IMG/VR virus record: IMGVR_UViG_3300028027_000121
Span: 1 to 37,947 of that record
Length of the DNA stretch: 37,947 bases
Source: a virus
Taxonomy: Duplodnaviria > Caudoviricetes
Direction: 5' to 3' (one strand)
Positions within the stretch are counted from its first letter, which is position 1; each line of letters starts with the position of its first letter. Below the pieces are notes generated by a model. That model saw nothing but the letters and a program-made list of their open reading frames with translations. It was not told the origin of the DNA and did not search any database. Positions 1 through 37,947 of the stretch are shown in pieces. A program made the translations under genes and the position numbers.

Positions 1-87
1 TCACAATACTGGAGTTCTTCATCGCCTTCCTCATTATCACAGCAGTTATGCCAATAATTAAGATCTTCGATAAGGTTACCAAACATC

Positions 88-303
88 TCAATTCTTAGGT
101 TCATCTCCGGACTTTGCATTTAATCTCTTTTCTTTGATTTGGGTTTTTACTTTATTCTTATGACAAGAAGGACACTTCCTCCCATTCCAGAGCTTACCTT
201 GAGCATCGACAAATTTCTTATTTTTACCGTCAAATGAACCAGTGTGTTTACGGACCTCAATCCGCCCACACCCCGAACACTTACTCAGATCCGACTCCTC
301 CAT
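88..303 (-). CDS. small putative Zn-binding protein
   Basis: CxxC pairs CSGC and CPSC; basic C-terminus. Confidence 0.6.
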   Translation of the reverse strand: MEESDLSKCSGCGRIEVRKHTGSFDGKNKKFVDAQGKLWNGRKCPSCHKNKVKTQIKEKRLNAKSGDEPKN

Positions 304-381
304 CCTAGCACCCTTTTATGTTTCTATATACTAAGTTGTTAAATAATAGAAACTCGAAGAGTTTCCGATTATAAAAATACT

Positions 382-894
382 TCATATAATTATACTCGTC
401 TTCCGACTACCTACAATAAACTCCTTAGTTAAGGAGTTGACCGCGTACACGGGAAGACGGTACTCATTGTCCCCCCCATAATACATCATGATAAAGTCAC
501 TTGCCTCGGTCTGAGTTTTGAACTTCCCGACCACTTTTCCTTGACCTCTAGCTGTAACCAGTTCTACATTAACCGACCGCATATCCGGATCAACCAATAT
601 CCTAGCCCTATACTGGAGAGTCTTTCGACTAGCAGGGATGAGATCGGTATATCCATTGTTTCTATATTGATCCTTCCAATACTCTGAATGAAGCTTCAAT
701 GTTTCTATATCGGTAGTGACCGATAGTATCTGGAGAACCAGAGCTGTTTCCGGGGACCTACCAGCCAGATCATCATACAAACGATACAGTGCTCCAGCTA
801 TGTTCTCGGTATAATTGACAGTCGCTAATTTATGCTGCTCATTTGTGATCAAATATACACATGATTGTGGTAACTTTAAGTAATCACTTAACAC
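382..894 (-). CDS. hypothetical protein, N-terminus weakly GIY-YIG-like
   Basis: 170 aa ORF; 'CVYLITN..YTENI' resembles a degenerate GIY-YIG start but the YIG motif is absent. Confidence 0.5.
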   Translation of the reverse strand: MLSDYLKLPQSCVYLITNEQHKLATVNYTENIAGALYRLYDDLAGRSPETALVLQILSVTTDIETLKLHSEYWKDQYRNNGYTDLIPASRKTLQYRARILVDPDMRSVNVELVTARGQGKVVGKFKTQTEASDFIMMYYGGDNEYRLPVYAVNSLTKEFIVGSRKTSIII

Positions 895-1108
895 GAGGAG
901 ATTCCTTCTTTAAAAGACCAATTTTGAATTGGTTCTTCCTTGTCCGCCAGCCGCACTCATTGAGCACATATTCTTCCGTACCATTATTGATGGGCATGCT
1001 GTTCTTATCAACAAGATAGTCCCTTCTATCGATTAACCAGTCCACTGTATTAATTAGCTGGAACTTTTTCCTGTTTCTATTTTTACTACTCATAGTCCCT
1101 CCAGTCAC
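884..1108 (-). CDS. hypothetical protein
   Basis: ORF track; GGAGG upstream of internal ATG (MSSKN), so the real start is probably 1093. Confidence 0.55.
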   Translation of the reverse strand: MTGGTMSSKNRNRKKFQLINTVDWLIDRRDYLVDKNSMPINNGTEEYVLNECGWRTRKNQFKIGLLKKESPRVK

Positions 1109-1807
1109 ATTGTATTACCATGTTTTTCTCATGTTTGTACATCAAAGTTGTTAAGTACTTACACTATCCAAAAAGACCATGTTTCTATACTCGCCCAACC
1201 ACTAAACTACTATAATCACGATAACCTTGTCAACAACTATCTTTGTCCTTATATATGTAACATTTTCACATTACCCAATCCGCGACCAAATTCCACCCAC
1301 CACACACCACTCAAATACCAAACTACACCCATTCTGATTCAAATATAAACCCTATTATTTACCATTTTTGGGTAGGGGTCTTATAGATGATGGCTACCCC
1401 CTGTTTAAAACACTTTTAAAGCCAATTACGGAGTTTGAAAGGGAAACCTTATTAGGAAGGGTATGCTATATATATAATATAATATACATATATACTAGTT
1501 ACTGCACGCGAGAAGTATGTTTCTATATTTGTAAATACTGGAATTTGCATGTGTAGTATACTTGTCCATGTCAAATGTAAAACGTCCCAAGGGGGGGTAC
1601 TATATCAGCAATTCCAGCAACTTACTATAAGATATACTCAATACAGTAAAGCGGCATGGAATACTATAGGCATAGCCTAGTAGAAAACTGGCTAAACTAT
1701 GGCATGGAATTAAAATACTAGGGGGGTAGAATAGGGGTAGACCGATATTGTTTATATCAATCATATCAAGTAAACACTCTTTTTCTACAATCTCCTAAAC
1801 CTTACCT

Positions 1808-1824
1808 TGCAATCATCATGCCAA
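1808..1824 (-). promoter_or_regulatory. sigma54 -24/-12 promoter element
   Basis: minus strand reads TTGGCATGATGATTGCA (GG-N10-GC, fits YTGGCACrNNNNTTGCW). Confidence 0.75.
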
Positions 1825-1892
1825 CCATTGTTCTAAACTCATTGATACTTCCCTCCTTTGTATTGTTCTACCTTACCAGTCAAAAGGTATGA

Positions 1893-1909
1893 TGCAAGCC
1901 CTATGCCAT
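1893..1909 (-). promoter_or_regulatory. sigma54 -24/-12 promoter element
   Basis: minus strand reads ATGGCATAGGGCTTGCA. Confidence 0.72.
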
Positions 1910-1962
1910 ACCCTTACCCTATGCTATGCCTTGCCTAGTATCTATGTATAGTGGATTCGATG

Positions 1963-2169
1963 GGTGCATTGTGACCCTGGTCGGGGTCATTGTGACTCCA
2001 AGCGGTGCGTTATGGCTCTAGTGGTGCATTGTGACGCTGAGTGGTGCCGTTTTGGCTCTAAGTGGTGCCGTAGTGGCCCTTGTCTGCCTAAGTAGTTGAT
2101 AGCCTTGGAAGTGGTGCGGGTTGACACTGGATCGGGGCCAGTTTGGCTCTAGTGGTGTCACTTTGCCAT
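1963..2169. repeat. array of nine degenerate 15-bp pseudo-palindromes (idealised GNGYCA-NNN-TGRCNC), putative enhancer-binding-protein sites
   Basis: units at 1963, 1984, 2004, 2023, 2044, 2065, 2113, 2135, 2155; period 19-22 bp; e.g. GGGTCATTGTGACTC, GGGCCAGTTTGGCTC. Confidence 0.8.
2089..2101 (-). promoter_or_regulatory. IHF binding site
   Basis: minus strand TATCAACTACTTA is an exact WATCAANNNNTTR and fills the one gap in the palindrome array; one-mismatch sites at 1835-1847 (-) and 2187-2199 (+). Confidence 0.65.
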
Positions 2170-2202
2170 GAGGGGGTTTCAAGTGATTTCAATGAGTTAG
2201 AC

Positions 2203-2493
2203 TTGGCACGGCTCTTGCTTCATTCAATCTCAATACGGCGAGTCGGTCAAACGGCGAGTCGGTCAAGCTTGGCACAGCGATTGCAATGTCAAACTTGAGC
2301 AAGGCGAGTCGGTCAAACGGCAAGCCGACTAGACAAAGTGTTGGCATAGCGATTGCAACATCAAATTTGAGCATGACGCTCTAAACATTGTGAGGTTTTA
2401 TGTTTTATCTACTTGGCTTCATTGTTGCATCGTATGTTTTTGCGGTTATGTTTGATGAGATTTTCTAGTTTAGGACTTGGCATGATTGTTGAA
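2203..2493 (+). promoter_or_regulatory. five tandem sigma54 -24/-12 promoter elements
   Basis: TTGGCACGGCTCTTGCT (2203), TTGGCACAGCGATTGCA (2269), TTGGCATAGCGATTGCA (2341), TTGGCTTCATTGTTGCA (2413), TTGGCATGATTGTTGAA (2477, GA instead of GC); spacing 66/72/72/64 bp. Confidence 0.85.
2235..2320 (+). repeat. direct repeat (AC)GGCGAGTCGGTCAA x3
   Basis: exact 16-mers at 2235-2250 and 2251-2266; 14-bp core again at 2303-2316. Confidence 0.9.
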
Positions 2494-2538
2494 TGTAAGA
2501 TTTTGTGAGTGTTTATAAAACTTTTTAAAGGGGATAAC

Positions 2539-2805
2539 ATGATTTTAAGTAAGGAAAAGAAACAAGAATTGTTGATTGCTAAATTAAGAAAGCAAGAAAT
2601 TGAGCGAAAAGTTAAGGCTCAAAAAATGCAATCTTCTGGGTATATCGAATCCCAACACGCTGTTCTTACTAAAGAAACAAGGCTTGTAAACAATGGACAT
2701 TTTATGAAATCGGGCAATCAACTAGAGCTTGATTTCTTAAGAGCAAGAAAGCTTAAGATTATGCAAGAAAAAACCACTAAGATTATCCTAGTAAAAAAAG
2801 TCTAA
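2539..2805 (+). CDS. basic hypothetical protein, first gene after the sigma54 battery
   Basis: AAGGGG SD before ATG 2539; Lys-rich 88 aa. Confidence 0.7.
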   Translation: MILSKEKKQELLIAKLRKQEIERKVKAQKMQSSGYIESQHAVLTKETRLVNNGHFMKSGNQLELDFLRARKLKIMQEKTTKIILVKKV

Positions 2806-2833
2806 GGATAGGGGGGGGGGTGAAATCCCTCCC

Positions 2834-2892
2834 ACGTTTTAAAACTGCCTATGTCGGTCACAAGCCCGAATGAAAAAAGTTGAGTGAAACGT
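2834..2892 (+). ncRNA. twister ribozyme (type P1)
   Basis: P1 ACGTTT/AAACGT; U2840^A2841-A cleavage strand; P2 AACT/AGTT; GCC...TCGGTCACAAGCCCGA (P4 TCGG/CCGA); GAGTG; pseudoknots GCC:GGT and CAC:GTG. Confidence 0.9.
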
Positions 2893-3156
2893 CCTATAAT
2901 CAAACGGAAATCGTCCCCAATATAGGGGGCGTGAATGGTGTGAAGAGTATCGTATTGAACTACGAGGCTACGAGGCTACCATTTTCACCCGACAAAACAA
3001 ATAGCAATATCTGTAGAGTCGTGGGCTAAATAAAATCCTAATAAGAACAGCACGTTACATAAAGGGATTTCTATTTAAAGATCTGACTCTGACACGGGAG
3101 TGAAGGGGAAGGAAAAGGAACGAGTCTATAGTTGGGATATAAGCCCGACTGTAGAC

Positions 3157-3209
3157 TTCCCTCTTAAGGTATTAGCCTTAACTGATGAGTTCAAAAGAAC
3201 GAAAGGGAA
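3157..3209 (+). ncRNA. hammerhead ribozyme (type III)
   Basis: stem III TTCCC/GGGAA, NUH = CUC (cleavage after C3163), stem I TTAAGG/CCTTAA, core CTGATGA, stem II GTTC-AAAA-GAAC, GAAA. Confidence 0.92.
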
Positions 3210-3305
3210 TTATGAGAATATTGGTAACAGTATCTTTATTTATATTTCTAACATTTACCTTGGTGTTATCGGTTTTCTTTACACCAAACTACAAAAAGGG
3301 ATTAC

Positions 3306-3530
3306 ATGAATCAGGCAAAATTTTATCGCAACGCTTCGCAAGTAAGAAAACATTTTATCCTTAAGAAAATTGATCGTATTGATATTAAGATTGAAAAGTT
3401 TCTCAAGGTTAATAATTTTATCAAGGCTGAAGAGGCTGAGAAAGAATTGTATAGACTTGAGTGTGAACTATTAAAGAACTATGATGTCAATGAGTTGAAT
3501 GAATTATTTATGGAAAGTTACCCAGCTTAA
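3306..3530 (+). CDS. hypothetical protein
   Basis: ORF with AAGGG SD, in a tightly packed run. Confidence 0.65.
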   Translation: MNQAKFYRNASQVRKHFILKKIDRIDIKIEKFLKVNNFIKAEEAEKELYRLECELLKNYDVNELNELFMESYPA

Positions 3531-3538
3531 GGAGTTAT

Positions 3539-3736
3539 ATGTCTGCTCAATTTATTAAGGATCGCATTGATGAGATCGCCAAGAAACTCAGGGAGTTAGA
3601 TATTAAAATTGATATTTACTCTAGGACGGATCGCTTCGCTCACGATATGCACAAAGAAAAATATATTAAGTTAGACATGGAATGTCTTGAACTATTAACA
3701 CAATTAAGAGAGGTAGAAAATGGCGAAGAGTCGTAA
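3539..3736 (+). CDS. hypothetical coiled-coil protein
   Basis: AAGGAG SD. Confidence 0.7.
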   Translation: MSAQFIKDRIDEIAKKLRELDIKIDIYSRTDRFAHDMHKEKYIKLDMECLELLTQLREVENGEES

Positions 3737-3938
3737 GAAAATTTTCCCTAAGCCTGTGCCTAGACTAACTACTGAAAGCTCTAAGCTACTAGGAAAGAAC
3801 TCTAATAAGGTAGGGCGTGAGGCTAACCTAGCGGGTATTTATTACTCTAATAATCCTGTAAACAAATTAACACCGCAACAAATGAAACAATTAGAAAGTC
3901 TTAAGAAACAATTACAAGTCCTTAAACAAAAACAATAG
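3720..3938 (+). CDS. hypothetical basic protein
   Basis: GAGG SD; overlaps previous gene. Confidence 0.65.
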   Translation: MAKSRKKIFPKPVPRLTTESSKLLGKNSNKVGREANLAGIYYSNNPVNKLTPQQMKQLESLKKQLQVLKQKQ

Positions 3939-3947
3939 GAGTATCTC

Positions 3948-4208
3948 ATGACAATTCAAGAACAAATCAAATTAGCTAAGGCTCAACTACAAGCATTGCA
4001 ATCTCAAGTAGTTAGCAAAACATTCTCTAATAAAATCACTGTTAAGATTGGAGAGAAGGGGACTGTAAATGTTTACGGACTGGGTAAATTCCCTGTGTGC
4101 TTATACCTATCGCAGCTCCAGAAATTGCAGACGACAATTAACTCCCCTGATTTTTCTCAGTTTCTTATTGAGAACATGGATAAAATTGCTCAGAAAAAAG
4201 AGGAGTAA
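3948..4208 (+). CDS. hypothetical protein
   Basis: AGGAG SD. Confidence 0.7.
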   Translation: MTIQEQIKLAKAQLQALQSQVVSKTFSNKITVKIGEKGTVNVYGLGKFPVCLYLSQLQKLQTTINSPDFSQFLIENMDKIAQKKEE

Positions 4209-4212
4209 ATGC

Positions 4213-4527
4213 GTGAGAACAATTACATTAATACAATTTCATAATCATACAGAAGATTCGGACGATAGATCTGGTAGGTCAATGATAGGTAAATGGTTCA
4301 TATTAGATGACGAAGATGCGGAGAATGAATTTTATGATGGAGATGATGACGATGGTGATTCTATCTACATTGATAAGCCTTGCGTATCCTATTTCGATAG
4401 CTTCGATGATTACTTAGCAGATGATAATCGTGGGTATATGGTTAGAAGGAATTTAAAATATACCCTGATAAGTATGGACGTTAATTTTGATGAGGAAAAT
4501 GATAATATTAATTGGAATATAGCATAG
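4213..4527 (+). CDS. acidic hypothetical protein
   Basis: in-frame GTG 7 nt after AGGAG is a better start than 4069; Asp-rich. Confidence 0.6.
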   Translation: MRTITLIQFHNHTEDSDDRSGRSMIGKWFILDDEDAENEFYDGDDDDGDSIYIDKPCVSYFDSFDDYLADDNRGYMVRRNLKYTLISMDVNFDEENDNINWNIA

Positions 4528-4535
4528 GAGTAAAC

Positions 4536-5984
4536 ATGAAAACAATTGGCGTAGGCTCTCTAGTTAAAATTAATCCTGAGATTTTTGGTGAGACGTGTGA
4601 CCCTCAACAAATGTATGGGTCATTAGGTTACATTGGTATATTTAAAAATGCTATCTGGAAAGTAATCAGTATATCATCTGACTCTCACCGAGGTATGTGT
4701 GCATGGGTAAGTCTTACTAATGCTGAAGAACTAATGAAAGATTTGAAGGGTGTTAAGAGTGTCACCAGTGAGGGGCAAGCATTTATTCTACTAGATGATT
4801 TGGTTCATGCTAATACAAAGACAACACTCAATTATGTTTTAAGTAGCACAGTTAAAAATAAAACTCAAATGATTGCCGACTTGTTTGAGGATAGAAGAAA
4901 GCTTAAGGCTCAAGGCTTGTCACGTATTCAACCTGAGATGGTTGCTAACTGGAAACAAATTAGAATCCTTAGAGGTGAACTTAAGGGAACTATCCCTCTA
5001 GTTGGAGAGGCAAGTGTGTATCTTCCTAAGCAACGCATCACTATTAAATTAGATCCTTCCGAAGTGCCTGATGAATCGGATGAATCAATTGCATCATTTA
5101 AAAGATTGTTGGTTGGTAAGCTTAGAATCTTACGATTGAAAAATAGAGTTAATGCTTCAGACTATAATGCGTTTGGAACTAATGTTAAATACTGCGGCGG
5201 GACATTCGTTAATTCTGGGGAATTACTTGAGGCTTTTGAGGCAAGCCTTACTGAGTCATTAAATGAGTACAAGAAACCTACTGACCCTAATGCTAACTAT
5301 GTAGGCGTAGAGGTTGAGTTTATTTATTCTGGTAACGATAAGGATTTGCGTCGTCTATTAATTGAGAAACGTCTACATAAAAACATTCGAGTAGAGAGTG
5401 ATGGTTCTTTGCGTGCTTGTCATAATAGTGGGTATGGTACTGCTGAGTTACAGATCATTGCAAAAACTACTGAGTTAGAAAGTGTAATGAGTAGACTTGA
5501 GACTGTATTAAATCACCCATTGATTGACGGATATACTAACCGATCTTGTGGAACACACGTCCATCTTGATATGAGAAATCGAGATTACATTTCTTGCTTT
5601 AGAAATCTAGTAAGAGTTCAGGATATTTTACGAGGTGCCCAGCCTATCGGACGATTAAAGAATACTCATTGTAAGCCTAACAAGTCTGACGAGTTTGGTA
5701 ATGAGAATAATAGATATTTAGTTGTGAATCCTAACTCATACGAGAAACATACAACAATTGAGGTTCGTATTCATGAGGGGACTGTAGATGTTAAGGGTAT
5801 TGTAAACTGGACTATGTTTCTTGATTCGATTGCATCATGTAATGTTGAGATTCCTGTAAACAAATTTAGAACGGCAAGGGAATTAGTCGCGGCCACCAAT
5901 ATTTTAATTCCTGCTGATTCTCTGAGTTATGTAGACTCTCGTATTGAAAAATTCCAATCTGTAACAATTGCTCACGTATGTTAG
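4536..5984 (+). CDS. COOH-NH2 ligase (amidoligase_2 family, glutamine-synthetase-like fold) with long N-terminal extension
   Basis: GVEVEF, DGSL, ELQ, SCGTHVHL, RY, TIEVRIHEGT motifs; AGGAG before ATG 4536. Confidence 0.85.
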   Translation: MKTIGVGSLVKINPEIFGETCDPQQMYGSLGYIGIFKNAIWKVISISSDSHRGMCAWVSLTNAEELMKDLKGVKSVTSEGQAFILLDDLVHANTKTTLNYVLSSTVKNKTQMIADLFEDRRKLKAQGLSRIQPEMVANWKQIRILRGELKGTIPLVGEASVYLPKQRITIKLDPSEVPDESDESIASFKRLLVGKLRILRLKNRVNASDYNAFGTNVKYCGGTFVNSGELLEAFEASLTESLNEYKKPTDPNANYVGVEVEFIYSGNDKDLRRLLIEKRLHKNIRVESDGSLRACHNSGYGTAELQIIAKTTELESVMSRLETVLNHPLIDGYTNRSCGTHVHLDMRNRDYISCFRNLVRVQDILRGAQPIGRLKNTHCKPNKSDEFGNENNRYLVVNPNSYEKHTTIEVRIHEGTVDVKGIVNWTMFLDSIASCNVEIPVNKFRTARELVAATNILIPADSLSYVDSRIEKFQSVTIAHVC

Positions 5985-6244
5985 TGCCATACTTTTATTT
6001 TAAGATTGGAGACAATATAGAAATAATGCAGTTACACAATACAATGATTAAATTCCGTACTGAGGAGGTTGACGTGGATGGGACTACAATTTATATAAAA
6101 TCAGTTGAGGAACCAGAGTTTAGTTACAATGATTTGTATTGTAACGGGACAACTAAATCTAAAAATTATAGGTTCATTGAGGTTGTTGGATGGGGCGAAA
6201 GATATTGTGCAGCTCTTAAAATTTTGAATCAAAGGACTAACTAA
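5978..6244 (+). CDS. hypothetical protein
   Basis: overlaps both neighbours (translational coupling). Confidence 0.6.
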   Translation: MLVPYFYFKIGDNIEIMQLHNTMIKFRTEEVDVDGTTIYIKSVEEPEFSYNDLYCNGTTKSKNYRFIEVVGWGERYCAALKILNQRTN

Positions 6245-7473
6245 TGTGTAAACTATTACTAATGACTGGTATCACTGAACCTTTAGTGGCAAAAGAATTT
6301 ATGTCTAGGATTAGTATCCCTATGTCTCGATCAAATCGAGATGGTATAGGTTATACTGCGGTAAAGTCTGACGGAAGTTTGTTCTCTGAGCGTTGGCATA
6401 ACAATGAATCATTTATGGAATACAATTCTGTAATGGTTCCTGCAATTGCTAATGAGTTAATTGCTTACAAGAATAGATTACCCTATGGTGCATTGCATAC
6501 TAACTACGATCAACGTGGTGATATTGACATGGGTGATATGACTTCTGTTACAATGCACACTAGGTTTGCTACTTGTGGTAAAGAGTTTGCTAATACTCAT
6601 CCATTTATCTTTGAAGATACTTCTCTAGTTCATAACGGAACAATTCGTAACGCCGATAAGTTAAATGTAAATAAGATTAGCACTTGCGATAGTGAGGCTG
6701 CATTACAAACATATCTTAACAGTGGAGTACCCCTTGAAACTAATAAAGCTAAGGGATGGCTTGATATGCTTAATGGCTCATGGGCTTTTGGTATTATTAG
6801 TAGAGATTCTAATAATAAGAGGATTCTTGATGTTGTGCGGGGAACGAGTTCGTTATTCCATTCTCAAGTTGAGGGACTGGGTAGTGTCTTTGTTACTGAC
6901 AAAGATGATCTTATCTCTATTGCTAAGGATATGTCTCTTAATTTGTTAACAGAACCTACTCTATTAAATATGGATTCAATGTTTAGATTTGATGCAATCA
7001 GCGGCGAGCTGCTTGAAACGATTGATATTAAGCCTGCTAAGGTATTCGTCAACCCTCATTATAATACAAGTTACAACTATATGGAGTCTAACTATCAGAG
7101 TGGGAAGGCTGGGATTAGTAGTCAGTCAACTCCCTTTAGCAAATCTACTGAGATGAGTAAGAAAGATGTTGAGTACAACAATCAATTGCTAATGTGTAGC
7201 ATGGATAATTCAGATGTATTCCCTGACTTGGTAGATGCAAAAGGACGCATTGATTTCCGTAAGGTTAAGAAGTATTGCGAGACTGAATCAGAGGCCTTCA
7301 TTGATAGACTAGATGTATTTGATATTGTATACAATAAAAATTACACTTGTGATTATGAATCTTTGCCTGAAGATTTAAAAGAGTATGTTAGAGAGACTGA
7401 CTTCATGAGAGGATTCAAAGAAGCTCGACAACTTATTGCTGAATTATGTAATGTAAAAACAATAGCGAGGTAA
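6244..7473 (+). CDS. class II (Ntn) glutamine amidotransferase
   Basis: N-terminal Met-Cys, DGIG, HTRFAT, HPF, HNG, CDSE. Confidence 0.9.
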   Translation: MCKLLLMTGITEPLVAKEFMSRISIPMSRSNRDGIGYTAVKSDGSLFSERWHNNESFMEYNSVMVPAIANELIAYKNRLPYGALHTNYDQRGDIDMGDMTSVTMHTRFATCGKEFANTHPFIFEDTSLVHNGTIRNADKLNVNKISTCDSEAALQTYLNSGVPLETNKAKGWLDMLNGSWAFGIISRDSNNKRILDVVRGTSSLFHSQVEGLGSVFVTDKDDLISIAKDMSLNLLTEPTLLNMDSMFRFDAISGELLETIDIKPAKVFVNPHYNTSYNYMESNYQSGKAGISSQSTPFSKSTEMSKKDVEYNNQLLMCSMDNSDVFPDLVDAKGRIDFRKVKKYCETESEAFIDRLDVFDIVYNKNYTCDYESLPEDLKEYVRETDFMRGFKEARQLIAELCNVKTIAR

Positions 7474-7474
7474 T

Positions 7475-7642
7475 ATGACTGTTCTACAATTTGGACATAC
7501 TATGTCAGCTTACGGAGGTGCAATTATAGGTCAGTTTGCAAAAGTTAAGCACGGAACAGCTTTTTGTAGGGATGGACAATACCTACATATTAATTTAAAT
7601 AGTGATAAATATTTTACTACGTTTAGACTGAGGTTTGTATGA
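7475..7642 (+). CDS. 55-aa protein, paralog of 7639-7821 (not in ORF track)
   Basis: GAGG SD; MTVLQFGHTMSAYGGAIIGQFA...KYFTTFRLRFV; ATGA overlap with next gene. Confidence 0.75.
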   Translation: MTVLQFGHTMSAYGGAIIGQFAKVKHGTAFCRDGQYLHINLNSDKYFTTFRLRFV

Positions 7643-7821
7643 GAGTTGTACAATTCGGACTTGCTATGAGTACATTTGGAAAAAACTATGTTGGACTGTT
7701 CGCAACGTACTCTAGTACAGATTCAAGTCCTAAGGCTGTATGTAAAACTGGTGAACATATGAGTTTAGAAACAGGAATAGGTAGAAACTATTTCTCAACA
7801 TTTAGATTGGAGTTTGTATGA
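7639..7821 (+). CDS. 60-aa protein, paralog of 7475-7642
   Basis: MRVVQFGLAMSTFGKNYVGLFA...NYFSTFRLEFV; ATGA overlaps on both sides. Confidence 0.75.
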   Translation: MRVVQFGLAMSTFGKNYVGLFATYSSTDSSPKAVCKTGEHMSLETGIGRNYFSTFRLEFV

Positions 7822-8546
7822 AAGTATTCATTGCCTACTCTGATAGGTCTTGCGTTACAGGTAAAGCCCTTAAGCTTGCACTAGAAGGAAAGAGAAAGAT
7901 AACTCCTAGGAAAGCTAAGTGTGATCTATTTATTAGATGGGGTAATACTGAGGAGTTTGCATCATTGACAAGTGTTAAACAATTAAACTCACTAGAGTCA
8001 GTTAAAAGGACTGTAAACAAATTAGAAATGCTTAGAGCTTTATCTTCTGCTAATGTACCTGTACCTTTATTTGATACAGACATTCAGCTAATTGATTCGC
8101 ATAAAGATGATACTGGTAATTTATATATAAGAAGTAAGTCTGGGATTGTTAGATATGCTAATGATTATAATCCAATCAGTGACTCTTATTATACTAAACC
8201 GATTCCTTTAAAACGTAGAGAGTATCGTGTTCATGTTTTCAATAGTAAGGTTATAGGAATTTACGAAAAGATTCCTAACACTGAGGGTAGACCAGCATTG
8301 TTCAAGTCTGATACGTGCAAGTTCGTTAGGTGTGATCCGCTAATTAGTCGCGTCGACCAGAATGCCCAAGAAATTTGCATTCAGGCTGTAAATGCCCTCG
8401 GTTTATTATGCGGGGGAGTAGATTTAATTAGAGATAAGGATAAGAACTTCTTTGTATGTGAGGTTAACTCAGCTCCAGGATTGAATAGTTCTAATATAAA
8501 AAGGTGGGTAGATGAAATCAAAAATTACTTATGTGTTTCAGTATAA
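7818..8546 (+). CDS. ATP-grasp ligase (RimK-like)
   Basis: IRWG, NKLEML, EYRVHV, GGVDL, EVNSAPG motifs. Confidence 0.88.
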   Translation: MKVFIAYSDRSCVTGKALKLALEGKRKITPRKAKCDLFIRWGNTEEFASLTSVKQLNSLESVKRTVNKLEMLRALSSANVPVPLFDTDIQLIDSHKDDTGNLYIRSKSGIVRYANDYNPISDSYYTKPIPLKRREYRVHVFNSKVIGIYEKIPNTEGRPALFKSDTCKFVRCDPLISRVDQNAQEICIQAVNALGLLCGGVDLIRDKDKNFFVCEVNSAPGLNSSNIKRWVDEIKNYLCVSV

Positions 8547-8652
8547 TACTCTTATGCGAATTGTCGGAGGTGATTATAACTTTCAAGCTGCAAAGTATTG
8601 TGAGATAGACGGAGCCTTAACTTCATTTAGACTGGAGATACGCTATGTATAA
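8512..8652 (+). CDS. 46-aa protein (not in ORF track)
   Basis: AAGGTGG SD; MKSKITYVFQYNTLM...TSFRLEIRYV; overlaps both neighbours. Confidence 0.55.
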   Translation: MKSKITYVFQYNTLMRIVGGDYNFQAAKYCEIDGALTSFRLEIRYV

Positions 8653-9184
8653 TTTATTTAGCAAGTTTGATGTTGGGATTGTTACTGATGATATAGAACC
8701 TACAGGATCAGTAGGACTGTACGATTCAAAACGAGATGTTATCATAGTAGACACTACTGTAATAAACGAGTTCCCTGTAATGCAAAAGATTATTATCTTA
8801 CATGAAATGTTTCATTCTACGTTTGTAGCAAAGAGAACAAATAGAATCGAAAGATTGCTTAAGGTTTATGGCAATGAAGCATATAAAGAAAACTCAATGG
8901 CATTCAAGATGGAAGAATGTATCGCTGAGATATGTACGATGGTTGCTTGTGCAAAGCTAGGACTACTAAACAAATATACTTCTATTGTTATTGAAGATGG
9001 TATCAGCAAGAACTATACTAACGATATGGTTATTCCATGGATGGAAGTTGTTGCGGCTGTTAAGTTCTTTTGTGATGACGATATTAGTTTTGATAAAGAA
9101 TTAGATTATGTTAAGTGTTACTTAATTTCTAAGTATGAAATGAACATAAGGAGATCATATGATAATAATTCAAACGTCGCATAA
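8645..9184 (+). CDS. zincin-like metallopeptidase
   Basis: HEMFH followed by EECIAE third-ligand motif. Confidence 0.75.
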   Translation: MYNLFSKFDVGIVTDDIEPTGSVGLYDSKRDVIIVDTTVINEFPVMQKIIILHEMFHSTFVAKRTNRIERLLKVYGNEAYKENSMAFKMEECIAEICTMVACAKLGLLNKYTSIVIEDGISKNYTNDMVIPWMEVVAAVKFFCDDDISFDKELDYVKCYLISKYEMNIRRSYDNNSNVA

Positions 9185-9311
9185 TGATTATGGAATAACT
9201 AATGGTAGGTATATTTTTGGAATATCTAACGAAAGTAATATGTTTAATCATAAAGATAGAATCTGGAGTTATCCTCGTTATGAGGCAATGTTTAAATTAA
9301 TCTTTGAATAA
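9159..9311 (+). CDS. 50-aa protein (not in ORF track)
   Basis: AAGGAG SD; MIIIQTSHNDYG...AMFKLIFE. Confidence 0.65.
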   Translation: MIIIQTSHNDYGITNGRYIFGISNESNMFNHKDRIWSYPRYEAMFKLIFE

Positions 9312-9319
9312 GGAGTAGT

Positions 9320-9721
9320 ATGTCAGTATCATCTTTGGTAACACTGATGATAGTCCATGTTGTATTCGATTGGCTTCTTCAAGATCGCGAAACTGCTAAA
9401 AACAAATCTCACAATTTCAAATACTTATTTCCTCATCTGTTTCTTATATACATTGGTCTAATGTTGTGGGGATTATTTGCCGCTAGTCTAAATCATAAAC
9501 AGACTTTTGTTTTTGCGGTTGCTAATTGTATACTACATGGTATCATTGATTGGAACATTTGGAAACTGTATGCTTACACTGTTAAGAAACGATTCAAACA
9601 TTTGGAACTGTTTACTTACTATGATGATAGATGGTTCTATAATTTCATTGCATTAGATCAATTGCTTCATGGTGTTTGCTATATAGTGTTATATAATTTA
9701 ATTCAGGGAGGTATACGATAG
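9320..9721 (+). CDS. DUF3307-like membrane protein
   Basis: HVVFDWLLQ, HGIID, DQLLH motifs with hydrophobic helices. Confidence 0.8.
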   Translation: MSVSSLVTLMIVHVVFDWLLQDRETAKNKSHNFKYLFPHLFLIYIGLMLWGLFAASLNHKQTFVFAVANCILHGIIDWNIWKLYAYTVKKRFKHLELFTYYDDRWFYNFIALDQLLHGVCYIVLYNLIQGGIR

Positions 9722-9913
9722 TAGTAATTCTTTTCGTATTAAGTATCACATTGTTTGCAGTTAGATTTCTAGGGGTTAGCCTAGCTGGTAACGTAATGTT
9801 GAAAGGGGTTTTGGTTGTAATACAGTTTGCATTGCTAACCATAGGAACCTTTCTATTTCCAGCAGTGGTTCTTTTATTGCTATTGTGTCGAAGATAATAT
9901 AAGGAGATAACAA

Positions 9914-10111
9914 ATGATCATTGCACAATTTTTAAATGACTATTCAGTTGACAACCAATGGAAAAATACATTCCTTTTCTATACCAATGATAAAAAACTA
10001 CACCGACTAGGTAGCGATCCAGACGTTAGGGCAAGTGGGTATAGGAACTTGGTTACAAATACTGATCAAACAAATAAAAATGAATTCAGATTAATCTTTA
10101 CAATGGAGTAG
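9914..10111 (+). CDS. 65-aa hypothetical protein
   Basis: AAGGAG SD; MIIAQF...EFRLIF. Confidence 0.65.
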   Translation: MIIAQFLNDYSVDNQWKNTFLFYTNDKKLHRLGSDPDVRASGYRNLVTNTDQTNKNEFRLIFTME

Positions 10112-10113
10112 AC

Positions 10114-10386
10114 ATGAATAAGCGAGACAAGATTGATTACATCCTTGCTCTCGTTAAGGAGCAGATAGACGAGTTCCTGGAACTAGAAGACCTAGCAGGT
10201 ATATCTGATCTATCAGCTTCAGAGTTAGTAGTTGCAGCAGTAGAGATTGTAACAACTAACATAGTAACTACTGTACATTACATTAGCCCAGTTGGTCAAG
10301 TAGATAGATCTAATGTTTCATTTATGATTGACGATGAACTTGAAGTACCTATCTACAGTACACAGGATGAGGAGTCAGATGATTAG
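10114..10386 (+). CDS. acidic hypothetical protein
   Basis: GGAG SD. Confidence 0.65.
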   Translation: MNKRDKIDYILALVKEQIDEFLELEDLAGISDLSASELVVAAVEIVTTNIVTTVHYISPVGQVDRSNVSFMIDDELEVPIYSTQDEESDD

Positions 10387-10618
10387 AATAAGATATACTA
10401 AGAGAGATAACGTATTAGTAAGTGGGTTGTTTACAGTAGGTCCTAACCTAGTAATCAAAGCTGTTGTATTCCCCGATCTACATGGTGAAGTCTTAGACAT
10501 ACAAGGACATACTATTGACTATGTTACTGGTAAAAATTCTAGACAAGTAAAGGATCTACTTAGACAATCTCTTATTATCCTTGGTCTCAAACTTGAGGGG
10601 GAGATTAGAAATAGATAG
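10328..10618 (+). CDS. hypothetical protein (real start probably MIRIRY)
   Basis: GAGGAG precedes the internal ATG near 10379. Confidence 0.6.
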   Translation: MTMNLKYLSTVHRMRSQMIRIRYTKRDNVLVSGLFTVGPNLVIKAVVFPDLHGEVLDIQGHTIDYVTGKNSRQVKDLLRQSLIILGLKLEGEIRNR

Positions 10619-10744
10619 AGCTATCCTTAAATGTTGAAACCATTATATGTATAATTATATATACCCTTCAAATTACCCTTGTCAAGAACTATTTTAAAAA
10701 TAATTGAAAATACTAATCATTACTAAGTCATAGCAATTACACTC

Positions 10745-11038
10745 ATGGAGATCATTATGTCAAAATCTTTATATCTAACTGATGAAGAGATTGCCCACCT
10801 TAATACGTTGTGGAATGACTTTCATGGAGACCCTATCAAGAATAACTGGGATGACAAGTGGAGAGCCTCGGACTGGTCATACGAGTACGATGATGACTGG
10901 TCACCTAATTCAAAACGTAAGAGACATGAATGGGTCCCTGTTATGTTACTGAATCATCCAGTATACGACTGTAAGTATTGTGGTGCTCACAAAGATAAAG
11001 CTAAGAGTGAGTTCTGCGATGAAGAGACTGCGTTCTAA
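10745..11038 (+). CDS. hypothetical protein with HxW...CxxC tail
   Basis: HEW and CKYCG; GGAG SD. Confidence 0.6.
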   Translation: MEIIMSKSLYLTDEEIAHLNTLWNDFHGDPIKNNWDDKWRASDWSYEYDDDWSPNSKRKRHEWVPVMLLNHPVYDCKYCGAHKDKAKSEFCDEETAF

Positions 11039-11056
11039 TAATCAATAGGAGATACC

Positions 11057-11398
11057 ATGATAGGCGAAAGAGTATTCATATACAGGAACTTACATAAGAA
11101 ATGTTATAGTGTTAAGTCACTTAAGACTGGGAGAGTTATTGCACACGTAGATAGCATTGACTTGATCGACGTTACGTTTAAGGTTAGCCAAGCTGGAAGA
11201 CAGCGGGTTCTAAATGAACGACGCAAGAACGTACACGCCGGGGTAGTAGGATACGTAGCCAACCCTATCATCAACGATCAGCCTATTGACGTTACTTATA
11301 ACCCGTATAAATATAATTCATTTGTTACAAAAGATAACGAGTTACCAATTTTCAAAGCTACTCACGCACACATTGATTTAACTGGTATTAAAATATAA
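11057..11398 (+). CDS. conserved phage protein of unknown function
   Basis: YRNLH, SQAGRQRV, KNVHAGVVG, YNPY pattern recalled from phage proteins; AGGAG SD. Confidence 0.7.
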   Translation: MIGERVFIYRNLHKKCYSVKSLKTGRVIAHVDSIDLIDVTFKVSQAGRQRVLNERRKNVHAGVVGYVANPIINDQPIDVTYNPYKYNSFVTKDNELPIFKATHAHIDLTGIKI

Positions 11399-12050
11399 AG
11401 GAGTACTTATTAAAAATCTAAACTCAGACGTAGGTAAAAGAATTAATGACTTCGATAACCTGGAAGTTCAAACTGTTCTAACATTCAACCAAGTGTTTCC
11501 CGAATGTAAGCTAAGTGGATACGAGCTACATGATGAAGTAGTTATCGGATTACCCGACGCAGGCAATACAAGAAAGATCTCAATAGGTAATGACCTTATT
11601 AAACATAAGATGTTTAGCGATATACTTTACGGAATGGATCGAGCTGAGTTCCTTCTAGATGAGACAGATAAAGAACTTGACGATATCATGGGGCATCCAG
11701 TATGATAGAAAATACTAAAGTAGCGTTTAGCTTTTCTTATACAAAAGAAAATGATGAAACAATTAGCGTCTCTCAATTAAGTGATAAAGTATTTGTAATA
11801 GATACCATGGCATCACATAGAAAACATTTAACTAATCATGTTAGAATGATGAATGAACTATTAGAACTAAATATGAGAATGAGCCAAACAACCCTAAGAG
11901 GAAGGTATTAATTATGAAACTACTTGTAATACTAATTTTGATTACTGCATGTTCAAGTCTTAGGAATGAACCAGTTAATTCAAATGACTTTGTTTTAAAT
12001 GAAAACAATTCGGCTAAGCCAATTGATTTTAATAATAGATAGGAGATTAA

Positions 12051-12443
12051 ATGAAAAAGGAACTTGTTGTATTTGTAAATTCAAATGAGGAAGGCGAGGC
12101 AATTAGAATCAGTAGAGTAGACGACGGTACAAACAAGTACATGTTACTCTCCCTAGGAAACAATCGAATGGTAGTAGATGTAGAAGAACTAATGGATGGA
12201 CTAGGTGCCATTGGGCATTACTCAACCTTATTCGATCAGGAAGAACGAATGAAAGCAATGCGGACTAAGACTCAGTCAAGTACACAACCTCCAGTAGCTA
12301 GAACTAATCCTATTCAAAAGGAAGAAGAGTTTACTTTTGTAATGGATGCACCAGTACGCACTGGACCTTCGGCTAGTGAGATCGCATTAGAAGCGCAGAC
12401 TAGACACATGCAGGGCGAAAGTTTTGTACTAAAAGAAAAGTAA
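12051..12443 (+). CDS. hypothetical protein
   Basis: AGGAG SD; 130 aa. Confidence 0.7.
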   Translation: MKKELVVFVNSNEEGEAIRISRVDDGTNKYMLLSLGNNRMVVDVEELMDGLGAIGHYSTLFDQEERMKAMRTKTQSSTQPPVARTNPIQKEEEFTFVMDAPVRTGPSASEIALEAQTRHMQGESFVLKEK

Positions 12444-12693
12444 ATAACCCTAATTGGAAAATACCCAATGAGTATATTTTTAATTGCTATCCTTATAAGT
12501 TTCGTGTTAATATTATTAAGTAGCTCAGTTTTAAAATTTTATATCGGTTTAGATAAAACAGATGAAGAATTAGGTAAATCATTTTTCTTTAATGCGGCTG
12601 TACTATTGTATCTTATTAATGTCGGGTTAATATTTATTAACAGTGCGGTATTGGTAGCTCTAGTAATTAACACTTATATTTTGTAGGAGATTA

Positions 12694-14544
12694 ATGAATA
12701 AATCGAATCGTCTATTAGCAGAACTAGTTGCTTATCGTACATACGCTAAGTACTTATCTCACGCTAGTCGAAGAGAAAGCTTAGCCGAAACAATCAATCG
12801 TAACATGACAATGCATCTTGATAAGTTCCCAACATTAAGTCGAGATATCATTAAAGCATATAAGCAAGTGCATGATTTAAAAGTTATGCCAAGTATGCGA
12901 TCTCTTCAGTTTGGAGGAGAGGCAATCACTAAGAACAACGTAAGGCTATTCAATTGTAGCTTTGCTCATATTAAATACGTCAGAGTTTTCGCTGAAGCCC
13001 TGTACTTGCTTCTGTCTGGTACAGGCTTCGGCTTCTCTGTACAAGAAAGTCACATTTCACAACTACCTAGCATCAAACTTCCTAAAGAAGAGGGAACATA
13101 CGTAGTTCATGACAGTATTGAGGGTTGGGCTGAAGCATTAAATCGATTAATGGAGGCATACTTCTATGGAGCCATCCGTCCACTGTTCGATCTTAGTCTT
13201 GTTCGCCAAAAAGGTAGCTATCTTGTAACGACAGGAGCAAAAGCCCCCGGTCCTGAACCGCTTCGACAGATGCTGAGTAAGGTAGAGACGATACTAAAGA
13301 CTTGTATTGGTAGAAAGCTTAATGATCTAGAGACTCATGACATAATTTGTTTGATTGCAGACTGTGTACTAGCTGGAGGCATACGTAGAGCAGCACTTAT
13401 TAGTCTCTTCGACCGAACTAGCAGTAGAATGTTAACTTCAAAGCATGGAAACTGGTGGGAGAAGCATCCTCATCGTGCTCGTGCTAATAATTCAGCAGTT
13501 TTGATACGTGGACAGGTAAGCATGGAAGAATTCTACCATGTATACGATCAATGTATTGCATCTAACGCAGGAGAACCAGGATTCTTTTGGACAAACAATC
13601 CGGAATGGGGAACAAACCCGTGTGCAGAGATTGGATTACAGTCTAACCAGTTTTGTAATCTAACTACCACGAACTTAACAGGAATCAAGAATGATAGAGA
13701 CTTCGACAACCGAATTTACGCAGCGAGTTTTCTTGGCACTCTACAAGCAACATATACAGACTTTCCATATCTTAGCGAAAGGTGGAAACATGTCACGGAA
13801 GACGAAGCTCTTATTGGATGCTCATTTACAGGGATTGCAGATGCAAGTAGATTATCTGGAGAGCAACTTAGAAAGGCAGCAAAAACCGTACTTGAGATCA
13901 ACGAAAAATACGCAAGAAAGCTTGGAATTAATCCCGCCGCTAGGGCGACAGCTATTAAGCCCGAAGGTACAGCAAGTTGTGTATTGGGATCAAGTTCAGG
14001 AATTCACGCACGGCACGACCAATACTATCTCAGACGAGTAAGAATGAACCGAGACGACGAACTAGCTAAGTATCTCACAAGAGTTTGTCCTGAGCTTGTA
14101 GAAGCTGATCTATTCTCTCAGACTGGAGTAGTAGTAACCATCCCACAAGAGTCACCAGCAGGGGCAGTGCTACGTAACAACGAGTCAGCTATAGAGCTAT
14201 TCGATAGAGTCAAACTATACTACGAGAACTGGGTAGTGCCTGGTCATAGGTCAGGAGTTAATACACACAACGTAAGTTGTACTATTAACTATCGGCTAGA
14301 AGAAACCGAGCTACTTAAGATCAAGCTATGGCAAGATAGAGAATCATATGCAGCAGTTGCTTTGTTACCAGCAAGCGATACAATTTACCAACAAGCTCCA
14401 TTTGAAGGATGCGACGAAGATACGTTCAAAAAGTTCGATGCAATGGTTAAAGATATAAACTTGACAAAAGTAATGGAGATGGAGGACAATACAAATCGAG
14501 CAGAGCAGCTTGCATGTGCCGGTGGAGTATGTGAAATTTTATAG
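12694..14544 (+). CDS. nrdJ: class II (adenosylcobalamin-dependent) ribonucleotide reductase, monomeric RTPR type
   Basis: FNCSF, GTGFGFS, GGIRRAALI, TNPCAEI, IKPEGT, C-terminal CAGGVCEI; no beta subunit nearby. Confidence 0.9.
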   Translation: MNKSNRLLAELVAYRTYAKYLSHASRRESLAETINRNMTMHLDKFPTLSRDIIKAYKQVHDLKVMPSMRSLQFGGEAITKNNVRLFNCSFAHIKYVRVFAEALYLLLSGTGFGFSVQESHISQLPSIKLPKEEGTYVVHDSIEGWAEALNRLMEAYFYGAIRPLFDLSLVRQKGSYLVTTGAKAPGPEPLRQMLSKVETILKTCIGRKLNDLETHDIICLIADCVLAGGIRRAALISLFDRTSSRMLTSKHGNWWEKHPHRARANNSAVLIRGQVSMEEFYHVYDQCIASNAGEPGFFWTNNPEWGTNPCAEIGLQSNQFCNLTTTNLTGIKNDRDFDNRIYAASFLGTLQATYTDFPYLSERWKHVTEDEALIGCSFTGIADASRLSGEQLRKAAKTVLEINEKYARKLGINPAARATAIKPEGTASCVLGSSSGIHARHDQYYLRRVRMNRDDELAKYLTRVCPELVEADLFSQTGVVVTIPQESPAGAVLRNNESAIELFDRVKLYYENWVVPGHRSGVNTHNVSCTINYRLEETELLKIKLWQDRESYAAVALLPASDTIYQQAPFEGCDEDTFKKFDAMVKDINLTKVMEMEDNTNRAEQLACAGGVCEIL

Positions 14545-14662
14545 GAGCCATGCGGCTGTCGTAATGGCGGCTTCATTCTAGATAATGGTTGGGTGCTTCC
14601 ACAAATACGCGGGCAGGGAAGATAAATGTATCGCGGCAGCCCTTAAATCCTAAAGGAGTATC

Positions 14663-15124
14663 ATGAATATATTTGTAACGTCTCCATGTCCAACAGAGTC
14701 AGCTAAGTTTCTAGACAATAAACGCAAGGTTAAAATGGCGCTAGAGTCTACTCAAATGTTAGCAACTGCATTAAATGTTCACGGAATTCACACAGGATAT
14801 AAGACTGCACATCTTAATCATCCTTGTTCAATCTGGGCTAGACAGTCTAAACAAAATTGGGTATGGTTGTGGGAACATGCGGTAGCTCTATGCTCAGAGT
14901 ATGAACGCATATATGGAAAACAACATGCTTGTGTTAAAATTTTATACAGCATGATAGGTAATGAAGACGTACTACCAAACATTGGATTACTACCATTTAG
15001 TAATTGTGCTAGATCAAAAGAGAAAGGCATTGACTATACTAGTATAGATGATATATATTTAGCTTATAAACTTTATCTCAATGATCGTTGGGATCAAGAT
15101 AAGCGCCAACCGGCATGGTCATAA
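14663..15124 (+). CDS. pyrimidine-dimer DNA glycosylase / endonuclease V-like family protein
   Basis: MNIF, VKMALESTQML, YKTAHLNHPCSIW motifs. Confidence 0.65.
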   Translation: MNIFVTSPCPTESAKFLDNKRKVKMALESTQMLATALNVHGIHTGYKTAHLNHPCSIWARQSKQNWVWLWEHAVALCSEYERIYGKQHACVKILYSMIGNEDVLPNIGLLPFSNCARSKEKGIDYTSIDDIYLAYKLYLNDRWDQDKRQPAWS

Positions 15125-15337
15125 TGAAAATTATATATGAGTTTGATCCTTATGAAGATAAATATGAATTAGAAGTATTTCAAAAAGCTTCATCTAATGC
15201 ATATAAATTAAATGAAATTGAAAACTATATTCGTAAATTTAAACATGATGATAGAAAAAACATTTCAATTGATGAATTAAAAGAAAGTATATATAGTATT
15301 CTTGGAGATGAAAATAATTGAAACATAATAAAATAGT

Positions 15338-15775
15338 ATGGATTTGACAAATGGAGAGAACATGGTTTTATCTTTATTGTACGGCGGTATCACTCATCAC
15401 TATCTCGCTTCTAACTTACCTTATTGCAATCGTATTGGAGGTAGCTTGTCTGGAACTATCCACAATGAATATGTTATTGGTTTAGTTGGAACAAAGGAAT
15501 ATAAGATAGGTGCAATCGCAGGAAAAGATTCTGCATGTGCAAACATAGCAGGACCAATCTCTTCTGTAAACATTACAGAGGATTTTGATTTCATAGCGGG
15601 ATTCTATAATACAAACTTTAAAGAATTCAATAAACTAAACATTGAACCACCTTCTGTACTAGGAGTTACTCCAGTCATAGGGATAGACTATAGAATTAAA
15701 TTGACAAACAATATATCTATTGATAACTTGATATCGTTTGGAATTATTACTCACTCACTAAGAGTTGACTTCTAA
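15338..15775 (+). CDS. putative small beta-barrel protein (PagP-like motifs)
   Basis: THHY, HNE, AGKDS, alternating beta pattern, C-terminal Phe; likely start 15362. Confidence 0.4.
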   Translation: MDLTNGENMVLSLLYGGITHHYLASNLPYCNRIGGSLSGTIHNEYVIGLVGTKEYKIGAIAGKDSACANIAGPISSVNITEDFDFIAGFYNTNFKEFNKLNIEPPSVLGVTPVIGIDYRIKLTNNISIDNLISFGIITHSLRVDF

Positions 15776-16178
15776 TGAAAAGATCTGAAGCACTAGAACA
15801 AATACGCAAGGTACTTGCTATGAATGGCAAGGACGATGGCAATGGAGAACTGGAAGAAGCATTGTTACATACTATAGAAACTATTGGTATGCCTCCTCCT
15901 CCAGACTACACGGAAACTTATTATTCTGCAGATGAACCAGGCGGATATCATCCTAACTTCTGGGAGGATGAGTAATGAAAAGAAGTGTAGCAATAGAGAA
16001 CATCATAAACATACTTCGGCTAACTGGTAATCACTACTGCGATGACGGTAGAGATGAGCAAGACGCTGAAAGAATACTTAAGAGAATAGAAGCTCTTGGC
16101 ATGTTGCCTCCTTTTGTAGATCAATATGAGAGCGATACAAGTTTAGATTTGATAGGGAATAGATGGGAGGAAGAATAA
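15775..16178 (+). CDS. two tandem paralogous small proteins (15775-15975, 15975-16178)
   Basis: both start MKRS, share IExxGMxPP and end WExE. Confidence 0.75.
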
Positions 16179-16179
16179 T

Positions 16180-16806
16180 ATGAAGATTACATGCATTTCT
16201 GATACTCATCAACATCATAAGAAGATCAAGATGTCTAGCACTGATATGATTATATGCGCTGGAGACTTTACATATCACGGAGAGCTAGACGAAGTAGAAA
16301 AGTTTCTTAGATGGTACGGAGAACAGAAAGCCAAGCATAAGCTTTTAGTATGTGGTAACCATGAGAAATGGATTACCCGACAAGGTGATCTACTCAAGTC
16401 ACTATGCGAGAATCAAGGCATTCAGTTGCTATGTAATTCCCATACTGTAATAGAAGGGTTTACAATCTGGGGGTCTCCCTACTCTAAGAAGTTTGGAGAC
16501 TGGGCATACGGACTAGACGAAACGGGCTTAGCTAACTTGTATGATCATATCTTACCCACGACTGATATAGTAATAACACATGGACCGGCTTACGATAGAC
16601 TTGACTGGTGTCCGAATGGTAAGGTAGGTAGCACAGCATTAGCTTACCGACTAGATCAGCTTAGCAATTTAAAGCTACATGTTACTGGACACATACATGA
16701 AAGCCGTGGTACTCTATTACGTAACGGAGTGTTAACAGTTAACGCTTCTATTTGTGGTATACCATATTCAGATGTGATTTATAATCCAATTACTGTGGAG
16801 TTATAA
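16180..16806 (+). CDS. calcineurin-like metallophosphoesterase
   Basis: SDTH, AGD, GNHE, THGP, GHIHE motifs. Confidence 0.9.
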   Translation: MKITCISDTHQHHKKIKMSSTDMIICAGDFTYHGELDEVEKFLRWYGEQKAKHKLLVCGNHEKWITRQGDLLKSLCENQGIQLLCNSHTVIEGFTIWGSPYSKKFGDWAYGLDETGLANLYDHILPTTDIVITHGPAYDRLDWCPNGKVGSTALAYRLDQLSNLKLHVTGHIHESRGTLLRNGVLTVNASICGIPYSDVIYNPITVEL

Positions 16807-17144
16807 TGTTAAGACTAGTATCTATACTTATTGTATTTTTAATTCTATCTCAATGCGTTAAAGCCTCTACTACTATTCCAACTGATAAAGTTCAACATAT
16901 TGAAGGTAAAAGATTATATGTATTATATTGTGTTAGCTGTCATAACTCTCAGCCAAGTAAACCAGGATCAATGGGTCCAGAACTTATTACTACCCCGTCA
17001 GACGTATTCAGAACAAAGGTGCCGTATGGAACTTACCCGAGCTGGTACAAGCCCAAGAGACGTACGAAAGCTATGCCGAAATTTCCTAGCTTGACAACCA
17101 AGACTGATTTGATATATAACTATATCAGGAGTACAAAGAAATGA
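16806..17144 (+). CDS. monoheme c-type cytochrome
   Basis: signal peptide ending VKA, 'GKRLYVLYCVSCH' CxxCH, GP motif, distal 'AMPKF' Met ligand. Confidence 0.8.
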   Translation: MLRLVSILIVFLILSQCVKASTTIPTDKVQHIEGKRLYVLYCVSCHNSQPSKPGSMGPELITTPSDVFRTKVPYGTYPSWYKPKRRTKAMPKFPSLTTKTDLIYNYIRSTKK

Positions 17145-17530
17145 ATATACAATATTATCATTTGAGAAAAATTAGCAAAGTTGAAACTATACTCATAATT
17201 TTTTATGAACTTGAACTATCTGCAACAGGCGGTCAAACTATTGCCATGGAAGAACTCAATGACTGGTTCATAAAAGACCTTAAGCCTGATGACTTCTTTA
17301 CAAAGTTAGTAGGTAAAGCTAGATGCTCTGATAAAGAAAACTACAATAAAAAAACAGGTCGAGAACTTTCTAAGTCAAGAATGAAACCTACTGTACTAAC
17401 TGTAGTATCTAATGAGGATCACTCAGGCACTACAGTCATAACATTAAAGGATGATACGGGGATGTTTTATCATTTAGAAAAACGACATAACCACAACAGA
17501 GTTCATCTACTAAGTTGTGAACCTAACTAA
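17141..17530 (+). CDS. hypothetical phage protein
   Basis: AGGAG SD; 129 aa. Confidence 0.65.
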   Translation: MNIQYYHLRKISKVETILIIFYELELSATGGQTIAMEELNDWFIKDLKPDDFFTKLVGKARCSDKENYNKKTGRELSKSRMKPTVLTVVSNEDHSGTTVITLKDDTGMFYHLEKRHNHNRVHLLSCEPN

Positions 17531-18050
17531 TACAGGGAGTAATTATGGAAATGTTTATTGCAATCGCTCTGCTATGCAACCTACCAAGCTCAGATGAAAA
17601 ATTAAAATGCCAACAATCATATGTTCATTGTATGAATGTAAAAACAATTACTTTAAAAAAACAAGAAGCCTTAACTAAATGTATAATGGAAAAAAAATCC
17701 CTACGCTTTTAGATAAAATATTTATACAAGCATTAATCATATTAATGATTTTTATGTGTGGTATACCATATTTGATTTCAACTAGTAATACAGAGTTGTA
17801 TATATTAGGATGTTTAATAACTATTCCATTTATATATAAATCAGTAAATGAATTAACTAAAAAGTAATTTGATTTGTTGTAGGCTCTTGGGAACCTTCTA
17901 GCTGAGCAGGAGTTTTCTTAGTTTTGATAACTGCAGCGAACAATCTTAATAACTAATGGCTACAGGTGTCCATCCTCCTGAGGTTAACATGCAATCCAGA
18001 AGCATGTCGGAGCTTCCGTCCCGATAGGTGTTGAATACATCAACGGATTT

Positions 18051-18131
18051 ACGCTAGTAGTTTATCAGTACTAAAACGGGAACCACAGTATAGCCAAGCT
18101 GCCAAAGAAGGAGTGTGACCTTCCTAGCGTA
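18051..18131 (+). ncRNA. degenerate tRNA-like element
   Basis: acceptor ACGCTAG/CTAGCGT, TA, D-stem GTTT/AAAC, T-arm GAAGG-AGTGTGA-CCTTC; no canonical anticodon arm. Confidence 0.55.
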
Positions 18132-18162
18132 TATCTATTGCAATCTAATGAATATATTCTAT

Positions 18163-18303
18163 GGGGTGGTAGCCCAGTCGGAAGCAAAGTACCAGAGGGA
18201 ATACTAGTACAACCCTTCGGCAACTGTGGTAGACCTACGCTACAATTGGTGATGGCAGTTGCAATAAGTCCATTGGGTGGTTCGATTCCACTCCACGCCA
18301 CCA
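18163..18303 (+). ncRNA. 141-nt tRNA-like RNA ending in ACCA
   Basis: GGGGTGG/CCACGCC acceptor (one mismatch), TAGCCCAGTCGG D-like segment, GGTGG-TTCGATT-CCACT T-arm, encoded CCA, T-tract. Confidence 0.65.
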
Positions 18304-18325
18304 TTTTTATAACAGGGATAAAGCT

Positions 18326-18934
18326 ATGAGATTCATCGCACTAGATACAGAAATAGAACAACCTTATACCAGAGAAGATACAAAAGATTCATTCACTGCA
18401 GTACCTAAACTAATTCAAGTTGGTATTGTAGTATTTGAAATAGCAGAAGACGAACCTACTATCATACACAGTGAGACAATGAACATTAATTACAATTATC
18501 CATTGTCTGCTTTTATCAAGACCCTAACCTCTATTACAGACGAAGACGTTAACGAATCTGAAAATTCAGCACTTGATGCAGTTACTAGGTTGAGACATCT
18601 TCAACAGCTATTTGATACATCTAGACAATTAGTAGAATGGGGTAGCGGAGATGTAACTTTTATTACAGAGCAAGCAGAGCTAACAGAAACAGCAATGAAC
18701 TTAGTTTATGGATTCGCTAGGTCTACAATTAATGTTAAAGTCCTGTTTCAGGTATATGCTATGATGAATGGGAAGAAGCGACAAGGAGGATTATCATCCT
18801 CTATGGCTAAGGTCGGACTACAGTTCAAAGGAACTAGATACAAAGACAAGAACAAAGGTAAGCACTGGGCAGAAGCAGACGCATTAAATACTGCCAGAAT
18901 ATTTAATAAACTGTGTAATCTATACAAGCGATAG
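18326..18934 (+). CDS. DEDDh 3'-5' exonuclease
   Basis: ALDTE, WGSGD, HWAEADA. Confidence 0.85.
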   Translation: MRFIALDTEIEQPYTREDTKDSFTAVPKLIQVGIVVFEIAEDEPTIIHSETMNINYNYPLSAFIKTLTSITDEDVNESENSALDAVTRLRHLQQLFDTSRQLVEWGSGDVTFITEQAELTETAMNLVYGFARSTINVKVLFQVYAMMNGKKRQGGLSSSMAKVGLQFKGTRYKDKNKGKHWAEADALNTARIFNKLCNLYKR

Positions 18935-18945
18935 TAATCTTTACA

Positions 18946-18975
18946 TTGACAATCATATCGTACTTAATATAACAT
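18946..18975 (+). promoter_or_regulatory. sigma70-type promoter; similar ones at 19856, 22803, 27381, 30047, 32064
   Basis: TTGACA-N17/18-TANNNT at each site, mostly at gene boundaries. Confidence 0.6.
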
Positions 18976-19149
18976 AGACCCAACGGCACTTAGCCAAACA
19001 AAGGAATAGCAACATGGGCAACTTAGCTACTTATGAAGTAAGTATCAATGACTTGATTGAGCAACTAGACCTAGCTATTACCGAGAATGATAATGACAAA
19101 GTTACAAAAATCGGTAATGCAATTGAGCTTCTTTTACTAGAACTCAAAG

Positions 19150-19446
19150 GTGACACTATTCAACTTAGAATCCTGCACTAGGAGCATCATGAACGAATTA
19201 GAAATTGAGATCGGTAGAACTCTTGGACCTAGTTGTTTTTTTGTTTATCAAACATTAAAACATAACTCAAAACTATCTCTAAAAGATTTAGAAGTAGAAT
19301 CCGGAATGACCGATAGACAACTAAAGGTTATCTTAAAGAATTTAATTGAATGTGGAATTGTTACAAGAGAAAAAGTATTCTTAAGATATTGTAAAGGATT
19401 CTTGTATTCATCGAATGAACAAAAAGAAACATGGAAGTTTCATTAA
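19150..19446 (+). CDS. winged-helix DNA-binding protein
   Basis: LKDLEVESGMTDRQLKVILKNLIECGIV HTH pattern. Confidence 0.7.
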   Translation: MTLFNLESCTRSIMNELEIEIGRTLGPSCFFVYQTLKHNSKLSLKDLEVESGMTDRQLKVILKNLIECGIVTREKVFLRYCKGFLYSSNEQKETWKFH

Positions 19447-19454
19447 CTATTAAT

Positions 19455-19590
19455 GAGCGGTAGCTGTGAGGCTGAAGGTACGCATGCGGATTCCTCTGGG
19501 ACACAGGCGAAAGACAATAGAGTGATCTCGAACAGGTGGGACTCCACAGTAGAGACAATAGATCGGAGTAGCGCCCGACACCGCTCACCA
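19455..19590 (+). ncRNA. 136-nt tRNA-like RNA ending in ACCA
   Basis: perfect 7-bp GAGCGGT/ACCGCTC acceptor + A + CCA; TCGG-AGTAGCGC-CCGA T-arm-like hairpin; intergenic and GC-rich. Confidence 0.6.
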
Positions 19591-19606
19591 TTTTAAAAGG
19601 ACTAAC

Positions 19607-19846
19607 ATGAATGAGAATGAAAAGCTTCTAGTTAAAAAACTTGGGTATATTGCATTTGTACTATATACATATGCCAAGCATCATCCTGAATTTCACAACA
19701 AAGATATGCAATGGGAACTAGGTCTATCTAAAGAATCAACCCAGCGATACTTACAAAAGTTGAAACAAGCAAACGTTATAATTATTCACGGACACTGTCA
19801 TACCAGAATTTTTGAGATTGTTAAAGAAAAGAACTGGACTCTATAA
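19607..19846 (+). CDS. winged-helix DNA-binding protein
   Basis: DMQWELGLSKESTQRYLQKLKQANVI; resembles 19150-19446. Confidence 0.7.
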   Translation: MNENEKLLVKKLGYIAFVLYTYAKHHPEFHNKDMQWELGLSKESTQRYLQKLKQANVIIIHGHCHTRIFEIVKEKNWTL

Positions 19847-19977
19847 TAATTGAGGTTGACAATATATGGTACTAAAGGATAAGATTTCTATCCCTGCTCC
19901 AAAGATCAGGAAGCCTGTATGCAAGAAACCAAACACCGTAATGAAATCTAAAAAAGATTATACTAGGAAAATTAAAA

Positions 19978-20241
19978 ATGGCAAGAAGAGGCGGACAAAC
20001 TTACAAGAAGAATAAGAAAAGATTATTCCAAGTAAACTTTGACAAATTTGGAAAATATACATGTGAGCTTTGTTACAAGGCTCCGTTGTATAGAAACCAA
20101 ATAAATGAATCTAGATGGCGAACTGACTTGCTAACGGCTGATCATATTGTGCCAATAAGCAAAGGCGGAGGAAACTCATTTGTAAACTTAAGGGCGGTAT
20201 GTGGTGAATGTAATCATGAAAGGGATAATAATGTTGATTAA
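19978..20241 (+). CDS. HNH endonuclease
   Basis: CELC, DHIVPISKGG, NLRAVCGECN. Confidence 0.9.
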   Translation: MARRGGQTYKKNKKRLFQVNFDKFGKYTCELCYKAPLYRNQINESRWRTDLLTADHIVPISKGGGNSFVNLRAVCGECNHERDNNVD

Positions 20242-20998
20242 ACCATTTGTCATAGGATTCATTCTATTTATAATGATCACTGTTCCTGCCAGCAATTATA
20301 GACATCAGGATAGCCGAGCTAAACCATTCGTTAATGAATTCATTAGACTAGGTAAATTGTTTAAAATTAAAAATATTGAGCAAGATACATTAAATATCAA
20401 GATTAAATTCGATACTATTAAAACTAATAAAGAACTTGCTAACTGTAATTATTACTATGACGAGATCACCATCAATACAAAATACTGGGACAAACTTCCT
20501 ATTGAGAATAAAGAAGAAGTAATATTTCATGAGCTAGGTCATTGTGTTTTAAAAAAACGAGATCACACTGAAGTAGGCATAATGAAAGCAGTAGGGCTAC
20601 ATGATCCAGAAATATACCGAACTCATTACCATTACTTAATAAATTATTTATTTGACGAATTTCAGTATGTTGATGTAGAATGGGATAGAAATAAATACGA
20701 ATCACCAAAGGAGATAAAAGTGACTAAAACAGAACTACTGAATAACACTCACGCGGTTGTTAGGTTTACTGCAACTTGGTGTCCTCCATGTAAAGCACTT
20801 GCTCCAGTCTTTGATGAGGTAGCTAAGAACAGTCCAGATGTTGTGGTATATGTAATAGACGTAGATCAGAACCCTGAGCTAGCTACAGAGATGAACGTTA
20901 GGGGTATCCCCTGTATGATTCAAATTAAAAACAATGCAGTAACTTCTACATTGGTGGGCAATCAACCTAAACCTGAAATTGAAAAGTTGTTTAAATAA
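20201..20998 (+). CDS. membrane-anchored/exported HEXXH peptidase in frame with thioredoxin
   Basis: N-terminal hydrophobic helix, HELGHCVL..H..IM, then FTATWCPPCK...GIP; internal AAGGAG + GTG at 20720. Confidence 0.8.
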   Translation: MVNVIMKGIIMLIKPFVIGFILFIMITVPASNYRHQDSRAKPFVNEFIRLGKLFKIKNIEQDTLNIKIKFDTIKTNKELANCNYYYDEITINTKYWDKLPIENKEEVIFHELGHCVLKKRDHTEVGIMKAVGLHDPEIYRTHYHYLINYLFDEFQYVDVEWDRNKYESPKEIKVTKTELLNNTHAVVRFTATWCPPCKALAPVFDEVAKNSPDVVVYVIDVDQNPELATEMNVRGIPCMIQIKNNAVTSTLVGNQPKPEIEKLFK

Positions 20999-21495
20999 TG
21001 AATCATGATTTAAATAAATTATTAGATTTTGCTAAAAAATATGGAATATCTATTAATATTAATTATTCAGAAAGTGAAGATGTTTTAGAAATAGAAACAG
21101 TAAGTCCTGCTGCAATAGAATGTCTTTATATTAAAAGATGTTCAGATGTTGATAGATTTATTTATATTTGGGAGAAGCAAATTAATGAAAACAGAAAGAC
21201 AGATGTATGAAGAGTACATCGCAGCACAAGAAGCTAGACTAGAAGCTCTGCTGAAGCAAGCACAGGACATAAAGAAAGACATTGACAATGTAATTGCTCT
21301 AATGGTAGATTGTCCATATGATGTATCACACGGAGATTAATTCATTCTTTGTTTCAATCGTTAGAATAAAATATAAGAATGATCAGTATGTTAAATGTCA
21401 TTTGCAATATTTTTCTAAAGTATCTAACCAACTTATAGCAGAAGAACGTAATGTTAAAATTATGAAGTCGGCTATGAAACACTGGGAAATATATA

Positions 21496-22551
21496 ATGAT
21501 TAGATTATCACATTCAGCTCGTGGCAAACACGATCATTGTCCAATGATGTACAAGCTACACTATCAAGATAAGATTCGACCTTTAGGCTCTACCTCTGCC
21601 CTCTTGTTTGGGTCAGCCGTAGATAAAGCGTGTGAAGATTATATGCTAAATCGTAATGGGCTTAGAGCTAGAGAAATATTTAAAGATGAGTGGAAAAAAA
21701 TACAAGAAGGATTTGAGGAGGAAAATGGAACAATTAGCGCGGTCGACTATCATAGCAATGACTTTGATGCTGAGTTGCTCGTTCAATCCGATAACGAACT
21801 TATTCTTAAAGGTACAGTATATAAGACTGTATCCGATATTGTCAAAGCCGGACAAGAAAAAGAACGAATAGTATATTGTAACTGGGTCAGCATGTACCGC
21901 AAAGGAACGATGCTTGTAAATAAGTTTATAGAATGGGTTGACCATAACGTAGAAGAAGTGCTAGGCGCTCAGGTTGCAATCGAGCTAGAGGACGAGGACG
22001 GAAACCAAGTAACAGGGTTTGCCGACTTTGTAATTAAAATCCATGGATACGATAAGCCTATCCTAGTAGACTTAAAAACTGCCGGCAGATATTACGAACG
22101 CGGGTCGGTCAAAGAGTCAGAACAGCTAGCCTTGTACTTCTTATACTTAAAGAGCACTAAGTATCCAGATATGGAGAGAGCAGCTTTTCTAGTATTGAAT
22201 AAGATGATTAAGAAGAATCGCACTAAGACTTGTAAGAAGTGTGGAAATGTTACAACAGGTCGCGAGAAGACTTGTGCAGTCGGTACTGGTAAGAGTAGAT
22301 GTCACGGAGAGTTCGACGAAGTAATTGACCCTGAAGTTAATCTTCAGTATATTCATGATGAGATTCCACAGGACTTTATTGACGCAACAATACAGAAGTT
22401 TAATGCTACGCTAGAATCAATTAAGACAAATGAATTCCCAAAAAATGAAACGGGCTGTGATAGATACTACGGAAGAGGATGTCCGTATAAGAAATACTGT
22501 GAATCTGGTTGCATGACCGGACTATATAAAAAGGAAGAAACAAATGTCTAA
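21496..22551 (+). CDS. PD-(D/E)XK nuclease (RecB/Cas4-like exonuclease)
   Basis: LSHS..CP, GFADF, VDLKT, QLALY, C-terminal Cys cluster. Confidence 0.85.
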   Translation: MIRLSHSARGKHDHCPMMYKLHYQDKIRPLGSTSALLFGSAVDKACEDYMLNRNGLRAREIFKDEWKKIQEGFEEENGTISAVDYHSNDFDAELLVQSDNELILKGTVYKTVSDIVKAGQEKERIVYCNWVSMYRKGTMLVNKFIEWVDHNVEEVLGAQVAIELEDEDGNQVTGFADFVIKIHGYDKPILVDLKTAGRYYERGSVKESEQLALYFLYLKSTKYPDMERAAFLVLNKMIKKNRTKTCKKCGNVTTGREKTCAVGTGKSRCHGEFDEVIDPEVNLQYIHDEIPQDFIDATIQKFNATLESIKTNEFPKNETGCDRYYGRGCPYKKYCESGCMTGLYKKEETNV

Positions 22552-22801
22552 AAAAAACAAAGCTCAAACCCAGGATGATTTTGAATCAGAATTAAAAGGA
22601 AGCACAGTTGAGCAAGCGGTATTTGATGGAGCAGCTTTAAGTATTATCAAAACATCAAATAAAGAATACTTAATAATAAAGGTGCCATTAGATACAAAAA
22701 ACTTAAACGCTGGAGAATTAGAAGTTATAGGTAAAGCAGCAACTAAAGCAGAAGCAGTTGAGAAGTTTAAATTACAAGTAGTTAGAAATAATATTATTTA
22801 G
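22544..22801 (+). CDS. hypothetical protein
   Basis: AAGGA SD; overlap coupling. Confidence 0.65.
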   Translation: MSKKNKAQTQDDFESELKGSTVEQAVFDGAALSIIKTSNKEYLIIKVPLDTKNLNAGELEVIGKAATKAEAVEKFKLQVVRNNII

Positions 22802-22849
22802 ATTGACAACATGGCATAATACAGGTAATATACTATTGAGAGGTGAACG

Positions 22850-23407
22850 ATGAATAAATCAGATACAATTGTTAAAATTTCGGCAGCATTAGTAAAAGCT
22901 CAAAGTGAAATGGGCAACGCAAGTAAAGGGTCCTCTAATCCTTTTTTTAAGTCTCGTTATGCAGATTTAAATGCAATTAGAGAAGCATGTCTTCCAGTAT
23001 TGAATCTACATGGTATCGCTGTATTGCAGGGGACTACAGTCTCAGAAGGTAAGCCTTATGTAGAGACTACTCTCCTACATGACTCAGGTGAGTATCTCTC
23101 GTCATTGACAGAGATCATTGCTCCAAAGCAGAATGACCCCCAAGCTCACGGCTCAGGGGTTTCTTATGCAAGACGTTATGGGTTGCAATCATTTTTATGT
23201 ATCGGTGCGGATGATGACGATGGGGAGAAAGCAATGGGTCGTAATGTAAAATCTGCCGCTCCAGTAAAAACAGCAACGCTTACTGAAACAGTAAGCGTGA
23301 CTACTAACCTAGCCAATGCTACAGCTACATCCGTTGCCCCCAAGAAAGGATTCGGAGTTAAAGCCGAAGTAACTACAGTATCAACAGAAGAAGAAGGATG
23401 GAACTAA
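22850..23407 (+). CDS. erf: ERF-family single-strand annealing protein
   Basis: NPFFKSRYADL, PQAHGSGVSYARRYGL, DDDG. Confidence 0.9.
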   Translation: MNKSDTIVKISAALVKAQSEMGNASKGSSNPFFKSRYADLNAIREACLPVLNLHGIAVLQGTTVSEGKPYVETTLLHDSGEYLSSLTEIIAPKQNDPQAHGSGVSYARRYGLQSFLCIGADDDDGEKAMGRNVKSAAPVKTATLTETVSVTTNLANATATSVAPKKGFGVKAEVTTVSTEEEGWN

Positions 23408-23408
23408 T

Positions 23409-23846
23409 ATGACCGATGAAACATTAGAAACAGAAAGCACTGATGAATTAGAAAGATTACAAATTAATGCTAGAGAGATCGAGCAGGAGATGATTCGTCA
23501 AGCTCAAGAGAAATCTCAAGACCCTACTGAAACAGCAGCTCAAATGTATAGTATGTATGTACCACATTACAAGAGAGCTGTATCTAAGCTATCAACGCGA
23601 GGTCTTCGCAGGGTATTGAATAATCTTATTCTGTATCCCCTTGAACAGGATGACATTAAAGCAGCAAGTCAGTTTGAGAAAGAAATGATGCAGCTTGTTA
23701 ATAGTTTGGTAGAGGCAAAGTTTATTATGATCTTAGATCAGTATAGACTTAATGCAGAACAATTATATGATGCTGCAGTCACTCCTCTAACAGAAGAACA
23801 AGAAGCAGACATTAAACAACAAATCGAAGGAGAAAACAATGGCTAA
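23409..23846 (+). CDS. hypothetical protein
   Basis: 145 aa in operon. Confidence 0.7.
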   Translation: MTDETLETESTDELERLQINAREIEQEMIRQAQEKSQDPTETAAQMYSMYVPHYKRAVSKLSTRGLRRVLNNLILYPLEQDDIKAASQFEKEMMQLVNSLVEAKFIMILDQYRLNAEQLYDAAVTPLTEEQEADIKQQIEGENNG

Positions 23847-24120
23847 GTGGAATCGTAGACAAATTGGATCAGTAATAAAGAAATCAGAAGATAAGCAGCG
23901 ATTTCCTGGAGTCAAGGAATTCTCTGTAAAAGTTACAGAAGATATCACACTTAAGGCTGGCGAGTATCTTAACTTAGAAAATAAAGTATTCAAGCTAGCC
24001 TCTCTAGAAGCTGGTCGTGAAAAGATGTCAGCAGAGAATTATGAAAAAGCGTTAGAGCGTATTAATAAGATGCCAGATTTTGTATTTTTTGAAATCGTTA
24101 AAGTGACTAAAGAAGCATAG
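23839..24120 (+). CDS. hypothetical protein
   Basis: AAGGAG SD. Confidence 0.7.
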   Translation: MAKWNRRQIGSVIKKSEDKQRFPGVKEFSVKVTEDITLKAGEYLNLENKVFKLASLEAGREKMSAENYEKALERINKMPDFVFFEIVKVTKEA

Positions 24121-24205
24121 AGCAAGTCCTCCCCCTCCTTTGTTATCTATGATTACATGGTGTAAATAACACCTGACAGCCGGGAAAGACCGGCATCATT
24201 TCAAT

Positions 24206-24283
24206 GGGAGATAGTACGTCCTTGTGGGTAAGGATGTTTGCCTGATCAGCAAATTAATAGGTTCGATTCCAGAGCTACTCCCT
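24206..24283 (+). tRNA. tRNA-Ile(GAT)-like, aberrant acceptor and T stems (possible pseudo-tRNA)
   Basis: D stem GTCC/GGAT, TTTGC-CTGATCA-GCAAA anticodon arm, GGTTCGATTCC, GGGAG/CTCCC termini. Confidence 0.55.
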
Positions 24284-24511
24284 CCTTTTTTTACTAGGAA
24301 CATTTATGACACGACAAGAAGCCAATCGCAAGATTCTAGAACTATTAACAAAAGAAGTAGAATCTCATCCCGACCTACGATTTAATCAGATTATAATAAA
24401 TAAAGAATTAACAAAAACAGAATCCGGTTCCTATTATCAACAAACCCACAATACAGTTGACTACTACGAGGAACCTGTAGTAACATTGGGACGGATTACG
24501 AAGGAGTAAGA

Positions 24512-26455
24512 ATGAACAAGGGGGAAGCATTGTTTGTAAATTTAAGATCGGGACTCAACTCAAAGCCGCAGCTAATCAGCACAAAAGAAGACATTAACAA
24601 TTACATCACATCAAGAGATCGTGACTGGTATGTATCTTTGTATAAGTATACAGAAAAACATAAAGCATTGCTAGAAGAAAAGGGTTCTTTAGCGGGAGTT
24701 AAGGATACATTAACTAATGCATTGTACTTTGACTTTGATTCAAAGGACTCTCTTGAGAAAGCACAGAACGATGCTATTGAAGTGGCAAATCGACTTATCA
24801 CAAGAGGCTTTGAAGAAGATGAGATCGGATGTTACTTTACAGGTGGTAAAGGTTTCAGTGTAGAAATTGAAATGAATGAGTATCTTACTCCAGATAAATT
24901 TAAAGCTGTCGTATTTGATATCGCCGGTGACCTAGACACATTTGATGGTGTAGTTAACGATCCTAACAGAATTGTTCGTATCTCCAACACTAAGCATCAA
25001 AACTCTGGGTTATATAAAATCCCTCTAACTCCAGATGAACTAGTTAATTTGACTATTCCTGAAATCAAACTACTAGCTAAAAATCCTAGGGCTAATAGAA
25101 TGTTAACAGTTGCAAACTTGCCTAAAAATATCAAAGATGTTGAAGTGCTTAAAGAAAAAACAATTGATCAGATTGGAAAAGAACTAACTTTTGATATCTC
25201 AACGATTGATATGAAGTCTAGACCTAAAGGTATTGACGAGCCACGGTTTCTTCTATTAAATGGGTTCTTCCGTAGCGGTGAGCGCAATCATTCAATGCTA
25301 TGTCTAGCCTCAACATTGCATAATTTAAACTATCCTCTAGAAGTTACTAGAGGAATGTTAAATGGTGCAGCAGAGCTACAGTCATCCCGTACAGGCGAAT
25401 CAGCTTTCCCTGAGAAAGAAGTAGAGTTGATTATTAATCAAGTATATGGTCCAAACTGGAAAGGTGGACAGTTCACTACTAGAGACCCTAATAACTGGCT
25501 TGCTCAGTATGTTAAGAAGATGGGACTCAACGTAAAGGAAGAGGAAGGACCGGCAACGTTAGACGGTATTAGCGCAGGATTCACTCATTACTTGATGAAC
25601 ATTGAGAAGAATACAGTTAAGACCGGGATTGATGAACTAGATAAGGCTATGCCTATCACTGTTGGTAGTAACATTGGTGTAGTAGCCGCAGCAGGGGCAG
25701 GGAAAACAGCTTTAGCTTTAAAGATTCTAAGACACAACAGCGAACAGGGTATTCCTACTGTATTTGCATCTCTAGACATGCACAGAAACCGATTATTTGA
25801 AAAAGTAATCTACAACATTACTGGATTTAGCAGAGAAGATGTATACGCTAAGTTTAAAGCTGGGAAAGGCAAAGAACTTACTGACCTAGTTAAGAAACAT
25901 TATGGTAATGTATGGTTTTATGATAGAAGTTCTGCCACAGTTGAAGATATTAGAAACTATGTACTACAAGTTGAAGCTACTAGCGGTCAAAAAGTTAAGA
26001 TGGTGATGTTTGATTACTTCGAGCGTATCAGTAGTTCAGTATCTGATGATACCGCATCGTCTAAAATCGTTGCTGGGCAGATTCAAGACTTAGTAAATGA
26101 CCTAGATGTTGCAGCGATCACGTTAGTTCAGCCAAATAAGTTTAGTCTCGGTGGCGGACCTGATACAGAGATTAAATCTTACACTGCAATCAAGGGTAGT
26201 TCGTTTCTTTATCAGTCATTTCGAGGAATTGTTAGTCTCAGTCGCCCATTTTACACTCCAGAGACGAAAGAGATTGATAAATACATGGTAATCAATATCC
26301 TTAAGAACGATTTAGGTGCTCAGGATCGGTTCGAGATGGGATGGGTTGGTAAAACAGGGGAAATCTACACTCTAGAAGACCATGAAAGGGTAGAATTGAA
26401 AGAACTTATGAAGCTTAAGAACGCAACAAAAGAAGAGAAATCAGGATGGGAGTAA
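24512..26455 (+). CDS. AEP primase - SF4 (DnaB-like) helicase fusion
   Basis: YFDFD, FTGGKGF, RIVR, GERN (PriCT-like), TGIDELD, AGAGKT, FDY, LKN motifs. Confidence 0.88.
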   Translation: MNKGEALFVNLRSGLNSKPQLISTKEDINNYITSRDRDWYVSLYKYTEKHKALLEEKGSLAGVKDTLTNALYFDFDSKDSLEKAQNDAIEVANRLITRGFEEDEIGCYFTGGKGFSVEIEMNEYLTPDKFKAVVFDIAGDLDTFDGVVNDPNRIVRISNTKHQNSGLYKIPLTPDELVNLTIPEIKLLAKNPRANRMLTVANLPKNIKDVEVLKEKTIDQIGKELTFDISTIDMKSRPKGIDEPRFLLLNGFFRSGERNHSMLCLASTLHNLNYPLEVTRGMLNGAAELQSSRTGESAFPEKEVELIINQVYGPNWKGGQFTTRDPNNWLAQYVKKMGLNVKEEEGPATLDGISAGFTHYLMNIEKNTVKTGIDELDKAMPITVGSNIGVVAAAGAGKTALALKILRHNSEQGIPTVFASLDMHRNRLFEKVIYNITGFSREDVYAKFKAGKGKELTDLVKKHYGNVWFYDRSSATVEDIRNYVLQVEATSGQKVKMVMFDYFERISSSVSDDTASSKIVAGQIQDLVNDLDVAAITLVQPNKFSLGGGPDTEIKSYTAIKGSSFLYQSFRGIVSLSRPFYTPETKEIDKYMVINILKNDLGAQDRFEMGWVGKTGEIYTLEDHERVELKELMKLKNATKEEKSGWE

Positions 26456-27378
26456 TAAAAACTCCACAAGAGATTAAACAGCTGCTAGATGAGTATGTAA
26501 TTGGACATGAACAATCCAAGAAATACTTATCAGTAGCTGCATATAATCATTATAAACGAATGCGCGGTGATAACATTAAAAAAACTAATGTTATGATCAT
26601 AGGACCTACCGGATGTGGGAAAACATACTTGGTATCATGCTTGTCTGATATTTTACAAGTTCCATTCATCACAATAGATTCGACTCAATTGACCGCATCT
26701 GGTTATGAGGGTAGAAGCGTAGAAGATATTATGACAGAACTGGTTAATGCTTGTGATGGAGATGAAACTTTAGCTGAATACTCAATTATATATTTAGATG
26801 AAATTGATAAGATTAAAAAGAAGAATACAGAAAATGACGTTAATGGATTAGGAGTACAACAAGCATTACTCAAACTAGTTGAAGGTAGTGATGTTGTATA
26901 TACTTCTGAAAGTGGTAACTCCCAAGGCAAAAAACATGATAGTAAAATAAACACTAAAAATATGTTATTTATTTGTTCTGGAGCATTTGTTGATTTACCT
27001 AATATTGAAACAACTTCACTGATTAAATATGGAATGATTCCTGAATTTTTAGGAAGATTTTCTATTATAACAAAATTAAATGAATTAACAATTAGTAATT
27101 TTAAACAAATTTTAAAAGACTCAAAGGGGTCTATTTTAAATTCATTTAGAGAATGGTTTTCAACTGAAGGAATTGAATTAATTGTAACTGAAGATGCTAT
27201 TAATATATTAGCTAATAATGCAATGGCTAAGGGGTTAGGAGCGCGGGGACTACAAGGTAGTCTAGAGGAAGTATTAATAGACGCACAATTTCAAGCCCCT
27301 AGTCTTACAACTAAGCCCAGACAGTTTGTCCTAGATGCTCATGTGATGATTACAAAAAAACCTAAATGGGTTTATTAG
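26446..27378 (+). CDS. clpX: ClpX-like AAA+ ATPase (truncated)
   Basis: LDEYVIG, AAYNHYKR, GPTGCGKT, DEIDKI, GVQQALLKLVEG, PEFLGRF, GARGL. Confidence 0.88.
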   Translation: MGVIKTPQEIKQLLDEYVIGHEQSKKYLSVAAYNHYKRMRGDNIKKTNVMIIGPTGCGKTYLVSCLSDILQVPFITIDSTQLTASGYEGRSVEDIMTELVNACDGDETLAEYSIIYLDEIDKIKKKNTENDVNGLGVQQALLKLVEGSDVVYTSESGNSQGKKHDSKINTKNMLFICSGAFVDLPNIETTSLIKYGMIPEFLGRFSIITKLNELTISNFKQILKDSKGSILNSFREWFSTEGIELIVTEDAINILANNAMAKGLGARGLQGSLEEVLIDAQFQAPSLTTKPRQFVLDAHVMITKKPKWVY

Positions 27379-27783
27379 TATTGACAAAATAGGTATCTTT
27401 AATGTATATTGTATTTGTTGCTGGGAGGTAACTATGTCAAATGTAATTAGACTTAATCGAAATCAACTAGTTGAGTATAAAGGCGATTTTTATACAGCAG
27501 AAGAACTGGCTAAAGTATTGGCTGTAAATTCTAATTTTGAAATTGTAATAAATGATGAAGACGATTCTTGGTTTGGTACTGCGATGAAGGAACTTCGGGA
27601 AAAAGACTAGATGAAGTTTAATGATCATACTTTTCACAGAAACAGTCGTTTATCGACTGTTTCTGCTTCAAATATTATATATCTAATTGAATTTAGAAGG
27701 TATATAAAAGAATGTGTCCAATTCAAAAAACCTATTGACTTTGAAATAGCAAAACATCTACTATATAGATATAGAGGAATGTA

Positions 27784-30078
27784 ATGTCAGATTATACTAA
27801 TAAACTTATCTATGGTAAAAATGCTTTAGAACGAATTGTATCAATTGAAGTTCAGGATGATACGGCTACTGTCTTTAGAGAATTAGAAGATGGGTCTCTA
27901 GATATTCAAAAACATTCAAATAGATTCTGGATATTGGGATCAAGAGCGTTTAGCCAAGGATGGGTTAAATTAGAAGGCGACCAATACTTCAAATACGGAA
28001 AACAATACACCAAGTTCTCAACGTACTTAGAAGAGAAAAAGAAATTGCCGTACAAGGAAATTTATACTGTTGGAAACGCCGTAGAATCGTTAATGATTAA
28101 AGATGGACTGACTATGTTTAAAGGTATGAAGCATACCGACATATCAATCCTAAGTTTTGATATTGAGACAACCGGGCTAGAACATACTACAGATTCTAAA
28201 GTTATTCTTATTTCTAATACATTTAGAAAAAAAGGAGTAATTACTCGTAAGTTGTTTTCGTATGACGATTATTCTAATTGTGCTGAAATGATTGATGACT
28301 GGGCTAATTGGGTAAGAGATGTAGATCCTAGCGTCATGATAGGACACAACATCTATGCATATGATTTACCTTACATGAATTTTTGTCATTCTAAATATTC
28401 GGATAATGGTATAATCCTAGGAAGACTAGATAAGGTTATCTATTTCAATAGCTATCCATCTAAGTATAGGGTCGATGGAAGTCGTGAGCTTAACTATCAC
28501 AAAGTACAAATCTATGGAAGAGAAATTGTAGATACGATGTTTCTAGCTTATAAGTATGATTCTGTAGAAAAGAAATATGAATCTTATGGATTAAAGAAAA
28601 TTATAGCGGCTGAAGGGTTAGAGAAAGAAAATCGAGTATTCTACGATGCCAGCAAGATACGGGTTAATTACAAAGATAAACATGAGTTTGAAATAATTAA
28701 AGAATACTGCAAGGACGACTCAGATGATTCACTGACTCTGTATGATTTAATGGTAGCTCCTACATTCTACTTAACTCAGTCAATACCCAAGCCATTCCAG
28801 TTGGTAGTAGAATCTGCTACAGGATCACAGATCAATTCACTCCTAGTGAGAGCTTATCTACAGGACAGACACTCTGTAGCTAAATCAGATGACCTAACTA
28901 ACGAAGTAGTGGAGGGAGGTATTTCCTTTGCTGTTCCGGGAATATATAAGAATGTATTTAAAGTAGATATTAAATCTTGTTACCCTTCACAAATTCTAAG
29001 ATTTAAACTACACGATACAAAGAAGGATCCAAAATCCTATTACTACCAGCTTGTAGAATATTTTACATTACAAAGATTTGAATATAAAAAACTGATGATT
29101 GAAACAGGGGAGTCTCATTATAAAAACCTCGATGCCATGGCGAAGATATTTATTAATAGTTCTTACGGTGTTGCTAATACAAGTGGTCTCAATTACAATT
29201 CCGCTGCTGTGGCCCGTAAAATCACCGTGGAATCTCGTGCCATTATTGACATGTCTCTTAGGTGGGCTAGTGGTAATGGTTACAACCATTGGGCTAATAA
29301 TTTCTATGAAGCAGTGGGAGAAAAAGTTGAAGACAGAGTATTCCTATCTTTACCAGGATCAGAACTCCCAATCAAGTATCGGCATAACTTTACAATAGGA
29401 CCAAGTGACACTGACTCTATTTCATTCTGTAAAAATGATATGAGCGAGTTTACTCCAGAAGAATTAAAAACTCTCCTGAAAGAGATAAATGAACAGTCTC
29501 CAGAGAAGATCTTCTGGGAAGATGACGGTTACTTTAAAACAATCATAGCTCTTAAAGCTAAGAACTATGTTTTATATGACGGGAAGAAACTTAAGATTAA
29601 AGGCTCTGCATTAAAAGCAAGCACTAAGTCTGAAGCAATGAAAGAGTTTACTCGTAAAACGATTGAAACACTTGCATATAAGCCAGATACCGCAAAGGAA
29701 GAACTAAAATCTCTCTACGCTGAATTTGTATCAGAAGCCTTAAACATTACAGATATTAAAAGATGGTCATCAAGAAAAACGCTATCTGAAACAATGATCA
29801 AGTCAAGCAGGAAGAATGAAACTAAGGTAATAGACGCAATCAAGGGGTCTGACTATAGGGAAGGCGACCGGTTCTTTGTGTTCCCAAGAGCGGACGACAC
29901 TCTATGTCTATGCGAGAATTTCTCTGGAGAATACGATAAAGTCCATATGCTTCAAAATATCTGGGACACAATGAGTATATTTGATACTATACTCCCAGTA
30001 AAAGAGTTATTTATAAACTACAGTCTAAAGAAAAATTATAAACTACTTGACAATCAAGCATCGCAACAGGTATCCTGA
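27784..30078 (+). CDS. family B DNA polymerase
   Basis: SFDIET, GHNIYAYD exonuclease motifs; DIKSCYPS, KIFINSSYG, DTDS, KNY. Confidence 0.93.
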   Translation: MSDYTNKLIYGKNALERIVSIEVQDDTATVFRELEDGSLDIQKHSNRFWILGSRAFSQGWVKLEGDQYFKYGKQYTKFSTYLEEKKKLPYKEIYTVGNAVESLMIKDGLTMFKGMKHTDISILSFDIETTGLEHTTDSKVILISNTFRKKGVITRKLFSYDDYSNCAEMIDDWANWVRDVDPSVMIGHNIYAYDLPYMNFCHSKYSDNGIILGRLDKVIYFNSYPSKYRVDGSRELNYHKVQIYGREIVDTMFLAYKYDSVEKKYESYGLKKIIAAEGLEKENRVFYDASKIRVNYKDKHEFEIIKEYCKDDSDDSLTLYDLMVAPTFYLTQSIPKPFQLVVESATGSQINSLLVRAYLQDRHSVAKSDDLTNEVVEGGISFAVPGIYKNVFKVDIKSCYPSQILRFKLHDTKKDPKSYYYQLVEYFTLQRFEYKKLMIETGESHYKNLDAMAKIFINSSYGVANTSGLNYNSAAVARKITVESRAIIDMSLRWASGNGYNHWANNFYEAVGEKVEDRVFLSLPGSELPIKYRHNFTIGPSDTDSISFCKNDMSEFTPEELKTLLKEINEQSPEKIFWEDDGYFKTIIALKAKNYVLYDGKKLKIKGSALKASTKSEAMKEFTRKTIETLAYKPDTAKEELKSLYAEFVSEALNITDIKRWSSRKTLSETMIKSSRKNETKVIDAIKGSDYREGDRFFVFPRADDTLCLCENFSGEYDKVHMLQNIWDTMSIFDTILPVKELFINYSLKKNYKLLDNQASQQVS

Positions 30079-30424
30079 GTTTGGCGTTACGAGTTGGAAA
30101 GACTGTACGCCATATCTACAAGGAAATTAAATGCAAGATAAACTTAAATTTATATTAATCGGGTATACATTAACAATAACTAATCTATTATTAATTGGAA
30201 CCAGACTAAACACATTGGGCATTGCTTTTGGATTAACAGGGGCTTTGTTTTTTATCAAAGCGATTTTAATTAGAAAATGAAAATTACAGACGAGTTTCAA
30301 AAAATGAGTCCATACGAAAGGTATAAACTTAAAGTTGATTTTTTAAGGTTTATAGCTACGATGGGTGCTCCATTCATGATTATACTTTTAGGACATTTAA
30401 CGAAACAATATTTGGGGTGGTAAA

Positions 30425-31408
30425 ATGGGCTTTCTTCGTCTAAAATCTAAAATCGCTCTTGACGATATGCCGCTGGGTTCCAGAATTGAGGAATCAGATT
30501 TTTCAACTCTTACCGATTCAGGTAACTTTTGTCAATTTGAATATGTAGAAGAAGATGATCAAATTGAAGGCGAAACTGCCAAACCCGGGATTTTCAGTAT
30601 TGTTAAAACAATGGCTGGACTCAAACTAGAAAAAACAGAATTTACTAAAGATGATGTGTTAAAGGATTTTGTAAACACAAAAGAAGTTACCGACAAGATT
30701 GAAATGTTTTTCCAAGCTATTCCTAAATATGACAAATATGGAATCTTCCCAAAACGAGGAGCTTTACTATTTGGACCTCCAGGAACAGGTAAAACTACGA
30801 TCATTGCCGAGACATGCCGGAAACATACTAGAGAAGGAGACACATTTATCCTTCTATGGCATACTGATAAAATTGAAGCAGGGGATGTAAAAGACTTTGT
30901 TAAGCATTTGAAATATGAAAGTGTGACCAAGATGATTCTAGTTGCCGAAGATATTGGTGGAGTTGAAATTGATCAGGCTAGAATTAGATCAGAGTCAGCG
31001 CTACTAAGTCTATTGGACAATCAAGAGCAAACATTTAAAATCCCTGTTTATATCCTTGCTACTACAAACTATCCAGAAAATTTCATGGGTAACTTAACAA
31101 ATAGACCGAATCGTTTTGATGATAAGATTAGAGTAGGATACCCTAAAGGTGAAGCTAGACAACAGTTATTGAAGTTCTACGATAAAGAAGGACTTGTAGA
31201 TGAAGAAGCTCTATCTCTTATTGCATCTAAGAAATGTGACGAGTTCAGTCCAGCTCACTTAAGAGAAGTAATTATTCGATCAGCTATATATTCAGCATTG
31301 CCAACCTTGACTATTCGTGCTATGATCAAGGAGATTGAAGAGTACCAGAAGGCATTTGCCGAGAAAGGTAACAAACGAACTGGACTAATGATATACGAGG
31401 ATGATTAA
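30425..31408 (+). CDS. AAA+ ATPase
   Basis: GPPGTGKT, AEDI, ATTN, RPNRFD. Confidence 0.88.
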   Translation: MGFLRLKSKIALDDMPLGSRIEESDFSTLTDSGNFCQFEYVEEDDQIEGETAKPGIFSIVKTMAGLKLEKTEFTKDDVLKDFVNTKEVTDKIEMFFQAIPKYDKYGIFPKRGALLFGPPGTGKTTIIAETCRKHTREGDTFILLWHTDKIEAGDVKDFVKHLKYESVTKMILVAEDIGGVEIDQARIRSESALLSLLDNQEQTFKIPVYILATTNYPENFMGNLTNRPNRFDDKIRVGYPKGEARQQLLKFYDKEGLVDEEALSLIASKKCDEFSPAHLREVIIRSAIYSALPTLTIRAMIKEIEEYQKAFAEKGNKRTGLMIYEDD

Positions 31409-31740
31409 TGTTTACATGTCGAGTATGTACATCAAGCAATCTTGAATTAAGTCAGATGAAAAAAGAAAAAAGATTAGTAGAAAGCCTACGCGGTATCTGT
31501 AAAAGCTGTAGTAGCGAATATGAAAAGTTTAGAGTTGCTAGACAAAAAGCAGACCGAGATGAGAATAATCATCTACAGTGCGATGATTGCGATAGAGTGT
31601 TTTATAAGTATAGCAGGGGTAACCCTTGTGGAAATAATAAAATCACTAACAGTCAACCAGAGTTATATGAACTTACATACAAAAAACTGTTAAATGTTAA
31701 CTGTCCCTTTTGTAAGAGTGAAAATATTGAGAGGTATTAA
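31408..31740 (+). CDS. multi-CxxC Zn-finger protein
   Basis: CRVC, CKSC, CDDC, CPFC. Confidence 0.65.
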   Translation: MFTCRVCTSSNLELSQMKKEKRLVESLRGICKSCSSEYEKFRVARQKADRDENNHLQCDDCDRVFYKYSRGNPCGNNKITNSQPELYELTYKKLLNVNCPFCKSENIERY

Positions 31741-31955
31741 TGATTGAATCAATTGGATCTGTATGCGTTAAAGAAGAAGTAAAAAACACAGAGTACGTTT
31801 GTGCTTGTCAAAAATGTGAGAAAAAATAATGGCAACTATTCTAGCAGTTATATGTCAAAAAATAAAAACTCCAGAATTAATTCCAATCGCAGTTGTTGTT
31901 GGATTTGCTCTTGATTTTATTATTGTATGTAATTATTTAAAACAATAGGATTTAA

Positions 31956-32210
31956 ATGAGCAATGTTATTGATTTAAGTGATTATAAAAAGATTAAACAT
32001 CTTGATAAGAACATTAAAGAACTAACTCAAATTTCCATCATTTTAAAAAAATCCATTCAGGACTTGACAAAGTTTGATCATTATAGTAGTATCAGAAGAA
32101 GACTTGATGATCTATTCGTTCTTTATCAAGACATTAAACTTCATAAAAATAAAAAGATTGAAGTATTAAAAAGGTTACAAAATGAAAAAGAAACCGTGGT
32201 TAAAATCTGA
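31956..32210 (+). CDS. hypothetical protein
   Basis: AGGA SD; MSNVIDL start. Confidence 0.65.
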   Translation: MSNVIDLSDYKKIKHLDKNIKELTQISIILKKSIQDLTKFDHYSSIRRRLDDLFVLYQDIKLHKNKKIEVLKRLQNEKETVVKI

Positions 32211-32973
32211 AATAACTTTTGTGTTAAAACAACATAAAAAAGGACTGTCACGCAAGCAGATCGCTAAAGAATTTAATTCTAAATACAATAGTGATAGAAG
32301 TCAAGACTCTATTAAGCACTGCATTGACACTCATGGATTAAGTATTGAGAAAGATATAAAGAAAGTTCTAATTATAGATATTGAAACCAGAAGTTTAGTA
32401 GTTAAGACTTGGGGATTGTTCGATCAGAATATCGGATTAAACCAAGTGGTAGAAGATGGCGGAATACTTAGCTGGTCGGCTAAATGGATCGGTTCTGATA
32501 CAGTTCTATACAAAGATGTTAAAGGTGACAAGTCTAAAGAAAAAGAATTACTTGCCCCTCTTTGGAAGTTAATGGACGATGCTGATATTGTAATTGGTCA
32601 AAACTCTAACTCATTCGATATTAAAAAACTTAACGCTAAATTTCTTGAATATAACCTAGGGTGTCCTAGTGAGTATAAGAAAATTGACACATTACGAATG
32701 GCTAGAAAGCATTATGGATTTCTCAGTAATAAGCTAGAGTATTTATCTAAAAAGTTATGTACTATTAAAAAGCTGGCTCATAGTAAGTTTCCAGGATTCT
32801 CTTTATGGGACCAATGTGAAAAAGGTAATAAAGAAGCTTGGAAAGAAATGAAGATATATAACATGGCAGATGTTTCAGCAACAGAAGAATTATTCTTAAA
32901 ACTTTCTGAGTTTGATAAGACAATCCCAACTACAGATGCATTACGCGCATATCAAGCCGCTAAAAAGAAGTAA
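32182..32973 (+). CDS. RNase H-fold 3'-5' exonuclease with N-terminal HTH
   Basis: IDIET, QNSNSFD, IDTL, YNMADV. Confidence 0.85.
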   Translation: MKKKPWLKSEITFVLKQHKKGLSRKQIAKEFNSKYNSDRSQDSIKHCIDTHGLSIEKDIKKVLIIDIETRSLVVKTWGLFDQNIGLNQVVEDGGILSWSAKWIGSDTVLYKDVKGDKSKEKELLAPLWKLMDDADIVIGQNSNSFDIKKLNAKFLEYNLGCPSEYKKIDTLRMARKHYGFLSNKLEYLSKKLCTIKKLAHSKFPGFSLWDQCEKGNKEAWKEMKIYNMADVSATEELFLKLSEFDKTIPTTDALRAYQAAKKK

Positions 32974-32976
32974 CCT

Positions 32977-33321
32977 ATGTCTAGTATAACTTTGAGTATC
33001 AAGGGTAGAGATTGGACTTTTATTTTAATGGCAGATAAAAGATTTGACAAGCTACACAATAATCTAGATAATCAAGAAGGATTAAATGTGGCAATGACAG
33101 TAGGAACTATTTATGAAGTGCATTTTCGTAAATCCAACTGGGACTTGATTACAATTAGACATGAGATTTTTCATGTGTTATACAACATGAGTTTGTCAGG
33201 ATCTGCAGAATTAACTCCTTCTCAAGTAGAAGAAATCTCTGCGGAGATTGTTGGGCATCATTCACTAGAAATTTGTTTATGGACAGACCGAATAGCGGAA
33301 AAATTCTTAGGGAGGGAATAA
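32977..33321 (+). CDS. small HEXXH protein
   Basis: HEIFH ... EE. Confidence 0.6.
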   Translation: MSSITLSIKGRDWTFILMADKRFDKLHNNLDNQEGLNVAMTVGTIYEVHFRKSNWDLITIRHEIFHVLYNMSLSGSAELTPSQVEEISAEIVGHHSLEICLWTDRIAEKFLGRE

Positions 33322-33989
33322 TGACCATATTGGCAATAGCCGGAAAAGCAGGAGCTGGTAAAGATACTATGGCAGATGTTTTAGTTAAAAAGCATGGATT
33401 CACTAGAGTAGCGTTGGCTGATCCTTTAAGAGAACTTTGTTCAAAAGTTTTTAGAATGGATTACAACATGTTTTTAGATCATGATAAAAAAGATAAAGAA
33501 ATTAATACTATAATACTAGATTACCATCATATTGATAAAATCAGAGAAATTGTTCAAAATGAATGGGGATATACAATAAGCTATGATATGAGAGAGAATA
33601 TGGAGGAGTATTACGATGAAGAGTTTGAAACCCCTCGGGATATTTTGCGGTGCATTGGAACTAAGTTATTGCGTAATTGTGTTAGCCGTGATATCTGGAT
33701 TGAGCTGGCCATTAACAAAATACGAACAATCGGACCAAAGATTGTTATAACTGATTGTCGGTTTGAAAATGAAAGAGAAGCATTTGAACGATGTGGAGCT
33801 GTTATGATATTGGTTAAACGAATTGACGATCAAGAAGAAAGACACGAACATGACCTTGGCGAAGAAGAAGAATATGACGTTGTCTTTACTAATAACGGGT
33901 CTCTAAGTGAATTTCAATCTACTGTAGATATGTGGTATACTTTAAGAAAAAATGATTTAAATCTTTACAAGGTGTTTGTTTATGAGTAA
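33321..33989 (+). CDS. deoxynucleoside monophosphate kinase
   Basis: GKAGAGKDT, ADPLR, PRDIL..GT, TDCRFENE; start at ATG 33321 after GGAGG. Confidence 0.88.
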   Translation: MTILAIAGKAGAGKDTMADVLVKKHGFTRVALADPLRELCSKVFRMDYNMFLDHDKKDKEINTIILDYHHIDKIREIVQNEWGYTISYDMRENMEEYYDEEFETPRDILRCIGTKLLRNCVSRDIWIELAINKIRTIGPKIVITDCRFENEREAFERCGAVMILVKRIDDQEERHEHDLGEEEEYDVVFTNNGSLSEFQSTVDMWYTLRKNDLNLYKVFVYE

Positions 33990-34102
33990 TGATCAATTAG
34001 ATAGACTAATTGCATTAGGAACGGACCTAACAGTTAATGGAGAGTGTCCATTCTGCGTAGTGCCATGTGATAATAGCTGGTGTGACTATACAAAGGAACA
34101 AG

Positions 34103-34525
34103 ATGAAAGTTAAAATAATGCCATTAAATTACGCACATATTCCTTCATACGCCAAAGAAGGAGACGCTGGATTAGACCTAACCGCTACATCAAAAGAAGA
34201 AAACGGTATGTATGTAGAATACGGAACCAGTTTAGCTATTGAAATACCGGAGGGTTATGTTGGACTTTTATATCCTAGGTCTTCTATATCTAAGTATCAT
34301 CTGGTGCTGGCAAACTCTGTAGGGGTTATCGACTCAAACTATCGAGGCGAGATCAAGCTACGATTCAAGAAAACTGTTGACAACTTATACGAGAATCTAT
34401 ATAATGTGGGAGATAGAGTAGGACAATTAATAATCATGCCCTATCCACGTATTGAATTAGAGGTAGCTACTGAGTTAAGCGATACAACCCGCGGACAATC
34501 CGGATTTGGCTCATCCGGTAAATAG
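34103..34525 (+). CDS. dut: trimeric dUTPase
   Basis: AGLDL, PRSS, GVIDSNYRGE, GQL, RGQSGFGSSG. Confidence 0.95.
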   Translation: MKVKIMPLNYAHIPSYAKEGDAGLDLTATSKEENGMYVEYGTSLAIEIPEGYVGLLYPRSSISKYHLVLANSVGVIDSNYRGEIKLRFKKTVDNLYENLYNVGDRVGQLIIMPYPRIELEVATELSDTTRGQSGFGSSGK

Positions 34526-34531
34526 GAGTAT

Positions 34532-34804
34532 ATGGCAAGACCTTCAGATCGAGAATACGAACTTAAGCGTCAAATTAAAGAATTAAAGGAACAAAACGGT
34601 AGACTAGAAGACGAGATCAAAAAGCTAAAGAAGAGTCTAGAAAAGTTAGAAGTTAAAGACCCAGACACTAAAAAGAAGCCAGGAAAGGTTGTAGTTAAGC
34701 CTTGTCCAGATTGTGGCAAGGAAATAAGAGTAACAGATTTACCACATGCCAAGATGGAACTATGTAGCGCTGGATGTGGTTTTAGACAAGTGAGGAATAA
34801 ATGA
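34532..34804 (+). CDS. coiled-coil + Zn-ribbon protein
   Basis: heptad region, CPDCG...CSAGCG. Confidence 0.65.
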   Translation: MARPSDREYELKRQIKELKEQNGRLEDEIKKLKKSLEKLEVKDPDTKKKPGKVVVKPCPDCGKEIRVTDLPHAKMELCSAGCGFRQVRNK

Positions 34805-34984
34805 TACAATTAGTAAATGGCAATGATGACAGTATCCTAGTAAATACTAATAATATAACATATATTGTACCCATCTATACAAATGGCAAAATAGTTGGAA
34901 GTAATATCGTATTTGGCGAGAGTAGATCAATTTCTGTAAAACAGAGTGTTGAATCTATTTTAGAATTAATCAACGATATTTCAA

Positions 34985-35425
34985 ATGGAAGATAATAAAA
35001 GTGCCCGGGTTGTAGCCAAGAAATCCAAAGGCAAACAAACCCTCTCTACATTTATCAAAGGCTTACTACGACGAGGCTCATTCCATTGGAGAGCACGTAC
35101 AGAAGCCATGACTGCTGCCAGAGTAGAACGTGGTAAGTATAAATGTGCTAGCTGTCAAGACCTATTTGGACCAAAGGATGTGGCACTAGATCATATTCAA
35201 CCAGTAGTAGACCCTAAGTTAGGCTTTACTACATGGGATGATTATATCGCTCGATTATTCTGTGCCGCAGAAGGATTTCAAGTTATCTGTAATGTTTGCC
35301 ATGATGCAAAGACTCAAGTTGAGGATGCCATGCGAGAGCACTATAAAGCGGAAAAAGAGAATATGCCAGACTTCACCTCCGATAAGAAGTATACAAAAAA
35401 GAAAGGAAAAAAGAATGAAGCCTGA
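34985..35425 (+). CDS. HNH endonuclease
   Basis: CASC, DHIQPV, CNVCHDAKT. Confidence 0.85.
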   Translation: MEDNKSARVVAKKSKGKQTLSTFIKGLLRRGSFHWRARTEAMTAARVERGKYKCASCQDLFGPKDVALDHIQPVVDPKLGFTTWDDYIARLFCAAEGFQVICNVCHDAKTQVEDAMREHYKAEKENMPDFTSDKKYTKKKGKKNEA

Positions 35426-35780
35426 ACAATTATATGGTATACTAGGAATTAAACCTTATATAGAACCAATTCGACCTAAAGTGGACTATATCATTAGTAA
35501 TGACGCTTCCCAGTTATTTAGACTTGCAGCATACTCAGTACAACAAAACCATACGTCCAGATTCGGTATTTCATATAGTGATCAGCTTTTAACTGAATAT
35601 TCCAATGGAGAGACCTTTAAATATGTATACTTTAAAACTCCAAATTCACTAGAATCATTACGAGGTTCGGTGGTTGATATTGCATATATTGAGACTGATA
35701 TAAATATCGAAGTATTAAGACCTTATCTCCATAATTTTAAAAATATTATTTATATTGACAAACAAGCAAAGGAAGAGTAA
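35416..35780 (+). CDS. hypothetical protein
   Basis: likely start MKPEQ after AAGGA rather than 35238. Confidence 0.55.
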
Positions 35781-36364
35781 TATGGATCTTGTAGTAGTTT
35801 TATTTGGTGCGATTGGTGGATTATTCCTTTTGTCGCAATTTAACAAATTTAATAATAATAAAAAGCAAAATGAGCTAGAACAAAAAGTTAAAAGCATAAA
35901 AGAAAAAACTGCTGAATTAACTAAAGCTAGTGCTGAAGAAGAAAAGAAAACCCAAGGCGCAGTAAATGAAATTACAAAAGAACAGAATATTGAACTCGTT
36001 GGTAATGCTCTTGCTGATTTTTTCAACAACCGTAAAGGCGGACAGTGATGTGGTTTTTGTCAACAAAAATAGCCCGGCTCCTTTTGACGGAATACTTTTC
36101 ACTGAGAGTAAAGCGAAAGACCTCAGGCGGGATATTCTCGAATCCGATAAGACTAAGATACTCCTTCAATCACAATTACACAAAAGCACAATGTTACAAC
36201 AGGTTATTGAACTTAAAGAAACGGAAATTGAACTCTATAGAAAGCAAAATCAACGACTTCTGGTAAGTGAACAATCGTCAAATACTATGCAATATGTTTG
36301 GTTTGGACTAGGAGTTCTAGCGACAGGCATTGCAGTATACGGAGCAGGGAGTCTTGCTAAGTAA
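35755..36364 (+). CDS. two overlapping membrane/coiled-coil proteins (35755-36048, 35966-36364), spanin-like arrangement
   Basis: first: N-terminal TM + coiled coil; second: signal peptide, coiled coil, C-terminal TM; no lipobox Cys. Confidence 0.45.
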
Positions 36365-37047
36365 TGGCAACAAAAATCCTACCCTCCCAATTATCCTACG
36401 AAGAATTAATAAATCTACTCGGTTCATCAGAACCAGAACCAACTGAACAAATTTTGGAATATACAAATGACGTAGTTCCATTTCTAACTAACTACGGAAT
36501 AACTCCTGGAAATGTTCCAGTATCTAAAAAACTTCTCTATAAATTATACAAGACATATTCTAAAAACGCCATACTCATAAATGAATTCAGTACTAAGGTA
36601 GGTGAGTATATTACAGACAAGTCAACCCTTTATTATTACATAAATTATGATAACTTTGCTATATCTAAGTATATTTATTCAGAGACTGCAAAAAGAGATA
36701 AGACAAAGAGCTTGATCTATCAAAAACATTTTAATTGGTTTATTACAGAAAAACAGGTAAAGACTGGTAGTAAATGGGTGGAAGGATTTGTTTTATTTTA
36801 TATCTATAAGGATTTCTGCAAATCAAGACGAGTCAATCCTAAGTTAGGTTATGTTAATTATCATAAGTTTTTAAAACTACATTTTCAAAATAAACGAATT
36901 AAAGGGAATCGATCTCTTTGGTTTAAAGTAGATCAAGATACATATAGTATATTATCAAATGAGGAAAAAAATGTTATCAGAGAAGCAAGGCAAAAAACGA
37001 GGCGGAGTAAGAAGGAAAGCATCTCCAAATCAGAAGAGACAGCGTAG
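36364..37047 (+). CDS. hypothetical basic protein with two similar halves
   Basis: LYKLYKTYSK and FYIYKDFCK segments; possibly tandem winged helices. Confidence 0.6.
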   Translation: MATKILPSQLSYEELINLLGSSEPEPTEQILEYTNDVVPFLTNYGITPGNVPVSKKLLYKLYKTYSKNAILINEFSTKVGEYITDKSTLYYYINYDNFAISKYIYSETAKRDKTKSLIYQKHFNWFITEKQVKTGSKWVEGFVLFYIYKDFCKSRRVNPKLGYVNYHKFLKLHFQNKRIKGNRSLWFKVDQDTYSILSNEEKNVIREARQKTRRSKKESISKSEETA

Positions 37048-37384
37048 ATCAGACTTTGCTCATCCATACTTAGAACCTAGCGTTTCATTAGTAAAGCGTA
37101 GAGAGGAAGTAGAGGATGTTGCAAGCTATGCTCATTTATTAAATAATGAAGAGAAGGCATGGATGAATCAATTCATGAAAGAATACAACGATGCAGATAC
37201 ACAACATGCCGTATTTCATTTAAATGCTAAAGAAAGAAAGATCTGTAACGATAGAAACAATTCTAGAAATAGATGTTGGTATACTGAAGAAGCAGCTCAG
37301 AATAGATTGAATCTAATCGAGAACGACCAAGAGATGGAAAGACTTATATATGATAATGATGCAGATGATACTGAGGTAGATTAA
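36959..37384 (+). CDS. hypothetical protein, last plus-strand gene
   Basis: GAGG SD; converges with 37381-37713. Confidence 0.65.
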   Translation: MRKKMLSEKQGKKRGGVRRKASPNQKRQRRSDFAHPYLEPSVSLVKRREEVEDVASYAHLLNNEEKAWMNQFMKEYNDADTQHAVFHLNAKERKICNDRNNSRNRCWYTEEAAQNRLNLIENDQEMERLIYDNDADDTEVD

Positions 37385-37713
37385 CGATTTTTATTCATAG
37401 AATCTCTTAATTTTCTATATCTCTCTTCTTTTTTAGCTTCTTCTTGTTGATAGAATAATTTATCAGCATCTGTATTTTGTTGTCTTTCTGCAGACTCGGC
37501 TTGTCTTTGTGGAGCCATATACATTTCTTGATTCTCAGCCAATGCTCTCTGCATTTGTCTTTGCTCAGCAGCCTCTCTTGCTGGTGAAGATTCGTAATTT
37601 TCTCTAGCATCAATACCAGCTTGACGCATTTGTTCCATTTCATCTAACTCTTGAGAATCGCGACCGGCTTGAGTTCTTGACTTTAAATATTCCAATACTT
37701 GTTTTAAGTCCAT
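37381..37713 (-). CDS. Gln/Glu-rich helical protein
   Basis: GAGGA SD on minus strand. Confidence 0.65.
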   Translation of the reverse strand: MDLKQVLEYLKSRTQAGRDSQELDEMEQMRQAGIDARENYESSPAREAAEQRQMQRALAENQEMYMAPQRQAESAERQQNTDADKLFYQQEEAKKEERYRKLRDSMNKNR

Positions 37714-37716
37714 ATA

Positions 37717-37926
37717 TTATTGTCCTCTTAAGTTTTTTAGAGCTTGTAATTTAGCTTTATGAGCTGCAGAATCTTTATACTTATTAGCCTGAACATCCTC
37801 GACTCTCTGCATTCTTTCTTCAATTGGAATTTCTTCATCTTGTAAATAATCTTGATAACTATCGTGTTTCTTATCTAGTTTATTTTTATCTTTATCGGCT
37901 AGCATTCCTACTCCACCGGCGACCAT
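37717..37926 (-). CDS. C-terminal part of a gene probably starting beyond the window
   Basis: frame appears open to the window edge. Confidence 0.55.
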   Translation of the reverse strand: MVAGGVGMLADKDKNKLDKKHDSYQDYLQDEEIPIEERMQRVEDVQANKYKDSAAHKAKLQALKNLRGQ

Positions 37927-37947
37927 TCCGCCCTGTGCTAATAATGC

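Follow-up and report, generated by a model that had tools for sequence, protein, structure and literature searches.

The abundance of small ribozymes in phages and bacteria is described as an open question in PMC6765202. Among the closest described systems, as presented in the excerpts used, clustered hammerhead ribozymes flanking genes in prophages were reported by Perreault et al. 2011 (PMC3088659), maturation without host nucleases has been proposed for theta ribozymes by Kienbeck et al. 2024 (PMC10879173), and the Tornado system uses an 18-bp stem to bring RNA ends together (bioRxiv 10.1101/2023.07.11.548538). Here, in the window (the whole stretch of 37,947 nucleotides that was analysed, which is the virus record itself, has a completeness of about 44% and carries phage replication genes), two ribozymes flank an uncatalogued multi-hairpin RNA, and we lean towards a reading in which this RNA is cut from an early transcript and is likely to be linear, end-protected and protein-binding.

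At Rfam gathering scores (67.2 for RF03160 and 48.5 for RF00008) no family was reported for the whole window, because both ribozymes score under these thresholds; when Rfam was scanned by E-value, the twister-P1 model RF03160 matched positions 2836-2890 (46.4 bits, E 1.4e-8) and the Hammerhead_3 model RF00008 matched 3156-3210 (35.2 bits, E 2.9e-5). An earlier note on this DNA, which had proposed a comparison with these models, had read a complete P1 twister at 2834-2892 and a complete type III hammerhead at 3157-3209, and both descriptions hold. The P1 helix of the twister comprises 6 bp in context (2834-2839/2887-2892), P2 and P4 are also formed, the P3 hairpin is shrunk to a short linker, and both pseudoknots (T1 2859-2861/2884-2886 and T2 2847-2848/2864-2865) and the cut site U2840-A2841-A2842 are present. 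All 17 twister pairs checked are Watson-Crick in both the window and its close relative L001, 5 of the 17 having changed on both sides, while in two strain contigs (X8 and X11) the change G2886A breaks one T1 pair, with no partner change among the 40 of 92 differences listed. Stem III of the hammerhead is formed by 3158-3162/3204-3208, with C-U-C ahead of the cut after C3163 and with stems I and II and the core intact, and a type III hammerhead with an intact core, an N-U-H triplet, stems I-III and an open stem III is found in all five complete loci described below. With our descriptors the window motifs score 16 (hammerhead) and 14 (twister), and 20 dinucleotide shuffles of the window, both strands, gave no hammerhead of at least 14 and 2 twisters of at least 13. 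Both ribozymes are taken as confirmed, on sequence grounds, as real and at their predicted positions, and their cut sites and end chemistry are predicted from the class consensus. Twister and hammerhead cuts leave a 5'-OH and a 2',3'-cyclic phosphate; the coordinates, predicted cuts and length of the 323-nt fragment that the earlier note had expected between them stand, and the G-run hairpin which it had placed before the twister (2814-2833) does form (Table 1).

Table 1. Features of the ribozyme locus and its flanks (positions in the window).
Feature	Position	Strand	Basis or remark
Three tandem sigma-54-type (-24/-12) promoter-like sites	2204-2219, 2270-2285, 2342-2357	+	Scan with at most 1 mismatch
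Gene for small basic helical protein, 88 aa, family not matched	2539..2805	+	Directly upstream of the cassette
G-run hairpin, would end the upstream mRNA fragment	2813..2833	+	Folding; same hairpin, other letters, in L001
Type P1 twister ribozyme	2834..2892	+	Rfam RF03160; predicted cut 2840/2841
Predicted excised RNA, 323 nt, 5'-OH and 2',3'-cyclic phosphate	2841..3163	+	Ribozyme cuts; fold z -4.53
Conserved core of the RNA family	2897..3114	+	57.8 bits, E 5.5e-14, model from L014 and L167 only
Hairpin H1, A-rich loop	2912..2931	+	Two compensatory changes in strain contigs
Hairpin H2, kink-turn-like internal loop 2943-2948 / 2967-2975	2936..2981	+	
Hairpin H3, invariant CC:GG base, variable top	2988..3024	+	CC:GG fixed in 4/4
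Hairpin H4, length and sequence variable	3027..3077	+	Two-sided change in 5/5 pairs
Hairpin H5, GNRA tetraloop, covarying stem of 3 bp, purine 2x2 internal loop that is conserved	3087..3108	+	
Hairpin H6, 14 bp, near 3' end of excised RNA	3123..3157	+	Hairpin there in 5/5 complete loci
Type III hammerhead ribozyme	3158..3208	+	Rfam RF00008; predicted cut 3163/3164
First downstream ORF, short, hydrophobic	3212..3364	+	Opens run of small genes before amidoligase / amidotransferase / ATP-grasp cluster

The genes of the cluster 1.3-5.4 kb downstream of the ribozyme cassette (amidoligase, glutamine amidotransferase and ATP-grasp, in a row at 4512-8546) form a clade-wide cluster of peptide-modification type, and a search with the amidoligase yielded 7 viral and 16 metagenome loci, one of which (L019) is the window's own record; most of the metagenome loci may be too short upstream to show the cassette. 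The cassette set comprises five complete distinct loci (the window, L001, L013, L014 and L163/L167) and one partial locus (L170). L001, whose amidoligase is 97% identical, keeps the twister (38.6 bits to RF03160) and the hammerhead with compensatory changes, around a piece of 474 nt that is hard to align with the window. L013 (amidoligase 46% identical) has an orthologous small upstream gene, a type II hammerhead at the 5' side, 438 nt and a type III hammerhead at the 3' side, and L014 (31% identical; L015 and L027 have its sequence) has the same order with 310 nt. L163/L167, found by a 19-letter pattern from the spacer (H5) alone, has the upstream gene and both ribozymes, again type II 5' and type III 3', with 262 nt between, so that the piece between the predicted cuts spans 262-474 nt across the five complete phage sequences. 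L170, found via the upstream gene, has a type II hammerhead followed by an incomplete RNA, as its contig breaks off after the first part. Two close relatives thus have a twister as the 5' ribozyme and the other four loci a type II hammerhead, and a tree of the upstream protein (L170 left out) needs one change between the two classes, in either direction. Because four loci use a type II hammerhead in place of the twister, it is the 5' cut at that spot which these sequences indicate to be conserved, the ribozyme class being exchangeable. Conservation of the ribozyme pair in related phages, a check that the earlier note had proposed, is supported.

Credible matches to the hammerhead and P1-twister classes, the two that the scan covered, are only those around the RNA in four of five records (the window, G001, G003 and G004); G002 has two further type II hammerheads beyond the cassette pair, and G003 has one extra descriptor match without support from the Rfam twister model. 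More type II hammerheads, some with long stem III insertions, lie at gene boundaries in the early region at L013:3453, L013:6517 and L017:4417, and an exact 33-base inverted match in L013 (1-33 against 1290-1322, in the 3' linker of the cargo) may be an assembly artefact. The more distant amidoligase loci L016 (a complete genome), L017 and L018 gave no significant match to the RNA models described below; L016 and L017 nonetheless carry hammerheads. In L016 a 650-nt strongly folded stretch (2660-3370, z -5.0) is enclosed by two type III hammerheads, the first of which has one additional core base, and a type II hammerhead follows at 3843; the stretch holds a 94-codon ORF, which has no detectable homology to the upstream gene and was rejected as its homologue, and a kink-turn-like hairpin (about 3106-3140), gives no Rfam match, and appears from its sequence to be either another kind of cargo or one that has diverged greatly.

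The RNA between the ribozymes folds better than its shuffles in all five complete loci (z -3.2 to -4.5, ribozyme remnants included). In a structure drawn from two sequences, L014 and L167, each of them forms all 46 pairs, 17 of which carry two-sided changes, compared to 0-2 for slid controls. As a covariance model this structure matched sequences held out of it, with E 5.5e-14 for the window, E 5.1e-15 for L013 and E 6.9e-5 for the partial L170, and gave two fragments only on L001 (E about 0.3). Fitting four sequences to the model gave 26 of 46 pairs with two-sided change (a fit that leans to the model), and the four-sequence model spans L001 across its insertions (E 5e-4) and gives a weak match at the expected place in L016 (E 0.25); the E-values of both custom models are rough, and for H5 the held-out test is not wholly independent, because L167 was retrieved with a pattern that included the window. 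Near-identical strain contigs add to this, in that six of the 13 listed differences in 2841-3163 (from a table in which 40 of 92 rows are listed) combine into three compensatory pairs, one replaces a wobble with a pair and one makes a new pair, H2 having one compensatory and one wobble-to-pair change. The letters that are fixed lie in loops (kink-turn-like, GNRA, A-rich and purine 2x2), the stems vary, and the core has few invariant letters. Compared to what we take to be the kink-turn consensus, the internal loop of H2 fits in the window, L014 and L167 (C-stem, 3-nt bulge, tandem G.A / A.G), even though our automatic kink-turn filter did not return these motifs; L013 departs from the consensus and L001 shows no kink-turn.

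Rfam 15 gave chance-level matches only (E > 1) over the cargo of the window, L001, L013 and L014, the longest ORFs in the cargo (14-49 aa) differ among the loci and none is shared, and there is no tRNA in any of the six related loci or in the window. Likeness to group II intron domain V, RNase P, T-box and SAM-I, compared by eye with what we take to be their motifs, was rejected as geometry or order differs and there is no Rfam match, and a pseudoknot linking the H3 flank to H5 was discarded since not all loci keep it. An antisense role suggested by an 18-nt inverted repeat between the H4 loop and the upstream gene was likewise dropped, as the pairing is not conserved: shuffles reached the pairing in 13 of 300 cases for the window, compared to 271, 189 and 118 of 300 for three others, and a match in L014 (3 of 300) was a low-complexity run elsewhere.

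Judged by these sequences, the structured RNA is a conserved family outside Rfam, restricted to one phage clade, and the earlier claim of a defined non-coding RNA between the ribozymes is borne out, as the spacer covaries and is matched by a model made without it. The earlier note had overlooked two points, the conservation of the spacer as an RNA family in its own right and the exchangeability of the twister. The outcome against which it had warned, namely relatives that keep one ribozyme and a non-conserved spacer, is not what we see: the spacer is conserved and there are two ribozymes in five complete loci. This bears on the plainest alternative, in which independent ribozymes trim the neighbouring mRNAs and the spacer has no function. 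Such an arrangement is known from prophages (PMC3088659), and 120 viral loci share this hammerhead core, mostly with small genes alongside. Against it, compensatory changes preserve the structure of the spacer both among near-identical strains and between phages with amidoligase identities of 31-46%, and this explanation is largely refuted and hardly credible. As a separate observation, a type III/I hammerhead subfamily with a fixed 4-bp stem II (L035-L154) is present in about 140 viral stretches, and in the loci read a hairpin usually lies just 5' of the cut, with small genes between copies.

The RNA is present as a single copy in G002 and G003. No convincing match was found in 100 of the 120 hammerhead-core loci (15 short loci, 1 duplicate and 4 known ones being left out of that scan) or in 86 of 93 loci retrieved by pattern (7 known ones left out), and blastn of the stretch against 50,697 annotated phages gave 4 chance matches of 29 nt. 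A first cargo pattern returned 1 real locus of 10 and the H5 pattern 4 real of 11, one of them new; the H2 and H1 patterns returned only already known loci (4 of 26 and 3 of 54), none of 13 hits of the cargo patterns in prokaryote genomes was real, and L245 (E 0.003) was rejected as a further member on inspection of the locus. Could the core be a catalytic or selfish RNA, either a new ribozyme class or a passenger like GOLLD or ROOL, released by the flanking ribozymes? It is compact, with several helices, tolerates large insertions (in L001 and L013) and lies near amidoligase and amidotransferase genes, and clustering of ribozymes near particular gene classes has been described (PMC5737381, in the part used here); however, it has few invariant letters and sits at one fixed locus in one phage clade, with no copies in those 100 hammerhead and 86 pattern loci and with neither repeats nor a reverse transcriptase seen alongside, and we consider this very unlikely.

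Excision of a functional RNA by both ribozymes is, with good confidence, what the sequences point to. In our proposal a precursor carrying the small basic gene would be cut twice. Compensatory changes in the alignments show that the folds of both ribozymes, as well as the RNA that they enclose, are conserved. From class chemistry, the 5'-OH left by cleavage would lie within a folded ribozyme remnant or at its foot, and the cyclic phosphate 5-8 nt behind a hairpin, and ends folded in this way would resist exonucleases without ligation. The 5' cut would at the same time supply the end of the upstream mRNA, and the 3' cut would free the ribosome-binding site of the next gene. The 5' ribozyme directly follows a stop codon, and the 3' hammerhead has its stem III over a Shine-Dalgarno-like run; as ribozymes after stops and before starts are generic in phages, the bracketing of the RNA may be a by-product, and the readings that the ribozymes serve RNA excision or mRNA punctuation are both compatible with this layout.

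As to the form of the excised RNA, the earlier note had proposed a natural Tornado-like cassette and a possibly circular RNA; in this reading a host RtcB would join the 5'-OH to the cyclic phosphate and the RNA would work as a circle. Such predicted termini are the substrate pair of RtcB (bioRxiv 10.1101/2023.07.11.548538), both cuts are retained when the ribozyme class changes, folding as a circle costs no more than 0.8-6.3 kcal/mol, the last base at the 3' end is mostly unpaired (0.65-1.0), the twister lineage has its first bases unpaired (in a folding model blind to pseudoknots), and RtcB is common in bacteria (10 of 14 control genomes). However, all small ribozymes leave such ends, so their presence is no sign of ligation, and in none of the five RNAs do the ends pair: the first and last 20 nt share 0.00-0.46 expected bp and there is no junction stem. 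As isolated 20-mers the ends do pair at -8 to -11 kcal/mol, but they compete with local hairpins and at places that differ per RNA, and the base that carries the 5'-OH lies at a hairpin foot in each complete type II lineage, three in number (unpaired probability 0.11-0.19). RtcB was found in none of the six phage records (0/5 and 0/1), two of them complete, the PF09414 ligase is found in none of five phages and PF09511 has one match under its cut-off in one of five, and for the clustered phage hammerheads circles were raised and none detected (PMC3088659). No joints were seen in 8 of 21 listed sequencing runs, nor in X20, which is probably DNA, and this speaks neither for nor against expression or circles. 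The circle as working form is thus not retained as the main proposal and is judged improbable, although a host ligase such as RtcB could still act, and the linear RNA is probably the main form. The sub-cut-off match just mentioned is a weak one to the T4 RNA ligase 1 family PF09511 (G001:C1:44354-44530, L172; E 1.7e-4, 60 of 227 positions).

The 3' ribozyme also allows a cis-acting leader, in which the folded RNA would sense a signal and set the formation of hammerhead stem III, and so the ribosome site of the next gene, the excised piece being waste. In all five complete loci the 3' strand of stem III is Shine-Dalgarno-like and lies 3-6 nt before the ATG of the next gene, and in the window stem III competes with an upstream purine run (about 3107-3118), having a marginal probability of 0.04-0.31 in long contexts compared to 0.97 locally, at no cost (0 kcal/mol) when forced in the 2790-3230 fold. 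Kink-turns and GNRA loops, moreover, are common in riboswitches. Nevertheless it is the gene before the RNA that stays constant, the one after the hammerhead varying by lineage. Between core and hammerhead lie H6 and a variable linker, the competing pairing differs between lineages and no riboswitch family matches in Rfam scans of the window, L001, L013 and L014, and a leader of this kind seems to us unlikely, about as much so as the circle or slightly more.

Returning to an RNA freed by excision, its precursor transcript likely starts, going by sequence, at the tandem sigma-54-type sites of Table 1, to which a promoter function would have to be ascribed. With the letters we take to be the sigma-54 (-24/-12) consensus, the window has 6 matches at no more than 1 mismatch compared to 1.05 expected, all inside 1808-2493, which suggests sigma-54-driven phage transcription; they could instead be the binding site of another repeat-bound protein. 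Two of the six point leftward and four rightward, in a 700-bp gap where gene direction switches, and imperfect GC-rich direct repeats (families D3 and D4, 1963-2151) between the leftward and rightward sites are a possible origin or packaging region. The same scan found four such sites in L012, one each in L013, L170 and L017, and none in L014, L167 and L016. Two AAA+ ATPases are encoded elsewhere in the window (26446-27378 and 30425-31408), one of them ClpX-like by PHROG matches, and a phage-borne activator of sigma-54 promoters is conceivable among them.

That conservation falls in the loops and not in the stems suggests protein binding or tertiary folding, and as the loops are fixed, the stems variable and there is no conserved ORF or antisense target, we read the free RNA as a possible scaffold or decoy; a protein-binding role is thereby proposed tentatively, at somewhat under even odds. 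The small basic gene precedes the cassette in all six distinct loci, and in L170 it is still attached to the RNA though a neighbouring gene has moved to the other side, so that its product is the first candidate partner, albeit a doubtful one. Its family has about 24 homologue clusters. The protein has no match among 50,697 annotated phages (in which the amidoligase has only distant ones), no Pfam family common to its members, no Atlas match, and no PDB sequence or fold match (model pTM 0.33), hence no fold support for RNA binding. More speculatively still, yet with a little more credit than that particular partner, the locus may represent a new class of phage RNA gene, matured at both ends by exchangeable ribozymes alone, whose product, as an early ribonucleoprotein with the small basic protein or as a circle made by host RtcB, would take over a host process or shield against one.

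No description of a ribozyme-bracketed phage non-coding RNA of this kind was found in the open literature (titles and abstract openings), and the RNA motif had no match in three supplementary files of PMC10690425 (over 10,000 viral RNA candidates), although it may be among that report's candidates outside those files. It is a new RNA family within a known kind of ribozyme arrangement. For one clade the locus gives a testable answer to why small ribozymes are so frequent, namely that they define both ends of a non-coding RNA gene; the class swap indicates that the cut, not the catalyst, is selected, and a compact structured RNA family with five natural variants is added.

Compared to known systems, as these are set out in the parts of the sources used, the locus resembles Tornado in that two same-strand ribozymes give the piece between them a 5'-OH and a 2',3'-cyclic phosphate (for our locus predicted from class knowledge), but Tornado has its 18-bp end-joining stem, where here there is none in all five RNAs and the RNA keeps most of its 5' ribozyme. 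Retrozymes and viroid-like circular RNAs (PMC6765202) likewise have unit-length RNAs set by ribozyme cuts, using repeated copies of one ribozyme or both polarities, for replication, whereas the locus here belongs to a DNA phage, is single-copy and carries ribozymes of two kinds on the same strand. GOLLD and ROOL (PMC5737381) are also multi-helix, phage-carried non-coding RNAs whose function is open; the RNA here is smaller, is bounded by ribozymes rather than lying near tRNAs, and has no Rfam match. With the theta ribozymes by phage tRNAs (PMC10879173), a cis ribozyme is likewise proposed to mature the end of a functional non-coding RNA, but these are HDV-like and act at the 3' end only, on a tRNA cargo, while here both ends would be set by other classes and the cargo is not a tRNA. 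The clustered hammerheads of prophages (PMC3088659) share several same-strand ribozymes of types II and III predicted to cut a transcript, and for which circles were proposed too and none detected; those hammerheads flank changing genes, whereas the ribozymes here flank a conserved non-coding RNA, with twister and hammerhead exchanged at one position.
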